Sequence record: MT446408.1
DNA from: Escherichia virus TH35
Length of the DNA stretch: 64,000 bases
Reading direction: 5' to 3' (one strand)
Both the position numbers and the translations under genes were made by a program. Shown here in pieces: positions 1 through 64,000 of this stretch; positions within the stretch are counted from its first letter, which is position 1; every line of letters starts with the position of its first letter. The notes under the pieces are model-generated. The model was not told where the DNA came from, made no database searches, and saw only the letters and a program-made list of their open reading frames with translations.

Positions 1-160
1 TAGGCCAGAAGCTGCTGTTAATCTTTTTGCCGCGCTCGTCGGTCTGCACCGTTGCTTCAGGCGCAAACACGGTCATGACGCGTTCATCTTCTGGAATGCC
101 TCTTTGGAGTTCCGTCAAAAACTCTTCGATTATTTTTGCTTCTTCTCTTAAACTAGCCAT
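1..160 (-). CDS. hypothetical protein, partial (runs off window start)
   Basis: ATG at 160-158 on reverse strand preceded by GAAGGA RBS; open to position 1 (MASLREEAKIIEEF...); divergent from gene at 321. Confidence 0.4.
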   Translation of the reverse strand, partial: MASLREEAKIIEEFLTELQRGIPEDERVMTVFAPEATVQTDERGKKINSSFWP

Positions 161-320
161 CTTTCTTTCCTTCGGTGATCAATACCTGCAGTATAATATT
201 GAGTGATACAAAGTCAACAATATTTACCATTTAGTTCACAATTTCGATTTACTTTGCTTTATACTATATCTGCAATTATACTATCAGAAAATATTTCCGC
301 ACTAACAAAGGTCGCCTGAA

Positions 321-647
321 ATGAACGAAAAAGAGACGAAGCAACGCGAACGTGCAACACACGTCGGAATCGTTGAGTCCTTCCTTAATACAAGATTGAA
401 TTCAAGCCTGACAATCATGCGATTCCTGGGTCAACCAGACAGAATCAAATTTATTTTTGCCGCAAATCCGGTATCGCTGTACATCCCTGTTGAATCCATG
501 GCGTACTTAGTGCGCGACGAGAAAGGATGGAAGATACCAAACACAACTGTTTTCTTCAGCCATGTTGATGGTGAGATGTTTGAACGAAAAGAAGATTGCC
601 ATTTTATTCCAGTATATCTGGACCTTGAAAGCGTAGTGGAGTTATAA
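321..647 (+). CDS. hypothetical protein (108 aa)
   Basis: ORF with AAAGG RBS 9 nt upstream; TAATG stop/start overlap with downstream helicase. Confidence 0.55.
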   Translation: MNEKETKQRERATHVGIVESFLNTRLNSSLTIMRFLGQPDRIKFIFAANPVSLYIPVESMAYLVRDEKGWKIPNTTVFFSHVDGEMFERKEDCHFIPVYLDLESVVEL

Positions 648-1831
648 TGAACATTCCAGAATTTAATGATGAGCCAGTGATTCAGTTTAACGCGCAACAA
701 ATCGACGCCATCGAGAAAGCCGTTGCATGGTACAAGCGATTGCAGGACGGTAAAACGACGAAGCGCGTGTTTTTCATCGCTGGCTATGCAGGGACTGGTA
801 AAACCTCTATTGCTCGCGAGATTGTGCGCCGCTGTGTCGGTGAGTACGGCGCTATCTATATTGCGCCGACCGGAAAGGCTGCAAGCCGATTAAAGCAAAA
901 AGGCTGTCGTGGCGCTAAGACCCTTCACCAGTTCATCTATAACGTGCGCGGCGTAAATGACGACAATGAGCCAATCTTTTCGAGAAAGTCAAAGCTGGAT
1001 GAAAGGCCGCACCTTGTTGTACTCGATGAAGCGTCGATGGTTGGCGAGTGGGACACAGAGCGCCTTCTTGATCACCGCATCCCTGTCCTGGCATTAGGCG
1101 ACATTGGACAAGTCCCTCCGGTAAAAGCCGCCGCCTACTTTACTGAAGATGCCGTTGACGTACTGTTAACCGAAATCATGCGGCAAGGGAAAGAGTCCAA
1201 CATAATCCGCGCCTCCTTCTTCGTGCGCCAAGGCAACCGCCTTCCTCCGCGTGAATACGATGACGTCAAAGTATTGGCAGAATCGCCGCGCGTTACTGCA
1301 TTGAAGAAATTCATGGGCGAAGATGATCAAATTATTTGCTCCTATAATAGCACCAAAGATAAATGGAATTCATTATTACGGCAAGTGAGCGGACGTATAA
1401 CGCCAATGCCAGGAATCGGCGAGAAGGTTATTTGCACCTTCAACCAACACGGGCCAGGATTCTGTAATGGCGAGCAAGGGATTGTTATTAGCTATGAGCC
1501 AGTGCCGGACTTTGAAAGGGATGAAGACGAGTCGAATGAAATAATGTATGTCAACTTACGTTCATTAACTGATGGTAAAGATATAAAGGTGAAGATCAAT
1601 CCTCTTTCCTTCTCTACTGATCAGGAAGTGCGCAAAGAAGCGCAACGCGCTGTTGGTGGGATGGACTATGGCTATGTCATCACGGTGCACAAATCGCAAG
1701 GCAGCGAGTGGGACAATGTGTGCGTGCTGGAAGAAATCTTGCGCGGCGTTCCGTACTCCAAGATGATGTACACCGCTATCACCCGTGCTAAGAAGAATCT
1801 GACCGTGTACCGTGATTTGAAAGCGCGTTAA
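647..1831 (+). CDS. SF1 DNA helicase, Dda/RecD-like
   Basis: Walker A GYAGTGKT, Walker B VVLDEASM, C-terminal VITVHKSQGSEWDNV motif typical of RecD/Dda-type helicases. Confidence 0.85.
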   Translation: MNIPEFNDEPVIQFNAQQIDAIEKAVAWYKRLQDGKTTKRVFFIAGYAGTGKTSIAREIVRRCVGEYGAIYIAPTGKAASRLKQKGCRGAKTLHQFIYNVRGVNDDNEPIFSRKSKLDERPHLVVLDEASMVGEWDTERLLDHRIPVLALGDIGQVPPVKAAAYFTEDAVDVLLTEIMRQGKESNIIRASFFVRQGNRLPPREYDDVKVLAESPRVTALKKFMGEDDQIICSYNSTKDKWNSLLRQVSGRITPMPGIGEKVICTFNQHGPGFCNGEQGIVISYEPVPDFERDEDESNEIMYVNLRSLTDGKDIKVKINPLSFSTDQEVRKEAQRAVGGMDYGYVITVHKSQGSEWDNVCVLEEILRGVPYSKMMYTAITRAKKNLTVYRDLKAR

Positions 1832-1990
1832 TGTTGACGTAAATTTACGAAAAATAAAACTGAAAATCAGTTTAATTAAAGTGGCATTGCCGCCATAGTT
1901 TTTAGTTGCTACTGGCGGCGACTGAAGGCATAATTAAGTTATCCCAAACGGGGAATATAAAATAAACTAATTTATTTAAGGACTGTGAAT

Positions 1991-2830
1991 ATGGCCGAAG
2001 CAATCAAAGTATTATCTAAAGAAGAAAAACAAGCAGCCGCAGCAGAACGTCGTCGCGTGGCTGAAGAAAAACGCCTGGCTAAAAAGAAAGAAGCCGAAGA
2101 AAAACGCCAGAAGCGTGAGCAGGAAAAACAAGCCAAGCGTGAAGAAGCTGCGCTGAAACGCAAGCAGGCTGCTGATGAGAAGGCTCAGAAGCGTGCTGAA
2201 GAAGCAGCTAAGAAAGCTAAAGAGCGTGCAGAAAAGGCTGCTGCTAAGAAAGCAGAGCGTGAAGCCGCTAAAGCAGCAAAAGAAATCGAAAAGGCAAAGG
2301 CTAAAGAAGAAGCCAAGCGCCTGAAAGCTGAGCAGGCTGCGGCCAAGAAAGCAGAGCGTGATCAAGCCCGTGCTGCAGCGAAGGCCGAAAAAGAGAAGGC
2401 CAAAGAAGAAGCTAAAGCGAAACGCAAGGCAGAGCGTGAAGCTGCTAAGATTGCGGCGAAAGAAGCTGCAGAACAGCAGAAAGAACAGCGTAAGAAAGAA
2501 GCTGAAGAACGTCGCAAAGCCATCGCAGAACGTAAGGCTGCTAAAAAGGCAAACGGTCAGCGTCGTGCAAAAGCCACTCACTTCATCTACACTGGCAATG
2601 GCCTGAGCCAGCCGCAAGAGCATTCCACCCGTGGACGCGTTCTGGCGGCGATCAAAGAAGGCGAAGTTGGCGTGGCGCAGTCTATCGATGAGCTGGGCGA
2701 AAAAGTTAAAGATCAACTGTTTGGCGCTTCCGTTCGCTCCTACCTGAGCAAGCTGGAAGAGATGGGCCACATCGAGTTTGTCGATGTTGAATCCAACGAC
2801 GATGCCGAAGACGGTGATCAAGCGGAATAA
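1991..2830 (+). CDS. Lys/Ala/Glu-rich low-complexity charged protein with small acidic C-terminal domain
   Basis: ATG 1991 with AAGGA RBS (track start 1985 is GTG); about 200 aa of KAE repeats then HFIYTGNGL...DDAEDGDQAE; promoter-like TTGCTA-17-CATAAT upstream, terminator downstream. Confidence 0.65.
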   Translation: MAEAIKVLSKEEKQAAAAERRRVAEEKRLAKKKEAEEKRQKREQEKQAKREEAALKRKQAADEKAQKRAEEAAKKAKERAEKAAAKKAEREAAKAAKEIEKAKAKEEAKRLKAEQAAAKKAERDQARAAAKAEKEKAKEEAKAKRKAEREAAKIAAKEAAEQQKEQRKKEAEERRKAIAERKAAKKANGQRRAKATHFIYTGNGLSQPQEHSTRGRVLAAIKEGEVGVAQSIDELGEKVKDQLFGASVRSYLSKLEEMGHIEFVDVESNDDAEDGDQAE

Positions 2831-2856
2831 CCTGTAGGACGGTTATAGCGGTAATT

Positions 2857-2884
2857 GACCCACACTTGTTGTGGGTCTTTTTTT
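2857..2884 (+). terminator. rho-independent terminator
   Basis: hairpin GACCCACA-cttgtt-GTGGGTC followed by T7 run. Confidence 0.6.
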
Positions 2885-2969
2885 CGTCTGTACTAAATAG
2901 AAATGACTTGTTGCTGTAAAATAATTTAGCTATTATACTTCTCATATCACCCACAAAGGACAAATGAAC

Positions 2970-3959
2970 ATGAAACAACCTGTAATGATTATCGGCGGCG
3001 GTTTGGCAGGACTTATTACCGCGTGTCACTTCCCGAACTCCATTGTGTACGAAGCAGGGGAACGAGCGCCACAGCACAAGGCGCTGCTACGCTTTCGCGG
3101 CGAAGAAGTAAGCCGTATTACCGGAATCCCTTTTAAGGCCGTGACAGTCGATAAGGCTGTGTATTTTCGTGGTAACTACTATCACGACCACTGCCCGATT
3201 AACCTTGCCAACATGTACTCTATGAAAGTCACCAACCAGTTTGGCAGCCGCTCAATCATGAAGCTTCAAACCGCTACGCGCTACATAGCGCCGGATGACT
3301 TTTATGATCAACTTGTCGATAAGCTTGGCGACCGTATATTCTTCAATACTCCGGTCGACACCCTCTGCGGCTATAGCGAGACGCCAATCATCAATACATC
3401 GCCGCTGCCCGTCATGATGAAGCTTGCTGGCATTGATCAAAAGCTCGACTTCTCGTTTGATAAGGCAAATATACGCGTTTATCGTTTTAAGATTAAGCGC
3501 AAGTGTGAACTGTATCAAACAATTTACTTCCCTGACTATTCTGTAAGGACTTACCGCGCATCAATTACTGGTGACACGCTGATTATCGAAACAATTCCAT
3601 TGGTAAGCGTCAGCGCGGCAGCAGTTGAAGCCGCTGGCGGCATTACCCGTTATCGCGACATGAAGTTGCGTGCAGAAGTGGACGAAGTTCTGACCGCTTT
3701 TGGTCTTTCATGGAATGACATCTCTTTGGAAGAAGTTGAAAAGGTTGACCAGAAGTATGGCAAGATTGTCGACATTCCTAAAGACTTGCGCCACGCCTTA
3801 CTGCTCCAGCTGACTATGGATTTGAACGTGTTTAGTGTCGGTCGATTTGCTACATGGCGCAACATCTTGCTTGATGACGTAGCTCATGACCTTGTTGAAG
3901 TTGAAAAACTCATCAAAGCAAATAACTATCAAAAATTTGCTTATATTGCTAATAAATAA
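2970..3959 (+). CDS. FAD/NAD(P)-binding Rossmann-fold oxidoreductase
   Basis: N-terminal GxGxxG dinucleotide-binding motif VMIIGGGLAGL; start taken at second ATG (2970) for RBS spacing, track start 2964. Confidence 0.6.
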   Translation: MKQPVMIIGGGLAGLITACHFPNSIVYEAGERAPQHKALLRFRGEEVSRITGIPFKAVTVDKAVYFRGNYYHDHCPINLANMYSMKVTNQFGSRSIMKLQTATRYIAPDDFYDQLVDKLGDRIFFNTPVDTLCGYSETPIINTSPLPVMMKLAGIDQKLDFSFDKANIRVYRFKIKRKCELYQTIYFPDYSVRTYRASITGDTLIIETIPLVSVSAAAVEAAGGITRYRDMKLRAEVDEVLTAFGLSWNDISLEEVEKVDQKYGKIVDIPKDLRHALLLQLTMDLNVFSVGRFATWRNILLDDVAHDLVEVEKLIKANNYQKFAYIANK

Positions 3960-4004
3960 TTTGCTTTCTGCTTCAATGAGAGTATACTTTAATCATTGAA
4001 GCAG
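3960..4004 (+). promoter_or_regulatory. sigma70-like promoter with 12-bp inverted repeat bracketing the -10
   Basis: TTTGCT(3960-3965)-17 bp-TATACT(3983-3988); palindrome CTGCTTCAATGA 3968-3979 / TCATTGAAGCAG 3993-4004. Confidence 0.4.
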
Positions 4005-4025
4005 AACTCATAAGAGGAAATGAAG

Positions 4026-4472
4026 ATGAAACGCATCACTGGAATCGCGCTTGCCGCAACTGCTATTCTCGGAACCATGTATATGGAAGCGACTGAAGCC
4101 GCTGTCCGTACTTCCGATTCAATCGCTGTTTACGATTGCGAAGCGATGGACGGCAAGACCGCAGCGACGACTGGCGCAACAATTACCACTTACATCGGTG
4201 TGAACGAGCAAGAAGGTCTGAATATTCAGATTCAGGGATTCACCGGAAAAGGTGCCAACCGGACTCCGTGGATGCAGCGTTTCACTTTCGTTCAGCCTCG
4301 TTCAACTGGCGGCTTTATCAACCTGATTGGTGAAAACCGTTCTGGTGCAGAAATCTTTACATCAATTAGTTCTAATAATGAACCAAAGAAAAGTTTTCAG
4401 TTGCTTTATAACGCACAATTCGTTTATCATTGCACCTTCTCTGGTGATCAGCAACTAGTTAACTACCGTTAA
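4026..4472 (+). CDS. secreted/periplasmic protein of unknown function
   Basis: N-terminal signal peptide MKRITGIALAATAILG...ATEAA; AAGAGGA RBS 7 nt upstream of ATG 4026 (track start 4020). Confidence 0.6.
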   Translation: MKRITGIALAATAILGTMYMEATEAAVRTSDSIAVYDCEAMDGKTAATTGATITTYIGVNEQEGLNIQIQGFTGKGANRTPWMQRFTFVQPRSTGGFINLIGENRSGAEIFTSISSNNEPKKSFQLLYNAQFVYHCTFSGDQQLVNYR

Positions 4473-4485
4473 TAGGATAATTAAA

Positions 4486-5289
4486 ATGAAAGTTGAATTA
4501 ATTCGATACACCCAAGATGCACTTGACCTTTTGCTGGAAACAAAGAATACGCGCATGACTGGTAAGCCAGTCTCTGAGATGACAGAATCAGAGAAGCAAG
4601 AGCACTGGCGCTACATGCTTGACACCATCAAGTCACCTTTCGACTTTGTTGACTATATCTTTGACATCACTGATGTATCAAAGAATATGACTCATCAGAT
4701 GGTGCGCACACGAACAGGTGCATATCAAGAACGCACAAGCCGCGCTCAGGAGTCGTCAGCATTTGATGCGATTCGTCCTGCCAAATTTACTTACCCAGAG
4801 GATGATCCAAAGGGATGGACTCGTCATGACGAGAAGGCTGCTGAACTGGCAGAGAAATGGGATGATGCAATGGCAACCATTGACGCCCTATACCAAGAAC
4901 TTCGCGCGGCTGGCGCAGAGATTCAAGATGCACGTGCCGTGTTGCCTTCTAATATGCAAACGCATATCATGGCAAAGTTTAATTTGCGCACCCTGCAGCA
5001 AATGGCCTCTAACCGCTTGTGCACACGTACTCAAGGCGAGTATCAAGAAGTATTCCGTGCAATGGTTGCGGAAGTCCTTAAGGTGCACCCGTGGGCTAAT
5101 CCTTTACTACAGCCGCAGTGCATCGGTATGGGTAAGTGCGCATTCCCTCGTCACGGTAAGGCCCATTGCCCATGGTATCGTGATTGGATGGATACCACTG
5201 CACAGCAAGAAGAATTACGCATTCAGTTTTGGAATGCAATGCCAATCACCAATAATCCAGTGGCCAAAGATGGAGTATCAAAAGGATGA
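4486..5289 (+). CDS. thyX: flavin-dependent thymidylate synthase-like protein (ThyX family), non-canonical RTR motif
   Basis: ThyX-like blocks PFDFVDYIFDI, ARAVLPSNMQTHIMAKFNLRTLQQM and C-terminal HCPW; signature reads RTR-x7-T instead of RHR-x7-S. Confidence 0.7.
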   Translation: MKVELIRYTQDALDLLLETKNTRMTGKPVSEMTESEKQEHWRYMLDTIKSPFDFVDYIFDITDVSKNMTHQMVRTRTGAYQERTSRAQESSAFDAIRPAKFTYPEDDPKGWTRHDEKAAELAEKWDDAMATIDALYQELRAAGAEIQDARAVLPSNMQTHIMAKFNLRTLQQMASNRLCTRTQGEYQEVFRAMVAEVLKVHPWANPLLQPQCIGMGKCAFPRHGKAHCPWYRDWMDTTAQQEELRIQFWNAMPITNNPVAKDGVSKG

Positions 5290-6158
5290 GTATCAAAAAT
5301 AACCAAATCTTAAACGTATTCGACCTTGACGGAACTCTGTTTGATGACCGTTGGCGCTTAGACCGCATCAAGGTGGCAGGTCCGTTGTCAGACTATGATG
5401 ATTATCACAGCGGTATTGGTTATGATCAGTTCTATCCTCACATTGCATCAGCAGTAGAGTCGGCATCTCTTCGCGGTGAGGCGGTTGAATATTGGACTGC
5501 AAGGCCAGAAAAATACAGACAAGTGACTTTTGAACGTCTGGACAATGTTTTTCCTTTTGATGAATTTACAATCAAGATGAGAGACTATGGCGACAAACGT
5601 CCATCAACTATTATGAAATCTGCATGGCTATCGCACGCTTTGCGGCACGGCGATTATCGAATCATCAATGTATTCGACGACCGACAAGACGTACTCGCGC
5701 GGATGCAAGATGAAGCATTGTGTTATAATTCCGTTGCTCAAAATAAAATCGCTTTTACATTTAATCTTTGCAAGGCAGGTGAAGTGGTGCAACAATTAGC
5801 AATTGATCCAAGCGCAACAGGGCAAGAAGAGACTAAGTCTGTGGAAGTTGAACAATCTCCGGCAACTGCCGCCGATATTCTTGATGCAATGGCAGCAACC
5901 TTCCGTGAGCGCAACGCTGTCTATGGCGATAACGCTGTGATGGTAGGTCAGGTTATGCAAGTGCTTTTCCCTAATGGCGTGACGTTGAAAACGCCGGAAG
6001 ACTACCACATGTGGCATCTGTTCGAGCTTAAGATTGTCAAGCTTACACGCTTCGCAATCAGCGGCCTGAAGCACGAAGACTCTATACACGATGATGGTGT
6101 TTACAGCGCCATGTGTGAACGTCTTGTTAACACCCATAATATTAATTTCAATAAATAG
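5286..6158 (+). CDS. HAD-superfamily phosphatase with C-terminal domain of unknown function
   Basis: HAD motif I FDLDGTLFDD near N-terminus; ATGA overlap with thyX-like gene. Confidence 0.6.
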   Translation: MSIKNNQILNVFDLDGTLFDDRWRLDRIKVAGPLSDYDDYHSGIGYDQFYPHIASAVESASLRGEAVEYWTARPEKYRQVTFERLDNVFPFDEFTIKMRDYGDKRPSTIMKSAWLSHALRHGDYRIINVFDDRQDVLARMQDEALCYNSVAQNKIAFTFNLCKAGEVVQQLAIDPSATGQEETKSVEVEQSPATAADILDAMAATFRERNAVYGDNAVMVGQVMQVLFPNGVTLKTPEDYHMWHLFELKIVKLTRFAISGLKHEDSIHDDGVYSAMCERLVNTHNINFNK

Positions 6159-6202
6159 TTTACTTGTGCGTTTCGATGAGTTATCTTTATCTCATCGAAA
6201 CG
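6159..6202 (+). promoter_or_regulatory. sigma70-like promoter with perfect 12-bp inverted repeat bracketing the -10
   Basis: TTTACT(6159-6164)-17 bp-TATCTT(6182-6187); CGTTTCGATGAG 6169-6180 / CTCATCGAAACG 6191-6202; downstream CATCGAAACGAA shared with promoter at 13088. Confidence 0.4.
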
Positions 6203-6222
6203 AAGTCCAAAAGGATAAATAA

Positions 6223-6906
6223 ATGAAAAAAGTAATTGTTGTAACTGGCTGCAATTCCGGTCTTGGTAAATCCATTTTTGACACCCTTGGCGCTTACGGT
6301 CATGAAGTTGTCGGTATTGATTTGGAGAACGGCTATGACATCCGTAACGCGAAACAGATGAAAGAGCTTCTCTCTCAATACGACGTAGAAGGCTTGATCA
6401 ACTGCGCTGGCGTCAACTCCAACAACTGGTTCGAAGATGTTAACTACGAAGAGTTCAATCGCGTTATGCACACCAACGCCTTCTCTTTCGTCAACACGAC
6501 TCAGGCCGCGCTGAAAAGTCTTATTGACAACAAAGGTTTTGTGATCAACATCGTTTCCAACGCTGCGCATATTCCTATGACGTCCAGCTTGTGTTATAAT
6601 GCTTCCAAGGCTGCTGCGCTCATGATTAGCAAGCAGATGGCTCACGAGCTTACGCCTAAATACGGGATCACGGTGTTCTCTATTAGTCCTAACAAGCTAC
6701 GTGGTACTGGCATGTCCAAACAGATTGAAGATGCTGTTTGCGCGACTCGCGACTGGACTCCTGAGTATGCTGCTGAATACCAGAAAAAGGCGTTGATGAA
6801 TGGATTGGAGACTGAGCCGCAAGTAATTGCTGACTTCATTCGACATATCTTAATTACGGGCGCATGGCGCTTTATGTCTGGTACTGATATTCCATTTGGG
6901 AAATAA
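6223..6906 (+). CDS. short-chain dehydrogenase/reductase (SDR) family oxidoreductase
   Basis: TGxxxGxG cofactor motif VTGCNSGLGK, NCAG, catalytic YxxxK (YNASK). Confidence 0.7.
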   Translation: MKKVIVVTGCNSGLGKSIFDTLGAYGHEVVGIDLENGYDIRNAKQMKELLSQYDVEGLINCAGVNSNNWFEDVNYEEFNRVMHTNAFSFVNTTQAALKSLIDNKGFVINIVSNAAHIPMTSSLCYNASKAAALMISKQMAHELTPKYGITVFSISPNKLRGTGMSKQIEDAVCATRDWTPEYAAEYQKKALMNGLETEPQVIADFIRHILITGAWRFMSGTDIPFGK

Positions 6907-6909
6907 ATC

Positions 6910-7080
6910 ATGACTATCAAAGTTGTTGTAGAAGTGATTGGCGACTTGGCAGAAGTGAAGATTGATCAAGAAGGCGTTGGATTTGAAGTAATAAGAATCG
7001 AAAACGCAAAGATTAACCACGAGCGCGTCGGTTCCATTGAGACTTATTCCATAGAAGGCAACACAGTAATTAATCAATAA
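6910..7080 (+). CDS. small hypothetical protein (56 aa)
   Basis: ORF below track threshold found by reading the 6907-7100 gap; MTIKVVVEVIGDLAEV...; weak RBS. Confidence 0.35.
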   Translation: MTIKVVVEVIGDLAEVKIDQEGVGFEVIRIENAKINHERVGSIETYSIEGNTVINQ

Positions 7081-7100
7081 TATTTAATTAAGGAAACAAA

Positions 7101-7652
7101 ATGCCACATTTTAAAATTGAACAAATCGCCCTGTCAATTCCATGTGCTCAGCGCGCACAGAATTTCCTGGCTAAAATCGGCCTGACAGAATGGTTCCATG
7201 ATCACGTTGTTGCTACTGGTCGCGTATTTGAAGCTGATGTCTTTAAGGGTCAGCGCGGCGATTGCACCAACGAAGCTGACTTGCGCTTCAACTATCAGGC
7301 TGGCAACGGCACCGATGGCGGCGCTGGTAAGCCTCTTGAGCTTGAAATTCTTGACTATACAAAAGGTTGCAACTGGATTCACGAAAACATCGAATACATC
7401 GATGCGCACGACAATCAGGTTAGCCATCTTGGTATGCACGTGACTGCCGCTGAACTTGCTGAATGGCGTAAGTTCTTTAAAGAAGAAGGTATTCAGGTTG
7501 CACAGGAAGTTGTAACTGACTCTCATACCAACCCGAACATTGCTGGTCAACGTCGTTACAACTATGTGATCTTTGATACGCGTGAAATCATCGGCGTTGA
7601 TTTGAAGTTTATCGTGCGCTTGAATCAAGACGGTACTCCGTACACTGTATAA
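7101..7652 (+). CDS. putative VOC (glyoxalase/bleomycin-resistance/dioxygenase-like) family protein
   Basis: two beta-alpha-beta-like modules starting FKIEQIALSIP and SHLGMHVTAAEL; AAGGAAA RBS; assignment by fold-pattern only. Confidence 0.4.
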   Translation: MPHFKIEQIALSIPCAQRAQNFLAKIGLTEWFHDHVVATGRVFEADVFKGQRGDCTNEADLRFNYQAGNGTDGGAGKPLELEILDYTKGCNWIHENIEYIDAHDNQVSHLGMHVTAAELAEWRKFFKEEGIQVAQEVVTDSHTNPNIAGQRRYNYVIFDTREIIGVDLKFIVRLNQDGTPYTV

Positions 7653-7668
7653 CGAATCGTGAATCTGT

Positions 7669-7693
7669 GGCCGTCCTAATGGGCGGCCTTTTT
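7669..7693 (+). terminator. rho-independent terminator
   Basis: GGCCGTCC-taat-GGGCGGCC hairpin followed by TTTTT. Confidence 0.6.
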
Positions 7694-7706
7694 GTAGGAG
7701 GCTAAT

Positions 7707-8249
7707 GTGTTATTTCTCCCTTATGACTTCGAAACAACCGGATTGACCGTGCACCCGAAAGCGCCGCTTGGGATGCAGCCGCGCCCTATTGAATTTGCAG
7801 GTCTGTTGACAGACGGCAAAGAGATTCTTGAAACGTTTGAATTCATAATTAATCCTGAAATCGTGATTGAAGAAATTATCACAAAGATTACCGGATTAAC
7901 AAATGAAGACCTTGAGTGCAATCCACCATTCATCAATTTTGTCCCGCAGCTAAAAGAAATCTTCAAGAAGACGGATGCCACTATCGCGCACAACCATGCG
8001 TTCGATAAAAACATTCTTGATTATGCACTACAGCGCGAAGGACTTACGCTTGATGGTGTTAATTTTCCAGAAATAAACATTTGTACAGTTGAGCAAACCT
8101 TGCCTATTTTTGGCCGAAGAGTTAAGCTTCAAGAGCTGTATGAATTATATTTCGGAAAATATGAACAGAAACACCGTGCATTAGACGACGTAATATTACT
8201 GCACAAAGTCTGCCAACAAATTGGCGTATATGACATCTGGAGTAAATAA
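7707..8249 (+). CDS. DnaQ-like 3'-5' exonuclease (proofreading epsilon-like)
   Basis: Exo I motif DFETTGL, Exo III motif HRALDDV; GTG start with AGGAGG RBS; stop overlaps polymerase start. Confidence 0.75.
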   Translation: MLFLPYDFETTGLTVHPKAPLGMQPRPIEFAGLLTDGKEILETFEFIINPEIVIEEIITKITGLTNEDLECNPPFINFVPQLKEIFKKTDATIAHNHAFDKNILDYALQREGLTLDGVNFPEINICTVEQTLPIFGRRVKLQELYELYFGKYEQKHRALDDVILLHKVCQQIGVYDIWSK

Positions 8250-11146
8250 TGTTTCCACAATTGAGAGTTCGCAGCGGTTACACGTTCAAAGAAGTTTATG
8301 GACGGCATCCTGAAATTATAGCACGGCTCAAAGAGTTGGGCTGCGAAGTCGCGGCATTAGTTGATAACAACACATGGGGTCACGTTCGCTGGGAAAAGGA
8401 ATGCCAGAAAAATGATATTAAGCCTATGTTTGGGATGGAGATTCCAATCATCGACCCTGATGCGGACCCGAAAAAGGGATTCAAACCGAAGGCTTGGATA
8501 TTGGCCCTTGACTTGAAATCTTTTTACAATGCTACAACACTTGCAACGCAGCGCGGTGGACTTACCCGTTCAGAGTTCGGTGCGCTCGATGGCGTCGTTA
8601 AATTCTGTGGCGGTGCCGTGGAGTTGCTGCGGCCAGAGGACTACGACTATATAGACGTCAACCCATCATCGTTCCTTTTGGCAAAGCGCCAGGCATTGGC
8701 TCATCGTAGCAGTGGAAGGCCGCTGGTTTTAACCGGATACAATCACATGCCTTCACCTGAGCACGTTGACTTTGCTTATGCGTGGGAAGTGCGCGACACG
8801 GTTAAGCCGCATTGCATCGTTGACGTTGAAGACTTGCGCAAACAGCTTAAAGGCATCTTGACTGAAGATGAACTTGATCAGGCAACGGCCAATGCTGTGG
8901 ACATCGCAAACGGCATAGTCGGGCTTGACTTGAAATTGCGTAAGGCACCGATTATTCACCTTGCTGGTGACATGGTAAAGCTTGCTCGCGAGGGTATGGA
9001 GTACCGTCTAAAAGCAGGTCACATCAAAGAATGGACTCAGGAATACGAGGACCGCTTCAACGAAGAAATTCACCAGATTCAGCTGAAAGATTTCGACTCA
9101 TACTTTCTGGTGGTAGCGGACCTTGTACGATTCGCAAAAACAAAAATGCTCGTCGGTCCTGCGCGCGGCTCATCGGCTGGTTCACTTGTTTGCTATTGCC
9201 TCGGCATCACGGAAGTGGACCCAATCCCGTATAAGCTGCTGTTTGCCCGATTCATCGACGTAAGTCGCGCCGACCTTCCTGACATCGACATCGACTTTGA
9301 AGATACCAAACGCTATATGGTGTTTGATTATCTCAAAGAGAAATACGGCGAAATGAATGTTGCAAAGCTTGGCAACATCAACACGCTTAAGGCCAACTCA
9401 GTAATGGCGCAGGTTGGTAAGAAGTTCAACATTGGATACCACGAAACGGCCAACATTAAAAACGCACTGCTTGAATACTCATCCGGTGACGCCCGTTATG
9501 GTCACGGCCTGGAGGATACCTTTGCAACAACGACCACGGGCCAAGAGTTCGTGGCGAAATATCCTGACGCCGCGCGTTGCATGGGTGACCTTGAGATTCA
9601 CCCTTCCCACACAGGGGTGCACGCAGCGGGAATCATCGTGTGTAATGACCCAATCTCTGATTACTGTACTGTAACTGCGGAAGGGATTGCGCAAATCGAT
9701 AAGCCTGACAGCGAGTACCTTAACCTTTTGAAGCTTGATGCACTGGGCCTTCGTACTCTCGGCATTATTTCTGATACAGGCGTTATTGATGCTGAAACGC
9801 TCTACGGAATCAAGCTTGATGATCAAAGCGTACTTGACATTCTTAACGAAAACAAGATGTCAGGCATCTTCCAGTTTGAAGGTGACGCTGTACGCTCAGT
9901 AACAAACTTTGTGCACGTCGACAACTTTAACAAAATCGACAACCTGACAGCTTTGGGTCGACCTGGCCCGTTGTCATCCGGTATGGCCCAGAAATACATT
10001 GAACGCGCGGCAGGGCGTGCGCCGATTGAGTACGACGTGCCGCAGCTTGAGCCGTACTTGAAAGAGACTTACGGCGTGTTTCTTTACCAAGAGCAAATCA
10101 TGGCCGTGGTTAAAGAGATTGGTTCATTTGACTGGGCGAAAACGTCAGCTGTGCGTAAGGCGATGTCAGGCCGTAAGGGTGAAGAATACTTTAACAAGCT
10201 TGGCGAGGACTTTGTTGCAGGCGCAATCAATAACGGCGTACCGGAAGCGGATGCAAGAAAGCTTTGGCAAGCGATGGCCACGTTCGGGTCATGGGGCTTT
10301 AACAAGTCACACTCCGTGTCATACGCGGTCGTGACCTACTGGACCTTGTGGCTTAAGCGACACTACCCGTTGGAATTTGCCGCTGCCTGCTTACGCGCTG
10401 CTAAGGACGAAGACCAGACGATTGCGATATTACGTGAACTAGCGAAGGAAGGCGTGGATTATGTGCCAATCGACCCTGATCACTCTTCGATGAACTGGAC
10501 CATCGCGAACGGAAAGCTAATCGGCGGCATCATGAACGCGAAAGGATACGGAATGGTGAAGGCGATGAAGTATATCGAAGCGCGTGAAGCCGGAACCTTA
10601 ACGCAAAAGCAAAAGGACGCATTGGCCAATGCTGAAGTCAAATACGGCGACCTTACAGAGATGCACACAAAGTTCGGCTGGGCGTATAATGACCCGTATC
10701 TGATTGGTGTGACGTCCGGCGCTTCAATACGCCAGATGAAGGAAGTCGGTGATGACGAGCGTGCAATAGTAATCGGCAAGTTGACAAAGAAAGTGCTTGC
10801 AGACGAGAACGAAGCGACACGCATCCGTAAACGACTTGAGCGCGGCATCTATACAAAGCACGGCAAGCTTAAAAAAGGTCTTCAAGCTGATGGCCGCTAC
10901 GCAGAGTTTGACCAGTACGGAAACAAGCTTGAGACTCAGTTCATCGACCTTATGTGCAAAGACGACTCGACCGACTCGCCAATGCGCTTCAGGATTCGTC
11001 CAGAAAAGTTCCAGAAGTACGGGAAATACATTGCTGAAAACGTCGGGAACGGCGCATTCTTCCTGATGAAAGGTCGCAAGCTTGAAGGCATTGACATGTT
11101 CATAGTCGACGTTATCAAACAGGTGTATCCAGATGGCAACAAATAA
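8249..11146 (+). CDS. dnaE: DnaE-type (Pol III alpha-like, family C) DNA polymerase
   Basis: motif GPARGSSAGSLVCYCLGITEVDPIPYKLLFARFIDVSRADLPDIDIDFE matching the Pol III alpha active-site region; 965 aa. Confidence 0.85.
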   Translation: MFPQLRVRSGYTFKEVYGRHPEIIARLKELGCEVAALVDNNTWGHVRWEKECQKNDIKPMFGMEIPIIDPDADPKKGFKPKAWILALDLKSFYNATTLATQRGGLTRSEFGALDGVVKFCGGAVELLRPEDYDYIDVNPSSFLLAKRQALAHRSSGRPLVLTGYNHMPSPEHVDFAYAWEVRDTVKPHCIVDVEDLRKQLKGILTEDELDQATANAVDIANGIVGLDLKLRKAPIIHLAGDMVKLAREGMEYRLKAGHIKEWTQEYEDRFNEEIHQIQLKDFDSYFLVVADLVRFAKTKMLVGPARGSSAGSLVCYCLGITEVDPIPYKLLFARFIDVSRADLPDIDIDFEDTKRYMVFDYLKEKYGEMNVAKLGNINTLKANSVMAQVGKKFNIGYHETANIKNALLEYSSGDARYGHGLEDTFATTTTGQEFVAKYPDAARCMGDLEIHPSHTGVHAAGIIVCNDPISDYCTVTAEGIAQIDKPDSEYLNLLKLDALGLRTLGIISDTGVIDAETLYGIKLDDQSVLDILNENKMSGIFQFEGDAVRSVTNFVHVDNFNKIDNLTALGRPGPLSSGMAQKYIERAAGRAPIEYDVPQLEPYLKETYGVFLYQEQIMAVVKEIGSFDWAKTSAVRKAMSGRKGEEYFNKLGEDFVAGAINNGVPEADARKLWQAMATFGSWGFNKSHSVSYAVVTYWTLWLKRHYPLEFAAACLRAAKDEDQTIAILRELAKEGVDYVPIDPDHSSMNWTIANGKLIGGIMNAKGYGMVKAMKYIEAREAGTLTQKQKDALANAEVKYGDLTEMHTKFGWAYNDPYLIGVTSGASIRQMKEVGDDERAIVIGKLTKKVLADENEATRIRKRLERGIYTKHGKLKKGLQADGRYAEFDQYGNKLETQFIDLMCKDDSTDSPMRFRIRPEKFQKYGKYIAENVGNGAFFLMKGRKLEGIDMFIVDVIKQVYPDGNK

Positions 11147-11555
11147 CCGTGAGCAGAAATACATATTCGTGCCTTTAAAGAAGCATTCAGAGTCAGTATT
11201 GAAGCTTCAACGAATCGAGTCGATGACTGGTGATGGCGTGCCGGACGTAATCGGCACCAACCGGAAAGGGCGCGGCTTTTGGCTTGAAATGAAGTTCTTT
11301 GAATCGTGGCCTGCAAGGGCCACCACTGCACCTTTCAGAAATGCATTTGAGAAAGGTCAATGCAGCTTTCTTTCTTCGTGGAATGATTGGAAATACCCAT
11401 CATTTGTTCTGCTTAAGGTTGATTCTGAGAAGATGTTTTATTTAGTCCACCCTTCTATTGAATTAAAGCGTTATAATACTGCAGACGTTCAACGTGAGAT
11501 AATCGTGAAGGGAACTATTCATCACATCATCAAGTATTTAGAGGAATTGTCGTGA
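11133..11555 (+). CDS. VRR-NUC domain nuclease (PD-(D/E)xK)
   Basis: GDGVPDVIG...GRGFWLEMK matches VRR-NUC D...E-x-K core; overlaps polymerase end and SNF2 start. Confidence 0.6.
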   Translation: MATNNREQKYIFVPLKKHSESVLKLQRIESMTGDGVPDVIGTNRKGRGFWLEMKFFESWPARATTAPFRNAFEKGQCSFLSSWNDWKYPSFVLLKVDSEKMFYLVHPSIELKRYNTADVQREIIVKGTIHHIIKYLEELS

Positions 11556-13075
11556 AAACACAAGGAATGCGCCACCAATTATTGGCGCTTGATAAAGCAG
11601 GCCGCAGAAAATACTTTGCTTATTTCATGGAGCAGGGTCTTGGCAAAACCTGGACCGCTTTGGCAGAGTTTGAAAAGCATTTTACCGCTGGCGCATTTGA
11701 TGCCATGGTTGTAATCGCTCCTAACGGTGTACACTCAAACTGGATTCGTCGTGAAGCACCAGAGCACCTTTCCATTAAATGGATTGGTCATTACTGGCGC
11801 GGCAATGACAAAATGAAAACTAAAAAGGGCAAGGCGCTTTGGGAGAAGATGTTTGCTGATCACTATCCTGAAGGCGAAGTGCCTGCACGAATCTTCTCAT
11901 TCAACATTGACACGGTGAACACGCCAGTCGGTTATCAACACATTGAGTCCGTACTGAAGAAGTACCGCTGTTTGATGATCATTGATGAATCGACGCGTAT
12001 CAAAAATAACACAGCCAAACGCTCCATCAAGGTTGTGGAATTGGGACGGCTGGCAAAGGCCCGTCGAATCCTTTCCGGTACGCCGCTGCCGCGCTCGCCT
12101 GCTGATATTTACATGCAGTATCACTTCCTTGAAGCTGGCTTGCTTGGCACAAAATCGTTCCGTGCATTCAACTCTGAATTTACAGTCCTGCTTGAAGCGC
12201 ACGACCCAGAGATGCAGGCCATTCTCAAGAAAATCGGCGGCAACGGTTATGGCATTCCGCAAGTGCCGCGCAAAGACCATTTTGGCCGACCGATGTACAA
12301 AAACCTTGACAAGCTTATCCGGCTGATGGAACCGCACTATTTTCGTGCGACAAAAGCGGAATACTTGCCGGACCTTCCAGAGAAGGTGTACAAGTTTATT
12401 GACTTCGAGTTGTCGCCTAAACAACGCGATGTTTACGATGAACTCAAGAATGAGTACAACTATCTGATGGAGTACAAAGGCGAAGAAGAAAACGTTAAGT
12501 TTGAGATGATCGCATCTCGCACTAAGATGAAGCAGGTGACATCAGGCTTTGTTAAGGTGTATGATGAGATGGTCTACATGGAAGACAACCCACGATTCAC
12601 GGCCTTTAAGGACTATGTGGAAGGGGTGCTGGAAGACGACCCAGAGCGCAAATTCATTGTTTGGGCCATCTTTAAGGAAGAGATGAACCAGATTAAGGAC
12701 TGGCTTGAGTCTGAAGGCGTGGTCACTGGTGTATATAACGGTGAAACATCAAAAGAGCAGCGCGAGTTCTTGATTGATGACTTCCAGAAGAACACAGTTG
12801 AGAACGGTGGAACGCAAGTCTTAGTTTGTCACGCTGCAGCGGCAGGCATCGGAATCACGCTTACCGCCGCCGACTTGGCAATCTATTATTCTTGCAACTA
12901 TGACAACGAGTTGCGCAAGCAATCCGAAGACCGAAATCACCGCATCGGCACCAAATCAAGCGTGTTGTATGTTGATTTTATTGGGGTTGATACCATCGAC
13001 GAAGAAATTCAGCGTTCATTGAGTATGAAGTCTATGCTTGCTGATCACATCCTCGACGGCAAAAAGATGAATTAA
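11552..13075 (+). CDS. SNF2-family DNA helicase/translocase
   Basis: Walker A QGLGKT, DExx box IIDESTRIK, LSGTP motif, C-terminal helicase domain; GTG start with GAGGA RBS. Confidence 0.8.
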   Translation: MKTQGMRHQLLALDKAGRRKYFAYFMEQGLGKTWTALAEFEKHFTAGAFDAMVVIAPNGVHSNWIRREAPEHLSIKWIGHYWRGNDKMKTKKGKALWEKMFADHYPEGEVPARIFSFNIDTVNTPVGYQHIESVLKKYRCLMIIDESTRIKNNTAKRSIKVVELGRLAKARRILSGTPLPRSPADIYMQYHFLEAGLLGTKSFRAFNSEFTVLLEAHDPEMQAILKKIGGNGYGIPQVPRKDHFGRPMYKNLDKLIRLMEPHYFRATKAEYLPDLPEKVYKFIDFELSPKQRDVYDELKNEYNYLMEYKGEEENVKFEMIASRTKMKQVTSGFVKVYDEMVYMEDNPRFTAFKDYVEGVLEDDPERKFIVWAIFKEEMNQIKDWLESEGVVTGVYNGETSKEQREFLIDDFQKNTVENGGTQVLVCHAAAAGIGITLTAADLAIYYSCNYDNELRKQSEDRNHRIGTKSSVLYVDFIGVDTIDEEIQRSLSMKSMLADHILDGKKMN

Positions 13076-13087
13076 TATCAAAAATAA

Positions 13088-13133
13088 TTTGACTTGTCAC
13101 GGAAGATGAGTCATAATTACTTCATCGAAACGA
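13088..13133 (+). promoter_or_regulatory. sigma70-like promoter plus conserved leader
   Basis: TTGACT(13088-13093)-17 bp-CATAAT(13111-13116) then CATCGAAACGAA (13122-13133) as at 6191. Confidence 0.45.
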
Positions 13134-13149
13134 AACAGAGGAATACAAA

Positions 13150-13413
13150 ATGGTACGCATCCTTGAACGTTACAAAAATGAAGCTACTGGCGCAATCGCT
13201 TTCAAACGTCTTTTGGTCAAAGAAATTGACGGAATGTTTCGCATTGTTAAAGAGTTTGATTATGGCAACGGTGCTGGGGTGAATACCGTTATCATGCCTG
13301 GCATCAAGGCGTATAAAACCTTAAAAGGCGCTGAGAAGGCTTTGTCGGCTTGGAAACCTGAACGTTATCAAATGACCCGTGTTGAAGGGCTAATGCAAGA
13401 AGGTAAAATATGA
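13150..13413 (+). CDS. hypothetical protein (87 aa)
   Basis: ORF after promoter at 13088; ATGA overlap with next gene. Confidence 0.5.
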   Translation: MVRILERYKNEATGAIAFKRLLVKEIDGMFRIVKEFDYGNGAGVNTVIMPGIKAYKTLKGAEKALSAWKPERYQMTRVEGLMQEGKI

Positions 13414-13967
13414 GCAATATTAATTGGGAAGATGATTTGCCGCAGGTCGCTCCTGAGAGCATTCAAGAGCGCCTTGCGCGCTTAGTATCTGAATTGGCAG
13501 AACGCCAAGAAGCTTTGACAGAGCTTGAAGATGAAGCTGATATGCAAAAGCAGCGCATCAGTGAAATCAAGACTGTTTTACTTCCTGGCGTCATGGATGA
13601 GCTTGGCGTGTCTGAAATCAAGCTTGAAGACAAGACCAAAATCAAGGTCGAGTCGAAAGTGAATGCTTCAATCAAGAAAGAAAACGAATTAAAAGTTTTC
13701 GATTGGCTTGTCAACAACGGTTACGGCGGCCTGATCAAGTCCAGCGTCACGGCTGAGTTCGGTCGCGAAGAAATCGAACAGGCGCAAGAGATTGTTGCCG
13801 CGCTGCGTGAAGATGGTGTTGAAGCAACGTTGAAACAAGGCGTTCATTCTGCTACACTGAAGTCATTTGTAAAAGAACAACTGGAAGCGGGCAATCCAGT
13901 TAGTGAAGATATTAGCGTTTTTGAATACAAAGAAGCTAAAATAACCTTGCCTAAAAGCAAAAAGTAA
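13410..13967 (+). CDS. hypothetical protein with N-terminal coiled coil
   Basis: 185-aa acidic protein in the replication/recombination module; no motif recognised. Confidence 0.5.
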   Translation: MSNINWEDDLPQVAPESIQERLARLVSELAERQEALTELEDEADMQKQRISEIKTVLLPGVMDELGVSEIKLEDKTKIKVESKVNASIKKENELKVFDWLVNNGYGGLIKSSVTAEFGREEIEQAQEIVAALREDGVEATLKQGVHSATLKSFVKEQLEAGNPVSEDISVFEYKEAKITLPKSKK

Positions 13968-14026
13968 TTTAACCTTTATCTTGAAATCAGGTTGCCACGA
14001 AACTTGATACTATAGGAAAATATCAA

Positions 14027-14887
14027 ATGTCTAAGAAAGAAACTACCGAAGTTGCAGTGAAAAACACCCAGATGTCCGCTATGGCTGATTTTGTCGACAT
14101 GACCGATTTTGGCGCTGGTTTTGAAGGTGCCGATGCCGATGCGTATGCCATTCCTTTTATCGTCGTACTGCAGAAGATGTCTCCTATGGTCGACGAAGAT
14201 GATCCAAAACACGTTCCTGGCGCAAAAGCTGGCATGCTTTACAACACCGTTACTGGTGAGTTGTATGACGGCAAGAAAGGCGTGCAGATCATCCCTTGCG
14301 CATTCAAACGCACCTTCATCCTTTGGGGCGGTCGCGAGTCCGACGATAAAGGCTTTAAAGGTGAATTCACCAAAGAGCACGTTGATGCAGAAGTAGCGGC
14401 AGGCCGCGCTGTTGAGATCAACGGTAAAGTGTTTGTGCCGGACGAAAACGGCAAAGTGCACGAGAAGAAATCGCCTTACTACGCAGATACACGTAACCAC
14501 TTCGTAATTCTGTTGAACGAAGAAACTGGTGAATTTGGTAGCGCAATGTTGTCTTTGACTTCTTCGATGATCAAGCCGTCTCGCATGCTGATGACCGCGC
14601 TGCAGCAGAAGAAAGTTCAGACTCCGCAAGGTCTGAAAACGCCGCCGACCTTTATGAACATCGTTCGCATGGGTACTGCATCCCAGTCCAAAGACGGGAA
14701 CACCTGGTCTGTTCTGAAGTTTGAGTTGGAAGGTCTGGTGCAGGACAAAGGTCTGTATGAAGTCGCCAAAGCATTCCACAACGATGTAGTTGGCGGCAAC
14801 GTTAACATTGACCGCAGCAAGCAGGAAGAAGCAAGCGGTGCCGCTGGCCCTGTTAATGAAACTCCGACCGACGCAGAAGAGTTTTAA
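14027..14887 (+). CDS. hypothetical protein; possible ssDNA-binding/annealing protein
   Basis: 286 aa ending in acidic tail ...ETPTDAEEF (terminal Phe) reminiscent of phage SSB C-termini; function inferred only. Confidence 0.45.
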   Translation: MSKKETTEVAVKNTQMSAMADFVDMTDFGAGFEGADADAYAIPFIVVLQKMSPMVDEDDPKHVPGAKAGMLYNTVTGELYDGKKGVQIIPCAFKRTFILWGGRESDDKGFKGEFTKEHVDAEVAAGRAVEINGKVFVPDENGKVHEKKSPYYADTRNHFVILLNEETGEFGSAMLSLTSSMIKPSRMLMTALQQKKVQTPQGLKTPPTFMNIVRMGTASQSKDGNTWSVLKFELEGLVQDKGLYEVAKAFHNDVVGGNVNIDRSKQEEASGAAGPVNETPTDAEEF

Positions 14888-14905
14888 TCGACAATCAAAT
14901 CAACA

Positions 14906-14930
14906 AGGCTGCCGATTGGCGGCCTTTTAT
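14906..14930 (+). terminator. rho-independent terminator
   Basis: AGGCTGCC-gatt-GGCGGCCT stem (one G-U pair) followed by TTTT. Confidence 0.5.
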
Positions 14931-14944
14931 TTATCTGGTGCATC

Positions 14945-15463
14945 ATGATAGAAAGAATTGTACCACTCCTGAAGATTATGGCCCTTGTTGGCGCGTTTGC
15001 CGCTGGATCATACGTTGAAGACCTGCAGCAAACCAACGCATCACTGGCCAAGGATAACCAATATCTGACATCGCTTAATGAGCGTAAGGACAAGATAAAT
15101 GCACTCGAAGAGCAAATTGCATCTTTACAGGTTGAATCGGCATCGGCATATGAGAAAGGTCGCCAGGAAGCGCAACTGGTTGCTGATGACACTATTGCTC
15201 GTTACAAGTCTGGGAATATCAAGTTGCGCGAGCAACTCAGCTGCTCCCGTGAGTTACTCAGGAGTGTGCCCGACTCTGCGACCACTGGACGCCTCTCTAT
15301 CCCAGAAGGAAACTGTGGACTATCAGAAGAAGATGTCAGATTTCTTGTTCAGTTCGCCGCAGAAACAAACCGATTAAAAGATAAAGTTAATAGCTTGATT
15401 GATACTTATAATCAGGCTAAAATAAAAATCGATCAATTCAATGCATCAAAGGAAAATAAATGA
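14945..15463 (+). CDS. i-spanin (Rz-like)
   Basis: N-terminal TMD IVPLLKIMALVGAFAAGSYV, periplasmic coiled coil, conserved Cys; carries embedded +1-frame lipoprotein ORF. Confidence 0.6.
   Translation: MIERIVPLLKIMALVGAFAAGSYVEDLQQTNASLAKDNQYLTSLNERKDKINALEEQIASLQVESASAYEKGRQEAQLVADDTIARYKSGNIKLREQLSCSRELLRSVPDSATTGRLSIPEGNCGLSEEDVRFLVQFAAETNRLKDKVNSLIDTYNQAKIKIDQFNASKENK
15150..15377 (+). CDS. o-spanin (Rz1-like) lipoprotein, embedded in i-spanin gene
   Basis: ATG 15150; signal MRKVARKRNWLLMTLLLVTSLGISS-C with lipobox ISSC; short Pro-containing mature part; wholly inside 14945-15463 in another frame. Confidence 0.55.
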   Translation: MRKVARKRNWLLMTLLLVTSLGISSCASNSAAPVSYSGVCPTLRPLDASLSQKETVDYQKKMSDFLFSSPQKQTD

Positions 15464-16053
15464 AACAGATTTATGCAAACATTCGCCAGTGGGCTTCTGA
15501 CCGTAACATCATCCAAGGTTGCGACCTTAAGGACCAATACCCGAAGCTTATCAGCGAGTTTGGGGAGTTAACCGACCACGTTGATCAACTCCATGACCTT
15601 GTGTTCTTTGACCATGAAATTGAATATACAGAGCAGGCCATCTGTGACCTGCAGGCCGCAATCAAGGACGACATTGGTGATTGTCTTGTTGTATTGACTA
15701 TCCTTGCCGCGCAAAATGGTGCAAAAATCGAAGACATCAACGGCGGCGGTTGCGCTGACAAAGGTGCCCACCCTCACTCGTTTATCCTTCGCTTGGCAAA
15801 GACTCTCGGACGGCTTGGTGACGCCATTGCTAAAAATCAGAGCATGGATATTGATGTCACCATCATGGTCGCAGTCGATTACCTTTCCGGCGTAGCTCAT
15901 GATTATGGCCTTCGCTTATCCGACTGTGCGCAAGCGGCCTACGAAGACATCAAGGACCGCAAAGGTGTCATGTACAACGGCACGTTTATCAAATCGACTG
16001 ATCAGGCTTACGCCTATGCGCTGGAACAAGTAATGAATGAGGGGAAAGAGTGA
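15460..16053 (+). CDS. MazG-like nucleotide pyrophosphohydrolase (putative)
   Basis: all-alpha NTP-PPase-like motifs KLISEFGELTDHV and DIGDCLVVLTILA. Confidence 0.5.
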   Translation: MKQIYANIRQWASDRNIIQGCDLKDQYPKLISEFGELTDHVDQLHDLVFFDHEIEYTEQAICDLQAAIKDDIGDCLVVLTILAAQNGAKIEDINGGGCADKGAHPHSFILRLAKTLGRLGDAIAKNQSMDIDVTIMVAVDYLSGVAHDYGLRLSDCAQAAYEDIKDRKGVMYNGTFIKSTDQAYAYALEQVMNEGKE

Positions 16054-17027
16054 TGGCAGGAGAGATCAAAGCGCTTAAGCCAATGAAAGGCTGTCAACGT
16101 AAGCAAATCATCGAACGCGGTGAAGACGTTCCGTTACCTTGCGGATTGTCATTTAAGGTTGATGGCATACGTGCTATGGCTTATGACAAGCTTCCTATGG
16201 GTACGTCTGGAATGCCGCTGCGAAACGTTCAAATCAAGAAAGAGTTCCTTTTCTTGGGCGATTTGATTTACGGCCTTGATGGTGAACTCATCGACGGCAA
16301 TCCTAATGACAAGAACGTCATGCAGCAGGCATATACTGCGTGCATGAATACTGATGCAATAACTAACTTTACATGGTGGGTGTTTGATGACTTCAGCGAC
16401 CCCGATTTACCTTTTGAAAAGCGTTATGCGAACTATCGGGCTAGAGTTGCTGAGGTCAATCAGTATCTCTTGGACCATGGCCACAGACCATTCCTTCGCG
16501 CCCTTGAATACCGAAACATTGAGAATATGGATCAATACGCGGCAATGCAAGTCGAAGCGGACCAGCTTGGATATGAAGGCTTATACGGCAAATCGTGGAC
16601 GGGCAAATACAAGCATGGTCGCGCAACGCCGAAGTCGCGTGATGTATGGAAAGACAAGCCGTGGACCGACGAAGAAGGACAGATCATAGATTTCGTCGAG
16701 ATGATGGAGAATAACAACGAAGCGTTCATTGATGAGCTTGGTCGCACAAAACGATCAAAGGAAGCTGAAGGACTCGTTGCCAAGGGTTATCTCGGATCAT
16801 TTGTCGTAGTCAATCCAAAGTATGTAGATGAGAAGGGTGAGATGATTCCTTTCCGTGTGTCCGCAGGTTCAATGCCTATGGCAGAGCGGAAGATGCTTTG
16901 GGATAATCGCGAAAATTATCGCCACAAATACTTGACGTATAAATTCTTTAACTTTGGCATCGTTGACGTGCCGCGCTCTGCGCTTTATAAATGCTTCCGT
17001 GATATTACCGATATGGAGTATTTTTAA
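16050..17027 (+). CDS. ATP-dependent DNA ligase
   Basis: motif I KVDGIR (adenylation Lys), motif III GLDGEL, motif IV EGLYGK, motif V K-x-K. Confidence 0.85.
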   Translation: MMAGEIKALKPMKGCQRKQIIERGEDVPLPCGLSFKVDGIRAMAYDKLPMGTSGMPLRNVQIKKEFLFLGDLIYGLDGELIDGNPNDKNVMQQAYTACMNTDAITNFTWWVFDDFSDPDLPFEKRYANYRARVAEVNQYLLDHGHRPFLRALEYRNIENMDQYAAMQVEADQLGYEGLYGKSWTGKYKHGRATPKSRDVWKDKPWTDEEGQIIDFVEMMENNNEAFIDELGRTKRSKEAEGLVAKGYLGSFVVVNPKYVDEKGEMIPFRVSAGSMPMAERKMLWDNRENYRHKYLTYKFFNFGIVDVPRSALYKCFRDITDMEYF

Positions 17028-17100
17028 CACACTGGATAAATAATTGTTGCGTATAATCTATCGCGCCGTTTTATAGAATTTAATATACAGTGTATACATA

Positions 17101-17131
17101 AAGCCGGAAATTTCCGGCTTTTCTTTTATTT
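17101..17131 (+). terminator. rho-independent terminator
   Basis: AGCCGGAAA/TTTCCGGCT perfect hairpin followed by T-rich run. Confidence 0.65.
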
Positions 17132-17202
17132 ACTTTCGGCGTATTTACTTTCAAAACCTTAAGCCTATACTATTAATATTCATAATCAAAAGGTGAATTA
17201 TA

Positions 17203-17745
17203 ATGAAAGCGAACAAATTAAAGATTGTTTTGATCATCATCATGGCTATGCTGACAGTTATATTCTTCACCAAGACTGCATCGGCTGAAAATATGTTCAC
17301 GCCGCCGAATGGAAGTGCAAAAGTTTTGACAAGATATTTCAACAATGGGCAGTCATTTGAGTTTTGCTGGAATAAATACGACGTAATAAAAGAAAGATTT
17401 GACAAAGAAAAGATGTGCGTAATGAATGATCGCGGTCGGCAGGTCGTGTCGTTTGTGTTCGGAATGTCGATGGCAAAAGTTGATGCCCCTGAAATCGTTG
17501 TCAGGTATAATACATTGGACAGCGGCCTTGTCGACAAGACATACCCTGTTGCAGTAGACAGCAGGACAGGCGGCGCACTAATACTCACTCCAGAAGATAA
17601 ATCAGATGTCGTTAACATGCTCATCAACAGCAAAGACGTAATCGTGTTTTATCACATTGAAGGCGTATCAGACTACCAAATGGCCTACTATCCACTGCCC
17701 TTGAGAGATGCTTCAGGTAATGTTAAGACACAGGAAGTGCGTTGA
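17203..17745 (+). CDS. secreted/periplasmic protein of unknown function
   Basis: signal peptide MKANKLKIVLIIIMAMLTVIFFTKTASA; own transcription unit between two terminators. Confidence 0.55.
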   Translation: MKANKLKIVLIIIMAMLTVIFFTKTASAENMFTPPNGSAKVLTRYFNNGQSFEFCWNKYDVIKERFDKEKMCVMNDRGRQVVSFVFGMSMAKVDAPEIVVRYNTLDSGLVDKTYPVAVDSRTGGALILTPEDKSDVVNMLINSKDVIVFYHIEGVSDYQMAYYPLPLRDASGNVKTQEVR

Positions 17746-17759
17746 CATGGGTGGTAGTT

Positions 17760-17972
17760 ATGCAGAAAGATTTGGAAGAAAACAAAAGGCTGAAAAAGGC
17801 TTTGACGTCTCAAATCTTGTCCCTGTTGGTAAAGCTTATTGGGGAGTCAATTAGCAACAAGGTGGCACGGGCCGCGATTGTAGGTGTGATTGGTATGGCG
17901 GGGTATTACTTCGACTTGCCAGACATTGATACAAGTTCCGCTCCGCCCGTCCAAGTTGAAGCCGTAAAATAA
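17760..17972 (+). CDS. small single-TMD membrane protein (holin candidate)
   Basis: ATG 17760 (track start 17742 is TTG); hydrophobic segment ARAAIVGVIGMAGYYF; convergent with endolysin. Confidence 0.4.
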   Translation: MQKDLEENKRLKKALTSQILSLLVKLIGESISNKVARAAIVGVIGMAGYYFDLPDIDTSSAPPVQVEAVK

Positions 17973-17974
17973 AC

Positions 17975-17996
17975 AAAGGCCCATATGGGCCTTTTT
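17975..17996. terminator. bidirectional rho-independent terminator between convergent genes
   Basis: AGGCCCA-tat-TGGGCCT hairpin flanked by A-run and T-run. Confidence 0.65.
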
Positions 17997-17997
17997 C

Positions 17998-18642
17998 TTA
18001 CATGACTGCTAGTGCATCCTTGTAACGCTTTCTTCGCAACTCACCGTGGTTCGCTGCGTTCGGCGCGGCCCCATTAATCCGCTTAACGGTTGAATCAAAA
18101 TTCCCTGCATCCGCAAGAGGAATACAACCACTATTCTTAAAGAACCATGCCGCGCTGTCGGCAATGTATTTTGGTTCAGTCAGAATATCAGGATTGTTCA
18201 ATGCATCATAGCCTGATTGACGCGTATATTCAGCATAGTTCGCTTTGCCAGTCAGCTGAATGGCACCACGGCCACGGTACTTCCAACCGTCGCCAGATGC
18301 TACCGAACCGTTGCCCATGCGGTTTGCGTATGTATTATTGGCGATTTCCATAGGTTTACGTGCAATCGACAGGGCCAATGAGTTCGGGGCGCTTCCAGCA
18401 CGACCGTTGACGCTGTAACGACTAGGCCATGTATTGGCAAGGCCCTGTGCAGAGTAGTTGAGATTTTCCACAAAGGTCTTCAAGCCGCCCGTCTCTACTC
18501 CTACGTTTGCAAGGAATGCTGCAATGGCATTCTTGCTTTTTATTCCGTAGTGCTCACAAGCCTGCTTGAAAGGATCCACCCAATTTTCTGCAACATCCGT
18601 GCTGCATCCTGTCCCTTTAGATATTACGTTTGCATTAATCAT
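17998..18642 (-). CDS. endolysin, glycoside hydrolase family 19 (chitinase-like)
   Basis: AAFLANVGVETGG and KYRGRGAIQLTGKANY match GH19 catalytic-region motifs; AAGGTG RBS. Confidence 0.8.
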   Translation of the reverse strand: MINANVISKGTGCSTDVAENWVDPFKQACEHYGIKSKNAIAAFLANVGVETGGLKTFVENLNYSAQGLANTWPSRYSVNGRAGSAPNSLALSIARKPMEIANNTYANRMGNGSVASGDGWKYRGRGAIQLTGKANYAEYTRQSGYDALNNPDILTEPKYIADSAAWFFKNSGCIPLADAGNFDSTVKRINGAAPNAANHGELRRKRYKDALAVM

Positions 18643-18650
18643 AAATCACC

Positions 18651-20438
18651 TTATGCGCTTCTGTACCAGCCATTCAAAACAACGTATCGCGGCAAAGTCG
18701 CAACAGCCGTTGGCACCGACTGCCCTGCATTGCCAGTGTTACCGACCACATCGTGAGTGTGAGCGGGAAGGGTATAGCTGTGGCTGTGATTGCCAGCGTA
18801 ATTTATATTCAACCCATGGGTGTGTGATCCAGAAGATTGAATATTATGAACGTGGTTGCCATTAGTTGACGTATTGTATTTGTAGTTATCCCAGTCGCCG
18901 CCTTTGCGACTTCCGAAGTTGTTGTGTGTCCCATCATAAACGCCGTACCGCGCATCGCTAGTATTGGCTTCACCCCAGCTACTGTCATGGTGGTGGTTGC
19001 CTGCCGTGTCCATTCCGTGCACGTGAGCGCCGTTTTGACTGGTATCGCCTGTGTGGTTGTGGTTGCCTGCGTCTCCAGTGGTATTGGACCATGGACCACT
19101 TTGTCGCGTGGTAATGTTCACGCTGTGATTGTGGAGAGGAAGCATGGCGGCGGTAAGGGTAACAGAGTCTGCTCCGCCTGTATCAAGACCGTTTCGTGCA
19201 GCGCCGGACGTGCGAATCACCATGTTATCAGGCAGTCGTGTCCATACCTGGCCGTAAGCGCCCAGTTTAGTATTCGGGTTGGTCCCGTTGGTGAGGAATC
19301 GAGTCTCACCGACTTCGAACACATCACCCATAGTGATCAACTTCGCAGCCAAAGCATCGAGTTGGCGCTTTGTAACAAACTGTTGCGGCTCAGTAGCATC
19401 AACGCCGATTTGCGCCGCGCCAAACGCCTGAAGGAGACGCCAAACAGTTCCGTCATAAATGATGGTGAATGGCAGCAATCCTACGATAGCGCCAGCTGGC
19501 AACTCGCCGCCGTCGAATCCAAGAACGGCAACTTTGTTTACACCAATGGTCACGGTGACAGGTCCGGTAGTCGTTACATCATTGACGATTGTCAGGCGAC
19601 TACCTGCTGACGGAGGCCATGAATACCCTGCTGGAACGGTGAGAATTATATCTTGCGCGCCTTTACCTGATGCAAGATTCGGCGTTCCAATTTGCACATC
19701 TTGAACAGTGGCATTTTGAATCCAAGCACTCCAAGCACCAGAAGTATAAGAGCGAGTAAACAAATAGCCATTCATTGATGTATATTGCTGCAAGGCAAAG
19801 GTTTGCGCATCGACCTGCCAAGCGCAGACCTGCAGTCGACCTGCAACCTTCGTTGCGCCAACCGCATTCGGGATGTTAGAGCACAGAGCGGCGACGGCAT
19901 CGGATTGAATGACGATAGTTGTGGATGTCGTGATGTTATCGAAGTCCACAAAACTTGAAATCAATCCGCGAACAAAGTACGGGTTTTGCGCATCGCCGCC
20001 AGCAGGCATCGGAATGTATTTTCGCGCTTCGCTGGGCAGTGTTAATTCCTGCCAAGATTCCGTTTCTCCGTTAGCTGGGACGGCGCTTGTGTTGCCGTCG
20101 ACCACGCTCTGAAAGATGCGCCACTCAGGTGCTGAAGGCGTTCCAGAGTTGCTGACAACGATGGCATTTTTCGGGTATCCATCAGGCTTCAAGTCAGAAG
20201 AGAAATATTGTTGAGCGCCATGATCTTGAATAAACATAAGGTTGTCTGTGATCAAATTCAGCAACCAGTTCATCGATTCGCGCTCAACAGCTTTCGCGGC
20301 GACGTTTCCAGCCTCCAGAGCAAGCGCATAGTCAGGGGTGTAGCCGCGCTGGAAGTTTACATAACCGCTTGGGCTTGCATCCGGCACCACGGATACATCA
20401 CCGCTTTGCGCGAAAGGTCTGTTAATAAGTGTTGGCAT
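18651..20438 (-). CDS. tail fiber protein with His-rich HxH repeat C-terminal region
   Basis: start set at ATG 20438 (GAGGAA RBS, clears upstream stop at 20449); C-terminal NHNH/GNHSH/HTH repeats as in T4 gp37/gp12-type fiber tips. Confidence 0.7.
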   Translation of the reverse strand: MPTLINRPFAQSGDVSVVPDASPSGYVNFQRGYTPDYALALEAGNVAAKAVERESMNWLLNLITDNLMFIQDHGAQQYFSSDLKPDGYPKNAIVVSNSGTPSAPEWRIFQSVVDGNTSAVPANGETESWQELTLPSEARKYIPMPAGGDAQNPYFVRGLISSFVDFDNITTSTTIVIQSDAVAALCSNIPNAVGATKVAGRLQVCAWQVDAQTFALQQYTSMNGYLFTRSYTSGAWSAWIQNATVQDVQIGTPNLASGKGAQDIILTVPAGYSWPPSAGSRLTIVNDVTTTGPVTVTIGVNKVAVLGFDGGELPAGAIVGLLPFTIIYDGTVWRLLQAFGAAQIGVDATEPQQFVTKRQLDALAAKLITMGDVFEVGETRFLTNGTNPNTKLGAYGQVWTRLPDNMVIRTSGAARNGLDTGGADSVTLTAAMLPLHNHSVNITTRQSGPWSNTTGDAGNHNHTGDTSQNGAHVHGMDTAGNHHHDSSWGEANTSDARYGVYDGTHNNFGSRKGGDWDNYKYNTSTNGNHVHNIQSSGSHTHGLNINYAGNHSHSYTLPAHTHDVVGNTGNAGQSVPTAVATLPRYVVLNGWYRSA

Positions 20439-20448
20439 TGCCGTTCCT

Positions 20449-23187
20449 CTACACGATGTATTTAATTTTTGATAAAAGGGTCGATGCCCAATCACCAGTC
20501 AAGTCAGTTATATTCATGCTTGAAACATAACCGCCAGCAGCACTTCTTGGAAAGTTTACTGTCGCTACAACATCACCATTCGAAGCTATCAATTGAACTC
20601 CAGTCGCCAGTGACCCTGGGTTTTTGATGTATATAGAAGTTGCAGTTTTCTTTGCAAAATCTTCGCTTGTTGAAATCGCAAGCGCATTCATCGTATTACC
20701 AGAAACAAGCATCAAGCTTAAAATATCAAGTTCAAGAGTCGTACCAACTTCGGTCGGCAAGTCTTTCCCTGATATCAAACCAATGCTGATTCCACCTGTC
20801 GAACCATCCCAAGTCGTTCCTGCAACAATCTCAGCGGCAAGGTCAATTTCGATACGTTGCAAATCACCTGCGCCTATGCTGTAGAATTTAGGGATATAGC
20901 CGCCCATACCATCCGGTACGGTTACGAAAAGTTTTTGACCGTTTACCGTGTTGTTTTTAACTATTGCGATAAATGACAAAGGACCAGTCAGGTTGCCAGT
21001 GTATTTAGTAGCAAGTACAGCGCGTGCATAACCGGACGCTGGCACAGTCCCTATTGTAGCGGAAAGCTTGAATGATGGGAACTGGTTGGGCACACCGCTG
21101 ATTGGCGTCGCCGTTACCGTGTTATCTCCGTCCTTGATGATATTGCCAAAAGATGTGCCGTCATTGGGCTGTGTGTATCGCCAGTAGTTTGTGATCGCGG
21201 CACGTGGGATTTCACGACCAAAGTCATCTCTTGATGCTTTTGAGATTGAATAGTCGTTGACAAGCGCGCCATCGATAACTTGGTTAACACCTTTCAGAGA
21301 CTCAAGCTGTCGTATTACGCCTTTAAAGTTGTTCAGCGGCCACTCGTTTATGCCGCCAACTCTGATGATCCCGTCAGTGTTAATCCATGCGACACCTTCC
21401 GTTTCGAATCCAACTCGCGTGTCTGTTATGTTGCTGACAGTCAAATCAATATCAGATAAGTCTGCGACTTCTTGGTAAAGTTGCCAACGTATTCCGGCAT
21501 TTGCTGGCAAGAATCCTTCATTCCTGTCGCCAACTAGCGTCTTAAAGTTATCAGACAAGTTGTTGGCGAAATAAGGTCCGATAACATATTCCATGTAATA
21601 GTCAGCGGTCGGCGGCGGCGGTACTCCGTCCAATCGGCTAACGTTCCATGAGCGTCTGATTCCGTCTGTTTCTGCGATTAGAGTGGCGTTTCCTGGGTAC
21701 GGGTAGCCGCCGATTGAACCAGAGTACGCAAGTGATGACCCAGGCTGCATAAATGACTCGCCCACCACGCCATTTCTTGTCGTCAACGGACCGTTTGCGC
21801 AAGAAATGTTGTTGAGCGTTCCTGCCGTAACAGACAAAATTGCTGTGCCATCTGCAGGCGGATTTTGAGTCCCATAGAAATAAGGCTCAGGCCCATTAGG
21901 ATTCTGAACAGGGTCGCAAACACAAATTGAGTATCCAAAAAGAAGCGCATCAGACCCTTCAGGCAATTCGCGAGTCTGAGTTGATCCAGCGGCAGTCGCT
22001 TTCAACTCAATTGAAAAGCTTGTGTTTACCCCAGCTGTCGCGTTCGCAGTTTGTTCTACAATCCAGATTCTGTACCAATCGCCGCCGATTGCCTTGATGC
22101 CACCACGGTTTGATTCCCTTCTCACACCGTCGAACTTGCCTGTGATGAAATAACTCAAAGAAGAGTCAAGGTTGAACTGCCCAGTCACTGGGTCGAAAAG
22201 TTTTCCATTACTCGATGCATCACTATTCTCTGTTACGGAAACAGAAGCCACGTTTTCAGAAAGCACTTTTATGTAGAAGCTATAGCAAACGTTGACACCA
22301 GCCTGAGAAGGAAGCGCAATAGATTGGGCGCTTGGATTGCTGGCCAAAGAATACACAGGCTCGCCGCTGGAAGCGGTTTTGATGACCCGTACTGCGTTGG
22401 CGAAATTCTCTATGGCTTCTCCTGGGTAATCACCACACAGCTGGCCGTAATAGTCAGGGCCGCCATATTGGCGTGTATCACCGCCGACAATACCAGTGCC
22501 GGACCCGTTACCCCATGAATACCAGTCTGGGTGTGCCATTCGCGAAACGGTCCCTGCCACCCCACTTATGGTAAGTCCTGCGTTGTTGCCGTGACTCAAA
22601 AGAACTTGTTTATAATCGTGCTGAATCTCAGTTGACCCCTGCCAGTCGTACAGAAGGAATGAACCGTTTGTTGATTCAGAAGAAGACACCGCGCCTTGAG
22701 TATTGTCTGTCACGTATGCATAGCGCGATGAAGAGTAATCCCAATCTTCTCCACGGTTAAAAATCCACTTAAGCATACGGTTGATGCTTTCGATGCGGCC
22801 ATCACTTGTAAGCGTCAGATAACGAAGCTTCAGAAGGATGCGCGCTTCTTCAATGTTTTTCACAACCTTTCCGCCAGCACCAAAGAAGTTGCCGCCGATA
22901 TTGTCCGGCCCTTCAAAGTTGTCGCGTGTTGGCCCGAATGCCCAGTTGTGCTCATAGTTACTTAAGTCAACAAAGTCTCTTGGGATGCATAGGATGTCGC
23001 ACCAAATATAAATGCCCATTGCGTCACAAGTATCAATGTTGAATATGTTCTTGTACCAGTCAATCCAAAACTGATCTTGATATCGCTCATACCAGTCACT
23101 TTTCTTCTGAACCAAAGATGTGATGTTTGGCGCGTTGTTTTGCATCCACTTAAGGTTTTGCAACAGGTTTGTGTCAAACTTTTGCAT
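20449..23187 (-). CDS. large tail/baseplate protein (912 aa)
   Basis: position between baseplate genes and fiber; Gly/Ser/Thr-rich; GAGGA RBS. Confidence 0.55.
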   Translation of the reverse strand: MQKFDTNLLQNLKWMQNNAPNITSLVQKKSDWYERYQDQFWIDWYKNIFNIDTCDAMGIYIWCDILCIPRDFVDLSNYEHNWAFGPTRDNFEGPDNIGGNFFGAGGKVVKNIEEARILLKLRYLTLTSDGRIESINRMLKWIFNRGEDWDYSSSRYAYVTDNTQGAVSSSESTNGSFLLYDWQGSTEIQHDYKQVLLSHGNNAGLTISGVAGTVSRMAHPDWYSWGNGSGTGIVGGDTRQYGGPDYYGQLCGDYPGEAIENFANAVRVIKTASSGEPVYSLASNPSAQSIALPSQAGVNVCYSFYIKVLSENVASVSVTENSDASSNGKLFDPVTGQFNLDSSLSYFITGKFDGVRRESNRGGIKAIGGDWYRIWIVEQTANATAGVNTSFSIELKATAAGSTQTRELPEGSDALLFGYSICVCDPVQNPNGPEPYFYGTQNPPADGTAILSVTAGTLNNISCANGPLTTRNGVVGESFMQPGSSLAYSGSIGGYPYPGNATLIAETDGIRRSWNVSRLDGVPPPPTADYYMEYVIGPYFANNLSDNFKTLVGDRNEGFLPANAGIRWQLYQEVADLSDIDLTVSNITDTRVGFETEGVAWINTDGIIRVGGINEWPLNNFKGVIRQLESLKGVNQVIDGALVNDYSISKASRDDFGREIPRAAITNYWRYTQPNDGTSFGNIIKDGDNTVTATPISGVPNQFPSFKLSATIGTVPASGYARAVLATKYTGNLTGPLSFIAIVKNNTVNGQKLFVTVPDGMGGYIPKFYSIGAGDLQRIEIDLAAEIVAGTTWDGSTGGISIGLISGKDLPTEVGTTLELDILSLMLVSGNTMNALAISTSEDFAKKTATSIYIKNPGSLATGVQLIASNGDVVATVNFPRSAAGGYVSSMNITDLTGDWASTLLSKIKYIV

Positions 23188-23193
23188 AGTTCC

Positions 23194-24465
23194 TCACACA
23201 AATTTAACGTTGATGAAGCCGCGCATAGTATTGGCCTTATCCCAAGGATTGGCAATCCACTCGCTGCCATAATCGGAAGGGTAAGTTGGCGCTGCCTGTC
23301 CGCTTTTAACTGCTGCAATTTTGCAATCTTTGATATAAAGTCCTGGATATTCGCAGGATACTGCTGAAGCAATTTCAAAAGAAGATTGAGATTGACCTAC
23401 TGTATATCCCTGCTCACCGTTAAAATTGCCATTGCCGTAATTCAGCACAGCGGCAATGATAGACTCAGCATCAGCGGTCGCCGTTCCTCTTGAAACGGTT
23501 ATATCAACATACAAATCATATATCACTGCAGTGTTAAATTTGACGAAATAAGACAACTGTGATTCTGCATCGACCACTTCGATTCCATCAGGCGAGTTTA
23601 CCGGATTGCCTTGATTAGTGGCACCAAAGTCCCAAGGTTGACCGCCCATCTTCGCCTTGAATATCGTCTCCGCAAACACTTGCTTGTCAAATGTTCCGCT
23701 TGCGCACACCCAAACACCGTTAGGCGTTGAGAAGGTAATGCCGCGCACCGTTCCAGGCACTCCTGTGTCATTCTCCACGACCATCACAGACTCTACACCG
23801 TCGACCGACATGGCGCGAGCGCGGATGGCACCAAGCGATGCAATGCCCTGCTGGTAAAGACGCTTAACGCGAGCGGCCTTTAATGCTCCGTCGCCCATGT
23901 ATTGTGTTCCTGGCACGGTCGTCGTTTCCGACGTTGAATAAGTTCTTGACCATCCGATGACGTCATAACCTTGCACCACTGTGAACTCTTCATCAGGTGC
24001 AACAGTGAATGATCCATAGTCTTTTGACGCAAGAGTCATATTGCTTGTCTTGCCAGTCGAAGCGATTTGAACGTCTTCCAGCACATACCAGTATGTACCA
24101 TTTGAATCAGTAAGAAGACTTCCAGCAGGAATTTCCAGCAGCGGCGTTCCCTCTGCAGTCACACCTTTCAGCATCGTGCTTACGTTTTTTGTGCGCTCGA
24201 TACCAAGAAGCGCCGCGATTGCATCAAGATATACTCCATATGAGTAGTTAGGGTTGATGAGACTTCCCAATTCGGCATTGTTCTTCATCACTGAAGTTCT
24301 TGCCAACGTCTCTGTTGCGATTAGCGTGCCTTGCGGCGTCGAAGCATCAACATCAAGCCCGACCCCTAAAGACTCAATCCATTCACCTTGAACATCAGCC
24401 AATAAATCTGCCGTGTCAATGGTGATCACACCAGTGCTTACTATGTAAGAATATTGTGCACTCAT
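23194..24465 (-). CDS. putative baseplate protein (J-like)
   Basis: 423 aa, synteny in baseplate module; no motif confirmed. Confidence 0.45.
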   Translation of the reverse strand: MSAQYSYIVSTGVITIDTADLLADVQGEWIESLGVGLDVDASTPQGTLIATETLARTSVMKNNAELGSLINPNYSYGVYLDAIAALLGIERTKNVSTMLKGVTAEGTPLLEIPAGSLLTDSNGTYWYVLEDVQIASTGKTSNMTLASKDYGSFTVAPDEEFTVVQGYDVIGWSRTYSTSETTTVPGTQYMGDGALKAARVKRLYQQGIASLGAIRARAMSVDGVESVMVVENDTGVPGTVRGITFSTPNGVWVCASGTFDKQVFAETIFKAKMGGQPWDFGATNQGNPVNSPDGIEVVDAESQLSYFVKFNTAVIYDLYVDITVSRGTATADAESIIAAVLNYGNGNFNGEQGYTVGQSQSSFEIASAVSCEYPGLYIKDCKIAAVKSGQAAPTYPSDYGSEWIANPWDKANTMRGFINVKFV

Positions 24466-25190
24466 TCTATCATATTCCCAGTTCTGTTTCCAGGCCCGTT
24501 ACCGATATGCCCGTGAGTGGATACATCAATGCCGCCGACCGTTGTGCCAGTCGGAAGCGTTGCCGTCGTTCCTTCTTTGCCTTCTATCCCGCCATTGAAT
24601 GTTGCCTTTCCATTTACTATCAATTGTTGATCGATAGTGGTTATCGGGGTCTTGACGTTTACTCCAGCAGACGCAGTTATGTTTATTGAGTCATCGCTTA
24701 GTGCAATTCTCACAGCGCCGCTGAGGGATTGAATTACCATTGACCCCGCATCCTCTCCGCTTATGGTGTATTTTCGGAATACATCCGGTATGAACAGTCC
24801 ATCAGCGAAAGTTTTTACACGGCCATTGGTAGGCGCGGTCGGCTTCAATTCTTCAAGGAATGTCGACAACTCGCGGTCGCCAGCGAATATCCAGCCCAAG
24901 TCGCCTTCCTTCAAAGGGAAGTTGATCACGAATCCGCCGCCGCCGATTGCCAGTACCGGAATTGACACCAAAGGTTGACGCTCCACTGGCTTATCATCAA
25001 GACTTACGAAATGAATAACAGGTTTTATGACTGCTAAATTTTTCTTGCGGTCATAAGATATTACTTGCGCAGGAATCATGCCATCAGTGGTATACTTGCC
25101 ACGGTCCAGCATTCCCTGAAGCGCGGCAAACATACTTGATTTGTCAGTTTGGTTGGGGCTTGTAAGTTGGGTTAACTTTTCTGCCATCAT
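24462..25190 (-). CDS. putative baseplate central spike/hub protein
   Basis: start at ATG 25190 after AAGGAG RBS; C-terminal Gly-rich tip with STHGHIGNG (HxH). Confidence 0.4.
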   Translation of the reverse strand: MMAEKLTQLTSPNQTDKSSMFAALQGMLDRGKYTTDGMIPAQVISYDRKKNLAVIKPVIHFVSLDDKPVERQPLVSIPVLAIGGGGFVINFPLKEGDLGWIFAGDRELSTFLEELKPTAPTNGRVKTFADGLFIPDVFRKYTISGEDAGSMVIQSLSGAVRIALSDDSINITASAGVNVKTPITTIDQQLIVNGKATFNGGIEGKEGTTATLPTGTTVGGIDVSTHGHIGNGPGNRTGNMIE

Positions 25191-25247
25191 AGACTCCTTA
25201 TATCTGATCAACAAATTATAATCTATAAGGAGTCTATAAGCAATATT

Positions 25248-25769
25248 TTAGCGATTTGACTTTGATTCTTTAATGGCAGCTTCGTTTGAGTAGGCTTCAT
25301 TAAGTGATTTTGCTATTAAACCATCAAACATGGCAAATGCATCACGCAGTGAATAGTATTCTTCCAACTCCTTTAAAGATGCAAGGCCGTTATTTATTAG
25401 ACTTGCAACCATTGGCTCAAGATAATTAGGCTCTACTGTCGGTGCATCAGCCAAGAATCTATTTGGAATTTTGGTGCTTTTCCAATCGCTAAGGAATCCA
25501 AAGTTGTGCTTTTTAACGGCTTCCATCAATACTTTCAACACAAGATTAGGCGGCAAGTGATTAGGAATACTTTTCACTTCCTCACTAATTACTTTTTCAG
25601 AATTAAGCCTTACTTTGGACCCGTCATATTTGATCACATAACATTCACTCAATAATTCAAGTGGAGTTAATATACTTATGTCATCCACCATTTCAAATGC
25701 ATCTATTGCGCTAAATTGATGAATTTCATAAGTCACGCCAAACAAGTCGATTATTTTATTCTTTCTCAT
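25248..25769 (-). CDS. hypothetical tail protein (173 aa)
   Basis: ORF in tail module. Confidence 0.45.
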   Translation of the reverse strand: MRKNKIIDLFGVTYEIHQFSAIDAFEMVDDISILTPLELLSECYVIKYDGSKVRLNSEKVISEEVKSIPNHLPPNLVLKVLMEAVKKHNFGFLSDWKSTKIPNRFLADAPTVEPNYLEPMVASLINNGLASLKELEEYYSLRDAFAMFDGLIAKSLNEAYSNEAAIKESKSNR

Positions 25770-25771
25770 AT

Positions 25772-26644
25772 TTATGCCGATGGTGCAACGCCGCCCGTCA
25801 CCGTAAATATATCATCACGACTCGCTAAATCATATTCAAGTTGCATGATGACAAATGTGGTGTCGTTCAAGCTTGGGTTTAAGACTGATTTGAATTTAAC
25901 ACCTTGTGCAAGCTTCAAATCTGCGTTATACATACAAGTGAAGTCTGCACCCCACTCGTTCCACATCGGTATTCCGACAAATTCCTCAATGACCGTAATC
26001 TGGTCTGGATTTAGAATTTTGTCTTTATCCTTGACAATTAACGTATCGTCATCAATGTATGCCGCGATGGAGTTGCGTTGATAGTTCTGGATCTCAAGCA
26101 GCAGCGCAGCAGCAACATATGTCGTTCTTCCTGGATTCACAAGTCGCTGATTGTTAATCGACGTATCACAAATAACAGTATCGATGTCCATTTGTTTTGC
26201 AGACCATTCCACAAACTCTTTGAAAGTCGGGTTGGATGGCGCAGCTTGAGTGATGAACTTAGTTCTGTTTATTTGGTTGGTGTAGCAAGTGATTCTGATG
26301 ACAATATTCGGCGGCGGCGCTGTTATCTCAACTGTCGTCACCTGTCCCTTGTATACCAAGTTGCTGCTGATGACACTCCCTTCTCTGTATCCAGCTTCAA
26401 TAGTCACGTTGACGTAGTTCGCCGCCAGCTGGCCTTGATCACGCAGACGTTTGTTGAATGCCGTGAAGTTGGAAAGCAGGTACTCTCTCAAGTACCCTGT
26501 TAATCCTGCGACTTCAATCGTTGCCTTATTCTGAACGGAAAGTGCTGCCTTTTTGATTCGGCATCTAAGCATCAATCCTTCGTCAAGCACTTGACTTGTG
26601 CCATCCGGCATGGATAAGGTGACTTTAAGGATTCTCTTTTTCAA
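25772..26644 (-). CDS. hypothetical tail/baseplate protein (290 aa)
   Basis: ORF immediately downstream of tape measure gene. Confidence 0.45.
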   Translation of the reverse strand: MKKRILKVTLSMPDGTSQVLDEGLMLRCRIKKAALSVQNKATIEVAGLTGYLREYLLSNFTAFNKRLRDQGQLAANYVNVTIEAGYREGSVISSNLVYKGQVTTVEITAPPPNIVIRITCYTNQINRTKFITQAAPSNPTFKEFVEWSAKQMDIDTVICDTSINNQRLVNPGRTTYVAAALLLEIQNYQRNSIAAYIDDDTLIVKDKDKILNPDQITVIEEFVGIPMWNEWGADFTCMYNADLKLAQGVKFKSVLNPSLNDTTFVIMQLEYDLASRDDIFTVTGGVAPSA

Positions 26645-26648
26645 ATGA

Positions 26649-28829
26649 TCACCACTTCAAAGGTGTAGCAGTAAGGTTGTTTATGTCGTTGATATCATCT
26701 TGTTCAAGCACGCGCTTAGTCTCAATAGCCGTGCTTCGTGGGTCTTGAGCGCCGTTGACGTTGATGACAACGTTTTTCTGACCCATAGTAATATCACGCC
26801 CACCAGGTCGACTATTCGCGGAGAGGTCGCTGCCGTATTTCTGGAACGCCTCAAGCTGGAATGCGGCAAGACGAGCATTCTTCATCGCTTCGGCCTGAAT
26901 GTTCGGTCTTACGCCTGGAGTTGAAGCCAACTGCATGTTTTTAATATAATCCCTTTGCGTTCCAAGTTTAAGGTAAGTTTGAGCAAAGTCAATATCGCCT
27001 TTGTTAACTTGCCCTTGCATCAACTGCTCAACTGGCACGTTTAGGTATCCTGCAATGGCTTCTTGCAACTGTCTGTATTGCACCGTTTGGCGGGATTGGC
27101 CTTGTACTGGTGCATAGCTTCCTTTCGGCGCTTCTGCTCCGCTACCGCTAAGCACTGGAGTAACTGGTGCACCTTGCGGCGCTCCTGTGGCGTATTCTCC
27201 ATTCGCCTGTCGGTCGAGAGCGGCCATCACCTTGCCAGGATATGCACGGGTGTTCTTTCCCCATCCGCTTCGGTCATATCCACCGTGATACATAGTCAGC
27301 GCAAGATTCCAATCGCCATTGGCAGCTGTTAAATATTCCTTGAGAAGTTGAGCGCCGCCCATAATGTTTTGTCTTGGGTCGTTACCGTCAGTGATTCCAA
27401 GACCCTTGAAGTTGGAAGGCATTATTTGCATCAATCCGGTCGCGCCTGCTCCGCTCACAGCATTAGGGTTGAATCCAGATTCGACTTCTGTGACGGCCTT
27501 CATCATCGCAACAGGGATTCCATAACGCTTGGAGGCTTCCTCATAGATTGAGTCATATGCAGTCGGATTTCCTGACCCCAAGTTGTTGCCTACGGTCGCA
27601 CCAGTGCTTAGTGCTGGCGTGCCAGGCATTGCGGATTGGCCTGCGCTTCGTCCTATCTCACCAGCCCATGCAGCCCACGCTTGTCGCTCATCAATAACAC
27701 CAGCAAAGGTTGAAACGGCGCTTGAAAACAGGTTTATATCGCGAGTGAAAAGTGCTTGCGCAGAACGTTGTTCAGCCGCGTTTTGCTCCTGGTTCCTCTG
27801 GCGCTTCACATCGCCGTCAGCCATCTGAGTTATCCATCTATCAACTGCACGCTCGTGACGCTCGTTAACAGCCGCCTGTTTATCGAACGGGTGTTTCAAA
27901 TCAGCAATGAAATTGTCGACAAATTCAGACCATCCATCAGACATCCTTTGGAACATCATCTGGAATCCTTCGACTGTATCGGCGGTCTTGCTGACAAGCG
28001 TCGAGAATGCAGGCATCACGTTCTCACCGATTACCAGTCCAATGCGTCGCCAGTCTTCTTGAATTTGGCCCATGCTGTTTCGTATCGTTTCAAGCGCAGC
28101 CTGCTGTCTTTGCAGCTTCGCCGTTTCTTCGTCGCTTATACGGGTGCTTTCTTTGACTGATTGATTTCGCTCACGAAGCGCACGGACTTCATCGGCGGTA
28201 AAACCTGCCAGAGCACCAATAGCACGAGCGGTTTGCTCATTCACACTTCTCAGCTTTGTGCCAATTTCATCAAGAAGCTGGTTTGTGTCTTTGATGCCGC
28301 CGTTACTATTGAAAGGACTGGTCCCCATCTTGTTCAGCAACAAGTTGTCCTTGTTCATCACATCTGGGTTGGTGTATGCGTTAAATGCGAGATTAGAAGC
28401 CTTGCTGATTAAATCCCTTGACCCTTGCGCACCAAGAACTCCGCCTGAACTCTCATTCAATTGTCGCTGTAATTGCTCCACGCCAATTGGTGAAAGTCCT
28501 GCTTCAAATCCAAGCTTCCTTTGCGCTTCATATTCTTTTCGAACATCAACGATTGATTTAACGACAACAGCCAATCCTGCGACAACAGGAACGAGCGCGG
28601 CAAAGCGGTAAGTAAGCCGCGCAAGGATTCCGTCAATGGACCCCAGTTCAGCTGTGAGAGGCTTCAGCTCACCAAACACATCTTTGAATGCTCCGGTGAA
28701 GTCCTTGCCAGCGGCCTTTGCCTTTTTGTTTGTCTGATCAACCTTATCTTGCAATTGCTCAAGACGATTGATGGACTCTTTCAAGTCCACCGTGTATTGA
28801 AGAACAAATTTTTCTAATGAGTCAGACAC
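26649..28829 (-). CDS. tail tape measure protein with lytic transglycosylase (SLT) domain
   Basis: N-terminal coiled coil; SLT motif EVESGFNPNAVSGAGATGLMQIMP; 726 aa between tube/chaperone genes and baseplate. Confidence 0.7.
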   Translation of the reverse strand: MSDSLEKFVLQYTVDLKESINRLEQLQDKVDQTNKKAKAAGKDFTGAFKDVFGELKPLTAELGSIDGILARLTYRFAALVPVVAGLAVVVKSIVDVRKEYEAQRKLGFEAGLSPIGVEQLQRQLNESSGGVLGAQGSRDLISKASNLAFNAYTNPDVMNKDNLLLNKMGTSPFNSNGGIKDTNQLLDEIGTKLRSVNEQTARAIGALAGFTADEVRALRERNQSVKESTRISDEETAKLQRQQAALETIRNSMGQIQEDWRRIGLVIGENVMPAFSTLVSKTADTVEGFQMMFQRMSDGWSEFVDNFIADLKHPFDKQAAVNERHERAVDRWITQMADGDVKRQRNQEQNAAEQRSAQALFTRDINLFSSAVSTFAGVIDERQAWAAWAGEIGRSAGQSAMPGTPALSTGATVGNNLGSGNPTAYDSIYEEASKRYGIPVAMMKAVTEVESGFNPNAVSGAGATGLMQIMPSNFKGLGITDGNDPRQNIMGGAQLLKEYLTAANGDWNLALTMYHGGYDRSGWGKNTRAYPGKVMAALDRQANGEYATGAPQGAPVTPVLSGSGAEAPKGSYAPVQGQSRQTVQYRQLQEAIAGYLNVPVEQLMQGQVNKGDIDFAQTYLKLGTQRDYIKNMQLASTPGVRPNIQAEAMKNARLAAFQLEAFQKYGSDLSANSRPGGRDITMGQKNVVINVNGAQDPRSTAIETKRVLEQDDINDINNLTATPLKW

Positions 28830-28832
28830 AGT

Positions 28833-29249
28833 TTACCCCTTGTTTGGAGTCTCGCCGCTGAGGAATGGCGCGATTAATCGCATCGATTCGCCAATAAATG
28901 CTGCAGCCATTTCGCCGCCAGCTTGCTCCCAGTATCCTTCACGTTCAGCGTGAGTCTCTGGGTTGATTCCGTTTTCCATCAACACTGCTTCGAAAACCAA
29001 TTTCAAGTTTTCCCAGTCGCCAAGATGGTTGTCAATAAGTGCGCCAGTGCTCAGAGGAATTTCTTGCCCGACATCAAGTTCAACCTTCGCAAAGCTTAAT
29101 ACTTCCATTGTGTATTCTGAACGAAAGGCAGGGTCTTTTGACATCGCAAATTCGATGAATCGGCGCTGTATGTTCCAACCTTCCATCGCAGTCATTTTGC
29201 TGATTTTAATTTCTACTTTGCGACCAGTTTGTTTATTGGTGATCTTCAT
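28833..29249 (-). CDS. hypothetical tail assembly protein (138 aa)
   Basis: ORF upstream of tape measure. Confidence 0.45.
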   Translation of the reverse strand: MKITNKQTGRKVEIKISKMTAMEGWNIQRRFIEFAMSKDPAFRSEYTMEVLSFAKVELDVGQEIPLSTGALIDNHLGDWENLKLVFEAVLMENGINPETHAEREGYWEQAGGEMAAAFIGESMRLIAPFLSGETPNKG

Positions 29250-29250
29250 T

Positions 29251-29811
29251 TTATATTCCTACTGTTGATTTTATTTTATTATATAACGAACTCACAGTTG
29301 TAGTCAAACTGACTGGCTCTTTAATAGCCACGCCATTTGACGATTCATCTGCGGACTGTTTAGGGTCAAAGCTTCCTTGAATACTAAATGACGTCTGTTC
29401 AAATGTTATTACAATTGAGACTCCATTCAGGTTTTCTTCTGACTGAGTTATTTCGACATCAGACATCGACATTTTGCTTGCAATTATGCTTCGAGAAGTT
29501 ATCGAAAATGTGACTTCATCATTGTCGAATGTATTAATTATGTTTTCAATAGTCGATTGGTCGTTGCAAATTACGTTTAGCGCCATGTGCGCTGGCATTA
29601 TTACTTTTGCCGCCTGTAAATTGCTTACTGAGGATGTGCTTGATACTTCCACCACCTGCATCGCCGTTCCAGCAAGGGGAAATTGAGTAGTTTCTGCTGG
29701 TGATGTTATTTCTGCAGACACTGGAGAAAGCCTTGTCCAGACAGGAAGCCCTGTCGACTCGTTCGTTATGGTCAGAGATTGACCAGAAAGCAGAATCGAA
29801 ACAAAGTCCAT
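29251..29811 (-). CDS. hypothetical tail protein (186 aa)
   Basis: ORF; TGATG overlap with upstream gene. Confidence 0.45.
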   Translation of the reverse strand: MDFVSILLSGQSLTITNESTGLPVWTRLSPVSAEITSPAETTQFPLAGTAMQVVEVSSTSSVSNLQAAKVIMPAHMALNVICNDQSTIENIINTFDNDEVTFSITSRSIIASKMSMSDVEITQSEENLNGVSIVITFEQTSFSIQGSFDPKQSADESSNGVAIKEPVSLTTTVSSLYNKIKSTVGI

Positions 29812-30344
29812 CAGAACATCCCCTTGATGCCATTCATCACCTTTGTTGCAACGCCAGTGACGCTGGCAGTAGTCTCTTTTATATAAGCGATGCCGCGCTC
29901 AATGACAGTGGAGTCGGCTGCTTGCGCTGTTTGAATAGACACATCCTGCTGTGTTAATATCTCATGGAAGACCAGTTGTATGGGTTGTGAAGTTATATTG
30001 TCAGCATCTTGGCTGAAATTGTTATTTTGCAGCACCATACGTTCAAATATTAGCCCACGAGAATTTATTGTGTATATCGTGGACCTGTTCTGCAACATCT
30101 TTGCGATTGCGTCGGATGCGCTTTTTGTCTGTGCTATTACAGTCACAGTCAATATTCTAGGCATTTTGACTCTGCCATCGACAATATAGCTTCCATCTTC
30201 CCTTTGGTTCTTGAATATCTTTGCTTGGAGTCTTATTTTAACGTTAACAATTGCCCAACCAAGCGTTGACACTTCCCCAAGGTTGAAGCTTCTTATTGTG
30301 AAGCTTCTGTTGGAAAGACTATATGACAATAAATCGATAGCCAT
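29811..30344 (-). CDS. hypothetical tail protein (177 aa)
   Basis: ORF in tail module. Confidence 0.45.
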   Translation of the reverse strand: MAIDLLSYSLSNRSFTIRSFNLGEVSTLGWAIVNVKIRLQAKIFKNQREDGSYIVDGRVKMPRILTVTVIAQTKSASDAIAKMLQNRSTIYTINSRGLIFERMVLQNNNFSQDADNITSQPIQLVFHEILTQQDVSIQTAQAADSTVIERGIAYIKETTASVTGVATKVMNGIKGMF

Positions 30345-30841
30345 TAAATTGACCCCAATATGCTCTGCACCACGCCTTTTGCAATTTGCGATGTGCTCTG
30401 TGCGCCGCCGTAGCTGGCAAACACGAATGTGTATCTGTTTGTCTTACGACGACCGGATTGCTCAATGGAGTCGCCAAGCGGACCGCTGATGATGGTTCCG
30501 TTTGAAAATGCCACTCTGCCGCCATCAGGATATGTAATAAGCATTGACGTGACATCCTGTATAGGAAGCCACTTGAATCCGCCTTTACGAGCGGAAAGCA
30601 AAAGCTTTAGGTTTATATCGTCTTCAGTGTTTGGGATCACCGCAATGGATACGCGAACGACGGCGGCCTTGTCATAAATACAAATGCCACCGTCATAAGT
30701 AAGTTGATAGCCTACTGATTCAACTTCCTCAATAATTAGCGAATCCTGGTCATCAGACAAAGAACTGATATTCAGCCCAACAGGGAAAGATTGGAGAGCG
30801 ACAATTCTAATGCTTGTGCCAAATCCACTAATATTGACCAT
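30344..30841 (-). CDS. tail tube protein paralog
   Basis: N-terminus MVNISGFGTSIRIVA closely matches MINVSGFGASIRLVA of 31792-32259. Confidence 0.5.
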   Translation of the reverse strand: MVNISGFGTSIRIVALQSFPVGLNISSLSDDQDSLIIEEVESVGYQLTYDGGICIYDKAAVVRVSIAVIPNTEDDINLKLLLSARKGGFKWLPIQDVTSMLITYPDGGRVAFSNGTIISGPLGDSIEQSGRRKTNRYTFVFASYGGAQSTSQIAKGVVQSILGSI

Positions 30842-30843
30842 GT

Positions 30844-31110
30844 TTACTCCGCAGATGCAGATTTAACTGCCGCAAGAATTTCATCCTTATAAGAAAGACC
30901 TTTGATGTCAATCTCATGTTCCTTTGCATAAGCCTTCAATTCAGAGACGCTCATTGAATCAAAATCAACTTTCGACTCTACTGGCTTCTCTTCTACCTGT
31001 TCTTTCTTTTCCGCAACAGGCTTTGAAGTCTTGTTGAATAATTCCGATGCGTCTTCAAATTTTTCGCCAAATTTCATGACGCCATTAGCAAAATGAATTA
31101 CTTGTGCCAT
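30844..31110 (-). CDS. small protein with HeH/Rho-N-like motif
   Basis: SVSELKAYAKEHEIDIKGLSYKDEILAAV resembles helix-extended-loop-helix (Rho N-terminal/SAP-like) motif. Confidence 0.45.
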   Translation of the reverse strand: MAQVIHFANGVMKFGEKFEDASELFNKTSKPVAEKKEQVEEKPVESKVDFDSMSVSELKAYAKEHEIDIKGLSYKDEILAAVKSASAE

Positions 31111-31466
31111 TATTGATTACTCACCTTTATACGTTCGCCATAAATAGTCACCACTTCAGCGGTAAATCCAAGAATACCGTTTTGGATGGTGACAGTCAAT
31201 GAGTCGATTCCGGCAACGTCTGCTTTCTTCAGAATAGCATCTGCAATCGACTTTCTCGCACCGTCTTCATCAACGGGCGATTTGAAAACAGTGCCCAAAT
31301 AATCGACTCCGTTTTCAACATCGTACAAGTCTTCACCAAGTCGCATTTGATGCGCCGCCTTGATAACTTGTACCATGGCCTTTTCTCCTGACAGAATATT
31401 CAAATTTCTTCCATCAGGCAGAAACAGGTCATTGTTATCATTAACTTCAATCGTTAGAGTTGTCAA
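31110..31466 (-). CDS. hypothetical protein (118 aa)
   Basis: ORF in tail module. Confidence 0.45.
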   Translation of the reverse strand: MTTLTIEVNDNNDLFLPDGRNLNILSGEKAMVQVIKAAHQMRLGEDLYDVENGVDYLGTVFKSPVDEDGARKSIADAILKKADVAGIDSLTVTIQNGILGFTAEVVTIYGERIKVSNQ

Positions 31467-31792
31467 ATTGCAAACTCCGCTTCAGCAGTTTTCTGGAATT
31501 CAGCCAACTCAGATTCTGACATGTAATATAAATTACAGCCGCCAGAGTTAAAATGCTCATAATCGGGCAAGCTGTCAAAAATAAAGTTGCCGTACCCAAT
31601 CATGAGATATTTATAAGGCACCATTGGTATACCACCAAAACAGCGCACCCCTTGAATCAACAATTCGCCATTGCGGTAAACATCTGCGCACATGTGCTCA
31701 ATTGCGGCGAATATGTGCAGTTGCCAATAAGCACCGTCAACGTTAAAGCTGATATTCTGGTTAGGTACGCTGTCAAGTGGTATTTGATACAT
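31463..31792 (-). CDS. hypothetical protein (109 aa)
   Basis: ORF in tail module. Confidence 0.45.
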   Translation of the reverse strand: MYQIPLDSVPNQNISFNVDGAYWQLHIFAAIEHMCADVYRNGELLIQGVRCFGGIPMVPYKYLMIGYGNFIFDSLPDYEHFNSGGCNLYYMSESELAEFQKTAEAEFAI

Positions 31793-32259
31793 TATAAAAT
31801 CTCTTGGTTGCTCACGCCAGTTTTGACTACGTTCTCAAACTTAAAGCGATATTGACGTGTTTTTACACGACCCTGAGACTGGATGCCAGGAATCACTGAA
31901 CCAGTCGTCAAAGTACCCTTGTTCAGTGTGATGACCATGCCAGAAGGATAGGTCAGAATAAGGGTGATCACGTCTTTCGCAGAGTTCTTGCGCTTGCCTA
32001 CACGGTTAGCCGCTGCCAGAACATCTAAGTTTACATCGCTTTCAGAAGTAGGGATGATGTTGACGCCTACTTCAAGAGGGTTGGCACGGTTCCAGACTAC
32101 CAAGTCACCGTTCAATCCCATTGCCGCTTCAGAGATTTGAAGATCAGGCGCGTCAATCGGATCAGCATCGTCTGCGAAATCAGAAAGAGTTACACCATTT
32201 GGAAAAGTGTTTGATGCCACTAAACGAATCGAAGCGCCAAAACCGGAAACGTTAATCAT
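31792..32259 (-). CDS. tail tube protein
   Basis: 155 aa directly downstream of sheath gene; paralog of 30344-30841. Confidence 0.55.
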   Translation of the reverse strand: MINVSGFGASIRLVASNTFPNGVTLSDFADDADPIDAPDLQISEAAMGLNGDLVVWNRANPLEVGVNIIPTSESDVNLDVLAAANRVGKRKNSAKDVITLILTYPSGMVITLNKGTLTTGSVIPGIQSQGRVKTRQYRFKFENVVKTGVSNQEIL

Positions 32260-32306
32260 TACAGATTCCTCTCAGAGAGATGGCCGCCAGTTACGGCGGC
32301 AATTAT

Positions 32307-33845
32307 TTAGATAAGAACGTCACGACCTTCAACGCGACGCACAGCATCATCTTTAGAGTAGATTAGCGTGTATGTTGCATAGTATTCGGTGCGTCCATCG
32401 GAAGTGGTTTCAGTATCAAAATCTACAGTCAGCCAGTAACCGATAGTTTCAACCTGTCGCCAAGCAGTGTTGTCACCGGAAGTTTGCGTGATGTATTGTT
32501 TCTGAATCTCAGTCAGCGCCTTGCCAACAGAGATGGTGCCGTTTACTTTTGCGTTATCCACAGCAACCTGAATCATGGCTTGTACAGTCGCTTTCCCTTC
32601 TTCGTTAGCAGGCACGCGACCCAGATTCAAGAACATGCTAAACAGCTGAGATGTAATAGCAGACTTTAGCCACATTTCGTTGGCATAAGTGTTCATATCA
32701 ACTGCTGCAGTTGAACCGCCCATCAATACGCCGCGCTGGAAGAATGCCAAGGTTTGTCCGGCCTGCTGAGTAGCACCGATGTAGTTCGCACGGTTTTGAT
32801 CAGCAGTATCTGCGCGAGAGTCAGTTGAAACAGTCACGTTGCGAGTATCAAACTGATAATACATGTAGTTTTGAGTCGCATTTACAGTATTATAGTTTGT
32901 TGCCGCGAGGATTTCAGCAGGTGCTTGGTCGATGTAATCGTTGGCAAGGTTAGTTGCACGAATCATCATGCCAACGCCTGAGTACCCTTTCAGAGCGGTG
33001 TAGTATGACCCGATATTGGCGAACGAAGTCGAGAATAAATACATGTACATATTATTCTGCGAATGAGTCCACGCTGCCACAGCGGTAATTTCTTCCAGAG
33101 TTCGGTCAGCCCCAGCAAAAAGGAATGAGCCGAAGTTGTTGGAGATTTCCACAGATGCTGCGATTGCTTCTACCGGACTTGAAACGCCCTGGCCTGCAAC
33201 GGTTACAGTGCCAGTGGTGGTCCAACCTAATGCTTGAGACGGGTCGGTCGGTTGGCCTGTGACATTGATAGACAGATTGCCTGCACCAGCGGTCGACGGC
33301 GCTGCTTCCAGCGTGAACTGCTGAGTATTAGCGTTCCAATACACTTCTGCATCAGCAAGTGCAGGCACCGACATGCCACCTTCTGCTGCAAATTTAGTAT
33401 TGATTGCCGTTTCCAGAAGTTCAGCCACATTTGCCAGACTTGTTGCCGCTGAAAGGTTAATTGCGTCAGTCAGGTAGTCTGTGCCGTCATAAGTGATGCT
33501 TAAAATAGCGCCAGTAAACGCTTGAAACGTAGCAAGCACTTTAGGCTCAGTATCACCGATTACCATCGCTGGAATCGCAGTTGAAACAATACGCGAGAAG
33601 CTGATTGAATCAGGCGAGTTAATTTGCTTGCTGATGAATCCAAAATATAATGCTGCGCGCTTATATTCTTCGGAAGAATAACCGAAATATGATCCAACAG
33701 CATCAGCCGTTGAAAATTCTGCTACAATGCCTGGCGGCAGAACTGTATTAGAAGTCATGACGCGAAGCGACAGTTTGCGAACTGCAACAGCCGCGCCTGC
33801 TCCGACCCCTGATACAATTTTAATATAACGAGATTGACTGATCAC
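32307..33845 (-). CDS. tail sheath protein
   Basis: 512 aa upstream of tube gene; GTG start with AAGAGGA RBS; contractile-tail arrangement. Confidence 0.65.
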   Translation of the reverse strand: MISQSRYIKIVSGVGAGAAVAVRKLSLRVMTSNTVLPPGIVAEFSTADAVGSYFGYSSEEYKRAALYFGFISKQINSPDSISFSRIVSTAIPAMVIGDTEPKVLATFQAFTGAILSITYDGTDYLTDAINLSAATSLANVAELLETAINTKFAAEGGMSVPALADAEVYWNANTQQFTLEAAPSTAGAGNLSINVTGQPTDPSQALGWTTTGTVTVAGQGVSSPVEAIAASVEISNNFGSFLFAGADRTLEEITAVAAWTHSQNNMYMYLFSTSFANIGSYYTALKGYSGVGMMIRATNLANDYIDQAPAEILAATNYNTVNATQNYMYYQFDTRNVTVSTDSRADTADQNRANYIGATQQAGQTLAFFQRGVLMGGSTAAVDMNTYANEMWLKSAITSQLFSMFLNLGRVPANEEGKATVQAMIQVAVDNAKVNGTISVGKALTEIQKQYITQTSGDNTAWRQVETIGYWLTVDFDTETTSDGRTEYYATYTLIYSKDDAVRRVEGRDVLI

Positions 33846-33857
33846 GTCGGTGTCCTC

Positions 33858-34343
33858 TTATTTAATGACTTGGCTGCTGACAGATTGCCACATGAGGCTA
33901 GTGTGAATCAAAGGCTTGTCGAATCCCTTCACACGTACAGTATATCTGGCGTTTGGTTGCCACGGTCCGTTTTTAATTGATTCGACAATCTTTGCTTCCA
34001 TCGCAAGCCCAATTTGACCTAATGCCTGTCTAGCGTCTATTTTACCGGAAAAAATCTTTTTAGCAATTTTATTCTCTATTTCACTGCGCTCACTAACGAA
34101 TAATTCATAGGCATATCTCATGAATGGTCTGGGTGGAACTTCTACCCTGACTGGCCCTTGTCCAAAGTTCAAAACGGCTATGTGACCAAACTCGTTAAGC
34201 CGCGCGACTTCTGACACCAGTATTCCTTCTCCACCAGTTTCTGAAGGGTATCTGGTAGAATCAAACCATCCTGCCTCAACAGTAAGACCCTTCATAGACT
34301 GAAGCGCCTTAATCTGTTTCTCTATCATTTTTGATTTTGTCAT
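33858..34343 (-). CDS. hypothetical head-tail joining protein
   Basis: start set at ATG 34343 (MTKSK...) to clear upstream stop. Confidence 0.45.
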   Translation of the reverse strand: MTKSKMIEKQIKALQSMKGLTVEAGWFDSTRYPSETGGEGILVSEVARLNEFGHIAVLNFGQGPVRVEVPPRPFMRYAYELFVSERSEIENKIAKKIFSGKIDARQALGQIGLAMEAKIVESIKNGPWQPNARYTVRVKGFDKPLIHTSLMWQSVSSQVIK

Positions 34344-34344
34344 A

Positions 34345-34926
34345 TTACACCGGAATATCACCCAAATCATTATTAACAGCTCTTGCAACAGCAGGAGTAT
34401 CAATTGAAATTGCGTTTCTGTGAAGTATTACCAAATCAAAAGAAGGGAATGATTCAAATTGCGACATGTCATCATAAAACTTTTCATTATTATTCATGTC
34501 GATTCGATATACTGATGCCTGATGCTTTTTGAACCAATCCCTCAAATTCGCTTTATGAGTTATGAATCTTGCCAAATAAGTCAATACGTCATTAGCAGTA
34601 GGCTTTTCTGGATTGCCAGGAACTTCTGGAAATAAGCCGCTGATTTGAAAACGTGTAGCGTATATTTGATCTTCAACATCTTTGAATTTTCCGTTTACAA
34701 ATTGAGACTCATCATTGACAAATTCACTTTTCCTCATGGACCATCCAAACGGAACTGAGAATAAAAGGTTAAACCAAATTTGGTCACCAGTCGGAAGACC
34801 CTGTTGAGTCGGTTGATACTTTTTCTGGACCGGAACAGCAGAAAGGTCTGCACGACTATACGCCGCCAGACCTTCTTCAATTCGCGTTGCCAGCATGTCA
34901 ATCAGGTCGACATCTGTCATATACAC
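34345..34926 (-). CDS. hypothetical head-tail joining protein (193 aa)
   Basis: ORF between capsid and sheath genes. Confidence 0.45.
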   Translation of the reverse strand: MYMTDVDLIDMLATRIEEGLAAYSRADLSAVPVQKKYQPTQQGLPTGDQIWFNLLFSVPFGWSMRKSEFVNDESQFVNGKFKDVEDQIYATRFQISGLFPEVPGNPEKPTANDVLTYLARFITHKANLRDWFKKHQASVYRIDMNNNEKFYDDMSQFESFPSFDLVILHRNAISIDTPAVARAVNNDLGDIPV

Positions 34927-34927
34927 C

Positions 34928-35314
34928 TCAAGTAGACACTGGAAAGCTTTGTTTTATTTCCACGGCAAGGCAAGTCGTCCAACCATCTTGGTCAAACCAT
35001 GTCGTTTCATCTTCCATTTTATACGTTTTCCCACCAAACACAAAATAGTCGCCGGAAGCGTCGCGGTCAAGGTCAACAATGTCTTTGTCTACCCAGATTT
35101 TGACATAGTTCTTTTGAAGCTCCAATCCAAGCTCGACGTATTGATTTCGAAGAACAGCCTGCACCGAAGCAAGTAGCGTGATTGGTTCTTCATAAGTGGT
35201 AACGTAGTTGCGCATTTTATCAAGGGTGCGCCCCTTGTACATGTAATATTGAATCGGTTGGCGACCGATGACCTTTGTCGCAACTCGATATAAGTTTACG
35301 CCAGGAATCCTCAC
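34928..35314 (-). CDS. hypothetical protein (128 aa)
   Basis: ORF between capsid and sheath genes. Confidence 0.45.
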   Translation of the reverse strand: MRIPGVNLYRVATKVIGRQPIQYYMYKGRTLDKMRNYVTTYEEPITLLASVQAVLRNQYVELGLELQKNYVKIWVDKDIVDLDRDASGDYFVFGGKTYKMEDETTWFDQDGWTTCLAVEIKQSFPVST

Positions 35315-35775
35315 CAGAATACCCCACCAATTTTACGAAATCCTTCGCGCTCTGGAAGACCGCCAAACGACAAGCCGCCGACAGCCAGTGCTTGCAGAAG
35401 CGCCCAAAGCGCCATGCCATAAGGAGTGCTTGAAAGCCAGTATTCCCAACCATCACTTGCAGGCGGCGCTACCTTATTCACGGTGATGTCACCGATTGTT
35501 GCACCAGTCACGAAGCCGCCTTGTTCAACTCCGTCACCAGAAGACACAGACACCTGTTGGTCTGTGGCTATGCATAAAAGATGAGCCGTCATATATTCCA
35601 ATGCCAGCTCCAATTTACTGCCATTTAAAACACGACAAGGACTGTCTTGTGATTCAATAAATTCACATGCCATGTCATAGAATACTTGAAGCGTTGTGTC
35701 AGGGAATTTTACCTGATCAGCAAACTGTGGAAATTTTATTCTGAACTTTTCGTAATCTAATGACATGGCATTCAC
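35311..35775 (-). CDS. hypothetical protein (154 aa)
   Basis: ORF between capsid and sheath genes. Confidence 0.45.
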   Translation of the reverse strand: MNAMSLDYEKFRIKFPQFADQVKFPDTTLQVFYDMACEFIESQDSPCRVLNGSKLELALEYMTAHLLCIATDQQVSVSSGDGVEQGGFVTGATIGDITVNKVAPPASDGWEYWLSSTPYGMALWALLQALAVGGLSFGGLPEREGFRKIGGVFW

Positions 35776-35780
35776 CTTAT

Positions 35781-36245
35781 TTAAACGCGGAACAAATCAT
35801 CTTCTTGTTCGCCGCTCAATTTAACCTTGATGCGCTTGTCAGCCGTCTCACGCGTCATAGGTGCGAACGGGTCATCTGACATGCCGCGCACTTCTTTAGC
35901 GACAGCTTTATGATTGCCAACGATGTCGTGGTTAACCACTTTAACCAGACCTTTTTCAAGGTGCTGCTTGAATACGTGATGATCTTTTAAATGTTCAAAA
36001 TCAGCATCGCTTACAACGGTGACGATTCCTTCAGGAGTCCACAAAGGTGCACCATCAGCGCCTTTTGCCATTTCACCAAAGCCGGAAGTTGCCGAAGTAA
36101 GACCAGCACCGCCCTTGATCAGAATCTGTTTGCGAATATTTGGAAGAGCGCCTGAACCAGCTTTTGCATTCGGGTTTTCTTTCACTTCCGTATAGAAAGT
36201 GTAGTTGACTGACATAGACATAGTTGAAACGATGTATTTTGGCAT
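35781..36245 (-). CDS. hypothetical head protein (154 aa)
   Basis: ORF immediately downstream of capsid gene. Confidence 0.45.
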   Translation of the reverse strand: MPKYIVSTMSMSVNYTFYTEVKENPNAKAGSGALPNIRKQILIKGGAGLTSATSGFGEMAKGADGAPLWTPEGIVTVVSDADFEHLKDHHVFKQHLEKGLVKVVNHDIVGNHKAVAKEVRGMSDDPFAPMTRETADKRIKVKLSGEQEDDLFRV

Positions 36246-36360
36246 TTTGTAGTCCTATTTATATAAGCCTCAGATAAGCCCCTACAGCCCTTGAGGTCTA
36301 TTGATATGGGGCGAAGCCTTTCGACCACGCCCCATGTGTTTTACTGTGTAATCACAGCAA

Positions 36361-37500
36361 TTAGATACCAGTCATACGGACGACTGCGAAAGGACGCTTG
36401 AGCAGAACGCCTGCTGTTGCGTTTGCGTAGTCTTCAACGTAGCTCTTAGCGCGTTTCTCAACGCCCAGAGTCATAAACTTAGTCTGGACCAGCTGACTGA
36501 ATACGGAACCATCATCGCTTGAGCCATCAATTGAGGAATCGATGTGATCAGCGTACAGATATGCCACGTTCAGGAAAGTCGGGTCACTGCCAAGTGCACC
36601 GTTGAGTTCCGGTGCAGATTTGATCTTCATCTTCGGATAAGTCTGGGTGATCCAGTCACGTACAGAAATACCGAAGTCGGTGGTGTTTGACAGCCAATCA
36701 ATAGAGTTGGTCGGCAGCGCCAGAGTCATATCAACCTTCTCTGGATCAATCTGGTCCTGAGAGTTGACACGGATTTGACGAACCATCAAACGGATGTCTG
36801 CAGTCACCTGTTGGAAGGTCGCAGTAGCCCAGCCGGAAGTGGTGTTTGAAGTCATTGCCGCTGGCAGGTTTGGATCATTCAGGAAGCCGAACGTGCGGTT
36901 GTTCCCGTTATACCAACCATAGAAGCCGATTGCGTTACGCATGATTTCCAGAGATACAGCAGCCTGCTGGCGCTTGGTCTCTGCAGAGTTCAGACGCATC
37001 GCAGACGCGCGGCCTTCTTCCAGCATGCCGACTGCCATGCCCATTTCACCGCGAACGATGGAACGGCGTTCAAAGTTCACGTTCCAGCTTGCCAGAGGAA
37101 TAGAGGTGAAATCACCATATTCAACTGCGGTGCCAGCTGGTTCAACGATGCCCTGAACGATTTCTGCATCTTCCCACTGACCAACGGTGTCAATACCAAC
37201 CAGCTCGTCAATTTTACGGGCAGCGGTCATGATTTTGACGAAGCCAGGCAGCCACTGTTGCAGGAACTGCAGCGGGGTCGGGATTGATGGCGTGGTTTGC
37301 GGCGCAGTAAATGCGGCGTCACCTACGCGGAAAGCGCCTGCACGGTTTAAGTGCTCAATCTGATCACGCACAATCGCGGAATCAAACACAATACCGATAC
37401 GCGCAAGCTGGGAAACAGCCGCGTCGGTCACGGATTGCATATCAAAAGGGCGCACCTTGCTCGCTGGGAGGCGAGAGTGTGTTTGGCTAATGCGAGTCAT
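36361..37500 (-). CDS. major capsid protein (putative)
   Basis: 379 aa, AGGTG RBS, downstream of scaffold/protease gene in a portal-MuF-scaffold-capsid order. Confidence 0.6.
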
Positions 37501-37514
37501 TATTCACCTGCCTA

Positions 37515-38132
37515 TTAACGAGTCAATTGTACAATGGTATAAGTGGAAGACTGGACGCTTGGGCCGGAAAGGGCAATAGTCGTCGGGTCAATCACAATAC
37601 CGCCTGGGATGGCAACCATGCCAGTTGGCAATGAGCCAGTATAGGCGATAATTGCACCAATAGGCAAGTTGTTCGGGTTGTTACCGCTGGAAATGCCTTT
37701 AGGTACATAAGCAAGCAGGTCGCCATAGTTAAGCGTCTGCGGACTGGTGCTTGGGTTGAATACTTCAACTACGAGGCCCGTGCACATATCATAGAACTCG
37801 CCTTCGCTATATTGAGGCAGAACCATGCTGGCACCCAAAGGACCAGTAGAGTTGCCATACAGCGCGTAACGCTTGCTATTGCCGAGGATGCCGTAGTAGT
37901 TAGTGCCGCCCAGCTCAACTTCAAAGTCCTGCGCGCCCAAAGTTTTGGTTTGACCAGTACCCATTAAGGATACGTCAGTCTTAAAACCGAACACACGGCT
38001 GATGGCGTTTACGTTTGCGCCTTCGTTAGCGTTGGCAATTCGGCCTGGCTTCCCACGCTGTGGGCCGTCGCGAACGATGTCGCCAGGAAAGCCAGTTGTA
38101 TATTGACGGCCTACACTAGTTTGGAAAGTCAT
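37515..38132 (-). CDS. hypothetical capsid-associated protein (205 aa)
   Basis: start set at ATG 38132 with AAGGGGA RBS; lies between scaffold and capsid genes. Confidence 0.45.
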   Translation of the reverse strand: MTFQTSVGRQYTTGFPGDIVRDGPQRGKPGRIANANEGANVNAISRVFGFKTDVSLMGTGQTKTLGAQDFEVELGGTNYYGILGNSKRYALYGNSTGPLGASMVLPQYSEGEFYDMCTGLVVEVFNPSTSPQTLNYGDLLAYVPKGISSGNNPNNLPIGAIIAYTGSLPTGMVAIPGGIVIDPTTIALSGPSVQSSTYTIVQLTR

Positions 38133-38134
38133 GT

Positions 38135-39553
38135 TTATTCCCCTTTCAACCAAGCTTCAAACGCTTCGTCAGTTGCTGCAGAATCCGCAGCGGCCTTTTG
38201 TTTTGCGACTACACGCTGTTTTTGACCGTGTTCAACGCCGCGCAGATAATTATCCACCACGTCAAACTCAGCACCATCAACGCACTTCAAGCCTAACTTT
38301 TTAGCGCCATATTTCGCTACGGACTTGGAGTCCATAGTTGCATGATCAAAGGCACCAACAACTTTAGACAGGCGCTGGTAGAGGCTATTCTTACGAGCAG
38401 AATCAGCGTAGAAAGCAGCAACTGCTGAATCAGATGCCATTGAGTGTTCCCCTTTTGCTGGACCTGGCGACGCTTTCGCCGCTTTTGTCGGTTTGTCATC
38501 TTTTTCGACCGAAGCCCCCTTTACGTTGCTGTTTTGCAGGCCGCTAACCACATCTTCAGCTTTGTCGCAAGGTGATACATCTTCAGCCTTGACTTCAACT
38601 TCTTCGTCTTTGACTTCGGCTTCAACTTCTTCTTCATCACCTACCGCGCCACCTTTCAGTTTTGCAATAAGTGCTTCGATTTGGCTGATCAGTTGCGGAA
38701 GCTCGCCGCCAGCGTGAGATTCAGTTTCAACTTCAAACTTCTCTTCACCTTCTGGAGTCTCTTCAGCTTCTGCTTTGACTTCTGGATCAACCATCACTTC
38801 TTCACGTTCTTCGGTTGAATCCTTCTCTTCTGCTTTCACTTCAACTTCGTCCTGATGAGCAGCTTCGGTGCTCTCTTCATTCAGAAATTGTTCGAGCGCA
38901 GGGATCAGTGATTTCAGCTGTTCAACAGCATTATCACGCGCTTTACCTTTTAACGGTTTTGGCATGTCTAAATCCTCGTTGGATGGTGTTACAGTCGTCA
39001 AACAAAGATGGTCAAAGCAACGACCATCCAGCACCCGTGCACCTGGTACTCGACCAACGTCCACGAGAGCAATGTGGTTGCCGCGAAGAGTTGTCTGTAC
39101 CACTTCATACGGCTGCCCGTCAAACTCTCCAGACTGTATGATGAATTCACAGTCATAGCCCAAAGACAAGTCAACCTTTCCAGAATCGATGGCCTTCTTC
39201 AGACGACGGCTAAAAACTTTAAGGTCGCCGCGCATCCATGGCTTGTCATAATAAACATTGCCAGTTAGAACGCCATCAACGCCATACTCTTCGGGTGCTG
39301 TGTTATCCTCATCACCTTCGAATCCAGAAAGCATTTCGTGATTGTCGATGAAAGGGATATTTTTGAATGAATCTATCGCTTCGGGGTCTTTCACCGCTGA
39401 CTCTGGGCGATAAACTTTTACGATGCGATTCGGATCACCATCAAGTCCAACCTGACCTGCAGAATAATCAAAAATGCCAAATGACGAAATGGGACAACCC
39501 ACAATCGTCAAGAATCCATTTTTGTCAATTTCGCGTGCCGTTTGCATTCGCAT
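38135..39553 (-). CDS. putative prohead protease/scaffolding fusion protein
   Basis: globular N-terminal domain followed by Glu-rich low-complexity region (EVEVKAEEKD...EEKFEVETE). Confidence 0.5.
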   Translation of the reverse strand: MRMQTAREIDKNGFLTIVGCPISSFGIFDYSAGQVGLDGDPNRIVKVYRPESAVKDPEAIDSFKNIPFIDNHEMLSGFEGDEDNTAPEEYGVDGVLTGNVYYDKPWMRGDLKVFSRRLKKAIDSGKVDLSLGYDCEFIIQSGEFDGQPYEVVQTTLRGNHIALVDVGRVPGARVLDGRCFDHLCLTTVTPSNEDLDMPKPLKGKARDNAVEQLKSLIPALEQFLNEESTEAAHQDEVEVKAEEKDSTEEREEVMVDPEVKAEAEETPEGEEKFEVETESHAGGELPQLISQIEALIAKLKGGAVGDEEEVEAEVKDEEVEVKAEDVSPCDKAEDVVSGLQNSNVKGASVEKDDKPTKAAKASPGPAKGEHSMASDSAVAAFYADSARKNSLYQRLSKVVGAFDHATMDSKSVAKYGAKKLGLKCVDGAEFDVVDNYLRGVEHGQKQRVVAKQKAAADSAATDEAFEAWLKGE

Positions 39554-39659
39554 CCACCCTCAAATAAGTATTGTGTATTATATCTAATGAAAAAAACTTA
39601 GGCAAACAATAATTATGGTTTGAATATGTATAACAACCGATATAGCCGCGCCTTAATTA

Positions 39660-39930
39660 GTGTGATACGGATGATACGGATAAAATGAGGCGTATTTTTA
39701 TCCGTATCGGTGTATAAGCCGCGCTATCACTGGTGTGCTACGGATGATACGGATGATACGGATACTTTTCATATATAAGAGTTTATAAAAAAAAATAAAA
39801 TTAAATTAGATATATAATTTTAAATTAATTTATTTGAATTCCTATAAAGTATCGCGGCAACGCGTATCATCCGTATCATCCGTAAGATTCTTTTGAAAAC
39901 AACTACTTACTTGATACGGATGATACGTCA
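39660..39930. repeat. iteron-like region: TACGGATGA/GATACGGAT 9-bp repeats in inverted clusters around an AT-rich core
   Basis: GATACGGATGATACGGAT 39664-39681; ATCCGTATC 39700-39708; (TACGGATGA)x3 39739-39766; AT-rich 39770-39850; GTATCATCCGTATCATCCGTA 39864-39884; GATACGGATGATACG 39913-39927. Confidence 0.6.
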
Positions 39931-39971
39931 TTATACGCGTAAAATCCTGCGGCAATCCATTGCCAGGCGAT

Positions 39972-40109
39972 TCAGTGAATATTAAAAAGCACTCCAGCAA
40001 CTAAAACGCCAATCAGCATCGAGTCGTAAACAGCCCATTTCCAAGAAAGCAAAGAGTTGCAATTAATATTTCGCACTTTAACGTAACGTGACTGAATAAT
40101 CTTTTGCAT
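39972..40109 (-). CDS. small putative membrane peptide (45 aa)
   Basis: ATG 40109 with AAGAGGA RBS; hydrophobic C-terminus SMLIGVLVAGVLF; below track threshold. Confidence 0.35.
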   Translation of the reverse strand: MQKIIQSRYVKVRNINCNSLLSWKWAVYDSMLIGVLVAGVLFNIH

Positions 40110-40119
40110 AACTTCCTCT

Positions 40120-41040
40120 TTAGTTCAACTTAATTGCGGTGATCTGTCCGTAAACGGTAGATGTCAATGCGTCTGTGCATTGATAGTTTAGATACACGTT
40201 GCCAGGCGCGGCAAGAGTAATTATCTTTGTTGGAATATTGCCGCCGAAACGACCTGCAGCCCGAATGCCAGCAGACATCGTGAATGCATCATCCGTAATA
40301 TCTGAATTACTTGTTGACAATTTTACTGTAATTCCGGTATTCGCTTGAACTCCTTCTGTTGCTACAGTCAACTGACTTGCTGTCACAAGCCATTTCCCTG
40401 CAGGCAGGTTTAATGTTGCCAGATTCACCAGAGTTGTCGGAGGATTGCTTACACTATTGCTTGTGTTTTGCACATTGCTTGCAGCAGCATTAAGAACTCC
40501 AGAACCATCAATTGATAGTGTCGTTCCTACTTTTACGCCACCCAAGGTTGATGCTGATGCAATCGGTAACGAGTATTGAGTAACACTAATTGTACCGTCA
40601 CCTGCAACACTTATGCCACTTCCTATCTTGACGCCGCCGAGAATAGAAGCCGTTGCCGCTGGTAACGTGTATTGGTTGCCGCTGGATTTGACTACCTTAA
40701 CGGCGACAGCATTCTTGGAACCTCCAGACTCCATGCCTATAATCACTGCTTCTCCAAAAGCGATGGTGATTGTAGATGCAGTTAAACCAGTCTGCACGTC
40801 TGTTATGTTCATTTTGGGAACTGAAAGTGTCAGATTCGGCTTGCTGGTAGAATCGCCATCATTACCGATCATAAAGAATTGACCAACTGAATTGTATCCA
40901 GACGCCAATGGCGGACTCAATGGAACAATCAGGTTTTTATCGGATGTAAATTCTGAAACAATCGCCAAACCGTTAGCATATACAGCAGGCAATACTGGCG
41001 TTTGTCCAGATAGAGGAAACGTGCTGATTGGTATCGTCAT
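40120..41040 (-). CDS. fiber-like protein with tandem LGGVK repeats
   Basis: repeats YTLPAATASILGGVKIGSGISV / YSLPIASASTLGGVKVGTTLSI; start set at ATG 41040. Confidence 0.55.
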   Translation of the reverse strand: MTIPISTFPLSGQTPVLPAVYANGLAIVSEFTSDKNLIVPLSPPLASGYNSVGQFFMIGNDGDSTSKPNLTLSVPKMNITDVQTGLTASTITIAFGEAVIIGMESGGSKNAVAVKVVKSSGNQYTLPAATASILGGVKIGSGISVAGDGTISVTQYSLPIASASTLGGVKVGTTLSIDGSGVLNAAASNVQNTSNSVSNPPTTLVNLATLNLPAGKWLVTASQLTVATEGVQANTGITVKLSTSNSDITDDAFTMSAGIRAAGRFGGNIPTKIITLAAPGNVYLNYQCTDALTSTVYGQITAIKLN

Positions 41041-41047
41041 AATGACC

Positions 41048-41899
41048 TCAAATGATTGGTATTTTTCTGCACTTGCAGTGTATTGCCCATCCAGGAGGAC
41101 CGATGTCACCCTTTTTGAACTTCAATTCGCCGCCAACTTCCCATAGGCGCTTGTCATCAAGTTTGAATCTCATTCCGTCGACGTGTTCATGAGAGATTCG
41201 CGGCTCCTTTCCTGCTCCTGAGTGCGCCCACTCAAATTCTTCGACTCCATTCTGGCGCATCCTTTCATCGCTTAGAACGCAATACAATTTGCTTGTCTGG
41301 TCTTTAGCGATCAAGTCGACTCTCTTTGCAGAGAAGTGTTTTACGTTTCGCAATGCCGCCTGAATGCCTGACGTGCCTTGCTGGGCTGGGTCGGGAGAAG
41401 TCAGCGAAAGCATGACTGCTTCGTACACTCTGTTGTGAATATCCTCGCCGACCTTAGTCACTAGAGTCGTGTTAAACTTCTCGCTTGTTCTAAGAGTGTT
41501 CTCAACGAATTTGTTATATGTGGCCTTTGGCGCTTCTATGCCTGCGGACTTAAGGCTTGCGAATGTAGCAGAAGTGGCACCCTTTTCGACCGATTTGATA
41601 AAATCAGCGGCAATCTTCGACCCAACACGTGCAAACGCCTTTGCCCATTTCAGTTGCAGCCGTTTCATAAGGGTCTGGAATGTCGAATCAGCAGAGTCCT
41701 GCGCAAAAAACTTCTGCACCTGCTTCTTGTCAAGCCATTCTGAAATGCCTGCCTGATAGTCATCAATCATCGCATAGCAAAGACCTTTCATCTCACGACG
41801 GTAGGCCATCGCAATAGCGTTTGATGGGATTATCGGACTGCCGCGCCCGATTCTATCGGGTGAGCGGCGTTCACGTTTTTTCGAAGCTTTAAAAGCCAT
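41048..41899 (-). CDS. Mu F-like / SPP1 gp7-like minor head morphogenesis protein
   Basis: C-terminal ...WAIHCKCRKIPII (H-x-C-x-C) typical of Mu F family; directly follows portal; start at ATG 41899. Confidence 0.65.
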   Translation of the reverse strand: MAFKASKKRERRSPDRIGRGSPIIPSNAIAMAYRREMKGLCYAMIDDYQAGISEWLDKKQVQKFFAQDSADSTFQTLMKRLQLKWAKAFARVGSKIAADFIKSVEKGATSATFASLKSAGIEAPKATYNKFVENTLRTSEKFNTTLVTKVGEDIHNRVYEAVMLSLTSPDPAQQGTSGIQAALRNVKHFSAKRVDLIAKDQTSKLYCVLSDERMRQNGVEEFEWAHSGAGKEPRISHEHVDGMRFKLDDKRLWEVGGELKFKKGDIGPPGWAIHCKCRKIPII

Positions 41900-41900
41900 A

Positions 41901-44276
41901 TCAACCTTGCTTCGGTGAATTAGTAGGATTATTGAGTGCTCCGTATGCTTGAGAGCAATCACCCTTCAACCACTCCTTGAATGAGTTCACATCTAATTCG
42001 TGGATTGAGTCGAATCCGTTCCAACCGTTACCAAATGATGCTTGATAAGCTTCTTTCGCTTCTTCTGCTGAATCGAATCCAAGCATACACTTGTGTTCAT
42101 CAAACTCGCCAGAGTAGTTATCGTTTTGGTTCACGATAAAGACTTTCGGCGACTTCAGATTTGGACCCACAAAGCAGTCGACTTCATCACCGTCTGCGCC
42201 CTTGGTGCCCTTGATGAATCCGTAGTGGTGCGGCATCTTCACGGCCCATTCACCGTCAAGGCTGTTTCCTCTACGAATGCTGTTTCGCGGATTCTCAATG
42301 CCAAGAATCATTCCGTGCAACTTCATCTTAGGTAATGATGCTGCGTCCATTTTACCCACGTTGTGGCGTAAGTTGACGACGTGTCCTTTAACGCTTGGAA
42401 GGGTAGACGGTTGCACCGACCGTGAATCTTTTTGAGGGTCAAAATCCACATCCTGACCTTCTTTCAGGTAGTAATCCGCAATACCCTCCAGCCCTTCTTT
42501 CAACTGCGTTAGGACATCAACCTTATGGCTTGATTCATCATCGGTATCGTCCATGTTGATTTCGACAGGCGCTTTGTCAGGGTTTTCCGCCAACTCACCA
42601 CGCGCGGCACCCTCTGGCATAATACCTGTTTCGCTATAGAACTGGCCGCCCATCTTAACGACATCAGCTTTCGCCTGTTCAATATCGGCCTTACCTTGCA
42701 GGACTTCACCAGCAGACTTGCCAAGCAATGCCATATTCTCTGGAGACATCCCTGGGGTTTCTTCTGCCGCGTCTTCCGGCAGACGGTTGTAGCCGCTGTT
42801 TTTGTCGTCTTTGATGCGGTCGCGCTCTTCATCAGGAGAAATGACGCCAGCATCAATAAGAGTTTTGCCAGTGTTGGCTCGCTTATCATTGATTTCTGCA
42901 AGTTGAGTAGCAGTAAGTGAGCCAACTGGTTCCCATGCAACCTTAACATCGACATCCACCCCTTCTGATTTGAGAAGGATTTTGTAATGGCGGTCGAGAA
43001 TTTTTGTCAGGTCATGCTGCTGGCACGTTTCCAACTCTTCGTGATAGCTGACCATCTCGAATTCACCAGTGGCGTTAAAGCCTTTTGGCGAAGTCCCAAG
43101 CAGTTTGGTCGACGGAACTTTTGCGATTGCGGCCACAAGCTGGTACTGGTTCATGATGATGCTGTCGAAGTCTGACAAGTTGATGTCAAACTGGTCCATC
43201 TCTTCTTTTTGGCCAAGCACTTTGACTGCATAGTTGTCGCGGTACTTGATCCACATCATCAGACGTTCTGCAAAAGACCGCTCATTGGCAATAGCCTTGT
43301 CAACGTCGGTCCGCAGCGTCGTTGTACGCTTGGACATCGCCAGCAATGGCGCTTCGTTGGCGGTACGTTCAGCGGCATAGATGCGTTCATAAATCTGCTG
43401 AGTCAGAGGAATGCCGCCGTAAATATAAGTCGGCTTGAGAATATCAGCTGGCTCATCGTTGCGCAAGATTATGAGGTGGCTGCGATGATAACGTTGTCCG
43501 CTGATTACCCAATATTCTGGGTCATAGAAGTGCTGTGATGCAGGGTCTGCTGTGTTTTCAGACGTCAGAAACGGCATCATCCAATAAGGGTCAACCTGAA
43601 TGATTCCCTTATAAGACCCCTTTGTCACACCATCAATGTTAAAAGGCTTGCTGTAATATTCTGGGTCATCGCTACGCACATCAAATATGATGACGCGGAT
43701 ACCAAAAATATTTTTGAATCGTTCGGCTTCAACTAAGTGCTCTTTGATATTAAATTCTTTATCAATTTGCTTTAGGCGTTCGCTTGCCTGTACTGACAAT
43801 TCTGACTCAGAACTGGATTTGACTTCCCAGCCTTTACGGACTGCATCGCGGCCTACCATGGAACACGCTTTGTTCACCAGCCAGTGCTGCGCGATGATTG
43901 CGCAAGCTTGATAGCCGATGAATGACTGTGACAAATACCAGTTTTGAAGTTGAATAGGTACTGTGTATGGGTTGACCTGCCCTTCTGAACTGATGTTCTT
44001 CAAGGCATTATCCATAACTTTTTTGGATACTGTTGCGGAATCGACTGAACGACCTTTTATGATAGCAACACCGTCGCCATTAATATCAGGCTCATACAAA
44101 GGGAAGTCATCAACCGTTTTAAAGGTAGGTCGATTGCTTTCAGTCTTTTCCCAGCGTTGACCGCTGCCGCGCCTTTCAAGGCGTTCAAACGGTGCCAATG
44201 GGTCGCCTGGCGGCATCTCCGCTGGTTCGGCTTCTGGTTGCGTCTTCTCCCAGAGTTTTATGCCAAGAATTTTCAT
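41901..44276 (-). CDS. portal protein with C-terminal inorganic-pyrophosphatase-like domain
   Basis: 791 aa from ATG 44276 (AGGTGG RBS; track start 44309 is TTG); position between terminase and Mu F; C-terminal HHYGFIKGTKGADGDEVDCFV and DEHKCMLGF match family I PPase motifs. Confidence 0.6.
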   Translation of the reverse strand: MKILGIKLWEKTQPEAEPAEMPPGDPLAPFERLERRGSGQRWEKTESNRPTFKTVDDFPLYEPDINGDGVAIIKGRSVDSATVSKKVMDNALKNISSEGQVNPYTVPIQLQNWYLSQSFIGYQACAIIAQHWLVNKACSMVGRDAVRKGWEVKSSSESELSVQASERLKQIDKEFNIKEHLVEAERFKNIFGIRVIIFDVRSDDPEYYSKPFNIDGVTKGSYKGIIQVDPYWMMPFLTSENTADPASQHFYDPEYWVISGQRYHRSHLIILRNDEPADILKPTYIYGGIPLTQQIYERIYAAERTANEAPLLAMSKRTTTLRTDVDKAIANERSFAERLMMWIKYRDNYAVKVLGQKEEMDQFDINLSDFDSIIMNQYQLVAAIAKVPSTKLLGTSPKGFNATGEFEMVSYHEELETCQQHDLTKILDRHYKILLKSEGVDVDVKVAWEPVGSLTATQLAEINDKRANTGKTLIDAGVISPDEERDRIKDDKNSGYNRLPEDAAEETPGMSPENMALLGKSAGEVLQGKADIEQAKADVVKMGGQFYSETGIMPEGAARGELAENPDKAPVEINMDDTDDESSHKVDVLTQLKEGLEGIADYYLKEGQDVDFDPQKDSRSVQPSTLPSVKGHVVNLRHNVGKMDAASLPKMKLHGMILGIENPRNSIRRGNSLDGEWAVKMPHHYGFIKGTKGADGDEVDCFVGPNLKSPKVFIVNQNDNYSGEFDEHKCMLGFDSAEEAKEAYQASFGNGWNGFDSIHELDVNSFKEWLKGDCSQAYGALNNPTNSPKQG

Positions 44277-44438
44277 TGTTAACGCCACCTGACAGTGAAA
44301 GGGAATCAATCTATATTATAAATATTCATGTGTTTGTAAGCAAATGATATGTATGGTGATCATAAATAGTTCATAAAATATTTTGCTTTTGTATCATTTT
44401 GAGTTATATTTTAGTTAACCAAACGAAAGGAGATTGAA

Positions 44439-44855
44439 ATGAGCACAACAATTGTATTTGTCGTCTTGAATAAAGGCGAAGTCGTTAACGTATGTGAATA
44501 TGAAGAACTGGCAAAGGCCACTGCTGCGCGATACGAAGGTGCTATTATTGACCCGTGGATTTTAGATGCGCGCAACGTCTTGCAGGCGACTTTGGATGAG
44601 TGGTTGTTGGGCCGCAAGGTCTATCCAGTAGACAACATCGACTCAATTCAAGGTGAAACAGTATACTTTGAAGATGAATGCGTTCGCGGAATCGGCAAAT
44701 TTATGGGATTGTGCCCATCTTCATCCAAAAATAAATTCTATCGTATTCAAGTTGAAGAAAACGATATGTTTGATAAAGTCACGCGCTCGATTGTTCCTGG
44801 CGGCGGAACTCCAATCTTTATGGCAGAATCAGACATCAAGGGGATTATCAAATGA
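44439..44855 (+). CDS. hypothetical protein (138 aa), opposite-strand cassette
   Basis: AAAGGAG RBS; own promoter-like TTGCTT-16-TATATT upstream; no motif recognised. Confidence 0.5.
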   Translation: MSTTIVFVVLNKGEVVNVCEYEELAKATAARYEGAIIDPWILDARNVLQATLDEWLLGRKVYPVDNIDSIQGETVYFEDECVRGIGKFMGLCPSSSKNKFYRIQVEENDMFDKVTRSIVPGGGTPIFMAESDIKGIIK

Positions 44856-45091
44856 GAACTTTAACCGAACTCGATGTTTTGAAAGACGTTGCAGCCGCGC
44901 TGGGCGTTGAAGTCTCTGAAAAGTCGACACTGGGTGCTCTGCGTCGTGATTTACTCGAAGCCGTCGACCGCAACGATTTTGATCGTAAGTGTTTGCAAAA
45001 GAAGATTCGACAGGCAGTAAGGGCGGGTAAGCGATTCCGTGCCAGGTCGTTTGCCGCAAGAAAACTCGACCTTCAGCACGGAATGCTTTAA
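44852..45091 (+). CDS. hypothetical basic protein (79 aa)
   Basis: ATGA-coupled to 44439-44855; ends 3 nt before convergent terminase stop. Confidence 0.45.
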   Translation: MRTLTELDVLKDVAAALGVEVSEKSTLGALRRDLLEAVDRNDFDRKCLQKKIRQAVRAGKRFRARSFAARKLDLQHGML

Positions 45092-45094
45092 TTG

Positions 45095-46555
45095 TTAAAG
45101 GTTAGAGAAGAAGCCGGATGCTGCAACAATTGGTTTCATCAACGCCATGATTGCTGCGTCCGCTTTGTTAGGCGATTTGACTCCACGCTTTGCCATATCC
45201 TTTTTCGATTCAACTTTAAACTTACCAAGCACAGACGTGTCTTTGCGCGGCGCTGACATCTCAAAAAGAAATGTCTCAATTTCTTCCGCAGACCAAGCAG
45301 GAATCCCAAGTTCTGGAATGCCGTCTGTGTCGATGGAAATCAGCTCATCAGTCGGGTATACAGCCTGCCCTGTTGCATACTCATATGTCTTCCTGAATCG
45401 TTCGGCAATCTCAGTCCATTTTTGCGCTTTTATGTTTGCGAAATGGTCTTTATTGAGTATTTCAACGTGTGGTAACTCAAGGAAGACGTCATCAGGATCA
45501 TCAACAGCACCTTGCGCGTTGAACGCATTAAATTCGATTCTTGGGAATGTTGGATTTTCATGGATTGCATACTCATTAAGCTCATCAAATTTTGAACCAG
45601 CAAATGCACCAACACCGATGGCGTCATAGGTAATTGATGCGCCGAATGTTAATGCATCTTTCCAAACTCCGCTTGCGGACTTAAGCAATTCATCTTCCAG
45701 ACCTTCCCATGTCTTGATGCCGCGCAATACGTTGCCCGTGACAAATGCTGTGGCGTTTAAGTCGTCGCCGTCGTCTGCCACGTCAAAGCCTATACGGTTA
45801 GACCCTGACAAGCTCCATCCCAACGTAGGGTGTTTGTGGAGGTTTAGCGCGGCCTTGACGAATGCACGGTTGATGACCGACTTGTCGCCGCCTGTCTTCG
45901 GTACTCCGCCATAAACGTGTTCTGCCTTTTTCGGGTCGCGCTCATACATGCCAGCGATAACGTCCAGCATTGTTTGCGACAAGAATGGATTGTCCTGCCA
46001 GTTAATCTTCTTAACAATGGCATTTTTAGGCGGTCGCATAACAAAGTTCTGGTAGACGAAATCAGCCTCTTCATCAGGGTTAAATATGATCCATATTTCG
46101 GACCCTTCCTTACGAATTGTCGGCTCAATAATATCCCACTGCTCTTCAGTCAGCGCGTGCGCTTCTTCAAGCCAAAGAACGTCAACACCTTCTGTTGATT
46201 TGATTTCGTCAACGTTGCGTGCGATACCGTAAAATAAGAATTCAGATTTTGTTCTTTTGTGTTCAATGGAGTTCTTTAATAAGTTGAACTCATCTTTGAA
46301 ATCAGAAATTTCTATTTTGTCTTTTAATAGCGTATATACTGATTCAGAAATCTTGTTCTGGAATTGTCGAACGCAAAGGAATTTTAATTTAAAATTTGCC
46401 GCCAAATAAATAGCAAAACCAGCGGCATCATGCGATTTGGAAGATGCACGACCGCCGTATATAACTTTGTATCGCGCTTTCGTCTTCCAGACTTCTCTTA
46501 AAGCAGGATTCAACTGGTACATGACTTTCCAATTATGTGTTAATATTTTATTCAT
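45095..46555 (-). CDS. terL: terminase large subunit
   Basis: N-terminal ATPase with P-loop-like YGGRASSKS and Walker B VLWLEEAH; C-terminal nuclease-like domain; 486 aa. Confidence 0.8.
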   Translation of the reverse strand: MNKILTHNWKVMYQLNPALREVWKTKARYKVIYGGRASSKSHDAAGFAIYLAANFKLKFLCVRQFQNKISESVYTLLKDKIEISDFKDEFNLLKNSIEHKRTKSEFLFYGIARNVDEIKSTEGVDVLWLEEAHALTEEQWDIIEPTIRKEGSEIWIIFNPDEEADFVYQNFVMRPPKNAIVKKINWQDNPFLSQTMLDVIAGMYERDPKKAEHVYGGVPKTGGDKSVINRAFVKAALNLHKHPTLGWSLSGSNRIGFDVADDGDDLNATAFVTGNVLRGIKTWEGLEDELLKSASGVWKDALTFGASITYDAIGVGAFAGSKFDELNEYAIHENPTFPRIEFNAFNAQGAVDDPDDVFLELPHVEILNKDHFANIKAQKWTEIAERFRKTYEYATGQAVYPTDELISIDTDGIPELGIPAWSAEEIETFLFEMSAPRKDTSVLGKFKVESKKDMAKRGVKSPNKADAAIMALMKPIVAASGFFSNL

Positions 46556-46674
46556 ATTATAGTTTGCTTGCGACAGCTATATCAAGTAAAATTATGATTC
46601 CAGCTTAGTAGTGGATAAAGGATGATCTTTTCGGCCAGATTCTTTCTGGCCATTTTTTTTATCAGGAGTAAATC

Positions 46675-46905
46675 ATGGCCCTAGTAAATATTCAACTCAC
46701 TCCATCTTACACTTCCGTTCTTTCTGTTGCTGAAAACGTATCAGGCGCACTTATTCAAGTTCGCGGCGGTGCCGCAGAGATCTGTTTCGAAGAAAAAGCC
46801 GATGACAAGTTGATCGGCATCGCAGTTGTTGGCACGGTCACAATCCCGCCAGGCGTTGAGATTTTCGCGAAAGGAAGCGGCACATTAGTCGTGTCTTCTC
46901 ACTAA
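46675..46905 (+). CDS. hypothetical protein (76 aa)
   Basis: ORF with AGGAG RBS. Confidence 0.45.
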   Translation: MALVNIQLTPSYTSVLSVAENVSGALIQVRGGAAEICFEEKADDKLIGIAVVGTVTIPPGVEIFAKGSGTLVVSSH

Positions 46906-46994
46906 TCATTTGCCATGGACGGCATAAATTCACAAAAAGTTTGCCTTTCTGAAACTCTGCGTTATAATCATATTAACTCAAAACCGGAGGTAAT

Positions 46995-47210
46995 ATGAAA
47001 CTCATCGACCGTGCCATCAAAGCCATTGATAACCACTCCACCGCGCTTGCTTTCGTGATGGGATTTTGTTTCACTGCTGCGTTTGGCGACGTTCACACAT
47101 TCAAGTCTGTCATCTTGTGCTGGTCCATCTGGTCCCTTATTTCTCTGGTTTTGATTCTTCCGATGACGTGGCTTGTTCTTACTTGTCTTGAATCTCAAGG
47201 TGAAGACTGA
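46995..47210 (+). CDS. small two-TMD membrane protein (holin candidate)
   Basis: hydrophobic segments ALAFVMGFCFTAAFG and VILCWSIWSLISLVLILPMTWLVLT; GGAGG RBS. Confidence 0.4.
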   Translation: MKLIDRAIKAIDNHSTALAFVMGFCFTAAFGDVHTFKSVILCWSIWSLISLVLILPMTWLVLTCLESQGED

Positions 47211-47431
47211 TGAGACTATCAATCAAAGAGCGGGCAAAGCGACCCAAAAGGAGTGAGCCAAAGGCCAAATACATATGCGTTGGCGGACCGTTCGACGGTC
47301 AAGCGATGTGGCTTTCAAAATCTAATCCATCGACGGTTGAGTTCAGCCTTCATGGAATGCGCGGCAGGTATCTGCTAAACAGAGAAACAAGCGGCAGCAC
47401 ATTTGTGGAGTGGAAAGAAAATGGCAAGTGA
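47210..47431 (+). CDS. hypothetical protein (73 aa)
   Basis: ORF coupled (TGATG) to upstream membrane protein gene. Confidence 0.4.
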   Translation: MRLSIKERAKRPKRSEPKAKYICVGGPFDGQAMWLSKSNPSTVEFSLHGMRGRYLLNRETSGSTFVEWKENGK

Positions 47432-47654
47432 ATTATCAATCGAAGTACCGAAAGAATGGCTGGATAAGGCATACGCAGATTCTGTAAAAGAACTTGCTGT
47501 TGTGCTTGGAATCGAAAATGAGTTTAACGTTCAACTTCAATTCCTAAAAGATACTCTTCAAATCAAAGAGAATAGAGAAGCTGGCGGCGGTGCGCCTTTG
47601 GCTCTGGCAATAATCTATGCGGGATTAATTTTGAAGTCTGGAGGCGAACTGTGA
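47421..47654 (+). CDS. hypothetical protein (77 aa)
   Basis: start at ATG 47421 (MASELSIEV...); short overlap with upstream gene. Confidence 0.4.
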   Translation: MASELSIEVPKEWLDKAYADSVKELAVVLGIENEFNVQLQFLKDTLQIKENREAGGGAPLALAIIYAGLILKSGGEL

Positions 47655-47850
47655 ATCGTTGGTGCAGTTGGAAGTTGAAACGTCTCGCCTGGGCCAATGC
47701 CGCCAATTCTGCTGGCCCAATCACCGCTGGTGTTGGGTCGATATGGGACGGCGAAGGACGTTGGGACTCTCTGTGTGGCACGCGCCTATTCTTTCGCTTA
47801 AAATAACATTCGCCCTTCCCGATATGGGAAGGGAATTTAAAGAGGTTATC

Positions 47851-48192
47851 ATGAACAATACTTTATCACAACTGCTAATCTGGACAATTGCTGCTATCAT
47901 CGGCACCGTTATTATGATGTCGAGTGCAAAGGCCGATACGGATATTTGCGGCAGACTTATTTCTGAGAATGGCGAGATTTATTATGGCAACTCAAAAGGC
48001 GATTATATATCGCCTGAGGTTTGCGCTCAGAAGAAAGCAGAAATGCAAAAGCAGTATCATGAAGATCAATCTATATCTCAAGCCGCGCTGATTGAATTAA
48101 GTATATCAGCCATCATCTTTCTAATCGTTTTTATGCTCATTATTAAACCAGATAATGGCAGCCACCGTCATATTCCTCTCAAAAGAAATTAA
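47851..48192 (+). CDS. membrane protein with N-terminal signal/anchor and C-terminal TMD
   Basis: start at ATG 47851 after AGAGG RBS (track ORF begins 47659); LLIWTIAAIIGTVIMM and SISAIIFLIVFMLII. Confidence 0.45.
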   Translation: MNNTLSQLLIWTIAAIIGTVIMMSSAKADTDICGRLISENGEIYYGNSKGDYISPEVCAQKKAEMQKQYHEDQSISQAALIELSISAIIFLIVFMLIIKPDNGSHRHIPLKRN

Positions 48193-48230
48193 GGTTATAA
48201 TACGGTTGTCGACAAAACGAGGACCGTAAA

Positions 48231-50573
48231 ATGCCAAGGCTAATATTCAAAAACAACTTTGAGGTCGCGCTGGCTCAACCAACGACGACTTCAGACACCA
48301 CAATCACAATTCGCTCAGGGTCGGGCTTTCCGACTTTGGGCGCAAACGAGCGTGTAGTGGCGACAATCGTCGACGCTGCAACAGGCCTCCAATTCGAAAT
48401 CGTCACAGTAACAGCCGTGGTTGGAAACGTCCTGACCGTGCAGCGTGCTCAAGAAGGAACTGCAGCGCGTGCATGGGCTGCTGGTGACATGCTTTCCATT
48501 CGAACTACTGCCGCGACTTTGACGGGTACTGTCCGAAACTTTGGCGCTGTTCCATCCGGTATGAATTTGAACGCTCTTACTGGCAGCTGGTTTGGGCAAT
48601 ATTATCAGAACTCTGACGGCGCAGCCTCTTCTGGGTTGAACTATCCTGTTGAGCAGGCAGGAGTCCTAGAGGTGTTGCAAACAGGAGTATCGACCGAAAG
48701 TTGCATCCAAAAATACACATCATATTCCATCAACAACACTTACCAAAGAAGATTCAATGCGCAAAATAGCACATGGTCTCCTTGGGTGATGATTTATTCA
48801 GAATCAAGCGTCATACCTGTGTCCAACGGCGGCACGGGTCAAACAACCATTCAGGGGATGAAGTCCGCGTTTGGATTCGGTACAGTTGCTGATCAGAATG
48901 TCGTCCCTACTTCCATGGGCGGTACGGGCTCAGCAGACAATGCACAAGCATGGCTGAATATTCGTCCACAAGGGTCAACGCCGCTCGCTGGTGACCCAGT
49001 TAACGATTATGATGCCGCGACCAAGCGTTGGGTTGAAAACTTAGTTAACACAGGCACCATTGGTCCAAGCATGAACGGTGTCATGAACTATGGCGTTGGT
49101 GATTTTCACTTACGCGACAGTCGTGCATATATTCAACCGTATGAAGTCGTTGCTGATGGGCAGTTATTAAACCGCGCTGACTGGCCTGAACTTTGGTCAT
49201 ATGCGCAAATGCTGTCGCCTATTGCAGATGCTGACTGGCTGGCGGACCCGCAAAAGCGCGGAAGATATTCCTTGGGGAATGGCACCACCACATTCCGAGT
49301 GCCAGACCGCAACGGCGTCCAGACAGGGTCAATAAAAGAGCTTTTCTGCAGAGGTGATGGCGGCAACCCGACAAACGATGGAATGGTGTATAATGCTGCT
49401 GCGCCTAACATACTTGCCTATACGCCTCACACAGTGCTCACCGCTGCCAGTGCAAAAGGCCAAGTGGCCACTGATGGGTCTTTCACATCAACGACATCCA
49501 CTAGTGGTGTTTGGCCTACGTCCGGTGGCGAAGGCCTGTATGCGAATATCCGTTTCGACGCTTCCCAATCATCTCCATTGTATGGTCGATACGGAATCGT
49601 GGACAACCTGATACCAAAGAACTTTATTGGCGTTTGGGTGATTCGTGCATCGGGTGGATTTGTTGCCGCGAATACGTCTTGGAGTGTTATAAATGGTGAT
49701 GGCACAAGACCGCCTGGCGGGACGAGAGTTGAATCAGGGAAAGTAAGCGTTGAATACAAGATTGGAACTTCCATTGAAGCGCAAGGAACGGTTTACACAT
49801 CAGCAACGATGGGTGGTTCATACTCCACCCAGTTGTCCGTAAAAAACGTCACTGCAGGTAAAGAAAAAGACATCAGCTTGACTGATGACGGTCTATTGTG
49901 GTCTGACCGATTTGCGGCACGTTACGGAACATTGATGTCATGGGCTGAAACAGGTTCAAAGTCAGGCACCTTCTCGATGACGAGACAGGCACTTGGTCAA
50001 AACTATGGCTTTAACAGCCTTATCAGCGGTAGTCAATCTGTTAATACAGGATACGCAACTACTGTTCACCATGGCATGATTCACAACAACAATGGAAGTT
50101 TTGCGCAAGCTACGTGGATTGCTTCTGGTGATGATGATGCAAAGTATCAAACAAAGATGCAAATCCAGCCTAACGTAGAGGATGTATTTTTTTCAGTATC
50201 CGTTCCAGGCTCTGACAGCTTCTTTACTCTTCAAAAGAATGCCATCTCTGATGAGAATTTGAAGCATGACATACGACCAGGAACGGTTGAAAAAGCATGG
50301 AGCAACCTTTCATCGCTGGAGTATGTAACGTTCATATACAACAATGATGAAAAGGAAAGGATAAGAAGGGGTATTATCGCTCAACAGGCAGAGATTATTG
50401 ACCCTTTGTATGTTAAGACGATTAAATTCTATCCGAGTGAAGGTGTCGAAGTTGAACAAAAACAACTTGACACGACACCTATGCTTTTGGATACGATGCA
50501 CGTGGTGCAGGAGTTGATGAAAAAAGTTGAATCCCTAGAGGCAGAGATAGCCGCGCTGAAAGCAGCAAAATAA
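48231..50573 (+). CDS. tail fiber/spike protein with C-terminal intramolecular chaperone (peptidase S74-like) domain
   Basis: C-terminal SDENLKHDIRP...GIIAQQAEIIDPLYV...LLDTMHVVQELMKKVESLEAEIAALK matches the auto-cleaving chaperone domain of endosialidase/L-shaped fibers. Confidence 0.7.
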   Translation: MPRLIFKNNFEVALAQPTTTSDTTITIRSGSGFPTLGANERVVATIVDAATGLQFEIVTVTAVVGNVLTVQRAQEGTAARAWAAGDMLSIRTTAATLTGTVRNFGAVPSGMNLNALTGSWFGQYYQNSDGAASSGLNYPVEQAGVLEVLQTGVSTESCIQKYTSYSINNTYQRRFNAQNSTWSPWVMIYSESSVIPVSNGGTGQTTIQGMKSAFGFGTVADQNVVPTSMGGTGSADNAQAWLNIRPQGSTPLAGDPVNDYDAATKRWVENLVNTGTIGPSMNGVMNYGVGDFHLRDSRAYIQPYEVVADGQLLNRADWPELWSYAQMLSPIADADWLADPQKRGRYSLGNGTTTFRVPDRNGVQTGSIKELFCRGDGGNPTNDGMVYNAAAPNILAYTPHTVLTAASAKGQVATDGSFTSTTSTSGVWPTSGGEGLYANIRFDASQSSPLYGRYGIVDNLIPKNFIGVWVIRASGGFVAANTSWSVINGDGTRPPGGTRVESGKVSVEYKIGTSIEAQGTVYTSATMGGSYSTQLSVKNVTAGKEKDISLTDDGLLWSDRFAARYGTLMSWAETGSKSGTFSMTRQALGQNYGFNSLISGSQSVNTGYATTVHHGMIHNNNGSFAQATWIASGDDDAKYQTKMQIQPNVEDVFFSVSVPGSDSFFTLQKNAISDENLKHDIRPGTVEKAWSNLSSLEYVTFIYNNDEKERIRRGIIAQQAEIIDPLYVKTIKFYPSEGVEVEQKQLDTTPMLLDTMHVVQELMKKVESLEAEIAALKAAK

Positions 50574-50654
50574 TTCACTCAAGGCGCTGAAAAGCGCCTT
50601 TACTTTATGCGCAATTAAGTTATACTCATTATACGTTAACAAGTGAGGTGATTT

Positions 50655-50942
50655 ATGAAATTTGAAGATATTGATAAGGCTCAGAAAGCAAAGACTCTTC
50701 CAAAATACTTAATTTGCGGCATCGACCCTGCGGACAAGCGCCTTGTCTTTTTGAAAGCCGTCAAGGGTGATGAACATGGCAACGCAGTTGATTGGTGCAT
50801 CCCGCTCTTTGAGACAAAGGGAGAAGCCGAACAGGCATTGTTAGAAAGCAAGATGCCTTCGCATTACAAAGTCAGGACTCAAGATGAAATTCCAACCTTG
50901 ATTTTGGACAACATTAACAGCGGAGAAGGCTCTAATGGATAA
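50655..50942 (+). CDS. hypothetical protein (95 aa)
   Basis: ORF with GAGG RBS. Confidence 0.45.
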   Translation: MKFEDIDKAQKAKTLPKYLICGIDPADKRLVFLKAVKGDEHGNAVDWCIPLFETKGEAEQALLESKMPSHYKVRTQDEIPTLILDNINSGEGSNG

Positions 50943-51036
50943 AGAGGCACGACGCTTTGCATTTTGGGGCACGGTTTGTGTTGTCGCCCTGTTAGGAATT
51001 GTTTACGCAATAATTCATGCTGCTGCGGCATAAATC

Positions 51037-51432
51037 ATGATCATTGATATTGAAAAGGCGCTTAAGCGCGAACTGACGCCAGGTGCAACTCCTGGTGAAG
51101 AGGCTTATTACCGGCCCAAGCCGCAACGCACTAATGATATTCCGGTCTTCAAGCGTACAGTGAATAAAAACGGTCAGCGGTCGCGACCGCGCTCTATCCG
51201 GTCCGGTGAGAAGCTGAAAACGATTCGCCAGTGTCTACAACGACTCGAAATCATGGGTTGTCGCGCTTATATCGACCCTGATGGAAAGGTTCTGGTGAGA
51301 ATTGGCAATAGTACACATCTACAGGACGGATTGCCCTGCGGCGAATCCAGACCCATAGCCAAGACCGACCGTGTGGCTACTGGCCGCGAGATTGAGGAAA
51401 GTTGGTTGGGTGCTTTCTTATTAAAATATTGA
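51037..51432 (+). CDS. hypothetical basic protein (131 aa)
   Basis: ORF; Arg/Lys-rich. Confidence 0.45.
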   Translation: MIIDIEKALKRELTPGATPGEEAYYRPKPQRTNDIPVFKRTVNKNGQRSRPRSIRSGEKLKTIRQCLQRLEIMGCRAYIDPDGKVLVRIGNSTHLQDGLPCGESRPIAKTDRVATGREIEESWLGAFLLKY

Positions 51433-51439
51433 GGATTAT

Positions 51440-51688
51440 ATGAATCAAAATGAATCAGTAGCATTCTTACAATGGCTGGAAGGTGTGGTGGAGTATAACG
51501 CAGCAAACGACCGCTTCATCTTTCAAGGTAAAAGTTACAAGCGCAAAGGTCAAGCCCAGAAAGCTGCGCGCAAGTACTGGAAAGAAGTTTATTCAGAATT
51601 TTTCTCTCAGATGGGTATCGTCGGCGCTACTGTTCACGGCGACCCAGCACAATTGGTATCGATTGATGAATCCAATCGTCACAATTAA
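51440..51688 (+). CDS. hypothetical protein (82 aa)
   Basis: ORF with GAGGA RBS. Confidence 0.45.
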   Translation: MNQNESVAFLQWLEGVVEYNAANDRFIFQGKSYKRKGQAQKAARKYWKEVYSEFFSQMGIVGATVHGDPAQLVSIDESNRHN

Positions 51689-51761
51689 CAAACCGATTTG
51701 AATGCCGCGCCATGCGACTTTATTATAGTTATTGTTAATCACCCTCATGAAAGGTAATGAT

Positions 51762-52142
51762 ATGTCAAATAAGAATGATTCTATTCACAATACATATACT
51801 AAAGGCAGCGGAATGGCCTTTGGTGGCAGTATCAAAATTGACGTTCCATCTTGCGATTCTGATGGATTGGAAGTCGGCAACCGCGACTTAACATGGGTTT
51901 TACGTCGCCAATCTGATTTAGAAGAGAAGCTGGAAAATATTGAGCGTTCTCTCGAAAGTTTGCGCGATCAGCTTTTTGGTTGTTCTGAAGATGATTCACA
52001 ACCTGGACCATATGCAGCCAATCATGGTTTGATTGATAATATGCTTGCTATTACCGCTCGATCAATTGGTAAAACTGTGTCCATTGAATCATTGATCAGC
52101 CAGATTGCGGATGGCTTTGGTGATGCCCATAAGAGCGAATAG
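51762..52142 (+). CDS. hypothetical protein (126 aa)
   Basis: start at ATG 51762 after AAAGG RBS (track start 51732). Confidence 0.45.
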   Translation: MSNKNDSIHNTYTKGSGMAFGGSIKIDVPSCDSDGLEVGNRDLTWVLRRQSDLEEKLENIERSLESLRDQLFGCSEDDSQPGPYAANHGLIDNMLAITARSIGKTVSIESLISQIADGFGDAHKSE

Positions 52143-52212
52143 TGGGTGGATGTTGCTTTAACCGTGAATCGTGGGTCGCTGTGGCGGCCCTTTATTTTGC
52201 CTGCCGCGCAGG

Positions 52213-52325
52213 AGTGTACTGCAAATTTACTGTGGGCACAAAATAGTACGGTACTGTCTAGGACTTTTTCTTTGAAAAGTTAGTGGACCAAATGTGTCGT
52301 ATTTTGATTAGTGTACTGCAAATTT
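52213..52325. repeat. two copies of AGTGTACTGCAAATTT, variant of the ATAGTGCAAAT family
   Basis: identical 16-mers at 52213-52228 and 52310-52325. Confidence 0.6.
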
Positions 52326-52414
52326 CATCAAGTACCAAAACGCACCAAAAGACCCATGCCCTAAAAACCACACGAACGCAATAATCAATCGCCGTTACAG
52401 TTTCCAGCGTTACA

Positions 52415-52674
52415 ATTCGAAAGCGAATGATTCGATACACAATAATATGAAGCATAATGATTCGAAAGCGAATGATTGCGTGTAGTATAATATCGGTGGG
52501 GATTATTCTAGATGCATGTAATTTCGCATGCGTACTATTTTCGGACGAAGGGTCGGCATATTCCTCGTTTTAGTTCGGAACGAAGGGAAAGTTTTGCGCC
52601 TTTATAAAACAACGACTTACGCAACCCGCCCTAACGGTCCGATATAGGTGTCTATATAAAACAAGGACTTACGC
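52415..52674. repeat. short direct repeats in a non-coding stretch
   Basis: ATTCGAAAGCGAATGATT at 52415-52432 and 52460-52477; TATAAAACAA[C/G]GACTTACGC at 52603-52622 and 52655-52674; recurring CGAAGGG words. Confidence 0.5.
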
Positions 52675-52840
52675 GATGTTCTCCATTTAACGTAATACCC
52701 GTTATGCGAACTAAGGAGCATCTCGAAGAAGATTATGAGGCGACGAAGGGAAGGATAAAGGAGTTTTCGCGGAGAAGCGCATCGAGATAGGGACGAAGAA
52801 AAGCCGCGACTAAGCGCGGCCTATTAGTAACGGAAGGATA

Positions 52841-53131
52841 TTATAAGGAGACAATTTTAAAATAAGTTACTTCGCCGCCGAGTTGCGGTACAGCGATATA
52901 TTCGCCGCCGATTTCGGTAATCGTATAAACGAAGCCGTTAATCGTTACGCGATAGGATACGATGTCCTCGTCGCGATACTTGTAAAGGTCGAGGAAGTTG
53001 ATCGGCTCATAAATAGACTCGATAATCGCGTCGACGTTAGAGAGATAAACGCTCTCTAAGGTTTCGCCAAATACGTTAGAGTTTTCGGAAGTTTCGACGC
53101 GAGCGGAACGGATAGCGGCTAAAGTAATCAT
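52841..53131 (-). CDS. small protein, paralog family member A (96 aa)
   Basis: MITLAAIRS... similar in N-terminus and overall pattern to 53767-54051 and 53239-53541; AGGAG RBS. Confidence 0.5.
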   Translation of the reverse strand: MITLAAIRSARVETSENSNVFGETLESVYLSNVDAIIESIYEPINFLDLYKYRDEDIVSYRVTINGFVYTITEIGGEYIAVPQLGGEVTYFKIVSL

Positions 53132-53155
53132 AATAATCTCCTAGTTGGTCGGGCG

Positions 53156-53176
53156 GGTAGCGACCTATTCGCTACC
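53156..53176 (-). promoter_or_regulatory. conserved 5' UTR stem-loop (copy 1)
   Basis: on coding strand GGTAGCG-AATAGGT-CGCTACC preceded by GGGATGAG; same loop and architecture as copy at 53721-53741 with compensatory stem changes. Confidence 0.5.
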
Positions 53177-53198
53177 TCATCCCCTCTCGATATAAAAC

Positions 53199-53227
53199 AT
53201 TATAGTATTAGTGTACGAAGAAGTAAA
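53199..53227 (-). promoter_or_regulatory. sigma70-like promoter for 52841-53131
   Basis: reverse strand TTTACT (53227-53222) - 17 bp - TATAAT (53204-53199). Confidence 0.55.
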
Positions 53228-53238
53228 GCACTTTTTCG

Positions 53239-53541
53239 TTATTTTGCGATAAAATGTTTATAAGCTTTATCGCCTTCTACGTCGATATACTCGACGATAA
53301 TTAACGCTTCGTCGCGAGGCGTAACCGTCTCGATAAGGGTAACGGCTTCGTCGTCGGTCTTCGCGAAGCGGATGGCGCTACGTTCGGCGTATTTCATATC
53401 GTCGAAGGAAAGGCCGACGAAGGCGAACGCGCGGACCTTAATAGCGGTCCCGTCTAGTTCCGCGTTAACGGCTTTAAGAAGAGAAGCGACGGTTAAGCGG
53501 TCTTCGTCGTAAGTAAGGATAGAAGAGATTAAAGTGGTCAT
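53239..53541 (-). CDS. small protein, paralog family member B (100 aa)
   Basis: start set at ATG 53541 after GGGAG RBS (track start 53598 is TTG and overlaps the promoter); MTTLISSILTYDED... Confidence 0.45.
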   Translation of the reverse strand: MTTLISSILTYDEDRLTVASLLKAVNAELDGTAIKVRAFAFVGLSFDDMKYAERSAIRFAKTDDEAVTLIETVTPRDEALIIVEYIDVEGDKAYKHFIAK

Positions 53542-53597
53542 AATAAAACTCCCGATGCTAGTAGAAGGAAGGGCCATCGCCCGTCTCGATATAAACA

Positions 53598-53625
53598 AGT
53601 ATACGCGAGTGTACGAAGAAGTAAA
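53598..53625 (-). promoter_or_regulatory. sigma70-like promoter for 53239-53541
   Basis: reverse strand TTTACT (53625-53620) - 16 bp - TATACT (53603-53598); near-identical to promoter at 53199-53227. Confidence 0.5.
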
Positions 53626-53679
53626 GAAAAAAGATAAAATAATTTATCTCATTTTTATCGAAAAAGTGCTTTACTTTTT

Positions 53680-53707
53680 TCTACACTATATTATAATGTA
53701 CTCATAT
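53680..53707 (+). promoter_or_regulatory. sigma70-like promoter for 53767-54051
   Basis: TTTACT (53680-53685) - 16 bp - TATAAT (53702-53707); shares CTTTACTT...TACAC core with the two reverse promoters. Confidence 0.55.
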
Positions 53708-53710
53708 CGG

Positions 53711-53748
53711 GACGGGATGAGTTAACGAATAGGTCGTTAACGCCCGTC
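53711..53748 (+). promoter_or_regulatory. conserved 5' UTR stem-loop (copy 2)
   Basis: GACGGGATGAG-GTTAACG-AATAGGT-CGTTAAC-GCCCGTC immediately upstream of AGGAG RBS. Confidence 0.5.
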
Positions 53749-53766
53749 GAGAACTAGGAGTTTAAA

Positions 53767-54051
53767 ATGGCTATTCTTAACGTTTCTTCCATCCGTAACG
53801 CTATCGTCGAGAACTACGGCGTAAAACAAATTTTATCCGAAGTCTACGCCGCGAACGTAGACCAAACTATCGAGGCAGGTGGGGTAACGGTCGCCGAGGC
53901 TTTTAAACTTTACGCGGCGCTACCGGAATCGGACCGCGAAGCCTTCGAAGTAAACGTTAACGGATACTTCTTCGAAGCGGTCGAAATCGGTAACACCTTA
54001 CTCGTTATGGGCGAAGAAGAATTTGAGACCTTCTCCCTCGTCGAAGCGTAA
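53767..54051 (+). CDS. small protein, paralog family member C (94 aa)
   Basis: MAILNVSSIRNAIVE...; paralogous to 52841-53131 (shared NVD..IE, VNG.F, EIG, E.E.TF positions). Confidence 0.5.
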   Translation: MAILNVSSIRNAIVENYGVKQILSEVYAANVDQTIEAGGVTVAEAFKLYAALPESDREAFEVNVNGYFFEAVEIGNTLLVMGEEEFETFSLVEA

Positions 54052-54131
54052 GAGAGGATTTTTAGAGCGTCGTGCGCGACGCTTTAATAAAATTCTTTCG
54101 CGCCTAGCGCCCTAACAAATAGGAGTTTATT

Positions 54132-54758
54132 ATGGTTAGCTTAAATCGTTTCTCGACTAGCGGCGACGTTATCGCAACTAAGACCGCCGACCTCGTTGCA
54201 TTTTATAATGCAAATTCCGGTTCGAAGCCGATTAAGAAATTTTCGGACCGCCGGACCGCCGAGGCTCGCGTAATAGCGTTAATCGAGTCCTTAAACGCGC
54301 TCGATGAGCCGTCCAACGAATCGCCCATCCCAGACGCGAAGTCGCGCGAGGAAGTGCCCAGCGATGTAAAAACGCATAAGGCGCGTGCGGTCGTTAAAAA
54401 GTCCGAGCCGACCCAGGAAGAACTCGACGCGATGACCGACGAAGAGTATGAAGCCTTCGTTAAGAGCGGTTTAAACGATAGTGCAAATTGCGTAGTGCAA
54501 AATGGAACTCCTTCCCATCGCCGTTCAAATAGCGAAGGTATTGCGAAAAGTTGGGATAACAAGGAAGTGGCGCAAAAGCGTCTCACGCGTAACGGCGTTA
54601 TGGTCGAGGGTGTAGGCGAGTTCAAATCGGTCCGCGTAGCGTTTGCTGCGCTGGGCTTACCGGATAGCAAGCACATTCGCTTCCGCATGAAGCTTAAAGA
54701 AGCTGGACGATTGAACTTTGAGTTCGGCAACAAGTCCTACACCTTCCAGATCATCTAA
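54132..54758 (+). CDS. hypothetical protein (208 aa)
   Basis: ORF with AGGAG RBS; hairpin at 54064-54081 upstream; contains first ATAGTGCAAAT copies. Confidence 0.5.
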   Translation: MVSLNRFSTSGDVIATKTADLVAFYNANSGSKPIKKFSDRRTAEARVIALIESLNALDEPSNESPIPDAKSREEVPSDVKTHKARAVVKKSEPTQEELDAMTDEEYEAFVKSGLNDSANCVVQNGTPSHRRSNSEGIAKSWDNKEVAQKRLTRNGVMVEGVGEFKSVRVAFAALGLPDSKHIRFRMKLKEAGRLNFEFGNKSYTFQII

Positions 54759-54808
54759 TCGAATGGCGGCCCTTCGGGGTCGCTTTTCATAGTGCAAATT
54801 GGTGGCTT

Positions 54809-55072
54809 ATGAATACGCTTATTCTTATCGCTACGTTGTCCATCGGAAGTGGTCGCACCTTATCCCTTTATGATCATAGTGCAAATTGCGCTTACCCAAC
54901 GCGCGTTGCGGTGATAGTTAATAGTGCAAATCGAATGCTATTCGAGACTTGTTGGCGGGTCGATAACGAGAAAGGTCGGGTAGTCTTAGGTTATAGTGCA
55001 AATCTGCTGGTGGAGTCGTTCGATTGGACGGTTGAAGGCCGTAAATTGTTACGGAAAGTGACTAAAAGATGA
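54809..55072 (+). CDS. doubtful ORF spanning three in-phase repeat copies
   Basis: 87-aa ORF whose HSANCA, NSANRM and YSANLL segments are each encoded by an ATAGTGCAAAT copy; may be non-coding. Confidence 0.3.
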   Translation: MNTLILIATLSIGSGRTLSLYDHSANCAYPTRVAVIVNSANRMLFETCWRVDNEKGRVVLGYSANLLVESFDWTVEGRKLLRKVTKR

Positions 55073-55133
55073 CTTATAATAATACACTTTCTAACGCGTT
55101 TATGGTTGTAACCTTCCCCGTCGTATTACCGAT

Positions 55134-55173
55134 GGCCCTAGAAGTGGAGAAAATGTGTTCTAGGGCCGTTTTA
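55134..55173 (+). terminator. rho-independent terminator for the forward unit
   Basis: GGCCCTAGA (55134-55142) / TCTAGGGCC (55159-55167) 9-bp stem followed by GTTTTA. Confidence 0.5.
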
Positions 55174-55186
55174 TAGTGCAAATTGG

Positions 55187-55675
55187 CTAGTGGCGGGAGA
55201 ATTGCTCACCTTCTTTGGCCGCCTCTCCAAAATCCTTGTAGAAATCGTCCATAGAACGGCCCATTTTACTATTGCCGTTTTCATCAATCATCGTGATGCC
55301 GTAGATGATATTCAGTTCACGAATAGCATTAAGCTTGGCTGATGCCGCGACTTCTGGATCACGCACAAGCTTGACCAAATTGTGAATTGCACCTTTTACG
55401 CTCCACAAATCCTTTAGCGGCATTTCTTCCATACGCTTTTTGAAGCGCATTTTGTAGTACGGATTGCGTTGTGCGCAAAGGATTCGCTGGCCAGTGTAGT
55501 TATCCGTTGCAACTTCCATTCCAAATACTAGTGCAAAAGCTGCGCGCATGTCATGGCCCTGAATAACAAGGTCAATGAACTCATCGAATAAGGCCTGATT
55601 GTGCTCTGCAAATCGCGGGTCTTCAAAGTCTTCAGGCATCGCTACATAGTCTTGACTCATAGTGCAAAATCCCAT
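55187..55675 (-). CDS. hypothetical protein (162 aa)
   Basis: ORF; start codon region itself formed by two ATAGTGCAAA copies (reverse strand ATGGGATTTTGCACTATG). Confidence 0.5.
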   Translation of the reverse strand: MGFCTMSQDYVAMPEDFEDPRFAEHNQALFDEFIDLVIQGHDMRAAFALVFGMEVATDNYTGQRILCAQRNPYYKMRFKKRMEEMPLKDLWSVKGAIHNLVKLVRDPEVAASAKLNAIRELNIIYGITMIDENGNSKMGRSMDDFYKDFGEAAKEGEQFSRH

Positions 55676-55889
55676 AGTGCAAATTAATAGTGTGAATTAT
55701 ACAATGGATGAACATTATATTCAAGTGCAGATTGATGTTCATTATGGCTATAAACGTACACAAATCATATTGCGGAATGAATAGCGGACCGTGGTGCGTG
55801 GTGTACTGTTTGATACGTATAAAAGAAATCCATCCCTTTCGCCGCTTGTTATGCAAATCAATGACTTAGCCGCTGCTGGCTGGTTTAAG

Positions 55890-56230
55890 CGTATCATGAC
55901 GTATCATCCGTATTGCCGCAAGTCTTTGTTTTTACTTATATCTTACGGATAATACGTATAAATATAAGTTTAGTATAAGTATGAGGATATGAAAAAAATT
56001 AATTTAAATGTTTTTAAAATGGAGTTTATTTATTTTTGGAGTTTTATATATAACGATGCCCAGTTTTATCCGTATCATCCGTAAGATTAATGTACAAGCC
56101 AGGCGCGGCAAGGGCTGTACACTGATACGGATAAAAAAACATGACGTATCATGACGTAAGGGTGTACCACTTTGGAAAAGAGGAATCCAGGAACGGTGCG
56201 GCCTGCAGCCATGATACGCTTAAATTTTAG
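55890..56230. repeat. second iteron-like region, related to 39660-39930
   Basis: GTATCATGACGTATCATCCGTAT 55891-55913; AT-rich core 55960-56060; TTTTATCCGTATCATCCGTAAGATT 56064-56088 shares 21-mer ATCCGTATCATCCGTAAGATT with 39864-39890; GATACGGAT 56124-56132. Confidence 0.6.
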
Positions 56231-56490
56231 CCGTATTTTAGGCGTATCAAATGTGTGCAAACAACACGTTTCACGACACTAAAATTTCAATCCATAGATA
56301 ATTCCTAACAAACACCACGGACCAATAGACACGATCTATGAAATATATTTCTAAATATTTCCGCACAATTAATAAATAAAACACAACCTCATAATTATTC
56401 CATCGCAAAACACGACCCAAACGACAAAAGGCCGCATAAAGCGACCCATTGCACACATTCCATTCTTCAAAACACACAAATCAATGTTCT

Positions 56491-57027
56491 TTATCCGCTG
56501 ACCTTCCAGTCACCATTCCTTTTATCACGCTTCTTTAACTCCGTTTTAATGACATTATTATCCACAATAACTCCTAAACGGCGCAATTCACACATGACCT
56601 TGTGGCGATATTGTCGAAGCTTTTTGACGTCCATTGTGCTCCTTGAATAAGATAGTACCATAAAAATAATATCATCATTCATTTTGTAACGCATACAAGT
56701 TTTATAATGCCTTTTGAAAATTGCATTTACGGCATCTGTTTTCAGCAATTCATCCATTAATTCTGGATTCCCTTCACAGACGTTAATGACCCATTCATCC
56801 CTTGATTTTGCCGCTTTCAATCCCCTTAGAGTTAATAACTCATATAATGCCTTTCTGCACTTAGAGCAATCACCAATTGTCAAACTTGATTCCATTTCTT
56901 GAGCATCGGTCAACTCTGTATTGCCTTTGTTGAATTTACCGCACAAGCTGATTTGCTCGCCGTTGTCAAAGTAGTGGGCAAGTTTTGAGTATCGCGGCTT
57001 GCCCCATCCTGCAACGTTACCCATCAC
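56491..57027 (-). CDS. hypothetical Cys-rich protein (178 aa)
   Basis: ORF with paired-Cys motifs CGKFNKG...CSKCRK. Confidence 0.5.
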   Translation of the reverse strand: MMGNVAGWGKPRYSKLAHYFDNGEQISLCGKFNKGNTELTDAQEMESSLTIGDCSKCRKALYELLTLRGLKAAKSRDEWVINVCEGNPELMDELLKTDAVNAIFKRHYKTCMRYKMNDDIIFMVLSYSRSTMDVKKLRQYRHKVMCELRRLGVIVDNNVIKTELKKRDKRNGDWKVSG

Positions 57028-57449
57028 CCCTCCTTAACGACCCGATAAGCAACAATCTTTGCACCAGTCGGGCTTGTGACTTTATCCCATGTCAAACTAT
57101 CCGAAGGAACGGCCTCTTTTGATTTATAACCGTTGAGTAATTCAAACTCAACCATCTTCCCAGGCACCGGATTCGCGCCACCAAACCACACGATCCACAT
57201 TTCCTCCTTCGGCGCATCATCATCCACGCCTATAGTAGCAACAACGTCATGCAACTGCTTAACAAGCGCTGACGCATCACGGACCTGTGAGCGTAATGCG
57301 ACCAACTCGCGTTGCGCTTCACTATATTTCGCTTCCAGCGCGGCATAGTCCTCATATGCAACAAAACGTCCTTCGTGACTTTCTGGAACAGGAGTGATGT
57401 CGAAATCTTCTGTCGCCACATCGTATGTCAGGTCATAACGTTGTATCAT
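57024..57449 (-). CDS. hypothetical protein with shared NPVPGK C-terminal domain (141 aa)
   Basis: C-terminus MWIVWFGGANPVPGKMVEF...AYRVVKEG paralogous to C-terminus of 58333-58842. Confidence 0.5.
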   Translation of the reverse strand: MIQRYDLTYDVATEDFDITPVPESHEGRFVAYEDYAALEAKYSEAQRELVALRSQVRDASALVKQLHDVVATIGVDDDAPKEEMWIVWFGGANPVPGKMVEFELLNGYKSKEAVPSDSLTWDKVTSPTGAKIVAYRVVKEG

Positions 57450-57666
57450 TTAACTTCTCCAAAATTTCAATAGCGATTTGCGTTTTCTTCTCAAGAGCTA
57501 GACGCAGCATATCAATTTGCAAGTCACGATGGGCCAGTTCAGCGGCAATGTCCGACTTGCTGTAAAGACCTTCATGCGTCATGGCATAGATGTGGCGCGT
57601 ATAATAGCCGCCCTCGTCGAGTTGCTCGATGTCACGCTGCCCGACTGCGTATTGTTTATCGGTCAT
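57433..57666 (-). CDS. hypothetical protein (77 aa)
   Basis: ORF in tightly packed early-type operon. Confidence 0.45.
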   Translation of the reverse strand: MTDKQYAVGQRDIEQLDEGGYYTRHIYAMTHEGLYSKSDIAAELAHRDLQIDMLRLALEKKTQIAIEILEKLNDTTL

Positions 57667-57995
57667 GATGCATCCTTAGTTGGATAGAATTTAGGGTTGT
57701 TCTTATAGAACGCCTTGAGCCATGCCTTTGCTTCAGCAATGCTGCTGAACTCTTCTTTGGAGAGTCCGGTGCGGTCCTCACCTGCGACCTTGAAATGGAT
57801 GCGCACCTTGAGCCGAAGGTTGGTTGCTCTCGCGTAGTGGCCTTCATAGCCGTCATGATTAAGACTTACTATCGCGGCGAGCATCTCGCAGTCTTCTTTA
57901 TCGGGATTGCCGCTGTAACAAATCGGCCAGCCACGACGTTGGAATGACCTGTATTGGCCTGTCGGCTCAGGGTCCACATACCATTTCAATTTCAT
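57663..57995 (-). CDS. hypothetical protein (110 aa)
   Basis: ORF, ATGA-coupled. Confidence 0.45.
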   Translation of the reverse strand: MKLKWYVDPEPTGQYRSFQRRGWPICYSGNPDKEDCEMLAAIVSLNHDGYEGHYARATNLRLKVRIHFKVAGEDRTGLSKEEFSSIAEAKAWLKAFYKNNPKFYPTKDAS

Positions 57996-58333
57996 TCAAC
58001 CTTCTCCAATTGGAATCTTGTTTCTGGAAAACCTGCGACAAACATGTCACGGCCCTCGACATCACGCTTCACAAACCAACGCATTCCGCTGACTACCGTG
58101 AAGACAATTTGCCTTCCATCAATAATAAGTCCTTTTGCCTCATAAAGCAAATAGGTTTGACCGACCTTGAAGCTTGAAAGCTCTTTGCTTGCGCTGGTGC
58201 ACTTGAGCCGCCACTGGGTGAGATTGGATTCGCTTGCCTCGATGTCAACAACCTTACCGCGCAGCGGCGATGTGCGCTGAAGCTCTTGCATCTGCTCGTC
58301 GAAAGTTAGCTCACGACCTTCTTGCTCTTCCAT
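57992..58333 (-). CDS. hypothetical protein (113 aa)
   Basis: ORF, ATGA-coupled. Confidence 0.45.
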   Translation of the reverse strand: MEEQEGRELTFDEQMQELQRTSPLRGKVVDIEASESNLTQWRLKCTSASKELSSFKVGQTYLLYEAKGLIIDGRQIVFTVVSGMRWFVKRDVEGRDMFVAGFPETRFQLEKVE

Positions 58334-58842
58334 TATTCCTCCACGACTTTGTATTTGATGACATCGCCGTCGCGGTGGCGCTCAATCTTCTCCCAGCGCA
58401 ATTCATTTGATGCAATCGGCTTTGTCGCTGTAGCACCGTCGCGCAGCATGTAAAGCACCTTCTTTCCTGGTACTGGATTCAAGTCGCCGCCGTCCCAATC
58501 AATCCAGCCGTCATCTGTCGTTGACTTCTCCTTTAAGTGGTCGTACTTCTCACCGATGTGGGCGATTGGCTGGTTGCTTTTGTAAAAGAATCCAAGTGCA
58601 ACGTCGTAGCACGGGTGACTATGAGAAAGGCAAATGTCATCACACCAAAGCTCCATGGTGCGCGACTTAAGAGTCATCATATTAGTATACCACTCGATGG
58701 TGTAGTGGTCATTAAGGTTGCCGACAATATAGAAGTTGCGACAAAAGTGCGCGGCATCATCCGACTTCTCGCGGCTATAGCTTCTGATTGCGCCTGCCTT
58801 TACAGCCATTTCCAATACTGCTTCGAGTTGTTCGATTTTCAT
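58333..58842 (-). CDS. hypothetical protein with shared NPVPGK C-terminal domain (169 aa)
   Basis: C-terminus GWIDWDGGDLNPVPGKKVLY...KYKVVEE. Confidence 0.5.
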   Translation of the reverse strand: MKIEQLEAVLEMAVKAGAIRSYSREKSDDAAHFCRNFYIVGNLNDHYTIEWYTNMMTLKSRTMELWCDDICLSHSHPCYDVALGFFYKSNQPIAHIGEKYDHLKEKSTTDDGWIDWDGGDLNPVPGKKVLYMLRDGATATKPIASNELRWEKIERHRDGDVIKYKVVEE

Positions 58843-59006
58843 TGTTGTCTTCTCCTATTTATTTGATGGATGTTGTGTAAGAATATACCTTCTTGCGACG
58901 CTTTGCCTTGTAAAGACAACGGTCGCCGCTGCGGTTGTAGATGTTAAGCCAGGTACGCTTGCTAATCTTGTACGGCACATGCGGCTTTATGAATAGTAAA
59001 CGGGCT

Positions 59007-59303
59007 TTAAGGTTGGATGTCATAATAGTATTTTCCTTCTCTCATATTCTTTTTAATTCCTTGTAATGCCTCGCGCCCCTTCTTTGTCATCACCACAAAT
59101 GAATATAGTCTTGGGTCTTTTTCTCCTTGAACCGCCCAATCAACAAGCCCAAGGCGAAACAAAACAGGGATTGATGGTGCATTGACGTCATAAAACGGCG
59201 ATGGGCGCTTCTCATGAGCCTTCTTGCAATCGCCACGCAACATATATCGCGTCCCGTCTTCCATACGGTATAATGTTTGGACTTGTGCTAAACTTAGTTT
59301 CAT
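59007..59303 (-). CDS. hypothetical protein (98 aa)
   Basis: start set at ATG 59303 (ATGA overlap with upstream stop); track start 59318. Confidence 0.45.
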   Translation of the reverse strand: MKLSLAQVQTLYRMEDGTRYMLRGDCKKAHEKRPSPFYDVNAPSIPVLFRLGLVDWAVQGEKDPRLYSFVVMTKKGREALQGIKKNMREGKYYYDIQP

Positions 59304-59485
59304 TGCTGTCTTCTCCAAACTGCATGTAATGTTTTCTGGTCAAACTTGGACAGCGTTTCACGCTCCGAAGCCTTAAGGAAGCGCGTGCCAAAGAACAGCA
59401 TGCCTTGCGGCGTTTTAACGAGAGACACGCCTTTGTTACGGTAAAAGCTTACCATTGCTGAAGCGTTATGGACTTCGGTACTCAT
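59300..59485 (-). CDS. hypothetical protein (61 aa)
   Basis: ORF, ATGA-coupled. Confidence 0.4.
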   Translation of the reverse strand: MSTEVHNASAMVSFYRNKGVSLVKTPQGMLFFGTRFLKASERETLSKFDQKTLHAVWRRQQ

Positions 59486-59787
59486 AAATTCCCTCCAAAC
59501 GTTGCAACACGGATGGCGCGACGCTCAAATGCCAACATAGGATTAAGGCCGTCGGCACAAGTGATGAATGCATCATCAGCGACAAGGTCGTAACCGCCGA
59601 CGCAAAGAATAAATGTATCATCACTATTCTTTAATAGCATGATTGCCGCTACACCGTCCTTTTTATTCTTAAAGAAGAATACTGGCTCACCGCCTTCTTG
59701 AGTCTCCTTGAACTCTTTAATGGCACCACAGTTCACGGCTTCTTGCAAAGTGTTCAAAATCTTTTTCTTCATTGCTTCGGTACTCAT
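59482..59787 (-). CDS. hypothetical protein (101 aa)
   Basis: ORF, ATGA-coupled. Confidence 0.45.
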   Translation of the reverse strand: MSTEAMKKKILNTLQEAVNCGAIKEFKETQEGGEPVFFFKNKKDGVAAIMLLKNSDDTFILCVGGYDLVADDAFITCADGLNPMLAFERRAIRVATFGGNL

Positions 59788-60086
59788 AGCTCACCCTCTT
59801 TAAAAACAAATCCGCTGATAACAGATTGATAGTAGTTCACGCCGCGCACCTCTACAACCTTGCACCGATGAGCCTGACCCTTGTATTCTATCCACCAGAC
59901 TTCCATGTCAGGCAAGTTGTTGCGACGCGTCAACCAGCCGTGAAACAGCTTGTATGTTTCGCCGACCTTAAAAGGTTTCAGCGTACCGTAAGAATCAACC
60001 TTGAATGCGCAGACAACATCTTTGCTGTCTTTGTGTACAGCGTCATGAAATAATCCGCTTCTGCCAAACCTTTCGTCGTAACTCAT
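59784..60086 (-). CDS. hypothetical protein (100 aa)
   Basis: start set at ATG 60086 (MSYDERF...) 8 nt after AAGGAG; track start 60146. Confidence 0.45.
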   Translation of the reverse strand: MSYDERFGRSGLFHDAVHKDSKDVVCAFKVDSYGTLKPFKVGETYKLFHGWLTRRNNLPDMEVWWIEYKGQAHRCKVVEVRGVNYYQSVISGFVFKEGEL

Positions 60087-60133
60087 AATCATTTCTCCTT
60101 TGCTTGATGAACTAAGTATAATGCAGGCAAATA

Positions 60134-60163
60134 AAAAGGCAAGCATTTAGCTCACCTTTTTGA
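60134..60163 (-). terminator. rho-independent terminator (reverse strand), copy 1 of a duplicated element
   Basis: reverse transcript AGGUGAGC-UAAAU-GCUUGCCU (two G-U pairs) followed by UUUUU; identical 30-mer at 61663-61692. Confidence 0.5.
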
Positions 60164-60164
60164 A

Positions 60165-60425
60165 TTAAATATTCTTCGCCTCTTCGTGAAGGCCGACCGA
60201 CCTTAGTTTGCGCCGCAAGTAAGCTTTCTTTTCGCTCTCCCGCCCTTTCGGAGTAACGCGCCAGCGTAATGTGTTCTCCAGATTCTTGCGTCGGTTGTGC
60301 TCGTCGAGTAGCTCTACCAGTGCCTTTGCGTCGTCGAGTGTTAACACCACGGGCCGCGACCCATTAACGGCTTGTCGAAGCTTCCGCGCGGCAACGGCTA
60401 ACTTAGTCATCGGACCCTTGTTCAC
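60165..60425 (-). CDS. hypothetical basic protein (86 aa)
   Basis: ORF, ATGA-coupled. Confidence 0.45.
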   Translation of the reverse strand: MNKGPMTKLAVAARKLRQAVNGSRPVVLTLDDAKALVELLDEHNRRKNLENTLRWRVTPKGRESEKKAYLRRKLRSVGLHEEAKNI

Positions 60426-60805
60426 GGCAACTCCTTATTCATCGGTGTGATAGACAACACCTTCACTTCAGTGATGTCACGGTTGTATTCGCGCTTGATT
60501 TGTAGAATCTGAGATTGGATGCGCGCAATAAAGTGCGGCGTGATTCCTTCCTTAACGTTAATCCAAGCCGCAAGCTGAATTGAGTCGATGTCGCTTCTCA
60601 ATGTTGTTGGACAGTAAATCGTACTTGGTGCGCCGTAAGAACGTTGCACTTCATAAGCAGAAGCTTTGAATGACACCAAGAACATTCTTTCTTCAAGTTG
60701 GCTTTCGCTATTAGGATTCTTATCACAGTTAGTCATGTGCTGCACAAACTCTTCGTGTGGAAGGTGCATCACATCGTGGCAGTAAGGGCAACGCTTCATT
60801 CTCAT
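60422..60805 (-). CDS. putative zinc-finger protein, tandem paralog 1 (127 aa)
   Basis: N-terminus MKRCPYCHDVMHLPHEEFVQHMTNCDKNP (C-x2-C...H...C). Confidence 0.5.
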   Translation of the reverse strand: MRMKRCPYCHDVMHLPHEEFVQHMTNCDKNPNSESQLEERMFLVSFKASAYEVQRSYGAPSTIYCPTTLRSDIDSIQLAAWINVKEGITPHFIARIQSQILQIKREYNRDITEVKVLSITPMNKELP

Positions 60806-60806
60806 T

Positions 60807-61091
60807 TCACACCTCGTGCAAGAAAGATAAAGATTTAATGCAGACTATTTCTTTGCCAGACACTTCCTTGATTGTATCCAGCAGGCTTTCATACGCCTTT
60901 TTGGTGATCACCATTTCTTTCGTAGTGACGATGCCTGTTGCGCCTGAGCCGTCTTCTGCTTCCGCATGATAATGATAATAGTAACGTGTCGAGTTTTCAG
61001 GATTAGCATCACAAACGTTAACGTGATGTAAATATTCTTCAGCAGTAAGCCGCATCGTGGACAAGCAATGGGGACATCTTTGCATCTTCAT
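60807..61091 (-). CDS. putative zinc-finger protein, tandem paralog 2 (94 aa)
   Basis: N-terminus MQRCPHCLSTMRLTAEEYLHHVNVCDANP, same pattern as 60422-60805. Confidence 0.5.
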   Translation of the reverse strand: MKMQRCPHCLSTMRLTAEEYLHHVNVCDANPENSTRYYYHYHAEAEDGSGATGIVTTKEMVITKKAYESLLDTIKEVSGKEIVCIKSLSFLHEV

Positions 61092-61306
61092 TTTGCATAC
61101 TCCATAGCATATTGCTGCAGCTTGAATGCAGCATGTTGTAATTGTTTACGACGCTCATTCAATTCTTTCCATTCTTCTTCAGGACAATTTAGAGAGTATG
61201 CCTTGTTTGCAATCTTGATTAGTGATAAATGCGTTTGTTGAAAGCGCGATACCATGCGCAACTCATTACGCTTATTGAATGGCAACTTACCCAGCGCGGC
61301 GTTCAT
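61088..61306 (-). CDS. hypothetical protein (72 aa)
   Basis: start set at ATG 61306 (GAGGTG RBS, ATGA overlap); track start 61324. Confidence 0.45.
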   Translation of the reverse strand: MNAALGKLPFNKRNELRMVSRFQQTHLSLIKIANKAYSLNCPEEEWKELNERRKQLQHAAFKLQQYAMEYAK

Positions 61307-61620
61307 AATTGCACCTCGACACACGATTCACTAGCCTCGAAGCTCCAGCCTTCCAGACCGACTTCGCCGCAGTAACGCGCCATTGCACGCTCGTCCAAAA
61401 ACCAACCGTGATATTGCTCTATATACTTTGGTTTTTCCGAATAACAGTGAATGACTCCGTCGTCATCAATGGCCACGTAACGCGTGCCAGGAGCGACTGG
61501 GACAACAACGTCTGGGTGGGCGATTGGCCAAGGCTTGATGTGTACAGCTGTGTCCAACTTAACGTTTGGCACCCTTGAAAGGTCTTTGTAAGCACCCTCG
61601 TCCATTCCTAAGTAAATCAT
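61303..61620 (-). CDS. hypothetical protein (105 aa)
   Basis: ORF. Confidence 0.45.
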   Translation of the reverse strand: MIYLGMDEGAYKDLSRVPNVKLDTAVHIKPWPIAHPDVVVPVAPGTRYVAIDDDGVIHCYSEKPKYIEQYHGWFLDERAMARYCGEVGLEGWSFEASESCVEVQL

Positions 61621-61662
61621 GATTCACCTCACTTGTTAGTCTTGATGAAAAGAGTATAAGTA

Positions 61663-61692
61663 TTGATAAAAGAAAAGGCAAGCATTTAGCTC
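61663..61692 (-). terminator. rho-independent terminator (reverse strand), copy 2
   Basis: same 30-mer AAAAGGCAAGCATTTAGCTCACCTTTTTGA as 60134-60163. Confidence 0.5.
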
Positions 61693-61705
61693 ACCTTTTT
61701 GATAT

Positions 61706-62038
61706 TCATTTTACATAGTGGAGTAGGTCAATCTCTATCTGGTCACGCGTCCTTGTTATCTTTGTATCACCCGTCCGGTGAGAGAATCGATAGATGGTCA
61801 ACTCTCCGTCATTTCCTCTATCGAACTTCATGCTGGCTAGTCGACAAGCATATATTGCATTAAGCTTTTCGCCATAAGACAGAAGATTAAAAGTCAATAC
61901 TGTGTTGCCCATTCTTGCATTTTCTTTTATGCACTTCTTTAAGAAGTAATAAGAATCAGCAAAAGCATTGGCCTTCTTCCACACTTCTTTTATTAATCCA
62001 CGCTCATGCGCGACGAGTATCTGATCACGGGTCATCAC
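61706..62038 (-). CDS. hypothetical protein (110 aa)
   Basis: ORF. Confidence 0.45.
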   Translation of the reverse strand: MMTRDQILVAHERGLIKEVWKKANAFADSYYFLKKCIKENARMGNTVLTFNLLSYGEKLNAIYACRLASMKFDRGNDGELTIYRFSHRTGDTKITRTRDQIEIDLLHYVK

Positions 62039-62274
62039 TGCACCTCTGTTATTCCGGTAATTCGAACGATGACGGTGTCATCCAAATTGAACTGCTGCCG
62101 CGCGACGCGTTTGATGTCGTCCTTAAGGTCAGAAATCAACTCCCTTGTTAACACTGTACGCTCTGAAACGTCATATTGAACGTCAAAGGTATACTCGCCA
62201 TAGAATACCGCGCCATTCGGAAGTTGCACGACATAGAATGCCATATACATAGCGTTGATATAATCTTCCATCAT
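62035..62274 (-). CDS. hypothetical protein (79 aa)
   Basis: start set at ATG 62274 (ATGA overlap with upstream stop); track ORF extends to 62385 into the upstream gene. Confidence 0.4.
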   Translation of the reverse strand: MMEDYINAMYMAFYVVQLPNGAVFYGEYTFDVQYDVSERTVLTRELISDLKDDIKRVARQQFNLDDTVIVRITGITEVQ

Positions 62275-62618
62275 ACATTCTCCACGGGTCGACGGATGAG
62301 TTTGCGTAATCCTTCGGGCCATACCTTCTTGATCACGGCTTTCGCTGGGCTGGATGAAAGTTTCTTCAGCTTCAATAGGACACATCCTTCATCATCGTTC
62401 GGTTGTACCTGGATAACGACGCGCGCTTGTCGGTCGATGACCATGACATCGCCAATGCGAATGTCTTTTACCAACACGCCCATCTCCTTCGTGCCGGATA
62501 CGCCGTTGATGTGATCAAAACCTTTTCGCAGCGACTTCACTCTTTCTTCTCCTGCCATTTCTCTGACACGTTTCTTAATCTCTGCGCCAAACAACACTTC
62601 GTCTTTAACATGAGCCAT
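62271..62618 (-). CDS. hypothetical protein (115 aa)
   Basis: ORF. Confidence 0.45.
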   Translation of the reverse strand: MAHVKDEVLFGAEIKKRVREMAGEERVKSLRKGFDHINGVSGTKEMGVLVKDIRIGDVMVIDRQARVVIQVQPNDDEGCVLLKLKKLSSSPAKAVIKKVWPEGLRKLIRRPVENV

Positions 62619-63099
62619 GGTCGAGTACCTTATAAAGAGTGCAAGAAGGACTGTTGAATTCCCTTAATGCGTAAGCCACGTTCAAGCTGCCAGGTTCTTT
62701 CTTTGCGTTTGTCACTTCCATGTGTTGGCAGCCGTTTATACTGTATCGTCTTACTACAACAGCATTGAAAATCTGACTGCCGTAATAGACGCAGACGATA
62801 ACATCACCGACTTCTATTTTATCAGCCGGAACAGGCTTAAGGCGCGGCTTTTTATCAACATAAGTCTTGATAGGAGCTTGTACGCAACGAGATTGATGGT
62901 AAATAGGTCTTGTTGCACCCTTGACGTTGCGCTTCAGCAATTCATCAATGGCATAGTCAACATCATCACTTTCGAACTGCTTCATAATGAAGCCTCTTAC
63001 CTTTACGCGAAGTTTAACATCTGCTTCTGCACGTCTCAATGCGTGTAAAATTTCTTTAGCTTCTTCTTTCTTTAACATTAAAGGGCGATGGATGATCAT
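62605..63099 (-). CDS. hypothetical protein (164 aa)
   Basis: ORF with GAGG RBS. Confidence 0.5.
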   Translation of the reverse strand: MIIHRPLMLKKEEAKEILHALRRAEADVKLRVKVRGFIMKQFESDDVDYAIDELLKRNVKGATRPIYHQSRCVQAPIKTYVDKKPRLKPVPADKIEVGDVIVCVYYGSQIFNAVVVRRYSINGCQHMEVTNAKKEPGSLNVAYALREFNSPSCTLYKVLDHGSC

Positions 63100-63101
63100 A
63101 A

Positions 63102-63257
63102 TTAACCTCTGATTTGTGACACAAAACGTTTATAATGTTCTTTGGCTAGGACGCGTGCACGCTCTTTCGTATGGCCGCTGGCTTCAAGTACGCGACGAAG
63201 CTGCTTGATTGCATCCGCCTTACTGATTTTATTATCGCTAAATTGATATTTATTCAT
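63102..63257 (-). CDS. small hypothetical basic protein (51 aa)
   Basis: found in 63100-63253 gap; ATG 63257 overlaps upstream stop (ATGA); MNKYQFSDNKISKADAIKQLRR... Confidence 0.35.
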   Translation of the reverse strand: MNKYQFSDNKISKADAIKQLRRVLEASGHTKERARVLAKEHYKRFVSQIRG

Positions 63258-63475
63258 GCTTCACAAGCCGCCTTAATTTGACGTGGAGTAACGATGACCA
63301 CTTCACCAACCATTGACTTGTCATCTTCTTTTACTGTATCGATTCTTACACGGTAATGATTGCGACCGCGAGAATCGGTAAGGTATTCATCCAGCTCAAG
63401 GATGGTGCCCGCACGCATGTGCTGTCCTGACACCCAACGGATACGGTCGCCAGCCTTAAGGGTTTTCTTGCTCAT
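63254..63475 (-). CDS. hypothetical protein (73 aa)
   Basis: start set at ATG 63475 (MSKKTLKAGDRIRW...); track ORF to 63640 overlaps the upstream gene. Confidence 0.4.
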   Translation of the reverse strand: MSKKTLKAGDRIRWVSGQHMRAGTILELDEYLTDSRGRNHYRVRIDTVKEDDKSMVGEVVIVTPRQIKAACEA

Positions 63476-63482
63476 CTTCAAC

Positions 63483-63761
63483 TCACTTATAATATTTAAA
63501 CATTGCCGCGCAGAAGTCTTGCATGGCATTCTTAATGTGCTTCTTAAACAACGGGTCGTGCATATTTTCGACATTGGTCTTGAGTCGCACATGACCGACG
63601 ACCTCAAACGCAGTCGCTGGCATAGGTTCATAGATGTCATAATCGTTCAAGATTATATCGATATTTGGATTGGAAATCACGCAATAGTTTTTACCAGCAG
63701 TAAATTGGTCATCAATGGATGATGTGCACTTGACAAAGAACACTTTGTATGTAGTAATCAT
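63483..63761 (-). CDS. hypothetical protein (92 aa)
   Basis: ORF, ATGA-coupled with 63758-63967. Confidence 0.45.
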   Translation of the reverse strand: MITTYKVFFVKCTSSIDDQFTAGKNYCVISNPNIDIILNDYDIYEPMPATAFEVVGHVRLKTNVENMHDPLFKKHIKNAMQDFCAAMFKYYK

Positions 63762-63967
63762 AGCGAGTCCTTCGGGCCGCAGTAGCGCCCGTCCAGGTAG
63801 CGGTCGTATTGGATTAAAGCGAATGTCTTCAATGAAAGGTTACGGCGCTTAAACAGGTGACCCGTTGATGGATTCTGCTCGTGCGCCGTTGGATAAAGGC
63901 GTGACAGGTAGTGGATGAGGACTTGTAAAGCCCTACGTTGCTTTGTTATTCTCCCTTGTGTATTCAT
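63758..63967 (-). CDS. hypothetical basic protein (69 aa)
   Basis: ORF near window end. Confidence 0.4.
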   Translation of the reverse strand: MNTQGRITKQRRALQVLIHYLSRLYPTAHEQNPSTGHLFKRRNLSLKTFALIQYDRYLDGRYCGPKDSL

Positions 63968-64000
63968 GGCTGAATCTACCCTCTGTCAATATCCGGTCGT

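Follow-up and report, generated by a model that had tools for sequence, protein, structure and literature searches.

The genus Wifcevirus comprises myophages of E. coli and Shigella with genomes of about 68 kb. One of these phages, ECML-117, was catalogued as carrier of an 'embedded' two-component spanin (2CS) that formed a singleton family for both the i-spanin and the o-spanin; phage PY54 was placed in a separate singleton family (Kongari et al. 2018, BMC Bioinformatics 19:326, PMC6139136). Table S4 of that study locates the i-spanin gene of ECML-117 at 45375-45894 and the o-spanin gene, coding for 75 aa, at 45461-45689, with nesting offsets of 205 and 86 nt, and the i-spanin is described with 63% helix and one coiled coil (Tables S2/S3). 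The GenBank record of phage Mansfield (MK903282) contains an 'i-spanin' and an 'o-spanin' CDS at the same place together with an annotated upstream terminator, and the BASEL phages Bas98-101 carry an annotated 'Rz-like spanin' plus an 'o-spanin' there. The spanin pair described below is thus already known, being catalogued and annotated in close relatives. A literature search for experiments on the Wifcevirus-type spanin family retrieved none; the catalogue (Kongari et al. 2018) and the genome announcements are purely bioinformatic, and the announcements for Mansfield and MyoSmar do not mention lysis genes.

We analysed a stretch of 64,000 nt from Escherichia virus TH35 (sequence record MT446408.1), referred to here as the window. 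The 5.6-kb region around the spanin locus shares 92-94% nucleotide identity with 28 Wifcevirus records, among them Ro157lw, TH32, Mansfield, ECML-117, WFH, FEC19 and Bas98-101. The genus is PB1-like and a distant relative of the Pseudomonas PB1-like phages (Pbunavirus). The i-spanins of ECML-117, Mansfield and Bas98-101 are 96-99% identical to that of the window at the protein level; the nesting is the same (205 nt from the start of the i-spanin gene, 86 nt from its end), and so are the flanking genes. Only a few substitutions separate the pair of the window from those of its Wifcevirus relatives, for instance M12 instead of the L12 present in 14 of 14 compared sequences. The locus is composed of the following features:

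14945-15463, plus strand: i-spanin gene, Rz-like, 172 aa, ATG start (ORF list, PHROG 1327, hydropathy, AlphaFold2, homology, annotation of Mansfield MK903282, Tables S1/S4 of Kongari et al. 2018 for ECML-117)
15150-15377, plus strand: o-spanin gene, predicted Rz1-like outer-membrane lipoprotein precursor of 75 aa (frame, lipobox rule, conservation, homologues, ECML-117 offsets)
15099-15149, plus strand: 17 codons that may lengthen the o-spanin precursor at its N-terminus to 92 aa (ORF list, annotations of Mansfield and Bas98-101)
15086-15090, plus strand: Shine-Dalgarno-like AAGGA, 8 nt upstream of the ATG at 15099 (sequence; annotated as o-spanin ribosome binding site in Mansfield)

We are highly confident that the two genes constitute an Rz/Rz1-type two-component spanin in the embedded arrangement. 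The initial annotation had proposed the same from the sequence alone, and the assignment gained support from a match to PHROG 1327, from homologous +1-frame lipoproteins in three other lineages and from the existing literature and annotation; its coordinates, when transposed, reproduce exactly the ECML-117 offsets of 205 and 86 nt (Kongari et al. 2018, Table S4). The gene anatomy, the transmembrane domain (TMD), the helices, the lipobox, the conservation of two reading frames and the homology to spanins in canonical lysis cassettes were computed in this study and compared with the criteria for two-component spanins given by Summer (2007) and Kongari et al. (2018).

The most hydrophobic 19-residue stretch of the i-spanin covers residues 5-23 (mean 1.70, Kyte-Doolittle) and is the only hydrophobic segment of the protein. 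A single N-terminal TMD at about these residues and a type II inner-membrane topology are predicted. Single-sequence AlphaFold2 modelling yielded helices at residues 20-88, 94-114 and 128-170 with a mean pLDDT of 72, and divided the periplasmic domain into two helical blocks joined by a linker at about 115-127. As modelled, this helix-linker-helix arrangement is the Rz-type layout. The N-terminal TMD and the coiled coil originally claimed for the 172-aa open reading frame were thus recovered, the former as the hydropathy maximum and the latter as long predicted helices. The two cysteines of the i-spanin, Cys100 and Cys124, both lie in the predicted periplasmic part. Cys100 is kept in all four i-spanins compared (those of the window, Pantoea phage LIET2, Yersinia phage PY54 and Burkholderia phage Mica), and an equivalent of Cys124 in three of them, the exception being Mica. 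Together with Cys40 of the o-spanin precursor, the two residues are candidate periplasmic cysteines for homotypic intermolecular disulfides.

Residues 6-160 of the i-spanin aligned with positions 9-156 of the 158 positions of PHROG 1327, an Rz-like spanin family, at E=2.1e-26; the same profile was matched by the i-spanins of PY54 (8e-35) and LIET2 (4e-16). Distant homologues annotated as Rz or i-spanin were detected by tblastn in PY54 (1e-12), LIET2 (2e-12) and Mica (3e-6). Neither of the two spanin proteins matched the Pfam families PF03245 (Phage_lysis, the lambda Rz family) or PF06085 (Rz1) at E<=0.1, and an NCBIfam scan of both gave nothing meaningful. The LIET2 homologue scored 22.3 bits against the Pfam lambda-Rz family, below the cut-off of 25.4. 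The i-spanin is therefore a spanin by architecture and PHROG membership, outside the Pfam lambda-Rz family as currently modelled. An IMG/VR scan for further relatives returned only four loci, all near-identical, and added no diversity.

The o-spanin open reading frame lies wholly inside the i-spanin gene in the +1 frame. Its ATG at 15150, the start that had been proposed, is found at an offset of 205 nt, and the frame spans the fraction 0.39-0.83 of the i-spanin gene. From this ATG the signal peptide reads MRKVARKRNWLLMTLLLVTSLGISS, followed, from the lipobox Cys onwards, by CASNS... The candidate was assessed with a PROSITE-type lipoprotein rule, {DERK}6-[LIVMFWSTAG]2-[LIVMFYSTAGCQ]-[AGS]-C, with a Cys range of 15-35. 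The precursor agrees with this rule: the Cys is residue 26, the n-region contains K/R, and Ala occupies position +2. The lipoprotein signal expected by the initial annotation is thus present; the lipobox, given there as ISSC, is better written LGISS/C, of which ISSC represents the last four residues. Across all six frames of the 64-kb window the rule was matched at only three places, the other two being a Rossmann GxGxxG motif and an antisense frame in a tail-fibre gene. Chance is therefore a most unlikely reason for a match within an Rz-like gene. The mature protein would consist of 50 aa with one further Cys (precursor position 40) and four prolines. The Ala at +2 is not an inner-membrane retention residue, and an outer-membrane lipoprotein is predicted. 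Against the PHROGs the o-spanin produced only a weak match (phrog_4306, E=0.0028).

Conservation was assessed in 15 distinct Wifcevirus sequences, and all of them retain both open reading frames, both candidate ATGs and the lipobox Cys. The third codon positions of the i-spanin frame, which are the second positions of the nested frame, were polymorphic at 19 of 80 sites outside the nested frame and at 8 of 93 sites inside it (Fisher p=0.011). The i-spanin genes of LIET2, PY54 and Mica each contain a lipoprotein frame in +1 as well, that of LIET2 being 46% identical to the o-spanin of the window (E=8e-18). The i-spanin of the window shares merely 26-31% identity with those of these three phages, yet the +1-frame lipoproteins are homologous. 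An alignment of the four lineages revealed as invariant o-spanin columns the lipobox Cys, P41, P45, L50, D57, M62 and F65-L66-F67; three of the lineages retain the second Cys, and Mica has one a few columns away.

A different explanation would hold that only the membrane-anchored coiled-coil protein of 172 aa is real, that the nested frame is an untranslated by-product and that something else disrupts the outer membrane. This idea draws on the weak PHROG match of the nested frame, on the ATG at 15150, upstream of which inspection of the sequence found no comparable Shine-Dalgarno motif, and on the outcome of synonymous recoding of the i-spanin gene. In the recoding trials a +1 or +2 frame of at least 75 codons still arose in 24% of cases and a lipobox-bearing one in 3.5%, so openness alone is weak evidence for a nested gene. 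However, synonymous recoding often reproduces the nested frame because two of the three bases of every +1 codon are preserved. As the null is not independent of what it should test, it was dropped and replaced by the six-frame lipobox scan of the window and by conservation across lineages. The recurrence of +1-frame lipoproteins with the same motifs in three distantly related phages, the invariant lipobox, Cys and ATGs within Wifcevirus, the depressed third-position variation in the overlap and the good Shine-Dalgarno motif ahead of the ATG at 15099 all argue against a by-product, which we consider very improbable. The nested frame, judged by its sequence features and their conservation, is most probably a real gene and no product of chance.

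The position of the o-spanin start is a separate matter, on which the sources differ: Kongari et al. (2018; PMC6139136) used the 75-aa form, whereas the curators of the GenBank records of Mansfield and Bas98-101 picked the ATG at 15099 and hence 92 aa. As a variant of the spanin reading, the protein might be made from the upstream ATG or from both starts, with a dual start modulating its amount or its export kinetics. We regard this as possible, with the balance leaning slightly against it. The ATG at 15099 follows directly on an in-frame TAA and, unlike the ATG at 15150, is preceded at 8 nt by AAGGA. Both ATGs are invariant, and between 15099 and 15149 none of the 17 third positions of the i-spanin frame varies among the 15 sequences, as compared with about 24% elsewhere. 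This invariance fits either coding or a constraint on an initiation region. Initiation at 15099 would, on the other hand, shift the lipobox Cys to position 43, beyond the PROSITE range of 15-35 and thus the usual range of lipoprotein signals, and would create an atypical basic n-region of 25 residues, while the n-regions of the homologues in other phages measure 3-8 residues. The mature lipoprotein is identical with either start.

For the comparison with lambda, the features of Rz/Rz1 were taken from the established literature and from Kongari et al. (2018). The predicted architecture of the pair in the window agrees with that of lambda: an inner-membrane protein of type II topology, whose periplasmic part forms two helical blocks joined by a linker, is combined with a small outer-membrane lipoprotein encoded entirely within the +1 frame. 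The i-spanin has two periplasmic Cys in both systems, and the mature o-spanin has one. Unlike in lambda, the pair of the window lies outside a holin-endolysin-spanin cassette and does not share a late operon with the endolysin. A tblastn comparison with lambda Rz/Rz1 sequences as queries found no significant similarity at the locus, and PF03245/PF06085 were negative. Lambda Rz1 is considerably more proline-rich than the o-spanin of the window with its 4 Pro in 50 residues.

The closest described counterparts outside the genus are ORF63 of PY54 with its nested frame and gp065 of LIET2 with its nested frame, which are true sequence homologues of both components of the window. They share with it the +1 frame and the o-spanin columns P41, P45, L50, D57, M62 and F65-L66-F67. 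For neither nested frame is a CDS annotated in the RefSeq records of LIET2 and PY54. The sequence comparison thus reveals the spanins of ECML-117 and PY54 as detectably related, despite their assignment to separate singleton families. In PY54 the pair stands directly after holin and endolysin, unlike in the window; the i-spanin gene of Mica likewise follows holin and endolysin in a canonical cassette.

In the window the surroundings of the pair are of another kind, and include these features:

14905-14936, plus strand: intrinsic-terminator-like hairpin with a 9-bp stem containing 6 G-C pairs, a 4-nt loop and a T-rich tail (terminator scan, fold, annotation of Mansfield)
15460-16053, plus strand: MazG-like pyrophosphatase gene (PHROG 1992, E=1.5e-62), a neighbour and not part of the spanin
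17998-18642, minus strand: GH19 endolysin gene (Pfam PF00182, 34.4 bits with a cut-off of 25.5; PHROG 181, E=4.6e-70; annotated as endolysin in relatives)

Upstream of the i-spanin gene, on the same strand, genes for the DNA polymerase III alpha subunit, a helicase and Pam3 gp33-like and gp34-like proteins are located; mazG and a DNA ligase gene follow downstream. The terminator-like hairpin at 14905-14926 (-16.9 kcal/mol, z=-2.5) belongs to an element that ends about 9 nt before the i-spanin ATG and divides the gp33/gp34-like genes from the spanin-mazG-ligase genes. No sigma-70-like promoter was recognised between the hairpin and the i-spanin ATG. The ATG of mazG overlaps the i-spanin stop codon (ATGA), which suggests that both genes are co-transcribed and translationally coupled.

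The tail-fibre operon on the minus strand ends with the endolysin gene, behind which lies a terminator-like hairpin of its own (17994-17975); therefore, spanin and endolysin belong to different, convergent transcription units. They are 2,535 bp apart, counted from the spanin stop, and four open reading frames lie between them (mazG, DNA ligase, a frame of 180 aa and one of 70-76 aa). The initial annotation had described a pair in the replication module, separated by about 2.5 kb and several genes from a GH19 endolysin encoded on the other strand, and had concluded that the lysis functions are dispersed; both statements are borne out. The usual linkage of a spanin to the holin-endolysin cassette is absent in the window. 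This linkage is not a defining feature of spanins, because the spanin genes of T4 are unlinked as well: PseT.3/PseT.2 are situated apart from holin and endolysin, as in the window (Kongari et al. 2018, Fig. 8 legend, PMC6139136). The T4 genes are separated, not embedded, and bear no sequence relationship to the pair of the window. In the T4 genome, the spanin genes sit among genes of nucleic acid metabolism.

The neighbourhood could also be taken to mean that the 172-aa coiled-coil protein, anchored in the membrane, acts in DNA replication or in host takeover instead of lysis, perhaps by tethering a replication complex to the membrane. The flanking genes for DNA polymerase III alpha, helicase, gp33/gp34-like proteins, MazG and ligase, the overlap of its stop codon with the mazG start and the missing linkage to the endolysin would agree with such a role. 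Yet in both PY54 and Mica the homologue comes third in a holin-endolysin-spanin cassette, the bulk of the i-spanin is predicted to be periplasmic with an outer-membrane lipoprotein as partner, T4 demonstrates that spanin genes can sit apart from holin and endolysin, and in phage Carpasina (see below) a spanin-like pair that includes a lipoprotein occupies the same place. A role in replication is thus extremely improbable, and a spanin remains the preferred reading.

The endolysin has neither an N-terminal signal nor a SAR domain in its translation. With a canonical endolysin that lacks a signal, a holin must be expected somewhere. No holin family match was obtained in a hydropathy scan of all non-nested open reading frames of at least 40 aa with PHROG and NCBIfam scans of the candidates, and no holin is annotated in positions 1-45,607 of the Mansfield record. 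The earlier statement that no holin adjoins either lysis gene holds insofar as none is recognisable; it is weakened by the holin expected for this endolysin and by two uncharacterised frames, 17203-17745 and 17760-17972, that both adjoin the endolysin gene. The first of them (180 aa) has an N-terminal hydrophobic segment and a poor AlphaFold2 model (pLDDT 45.6). It was considered as a T4-T-like holin and rejected, as all five of its known relatives retain an AxA motif for signal peptidase and two Cys; these sequence features make a secreted periplasmic protein more likely than a holin. The second corresponds to phrog_5165, adjoins the endolysin in E217 and Spe5P4 too and has no clear TMD. The best remaining holin-like candidate, to judge from its sequence, is the frame 47851-48192 (113 aa), with a signal-like N-terminus, a C-terminal TMD and a basic tail. 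Taken as a whole, the points that speak against a spanin at this locus are the negative Pfam and NCBIfam scans, the missing similarity to lambda Rz/Rz1, the weak PHROG match and few prolines of the o-spanin, the ATG at 15150 lacking a Shine-Dalgarno motif, the unusually long n-region that the ATG at 15099 would give, the strong terminator upstream with no recognisable promoter behind it and the unrecognised holin.

From the established biology of lambda Rz/Rz1 we infer localisation, complex formation, disulfide-linked dimers, membrane fusion and regulation by murein for the pair of the window. The 172-aa product would sit in the inner membrane with type II topology and dimerise by its helical periplasmic domain. 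The nested +1 product would be exported, lipidated at the lipobox Cys and, with Ala at +2, sorted to the outer membrane as a mature protein of about 50 aa. The C-terminal parts of both proteins may bind each other, so that the complex would span the periplasm, threaded through the murein. Once the GH19 endolysin (17998-18642) is released by a holin and destroys the murein, the spanin complexes would be freed and would fuse or disrupt the inner and outer membranes, which would complete lysis. In lambda, spanin complexes stay inactive as long as the murein is intact, so that early or constitutive synthesis of spanins would by analogy be harmless. The transcription unit of the replication genes, mazG and ligase included, might accordingly also express the pair, apart from the endolysin and without damage, because the intact murein would hold the spanins in check.

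The position of the spanin is no oddity of this phage but a conserved variable slot of the PB1-like supergroup, whose members share the backbone polIII-helicase-gp33-gp34-[slot]-mazG-ligase-...-endolysin-tail fibre. In Wifcevirus, the slot contains the embedded spanin pair. In Xanthomonas phage Carpasina (Carpasinavirus) it holds two genes that make up a separated spanin-like pair, one for a protein with TMD and coiled coil and, after it, one for a PHROG 11951 lipoprotein ('Rz-like spanin', E=1e-20). The slot of Pbunavirus E217, Myosmarvirus Spe5P4 and Bcepfunavirus BCSR52 is occupied by a Cys-free membrane protein of 201 aa (phrog_1544). The N-terminus of this protein is hydrophobic and rich in Gly/Ala; it also has a coiled coil and, towards the C-terminus, two TMDs, and it matches the holin family PF11351 weakly (E=0.02). 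The spanin is thus no stray in the replication module but occupies a variable place in which envelope-active genes recur.

PB1 and E217 share the genome backbone with the window and have gp52 (phrog_1544) as slot protein. Unlike the window, Pbunavirus possesses a unimolecular u-spanin near the terminase gene (E217 gp09, with an AWAC lipobox and a C-terminal TMD), and the multi-TMD holin candidate gp11 of E217 is likewise located near the terminase gene. No homologues of the u-spanin gp09, the putative holin gp11 or phrog_1544 were found within the window. The label 'U-spanin' in Pbunavirus JJ01/E215 refers to a DUF7307 (gp33-like) gene that has neither TMD nor lipobox, and was rejected as a misannotation.

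In itself, the identification of the pair in the window is of little importance, as it confirms an annotation already existing for Wifcevirus. Many Wifcevirus records in GenBank still label the spanin genes 'hypothetical' and could be corrected, and the o-spanin start is annotated inconsistently across the sources (75 aa or 92 aa). Co-expression of the spanin with early or middle replication genes might conceivably play a part in the latent period of Wifcevirus, which is reported as very short; the infection cycle takes roughly 10 min. Novelty lies solely in the comparative lead on phrog_1544, and this concerns other phages and not the window. As one and the same slot contains a spanin pair in two genera and a membrane protein in three others, the comparison points to phrog_1544 as a candidate for a lysis protein in the PB1-like phages of Pseudomonas, which are used in therapy. 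The more far-reaching proposal, that lysis genes have a conserved place in the slot between the gp34-like gene and mazG throughout the PB1-like supergroup, is in our judgement rather doubtful. If it is true, non-orthologous replacement at this place would single out phrog_1544 as a lysis protein that has so far gone unrecognised and has an envelope-disrupting or holin-like action. This would bear on phages such as Serratia MTx, for which neither a holin nor a spanin has been detected.

The spanins of phages ECML-117 and PY54 were placed in two separate singleton families in a survey of spanins (Kongari 2018; PMC6139136). In our comparisons, the i-spanin of Yersinia phage PY54 (L011 2471-2992) matched the i-spanin encoded at window 14945-15463 with an E value of 1e-12, and the o-spanins of PY54 and the window had a motif in common. 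Judged by sequence, homology between the PY54 and ECML-117 spanins is detectable for both components, and the spanin of Pantoea phage LIET2 belongs to the same group. Neither the LIET2 nor the PY54 RefSeq record annotates a CDS for the nested o-spanin ORF.

Wifcevirus genomes shared 96.3-98.5% identity with the window across the spanin locus (14885-15483), compared with 91.5-94.5% across the surrounding 5.6 kb (13400-19000). The higher identity of the spanin locus is consistent with a double coding constraint. Among 15 distinct Wifcevirus sequences, approximately 24% of the i-spanin third codon positions in the parts of the gene without overlap were variable, and no third position within the 51 nt of 15099-15149 was. 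This invariant stretch is the interval that separates the two candidate ATG start codons of the o-spanin; its invariance may result from coding, as part of a 92-aa precursor, from a constraint on the initiation region, or from chance.

The i-spanin gene is preceded by the following element:

14905-14936, + strand, strong terminator-like hairpin immediately 5' of the i-spanin ATG

Since no promoter-like site was present after this hairpin and ahead of the i-spanin gene, the genes for spanin, MazG and ligase seem to rely on read-through. Short eclipse and latent periods were reported for vB_Eco4M-7 and ECML-117, whose development is finished within about 10 min (PMC7048862).

Further small ORFs were inspected near the endolysin gene and elsewhere in the window:

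17203-17745, + strand, 180-aa ORF between the ligase and endolysin genes
17760-17972, + strand, small phrog_5165 ORF
L005 8691-8942, phrog_5165 ORF of Pbunavirus E217
L003 9760-9981, phrog_5165 ORF of Myosmarvirus Spe5P4
47851-48192, + strand, 113-aa ORF directly 5' of a 780-aa ORF (48231-50573)

The 180-aa product is probably a secreted periplasmic protein. Its hydrophobic N-terminal segment terminates at a conserved AxA motif, and it contains two cysteines that are invariant. It matched only five clusters in a database of 5.8 billion proteins and no family in Pfam, PHROG or NCBIfam; Serratia phage Spe5P4 has a weak positional homolog (E=0.004), and the AF2 model (pLDDT 45.6) was too poor for use. 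The phrog_5165 ORF (70-83 aa), adjoining the endolysin gene in convergent orientation, is kept in Wifcevirus, Pbunavirus and Myosmarvirus. Its product has an amphipathic helix; a short stretch is hydrophobic as well, but no clear TMD is present. The 113-aa ORF lies before the positional counterpart of the 'tail fiber' gene CPT_Mansfield_014. Its product combines a signal-like hydrophobic N-terminal segment, two mid-protein cysteines and a highly hydrophobic C-terminal TMD (KD 2.9) followed by a basic tail. It had no family match and is the best remaining candidate in the window for a holin-like or membrane protein.

A spanin label has also been attached to a DUF7307 (Pam3 gp33-like) gene:

13410-13967, + strand, DUF7307 gene of the window
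L005 4627-5247, DUF7307 gene of Pbunavirus E217

In phage JJ01 the Pbunavirus ortholog was called 'U-spanin' via the E215 RefSeq record (PMC9583000). This identity was rejected, as the gene encodes neither TMD nor lipobox, and the JJ01 label looks like a propagated misannotation. The true u-spanin of E217, with an AWAC lipobox, is gp09 (L023 3643-4026).

The slot flanked by the gp34-like gene and mazG differed in gene content by genus when the window, E217, Spe5P4, BCSR52 and Carpasina were compared:

Window 14945-15463, embedded spanin pair of Wifcevirus
L022 5442-6369, separated spanin-like pair gp38/gp37 of Carpasina
L005 6289-6894, phrog_1544 gene of Pbunavirus (E217 gp52)
L003 6438-7043, phrog_1544 gene of Myosmarvirus (Spe5P4)
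L021 5408-6010, phrog_1544 gene of Bcepfunavirus (BCSR52)

The phrog_1544 protein is a cysteine-free membrane protein of 201 aa with no homolog in the window. Because the same slot carries a spanin pair in Wifcevirus and a spanin-like pair in Carpasina, phrog_1544 is a possible candidate for an unrecognised lysis protein.

What the first reader, a model, noticed from the sequence alone, without database searches (positions are those of the whole stretch)
17101..17998. Self-contained secreted-protein plus membrane-protein cassette between two terminators
A strong terminator (17101-17131) follows the ligase gene; then come a signal-peptide protein (17203-17745) and a small single-TMD protein (17760-17972), ending at a bidirectional terminator shared with the convergent endolysin gene. 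The pair could be a holin/antiholin-type lysis control unit, or a periplasmic superinfection-exclusion or receptor-masking function. A second secreted protein (4026-4472) elsewhere suggests several envelope-targeted accessory proteins.
Basis: inference. Interest (0 to 1): 0.45.

Follow-up and report, generated by a model that had tools for sequence, protein, structure and literature searches.

The report
Phage secreted-protein plus LRP-type small-protein cassette
A virulent E. coli phage (Wifcevirus) carries a separately transcribed two-gene unit next to its cell-wall-degrading enzyme: an exported periplasmic protein of unknown function and a small conserved protein whose counterpart in a Pantoea phage mildly damages membranes; it is a real, conserved accessory unit, but not a recognisable holin/antiholin pair.

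Summary
The window is a Wifcevirus, about 93% identical in DNA to phages TH32, Ro157lw and Mansfield. The anatomy holds. It runs: terminator (17100-17131), conserved sigma70-type promoter (17144-17171), gene A (17203-17745), gene B (17760-17972), then a bidirectional terminator (17975-17994) shared with the convergent GH19 endolysin.

Gene B is not a clear single-TMD protein. It has two helices, and the uncharged run is only 14 residues. It is a core gene of the Wifcevirus/Kylevirus/Myosmarvirus/Pbunavirus group and always sits convergent with the endolysin.

Its Pbunavirus homologue, 14-1 gp48, is an experimentally mapped monocistronic transcript. Its Pantoea phage orthologue, PA1-LRP (54% identity), is mildly toxic and raises membrane permeability. 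It boosts killing when fused to the endolysin.

My best reading is an autonomous, envelope-directed accessory unit. B would be a membrane-active lysis helper, and A a periplasmic add-on found only in phages of enterobacteria. A canonical holin/antiholin pair is not supported, and superinfection exclusion is not excluded. Interest is moderate.

The parts
17100..17131 (+). Intrinsic terminator that ends the spanin-MazG-ligase unit
   Evidence: 9-bp stem, 4-nt loop and T-tract. RNA fold -13.6 kcal/mol, z -5.3, 0 of 200 shuffles as good. Invariant in divergent relatives L011 and L012. Annotated as a terminator in Mansfield and WFH.
17144..17171 (+). Sigma70-type promoter of the cassette (TTTACT-N16-TATACT). 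The element TATTTACTTTC is duplicated at 17127 and 17142.
   Evidence: Found by the promoter scan. The -35 and -10 blocks stay conserved in L011 and L012 while the spacer diverges. It is one of only 5 matches to TTTAC-N16-19-TATAMT in 64 kb, where 0.19 are expected. With the TTGAC variants there are 7. Activity was not measured.
17190..17195 (+). Shine-Dalgarno sequence (AAGGTG) of gene A
   Evidence: Read from the sequence. An RBS is annotated at the same place in Mansfield.
17203..17745 (+). Gene A: exported periplasmic protein of 180 aa. Signal peptide is codons 1-28 (17203-17286). The mature protein is about 152 aa, 17.3 kDa, pI 5.4.
17750..17754 (+). Shine-Dalgarno sequence (GGTGG) of gene B
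   Evidence: Read from the sequence. An RBS is annotated in Mansfield. In relative L011 the stop codon of A overlaps the start codon of B.
17760..17972 (+). Gene B: 70-aa protein of the PA1-LRP family (PHROG 5165). It has a basic N-terminus, helix 1 (residues 2-30), helix 2 (34-50, Gly/Ala-rich and weakly hydrophobic) and an acidic, Pro-rich disordered tail.
   Evidence: PHROG 5165, E 1.9e-8. 54% identity to PA1-LRP, E 2e-13. 42% identity to Kyle gp58 and 38% to Pbunavirus homologues. AF2 secondary structure. dN/dS 0. Invariant residues L15, L23, G28, E29, R37, G42.
17975..17994 (.). Bidirectional intrinsic terminator shared by gene B and the convergent endolysin gene
   Evidence: 8-bp stem with 5 GC pairs and T-runs on both strands. 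Folds at -13.2 and -13.7 kcal/mol on the two strands, z -3.8 and -3.4. Annotated on both strands in Mansfield and 14-1.
17998..18642 (-). Context: GH19-type endolysin with no signal peptide or SAR domain, last gene of the late tail operon
   Evidence: Pfam PF00182, E 2.5e-8. PHROG 181 'endolysin', E 4.6e-70. No hydrophobic segment.
14945..15463 (+). Context: i-spanin with embedded o-spanin (15099-15377), in the upstream unit on the same strand
   Evidence: PHROG 1327 'Rz-like spanin', E 2e-26. Annotated as i- and o-spanin in Mansfield and Bas99.

Best explanation
The region is an autonomous two-gene transcription unit with its own sigma70-type promoter, insulated by terminators on both sides. 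It delivers two small accessory proteins to the cell envelope.

Gene B is the ancestral, conserved component. It is a two-helix protein of 70-84 aa. I infer that its Gly/Ala/Ser-rich second helix associates with the cytoplasmic membrane, with the basic N-terminus facing the cytoplasm and the acidic tail facing outward or lying at the interface. There it would destabilise the membrane and help the soluble GH19 endolysin reach the wall. That makes it a holin-like helper rather than a canonical timed holin.

Gene A is exported through Sec, cleaved after ASA, and probably disulfide-bonded. It folds into an IalB-like beta-sandwich in the periplasm. It was added only in the lineages that infect Enterobacterales. 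I infer that it modulates B (for example through B's short outward tail) or an enterobacterial envelope component.

Shown here: the gene structure, the terminators, promoter conservation, signal-peptide features, purifying selection, synteny, and orthology to PA1-LRP and to 14-1 gp48.

Taken from the literature on orthologues: the monocistronic transcript, mild toxicity, membrane permeabilisation, and endolysin enhancement when fused.

Inferred only: B's topology, any A-B interaction, the timing of expression, and the actual role in lysis.
For: - Architecture.
- The same layout (ligase | terminator | A | B | terminator | convergent endolysin) is found in 28 Wifcevirus genomes, Kyle, PA1, MTx and metagenomic relatives L011 and L012.
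- B occurs alone, in the same position, in about 290 Pbunavirus records and in L009 and L013.
- 14-1 gp48, the B homologue, is transcription unit TU021, a single gene flanked by a mapped start and stop (PMC10914365).
- PA1-LRP is the B orthologue. Expressed alone, it cut OD by 13-20%, released beta-galactosidase and gave 24.7% dead cells.
- Fusing the endolysin to LRP, or to helix 2 alone ('HPP'), gave about 40% cell death (PMC11538084).
- The endolysin has no export signal and no holin is annotated in any Wifcevirus. The MTx authors could not find one either.
- In L011 the GH19 endolysin is replaced by a lambda-R-type enzyme while A-B stays. So B does not depend on one particular enzyme, which fits a membrane-level role.
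- Signal peptide and Cys pair of A.
- In L011 the stop codon of A overlaps the start codon of B.
Against: - The PA1 data are weak. They use translational fusions, 24-h endpoints, and no test in trans with the endolysin. Toxicity is mild, unlike a real holin, and a two-hybrid test of LRP against the endolysin was negative.
- B has only 14 uncharged residues in helix 2, and TMHMM sees no TMD in the orthologue.
- B's tail is acidic, not basic.
- The unit is convergent with the endolysin, not co-transcribed with it. Its promoter is of the host-RNAP class that also fronts clusters of small hypothetical genes, which I take to be early genes from their position only. That would be odd timing for a lysis effector.
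- Membrane proteins with much more hydrophobic segments exist elsewhere: window 46995-47210 and 47851-48192, and Pbunavirus E217 gp11, whose counterpart some records call 'holin'. Any of these could be the real holin.
- Nothing tests an A-B interaction. The tail motif GYYF[DE]..[VI]D[TM] that tracks the presence of A is confounded by phylogeny.
Confidence: 0.4

Rival explanations
1. Superinfection exclusion or envelope remodelling, working like T4 Imm plus Sp or P1 Sim. The unit is transcribed by host RNA polymerase from the start of infection. A in the periplasm and B at the inner membrane then block genome entry or the tail lysozyme of later-arriving phages, or alter an enterobacterial surface or stress component.
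For: - An independent promoter-terminator unit resembles a moron. Putzeys et al. flagged 14-1 gp48 in those terms.
- The promoter belongs to the same near-consensus sigma70 class as the promoters in front of the small-gene clusters.
- A periplasmic protein next to a small membrane-associated protein resembles the T4 sp/imm gene pair (my own knowledge of T4).
- A is found only in phages of Enterobacterales, which suggests a host-specific envelope target.
- Several other exported or membrane accessory proteins exist in the genome.
Against: - There is no sequence or profile similarity to Imm, Sp, Sim, Cor, Llp or any PHROG exclusion family, and none to PADLOC families.
- The fold of A is not that of Spackle, which is helical (my own knowledge).
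- B is strictly tied to the endolysin locus across very distant genera, and exclusion does not explain that.
- B's orthologue damages membranes rather than protecting cells.
Confidence: 0.22
2. The two genes are functionally unrelated neighbours. B is a soluble cytoplasmic helical-hairpin protein, a small regulator or host-takeover factor that binds a conserved host or phage protein. A is an independent periplasmic accessory protein inserted into the same unit.
For: - B has no convincing TMD. It has a strongly basic N-terminus and invariant charged residues E29 and R37. It is predicted as two helices with low pTM.
- B functions without A in Pbunavirus.
- A different, unrelated 94-aa gene occupies the A slot in L009, and MTx has an extra gene there. 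The slot therefore behaves as an insertion hotspot.
- Cells expressing the endolysin-LRP fusion became filamentous, which hints at an intracellular target.
Against: - Helix 2 alone, fused to the endolysin, was enough to cause leakage and death, which points to membrane activity.
- Low hydrophobic moment combined with fairly high mean hydrophobicity in helix 2 is not typical of a soluble surface helix.
- A and B are tightly linked, 14 nt apart here and overlapping in L011.
Confidence: 0.2
3. A canonical holin/antiholin pair. B is the holin that forms lethal holes for the endolysin. A is a periplasmic antiholin that delays triggering, like T4 RI acting on T.
For: - The unit is adjacent to the endolysin.
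- No other holin is annotated in these phages.
- The endolysin needs a holin because it has no signal or SAR sequence.
- B's orthologue is toxic and permeabilising.
- A is periplasmic, like RI.
Against: - B fails the TMD criterion and the basic C-terminal tail criterion.
- LRP toxicity is mild and slow, whereas holins kill abruptly.
- A has a very hydrophobic h-region and a conserved A-x-A site, so it looks cleaved and released, not SAR-anchored.
- Pbunaviruses have B without A.
- The unit is convergent with the endolysin and separately transcribed.
- There is no similarity to any holin or antiholin PHROG or Pfam family.
Confidence: 0.1

Closest known systems
PA1-LRP ('lysis-related protein') of Pantoea phage PA1 (Kylevirus), PMC11538084; PHROG 5165
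   Same: B is its orthologue: 54% identity over 50 aa, E 2e-13. Size, two-helix layout and hydrophobic region at about residues 37-52 are the same. The position is the same, convergent with a GH19 endolysin. PA1 also has an A orthologue immediately upstream (34% identity, E 2e-40).
   Different: The C-terminal tails differ. Nothing has been tested for the Wifcevirus protein. The PA1 study never looked at the upstream secreted protein, and it used fusions rather than expression in trans.
Pseudomonas phage 14-1 gp48 / E217 gp49 (Pbunavirus), transcription unit TU021 in PMC10914365
   Same: Homologous small protein (about 38% identity; PHROG 5165 E 2e-55 for E217 gp49). It occupies the same slot between ligase and endolysin and is flanked by terminators. 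It was shown experimentally to be a monocistronic unit.
   Different: There is no gene A. About 280 bp of non-coding DNA lies in its place. The tail is longer and charged, and helix 2 is even less hydrophobic.
Canonical phage holins (lambda S, T4 T, phage 21 S68)
   Same: Small size, location next to an endolysin that lacks an export signal, and a toxic/permeabilising orthologue.
   Different: B has no clear TMD and an acidic rather than basic C-terminus. It has its own host-type promoter and is convergent with the endolysin. The toxicity of its orthologue is mild. It matches no holin family.
T4 RI antiholin and the T4 Sp/Imm exclusion pair
   Same: A periplasmic protein is encoded with, or next to, a small membrane-associated protein, and is probably expressed independently of the late operon.
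   Different: There is no sequence similarity. A carries a signal peptide that looks cleavable rather than a SAR anchor, and its domain is beta-rich (my recollection is that Spackle is helical). A target and an effect are unknown.
IalB (invasion-associated locus B; PDB 3dtd, Pfam PF06776) and the MotY N-terminal domain
   Different: There is no sequence-profile match to PF06776. The model is only of moderate confidence (pLDDT 72.6, from 5 sequences). The molecular function of IalB is itself unknown, so the resemblance gives no mechanism.

Membership tests
PA1-LRP family / PHROG 5165 | Sequence homology to PA1-LRP and to the PHROG 5165 profile | tested here: met
   BLASTP gives 54% identity, E 2e-13, to PA1-LRP translated from PP537389. 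PHROG 5165 E 1.9e-8. E217 gp49 matches the same PHROG at 2e-55.
PA1-LRP family / PHROG 5165 | Gene sits tail-to-tail with the endolysin, downstream of the ligase | tested here: met
   The same synteny is seen in the window, Mansfield, WFH, Bas99, Kyle, PA1, MTx, E217, 14-1, L009 and L011-L013.
PA1-LRP family / PHROG 5165 | Two alpha-helices with a hydrophobic region at about residues 40-60 and no TMHMM-predicted TMD | tested here: met
   AF2 gives helices 2-30 and 34-50. Hydrophobic run A38-F51. The TMHMM statement comes from the paper.
Canonical holin | At least one bona fide transmembrane domain | tested here: inconclusive
   KD19 maximum 1.34 (below 1.6). Hessa sum +4.05 kcal/mol over 17 residues. 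14 uncharged residues. This is less hydrophobic than the i-spanin TMD in the same window. No dedicated predictor was available.
Canonical holin | Highly charged, usually basic, cytoplasmic C-terminal tail | tested here: not met
   The C-terminal 20 residues have pI 4.05, net charge -3, and are Pro-rich. The basic residues are at the N-terminus.
Canonical holin | Part of a lysis cassette co-transcribed with the endolysin (late) | tested here: not met
   Opposite strand, own promoter and terminators. Monocistronic in 14-1.
Canonical holin | Abrupt lethality, release of endolysin in trans, triggering by energy poisons | not testable with these tools
   Only the PA1 orthologue data exist: mild toxicity and fusion constructs.
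Sec/SPase I-exported protein (gene A) | Positively charged n-region, hydrophobic h-region of 7-15 residues, and a c-region with small residues at -3 and -1 | tested here: met
   MKANKLK (+3) / IVLIIIMAMLTVIFF / TKTASA|EN. The same layout is present in nine orthologues whose signal-peptide sequences differ. SignalP was not run.
Sec/SPase I-exported protein (gene A) | Absence of a lipobox (so not a lipoprotein) and of further TMDs | tested here: met
   No Cys near the cleavage site. There is only one hydrophobic segment.
IalB family (PF06776) | Match to the Pfam profile | tested here: not met
   No Pfam family at E<=1 or E<=10 for the orthologues.
IalB family (PF06776) | IalB-like beta-sandwich fold | tested here: inconclusive
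T4 RI-type antiholin | N-terminal SAR (weakly hydrophobic, releasable) anchor and homology to RI | tested here: not met
   The h-region is strongly hydrophobic (KD10 3.5) and has a conserved A-x-A site. No hit to any characterised PHROG or Pfam family, RI included.
Superinfection-exclusion proteins (Imm, Sp, Sim, Cor, Llp) | Homology to a known exclusion family | tested here: not met
   No match to a characterised PHROG family and no Pfam, NCBIfam or PADLOC match for A or B.
Superinfection-exclusion proteins (Imm, Sp, Sim, Cor, Llp) | Expression protects the cell against the same or other phages | not testable with these tools
   Needs plating and adsorption assays.
Moron-like autonomous transcription unit | Own promoter and terminator, insulated from the flanking operons | tested here: met
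   In silico for the window. Experimental transcription start and stop for the 14-1 homologue. GC content is only slightly lower: A 42%, B 46%, window 46%.

The most novel reading that the evidence does not exclude
B-family proteins (PHROG 5165) would be the missing holin-equivalent of the whole Pbunavirus/Wifcevirus/Kylevirus/Myosmarvirus group. This would be a new class of lysis effector. It would open the cytoplasmic membrane with a short helix carrying a stripe of small residues rather than a canonical TMD, and it would be expressed from its own host-type promoter. In the enterobacterial lineages, the secreted IalB-like protein A would be its periplasmic regulator, making a new kind of antiholin or lysis-timing sensor. 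[quoted passage not shown]
Probability: 0.12. Interest if true: 0.75.

Novelty: new member of a known kind. Interest (0 to 1): 0.38.

Why it matters
Pbunaviruses are among the Pseudomonas phages most used in therapy, and Wifceviruses are reported to lyse unusually fast. Yet no holin has been established experimentally for either group. Gene B is the only small conserved gene locked to the endolysin locus in more than 300 genomes, and it has one weak experimental link to membrane damage. A clean genetic test is now possible in the K-12-compatible BASEL isolates Bas98-101. It would either identify an unconventional lysis effector or remove it from consideration. Gene A is a very narrow, orphan periplasmic family, with about six clusters among 1.8 billion representative proteins. 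It is specific to phages of Enterobacterales, so its target may be an envelope component specific to those hosts. On present evidence, however, this is a conserved pair of hypothetical genes with a plausible but unproven role.

Tried and rejected
1. Family searches for A and B in Pfam, NCBIfam and PADLOC gave nothing, even at E<=10 for Pfam. In PHROGs, B matched only PHROG 5165 ('unknown function').

2. Two word-indexed searches of 5.8 billion proteins and one full HMMER search of 1.84 billion representatives returned only close phage relatives. The single outlier, P0011, is a repeat protein and a spurious match.

3. A profile search of PDB sequences with the B alignment gave only chance hits at E>0.5.

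4. The afdb50 fold library was unavailable.

5. An Rfam scan of 16900-18100 gave only sub-threshold hits driven by the terminator hairpin. No RNA element is proposed.

6. The idea that A and the other secreted protein (4026-4472) are paralogues was rejected (BLASTP E 0.78).

7. The idea that the cassette is compositionally foreign was rejected. GC is 42-46% against 46% for the window, and only the spacer is AT-rich.

8. The antisense ORF 17151-17633 (160 aa) was rejected as a gene. It mirrors gene A, which is under purifying selection on the plus strand.

9. A possible promoter (TATAAT at 17052-17057) upstream of the first terminator is not conserved in L011 or L012 and was dropped.

I do not rely on them. 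Only the in-window controls are used.

11. The supplementary tables of PMC10914365, which would give the promoter class and timing of TU021, are not held.
Full report
**Identity of the window**

The 3-kb stretch around the finding is 92-94% identical to Escherichia phages TH32, Ro157lw, Mansfield, WFH and ECML-117, and 88-89% identical to FEC19, WFC and the BASEL isolates Bas98-101. All of these are Wifcevirus myoviruses. Weak DNA matches in the ligase gene lead to Serratia phages of genus Myosmarvirus (MTx). Protein-level matches lead to Pantoea phages Kyle and PA1 (Kylevirus) and to Pseudomonas Pbunavirus.

**Checking the observation**

The gene order on the plus strand is as follows:

- a Pam3-gp34-like gene (14027-14887)
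- a terminator (14905-14926)
- the i-spanin (14945-15463) with an embedded o-spanin (15099-15377)
- MazG (15460-16053)
- the ATP-dependent ligase (16050-17027)
- a terminator (17100-17121 plus T-tract)
- gene A (17203-17745)
- gene B (17760-17972)
- a hairpin at 17975-17994 with T-runs on both strands
- on the minus strand, the GH19 endolysin (17998-18642), the last gene of the tail-fibre operon

The two terminators bounding the cassette are among the three strongest terminator-like sites in 5.5 kb. They fold far better than shuffled sequence (z -5.3 and -3.8).

Both ORFs are genuine genes. Against Bas99, dN/dS is 0.10 for A and 0 for B, with dS of 0.36 and 0.14.

**A promoter inside the cassette**

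Between the first terminator and gene A lies TTTACT-N16-TATACT (17144-17171). I aligned this spacer with two metagenomic relatives whose A proteins are only about 62% identical. The terminator stem, the TATTTACTT block and the TATA(C/A)T block stay invariant while the rest diverges.

The pattern TTTAC-N16-19-TATAMT occurs five times in the window, where 0.19 are expected. With the TTGAC variants there are seven such sites. They sit in front of gene clusters. Four of them (50599 and the three at 53.2-53.7 kb) front clusters of small hypothetical genes. I infer that the cassette is read by host RNA polymerase without phage factors, either early or throughout infection. This was not measured.

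In Pbunavirus 14-1, the homologue of B (gp48, located) was mapped by ONT-cappable-seq as TU021. That is a single gene flanked by a transcription start and stop, and the authors flagged it as moron-like (PMC10914365). The 'self-contained unit' is therefore experimentally backed in a distant relative.

**Gene A**

The N-terminus reads MKANKLK / IVLIIIMAMLTVIFF / TKTASA|EN. Nine orthologues keep three features although the signal-peptide sequence itself is barely conserved:

- a positive n-region
- a hydrophobic core
- an A-x-A-type site at the same distance before the conserved FxPPN motif

The orthologues are from Bas99, L011, L012, Kyle, PA1, MTx, P0008 and P0010. The sites are ASA, AAA, ARA, ARA, AVA, FAA, ADA, ASA and FSA. 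A pair of cysteines is kept in all of them (17 residues apart in eight, 19 in MTx). This fits a periplasmic disulfide.

The mature protein is about 152 aa, 17.3 kDa, with pI 5.4. An AlphaFold2 model built from a five-sequence alignment has pLDDT 72.6 and pTM 0.64. It shows the signal-peptide helix followed by a mostly beta domain with one helix.

No Pfam, NCBIfam or PADLOC family matches A, and only two uncharacterised PHROGs match weakly (E 0.011 and 0.063). A full HMMER profile search of 1.84 billion representative proteins found six hits, and one of those is spurious. A is therefore an orphan family confined to the members of this phage group that infect Enterobacterales. The molecular function of IalB is unknown, so the fold resemblance says 'periplasmic beta-sandwich' and little more.

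**Gene B**

Its features are these:

- The only hydrophobic stretch, A38-F51, has 14 uncharged residues between the invariant R37 and D52.
- Its Kyte-Doolittle 19-residue maximum is 1.34.
- The summed Hessa scale is +4.05 kcal/mol over 17 residues. For comparison, the A signal peptide gives -2.8, the i-spanin TMD +2.9, and two other small membrane proteins in the window -1.8 to -2.8.
- AlphaFold2 with ten sequences gives helix 2-30, a break, helix 34-50 and a disordered tail, at low confidence.
- The N-terminal half is basic (pI 9.7) and the tail is acidic and Pro-rich (pI 4.05).
- Helix 2 has a low hydrophobic moment and fairly high mean hydrophobicity.
- Helix 2 carries a conserved stripe of small residues: G42, [GSA]45 and [GS]48.

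That pattern suggests helix-helix packing at or in a membrane rather than a classical span.

**Distribution of B**

B is a core gene. It is present at 95% identity or more in 28 Wifcevirus genomes, at 42% in Kyle, 54% in PA1, about 30% in MTx, and about 38% in some 290 Pbunavirus records. It is always the last plus-strand gene, tail-to-tail with the endolysin. The wider protein databases add only a few metagenomic relatives.

A accompanies B only in Wifcevirus, Kylevirus, Myosmarvirus and relatives L011 and L012. Pbunavirus has about 280 bp of non-coding DNA instead. L009 and L013 have an unrelated 81-94-aa gene in that slot.

In L011 the GH19 endolysin has been replaced by a lambda-R-type enzyme, yet A-B remains. 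B therefore does not depend on one particular endolysin.

**Experimental evidence from an orthologue**

Pantoea phage PA1 'LRP' (PMC11538084) is the B orthologue. I located it in the unannotated PA1 genome. Its translation, MVRRRRR...KVEQQK, matches the published primers.

- Expressed alone in E. coli, it lowered OD by 13-20% over 6-24 h, released beta-galactosidase and gave 24.7% dead cells.
- Fused to the endolysin, it gave about 41-43% dead cells.
- Fusing only 'HPP' to the endolysin had a similar effect. By the primer sequences, HPP is helix 2.
- A two-hybrid test found no interaction between LRP and the endolysin.
- TMHMM found a hydrophobic region but no TMD.

These data point to membrane activity of helix 2. 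They are weak, because they rest on fusions and long endpoints and include no test in trans. The PA1 authors did not examine the upstream A orthologue.

**Is B the holin?**

The endolysin has no signal or SAR sequence, so some holin-like function is needed. None is annotated in any Wifcevirus. The MTx authors state that they could not find one. In PB1-like phages the 201-aa ORF upstream of MazG was once proposed as the holin. That ORF is in the position of the spanin here.

However, B fails two defining holin features, a clear TMD and a basic C-terminal tail. It is also separately transcribed, and its orthologue is only mildly toxic.

More hydrophobic candidates exist elsewhere:

- window 46995-47210 (71 aa, two TMDs)
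- window 47851-48192 (113 aa, an N-terminal signal or TMD, a C-terminal TMD and a basic tail)
- Pbunavirus E217 gp11 (145 aa, multi-spanning). Its counterpart in Pbunavirus JJ01 (ORF42) carries a PHASTER-derived 'holin' label taken from phage Epa13.

The two window candidates are conserved in all 28 Wifceviruses and found nowhere else. I therefore rate 'canonical holin/antiholin' at about 0.1.

**Most likely explanation**

I commit, at about 0.4, to the following. The cassette is an autonomous envelope-directed accessory unit. B is a membrane-active helper of lysis belonging to the LRP family. A is a Sec-exported periplasmic protein, added in the enterobacterial lineages, that modulates B or a host-specific envelope component.

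The rivals are:

- Superinfection exclusion or envelope remodelling working like T4 Imm/Sp (about 0.22). The host-type promoter and the moron-like layout favour it. The strict link to the endolysin locus and the lack of any homology count against it.
- Two unrelated neighbours, with B a soluble cytoplasmic factor (about 0.2).

One small observation bears on A-B coupling. All B proteins encoded next to an A gene share a tail motif, GYYF[DE]-x2-3-[VI]D[TM]. B proteins without A lack it. The two groups are also separate clades, so this is not independent evidence.

**Comparison with what is known, and novelty**

B is a new member of a family that has been described but is poorly understood (PA1-LRP, PHROG 5165, 14-1 gp48). 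The two-gene cassette is orthologous to the one in PA1. A is an uncharacterised orphan family with a tentative IalB-like fold. Nothing here is categorically new on present evidence.

The most novel reading that remains open is that the B family is an unconventional holin-equivalent for this whole phage group, with A as its periplasmic regulator. I put that at about 0.12.

**Limits**

- No dedicated signal-peptide or topology predictor was available, and no complex prediction.
- The afdb50 fold library was not available, and the supplementary tables of the 14-1 transcriptome paper are not held.
- Both structure models rest on shallow alignments.

Noticed in passing
window 46995-48192 (+): A cluster of five small plus-strand genes lies just upstream of the second tail-fibre gene. 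It includes two strongly hydrophobic proteins. One is 46995-47210 (71 aa, two TMDs). The other is 47851-48192 (113 aa, with an N-terminal signal or TMD, two Cys, a C-terminal TMD and a basic tail). Both are conserved in all 28 Wifcevirus genomes and absent elsewhere. They are better holin candidates by hydrophobicity than gene B, and none is annotated.
   Followed up: partly
window 217-190(-), 29307-29278(-), 50599-50626(+), 53227-53199(-), 53625-53598(-), 53670-53697(+): Together with the cassette promoter, these form a set of seven near-consensus sigma70-type promoters, TT[TG]ACT-N15-18-TATA[AC]T (about 1.3 expected by shuffling). The three at 53.2-53.7 kb are arranged divergently. Each is followed by a repeated leader of about 45 nt (ATATCGrGAsGGGATGAG..CGAATAGGTCG..) that contains a hairpin. 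This may be a repeated 5' leader or a small RNA.
   Followed up: partly
window 14905-17131 (+): The spanin genes (an i-spanin with an embedded o-spanin) are not next to the endolysin. They sit in a terminator-bounded unit together with MazG and the DNA ligase. The lysis genes of this phage are thus spread over at least three transcription units on both strands.
   Followed up: partly
L011:3803-4255 (-), metagenomic relative SRR26188688_3650: In this 72.5-kb relative the GH19 endolysin is replaced, at the same position, by a lambda-R-like lytic transglycosylase or lysozyme (150 aa). The neighbouring A-B cassette and the tail-fibre gene are kept. This is a clean example of endolysin module swapping.
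   Followed up: no
P0003 (148 aa, from a 32.7-kb contig): This variant of protein A is 94% identical over the first ~120 residues and then runs out of frame to an early stop. It is either an assembly error or a natural frameshift. A real frameshift would mean A is dispensable.
   Followed up: no
window 17127-17152 (+): The 11-mer TATTTACTTTC occurs twice, 15 nt apart, directly after the terminator T-tract. The second copy supplies the -35 element. These are the only two matches in the window at up to one mismatch, though two such matches occurred in half of the shuffles. Both copies are conserved in relatives. This could be a tandem -35 element or a binding site.
   Followed up: partly
It has a weaker signal-peptide-like N-terminus, no family match in Pfam, PHROGs, NCBIfam or PADLOC, and no similarity to protein A.
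   Followed up: partly
L009:4506-4790 and L013:2-247: In relatives that lack gene A, the slot between ligase and gene B holds a different conserved small gene (81-94 aa, ...YLNIAWYWWLVAVGLV...). Serratia phage MTx has an extra 77-aa gene there. The slot behaves as a hotspot for accessory-gene exchange.
   Followed up: no

Follow-up and report, generated by a model that had tools for sequence, protein, structure and literature searches.

Two intergenic regions of the 64,000-nucleotide stretch of Escherichia virus TH35 DNA analyzed here (MT446408.1, referred to as the window) carry 13 and 14 copies of a short repeat unit, GATACG(G/T)AT, which are arranged in opposed arrays around an A+T-rich core. 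Among the readings considered, the one that appears best supported takes these two modules for replication origins of the SaPI Rep or P4 alpha type, which would be served by the phage's own Rep helicase. We regard this reading as about evenly poised between right and wrong. The original prediction, drawn from the letters of the window and their open reading frames, had likewise proposed replication origins. It is partly supported by substantial circumstantial evidence, namely a SaPI-Rep-like helicase with a winged-helix-type C-terminus, a SaPI-type layout, repeats that co-vary between lineages and the adjacency of the module to rep in most lineages; initiation itself may be proposed on these grounds.

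The window derives from a Wifcevirus, a PB1-like E. coli myovirus, and shares 98-99% identity with FEC19, ECML-117 and WFH across 38-42 kb. The genome comprises ~68.3 kb, of which ~4.7 kb are missing from the window, and the window is oriented opposite to most deposited records. Module 1 splits the head-gene cluster. One flank contains the genes for portal, head morphogenesis protein and a head-fibre-like protein, and the other contains the head maturation protease, scaffold and capsid operon, which bears out the earlier placement of this region upstream of scaffold and capsid genes. Module 2 separates a long series of small early genes, the last of which borders it, from the small terminase gene (terS) on the minus strand. 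Its proposed role in early-gene control had to be corrected, as the gene downstream of it is terS and not a generic early gene. The identity of TerS is based on a match of its product to PDB 7UXE, the small terminase of E217 (phmmer, E 6e-34), and on the TerS annotation of its homologue in Mansfield. Pfam searches with TerS and the adjoining small proteins gave no matches, and a scan of the whole window against Rfam returned no family at gathering score.

Within the arrays the units follow each other at a spacing of 9 bp, at times 10 bp, and the innermost arrays face the core from both sides, with three top-strand units before and three complement units after core 1, and two before and two after core 2. 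The repeat clusters predicted around 39.7 kb were all found again, and the ~80-bp, nearly pure A+T stretch predicted at 39770-39850 corresponds to core 1. A second region of like architecture is present as well; its iterons extend from 55812 to 56248 and thus over a wider range than the 55890-56230 given before. The exact 21-mer shared by both regions exists and had been placed correctly in module 2, but its copy in module 1 is shifted by 2 nt from the position predicted. Coordinates of all features are listed in Table 1.

Table 1 Iteron modules, virion DNA end and neighboring features of the window (strand relative to the window; a dot marks features without strand).
Feature	Position	Strand	Remarks
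Head maturation protease gene	38135..39553	-	Downstream of module 1
Module 1	39554..39971	.	Intergenic gap in the head-gene cluster; 13 iteron units around an A+T core. Top-strand GATACGGAT-type units start at 39664, 39673, 39737, 39746, 39755, 39913, 39922, 39932; complement units at 39688 (weak), 39700, 39860, 39869, 39878
Sigma70-like promoter TTGCCT-17-TATAAT	39577..39605	-	Head protease operon; 59 bp from the nearest iteron
Two tandem iterons GATACGGAT	39664..39681	+	9-bp period
Iterons AATACGCCT (weak) and GATACGGAT	39688..39708	-	
Three tandem iterons	39737..39763	+	Facing the A+T core
A+T core 1	39767..39852	.	91% A+T; least stable duplex segment in the window; candidate DNA-unwinding element
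Three tandem iterons	39860..39886	-	Facing back to the A+T core; contain the shared 21-mer (39869-39889)
Three tandem iterons (GATACGGAT, GATACGTCA, TATACGCGT)	39913..39940	+	
Direct terminal repeat, single collapsed copy	52267..56020	.	~3.75 kb; deduced from relatives
Small terminase gene (terS)	55187..55660	-	Start 360 nt from the genome end at 56020, in the module 2 core
Module 2	55676..56270	.	Intergenic gap; A+T core surrounded by 14 iteron units. Starts of top-strand units: 55812, 55942, 55951, 56124, 56213; complement units at 55887, 55897, 55906, 56068, 56077, 56142, 56152, 56229, 56240
Two overlapping sigma70-like promoters	55696..55741	-	Upstream of terS
Single iteron GATACGTAT	55812..55820	+	
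Three tandem iterons	55887..55914	-	
Two tandem iterons	55942..55959	+	Facing the A+T core
A+T core 2	55961..56060	.	81% A+T; second least stable duplex segment in the window
Nucleotide 1 of virion DNA (left end, direct terminal repeat)	56020	-	Inside core 2; from WFC and Mansfield
Two tandem iterons	56068..56085	-	Facing back to the A+T core; the shared 21-mer (56068-56088) begins here
One top-strand iteron (56124) and two complement iterons (56142, 56152)	56124..56160	.	
Outer iterons	56213..56248	.	56213 on the top strand; 56229 and 56240 on the complement

The repeats cluster far above chance. When up to one mismatch was allowed, GATACGGAT gave 23 matches in the window in comparison to 10.1 +/- 3.3 in shuffled sequences, and none of 100 shuffles reached 23. 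A search for the motif elsewhere had been suggested as a check of the prediction; all 11 exact copies of ATGATACG in the window are located inside the two modules. Similarly, 15 of the 19 matches to ATACG[GT][AC]T fall within the 1.02 kb (1.6% of the window) that the modules occupy. The two cores take the top two places in the window for A+T content (80-bp segments) and show the lowest nearest-neighbor duplex stability (100 bp), with values of -99.7 and -102.6 kcal/mol that are both more than 4 SD below the window mean of -137.9 +/- 8.0 kcal/mol. In the complete genome of the relative Bas99, 17 of 23 TGATACG matches are found in the equivalent two modules, indicating exactly two modules per genome. 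The cumulative GC skew of the window, a second check that had been suggested, showed no inflection at 39.7 kb. Its extremes at ~18, 43 and 55.5 kb coincide with switches of gene orientation, and since the skew tracks gene orientation and transcription it is uninformative on origins.

The candidate initiator is encoded 844 bp past the right edge of the window in the complete genome, within the missing 4.7 kb. Relatives encode a Rep protein of 556 amino acids with a VapE-like domain spanning residues 189-407 (Pfam), and a RepB-type primase as well. At the sequence level, Rep matches the DNA-bound SaPI1 Rep1 (PDB 7PDS, E 7e-11). An AlphaFold model based on 56 homologues (mean pLDDT 89) predicts an H-beta-H-H-beta-beta winged-helix topology for the C-terminus (residues 436-504). 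The best Foldseek matches of the model in the PDB are six chains of 7PDS (E 3.5e-16, ~480 columns), well ahead of NrS-1, SaPI5 and the poxvirus D5/E5 helicases.

SaPI Reps (PDB 7PDS, 7OLA) read penta- or hexanucleotide iterons via their C-terminal winged helix (PMC9371898). Their origins consist of 6-12 iterons directly downstream of rep with an A+T-rich centre, each side of which carries at least two iterons, in opposite directions (PMC9371898). A 19-bp duplex holds two SaPI iterons (PMC9371898), which fits the period of ~9 bp observed here. The phage system resembles the SaPI system in its VapE/superfamily-3 initiator with a C-terminal winged helix (the gene is present in relatives, the fold is predicted by the model) and in the separate primase that accompanies the helicase. 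It also shares multiple short iterons, here 13 and 14 units that have GATACG(G/T) as their core and a period of 9-10 bp. An A+T-rich centre divides them in both modules, and each side carries two or more iterons opposed to those on the other. Furthermore, both systems show divergence from element to element in the sequence of the iterons and in the C-terminal domain. A location directly downstream of rep is seen in most related lineages, but in this phage the core of module 2 lies ~8.8 kb from the rep stop codon, and the Wifcevirus module is 8-9 kb away from rep. Other differences are that the modules reside in a virulent 68-kb myovirus rather than in a satellite, that there are two of them per genome, 16 kb apart, and that the conserved unit exceeds that of SaPIs in length (7-9 nt, 9-bp period) and in copy number. 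In addition, the terminal-repeat boundary falls into one of the modules, which is next to terS, and Rep is just 16-17% identical to SaPI1 Rep1 in the structural alignment.

Phage P4 provides a second point of comparison, with ori and crr as two iteron loci that are served by one helicase-initiator, alpha. Shared with P4 are the single helicase-initiator with a C-terminal DNA-binding domain and the short repeats at two loci, whereas alpha fuses primase and helicase in one protein, and ori and crr, at a distance of 4.5 kb from each other, are not known to be arranged symmetrically about a long A+T core. The origins of T7 and T4 combine a promoter with an A+T-rich unwinding element, reminiscent of the transcription start P040 of phage 14-1 in an A+T-rich region (see below), and in T7 the origin and the end-processing signals are near each other. 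However, these origins are not known to possess iteron arrays or a dedicated iteron-binding initiator. An origin of the iteron-plasmid or lambda type (iterons of 17-22 bp, a RepA- or O-type initiator and usually DnaA boxes) was considered and rejected because of the 9-bp period and the absence of a DnaA box (TTWTNCACA) from both modules. No RepA- or O-type initiator was found in the annotation of Bas99.

Both modules are conserved among relatives, while the sequence of the repeat is specific to the lineage. Four Wifcevirus genomes share 97% identity in module 1. In a four-way Wifcevirus alignment of module 2, the half on the side of the terminal repeat is conserved and the other half has diverged, yet it retains ATACG units. 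In Kyle, MyoSmar and the Pbunavirus phages APTC-PA18 and 14-1, the head protease gene is preceded by a gap of ~500 bp that holds an A+T core between short repeats with a period of 8-9 bp. The repeat reads GGTTATT / GGAATAACC in Kyle, TACTTTTCG (TACTTTT) in MyoSmar and AATTGGTA / GGTAATT in Pbunavirus, the equivalent in Wifcevirus being GATACGG, and each phage's own repeat clusters again upstream of terS. We extended the comparison to 47 metagenomic loci with the helicase gene and 80 with the protease gene. In 17 of the 22 contigs present in both sets, the protease-upstream region and module 2 have lineage-specific 8-mers in common, and none of 300 control segments reached the observed score. 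Such a parallel change of the repeat at both loci, specific to each lineage, points to a co-evolving reader encoded by the phage. In the protease-upstream 8-mer comparison, module 1 was not detected in 5 of 17 lineages, which counts against the origin reading. The orientation of the iterons in 16 other lineages broadly fits arrays that flank a core, but some motif definitions among them are poor and no argument is built on these patterns.

A feature of region 2 that the original prediction missed is the left end of the virion DNA, i.e., the boundary of the terminal repeat, which we mapped from the records of relatives. The WFC record contains an exact terminal duplication of 3,784 bp, the first nucleotide of which falls on window base 56020, midway along core 2. 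The Mansfield record begins at the same nucleotide; it had been opened where PhageTerm predicted the boundary of the terminal repeat (PMC6753283). In Pantoea phage Kyle, the record begins within the A+T core of the corresponding module, and the PhageTerm boundary of Serratia phage MyoSmar (position 3559) is located at the edge of the equivalent core, within the repeats and no more than ~40-90 bp from the core. All these end positions come from relatives' records, in which boundary calls may be biased by A+T-rich sequence. The sequence TAACTCC/ATTTT around the end (slash at the end; TAACTCCATTTT) is invariant in four relatives, one of which has a Rep that is just 75% identical. The far end of the terminal repeat at ~52267 is devoid of TACGGAT units, and no deposited record starts at module 1. 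The end within core 2 is direct evidence for a packaging role at module 2, not for replication, and it makes packaging a serious rival or a second function.

The repeats might thus be recognition sites of the small terminase, with module 2 as the packaging initiation site that is cut in its A+T core, and module 1 as a duplicated, uncut or regulatory TerS-binding site. We consider this unlikely on balance. It is favored by the start of terS at a distance of only 360 nt from the module 2 core and by the left end at the same core nucleotide in WFC and Mansfield, with comparable positions in Kyle and MyoSmar. The invariance of TAACTCC/ATTTT even next to a Rep of 75% identity also argues for it, as does the module's persistence at terS in Wifcevirus-like lineages, where rep is displaced. 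Moreover, the putative recognition helix of TerS likewise varies between genera, and rings of TerS oligomers may plausibly read tandem sites that are ~30 Angstroms apart. Module 1 argues against it, having the same arrays and a stronger core, yet no record start and no terS nearby. A pac- or cos-type site would be expected to adjoin terS and to hold the virion end, as module 2 does according to the relatives' records, but also to be unique in the genome, and here two modules carry the same repeats.

SPP1 pac (pacL-pacC-pacR) and P1 pac, in which clusters of short repeats flank a central cleavage region, are the closest models for such a site. They share with module 2 the repeat clusters in or beside terS and a virion end made between clusters. 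However, these sites are genome-unique and serve headful packaging, whereas here the repeats recur at a second locus without an end, and the genome has exact direct terminal repeats of 3.75 kb. Another difference, which also weighs against TerS as the reader, is that the homologous TerS of E217, the structure of which was solved, displayed no appreciable DNA binding in vitro (PMC9611059). Headful packaging with permuted ends is reported for Pbunavirus (PMC12390725), which nevertheless has both modules, a further point against the terminase; the architecture is therefore independent of terminal repeats.

The position of the module relative to rep and terS was counted over 28 non-redundant lineages. 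In 20 of them, the two genes enclose the A+T core in a gap of at most 1.4 kb, as in SaPIs. In five lineages, the Wifcevirus-like ones, the core is 340-530 bp from terS and rep is 4-9 kb away. The remaining three (L036, L059 and L062) show the core 60-310 bp after rep and terS at a distance of 1.9-3.2 kb, which counts against reading by the terminase; in L059, 10 of the 12 iteron cores in 21 kb fall within 360 bp after the rep stop codon. The module is the middle of a three-part cassette, rep-module-terS, so that adjacency by itself cannot tell the reader.

Variation within the two proteins was also compared with variation of the repeats. The winged-helix region is the fastest-evolving part of Rep, with a mean pairwise identity of 0.23 versus 0.54 for the ATPase, and TerS shows 0.34 for the helix-turn-helix versus 0.42 for its core. 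Over 720 locus pairs, the k-mer similarity of the iterons correlated weakly with both the Rep winged helix (Spearman 0.14) and the TerS helix-turn-helix (0.20). Pairs that apparently share k-mers, such as L046 and L061 with CAACTAT, are at background-level identity in both domains. A single pair, L048 and L050, decouples the two proteins. From residue 4 on, their TerS proteins are identical save for one residue N-terminal of the helix-turn-helix, whereas identity drops to 77% in the Rep winged helix. A concerted change from AGTTGAC to AGTTGGG is seen in the homologous tandem iterons of the pair. The iterons thus changed where TerS did not. Because of the variability of the winged helix, this one pair and the lack of appreciable DNA binding by E217 TerS, Rep is somewhat favored as the candidate reader of the repeats. 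A relative in SRR26188688 with a Rep of 75% identity was tried as a further discriminator, and its GATACG core, Rep winged helix and TerS helix are all conserved. A chromosomal, integrase-bearing, satellite-like element of Caballeronia was examined as a case of rep without terS; it contains all three parts, i.e., rep, an origin-like module and terS, and does not discriminate either.

With Rep as the reader, replication from the modules could proceed as follows. The GATACG(G/T)AT iterons would be bound by the C-terminal winged helix of Rep, a VapE-like, self-loading helicase of superfamily 3. Arrays of two or three iterons would converge from both sides on the A+T core of 85-100 bp, at which two opposed helicase rings could assemble and melt the core, and the RepB-type primase and the phage polymerase would then begin synthesis. 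Module 2 would in addition be the site at which the left end of the terminal repeat is formed, combining origin and packaging signals. That Rep reads the repeats and that melting and initiation take place in the core is inferred, and a mechanistic link to end formation may exist. The origin reading is weakened because the module of Wifcevirus and Kyle-like phages is 4-9 kb from rep and always 340-530 bp from terS, because the virion DNA end sits within the core of module 2, because the co-variation statistics do not separate Rep from TerS, and because the conserved iteron core (7-9 nt) is longer than in SaPI. Module 2 hence either unites origin and packaging functions or, with lower likelihood, serves packaging through repeats that TerS reads.

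A more speculative and rather doubtful extension is that origin and chromosome-end formation are mechanically coupled at module 2, and that rep, origin and terS form a portable 'replicate-and-package' cassette. Rep would open core 2, and synthesis primed there would copy the 3.75-kb terminal repeat, such that each concatemer junction would carry two copies of it. The terminase would then cut the melted or forked core at TAACTCC/ATTTT to give the left end. The three-part element of Caballeronia fits the idea of a portable cassette.

The PB1-like phages (Pbunavirus, Wifcevirus and relatives) belong to those most widely employed in phage therapy, and Wifcevirus reportedly has an extremely short latent period. 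A full-text literature search for 'iteron' together with the names of the phage groups gave no match. We found no published description of these modules and no paper describing the origin, the pac site or the mechanism of end formation for PB1-like phages. If the origin reading is true, it would supply an entire phage group with defined origin sequences and the initiator that matches them, and would extend the SaPI type of origin with a self-loading helicase from satellites of Gram-positive bacteria to virulent myoviruses of Gram-negative hosts. The lineages would then provide a natural set of orthogonal iteron/winged-helix pairs, and module 2 a concrete, testable model for how long exact terminal repeats are made. 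For genome rebooting or engineering, both modules and the exact end at 56020 would be worth preserving.

The arrays may alternatively be operators or enhancers for a phage transcription factor that co-regulates the promoters of the head protease operon and of terS, with the A+T core as a bendable or UP-like element. This corresponds to the alternative offered by the original prediction, and we judge it improbable. Sigma70-like promoters are predicted downstream of both modules on the coding strand (minus strand of the window). In phage 14-1, ONT-cappable-seq places the start P014 (13257) at the homologous sigma70 promoter below module 1 (bioRxiv 10.1101/2023.10.13.562163). The start P040 (59399) fires from the core of module 2 across the tandem repeats, with GGTAATTTGGTAATTTGG repeats in its -35 element and spacer, and P041 is found just upstream of terS (bioRxiv 10.1101/2023.10.13.562163). 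The two-locus co-variation would also fit any shared trans-acting DNA-binding protein. The geometry would be unusual for an operator, however, with 13-14 sites distributed over 280-440 bp and centred on a melt-prone core of 85-100 bp. Operators would be expected to overlap or adjoin the promoter that they control; P040 of 14-1 overlaps the repeats of module 2, and the nearest iteron of module 1 is 59 bp upstream of the -35 element. ONT-cappable-seq detected no transcription start in the interior of module 1 in 14-1. Furthermore, no candidate regulator was identified, and the phage instead encodes a homologue of a dedicated iteron-binding helicase. The promoter data for module 2 of 14-1 allow for a regulatory role and are also compatible with transcription-assisted opening of an origin.

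Binding of a host protein, such as a nucleoid-associated or replication factor, or a merely structural role of the DNA (cruciform or bent) without any reader is highly improbable: one IHF consensus is present at the edge of module 2 (55856-55868) and the inverted arrays could in principle extrude, but IHF matches are not enriched (7 versus 4.35 expected), DnaA boxes are absent, and the unit changes in concert at two loci in a lineage-specific manner. GCGGCA elements were also considered as sites of primase action or single-strand initiation; this word is over-represented across the whole window.

The heptamer GCGGCAA is over-represented across the whole window, with 48 copies against an expectation of 12.7; the copies fall on both strands and in every codon phase. 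GCGGCA or TCGCGGCA elements recur within every iteron module of all genera examined (Wifcevirus, Kyle, MyoSmar and Pbunavirus) and also in an integrated element of Caballeronia; in the Pbunavirus modules they are spaced 58 bp apart. One idea is that the GCGGCA elements serve as primase or single-strand-initiation sites.

Two direct copies of AAATTTGCAGTACACT flank the terminal repeat's right end (~52267), which falls midway between them, and in the Pantoea phage Kyle the element CAGTACACTAATCA is kept close to the equivalent boundary. These elements may represent the signal for the second terminase cut. Just within the right end lie several copies of GAATCATT or AATCATT. Since Kyle carries the repeats AATGATTA and TAATCATT at the equivalent place, this motif is conserved between genera, which the iterons are not.

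Tandem TTTGCACTATG / TTCACACTAT repeats overlap both the promoter and the start of the small-terminase gene terS in Mansfield, a region that by homology would correspond to roughly window 55650-55730. Two to three copies are present in Mansfield and six in the SRR26188688 relative. The repeats, comparable to pacR in position, may form a separate protein-binding array. In Bas99, a lone TGATACG unit is located 11-17 bp 5' of the start codon of rep, the VapE-like helicase gene; no counterpart to it was seen upstream of rep in Kyle, and the unit may therefore be due to chance.

The integrated element resides in the chromosome of Caballeronia sp. AZ10_KS36 (GCA_023631105.1) and begins with an integrase, followed by small genes and then a VapE-like Rep; a gap of 640 bp separates Rep from a TerS homologue (27% identity). 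The gap contains GTAACTC / GAGTTAC repeats with a 9-bp period. It resembles a satellite or a PICI-like element based on the same rep-module-terS cassette.

Some metagenomic relatives carry very dense arrays. In five lineages (L046, L054, L056, L059 and L062), the region upstream of the head protease shows no second module. The gene immediately upstream of module 1 in TH35, whose annotation in relatives varies between head fibre and tail fibre, weakly matches the Pfam domain PF11133 (head-fibre protein; E 1.6e-7).

Coordinates of repeats, elements and genes in TH35 and its relatives
Sequence	Position	Feature
Window	52326-52311, 52229-52214	AAATTTGCAGTACACT copies, minus-strand reading (region 52212-52326)
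Window	52400-52480	GAATCATT / AATCATT copies
Window	40120-41109	gene upstream of module 1, minus strand
Mansfield (L015)	290-370	TTTGCACTATG / TTCACACTAT repeats
SRR26188688 relative (L016)	15090-15220	TTTGCACTATG / TTCACACTAT repeats
Bas99 (L009)	14764-14770	TGATACG unit, beyond the window
Caballeronia (L017)	2503-7859	integrated element
Metagenomic L056	11435-11869	11 copies of AAGGTTACA within 435 bp
Metagenomic L037	6824-7625	13 copies of ATC[CG]GATA
Metagenomic L059	11393-11790	at least 10 copies of AATTGACGTA
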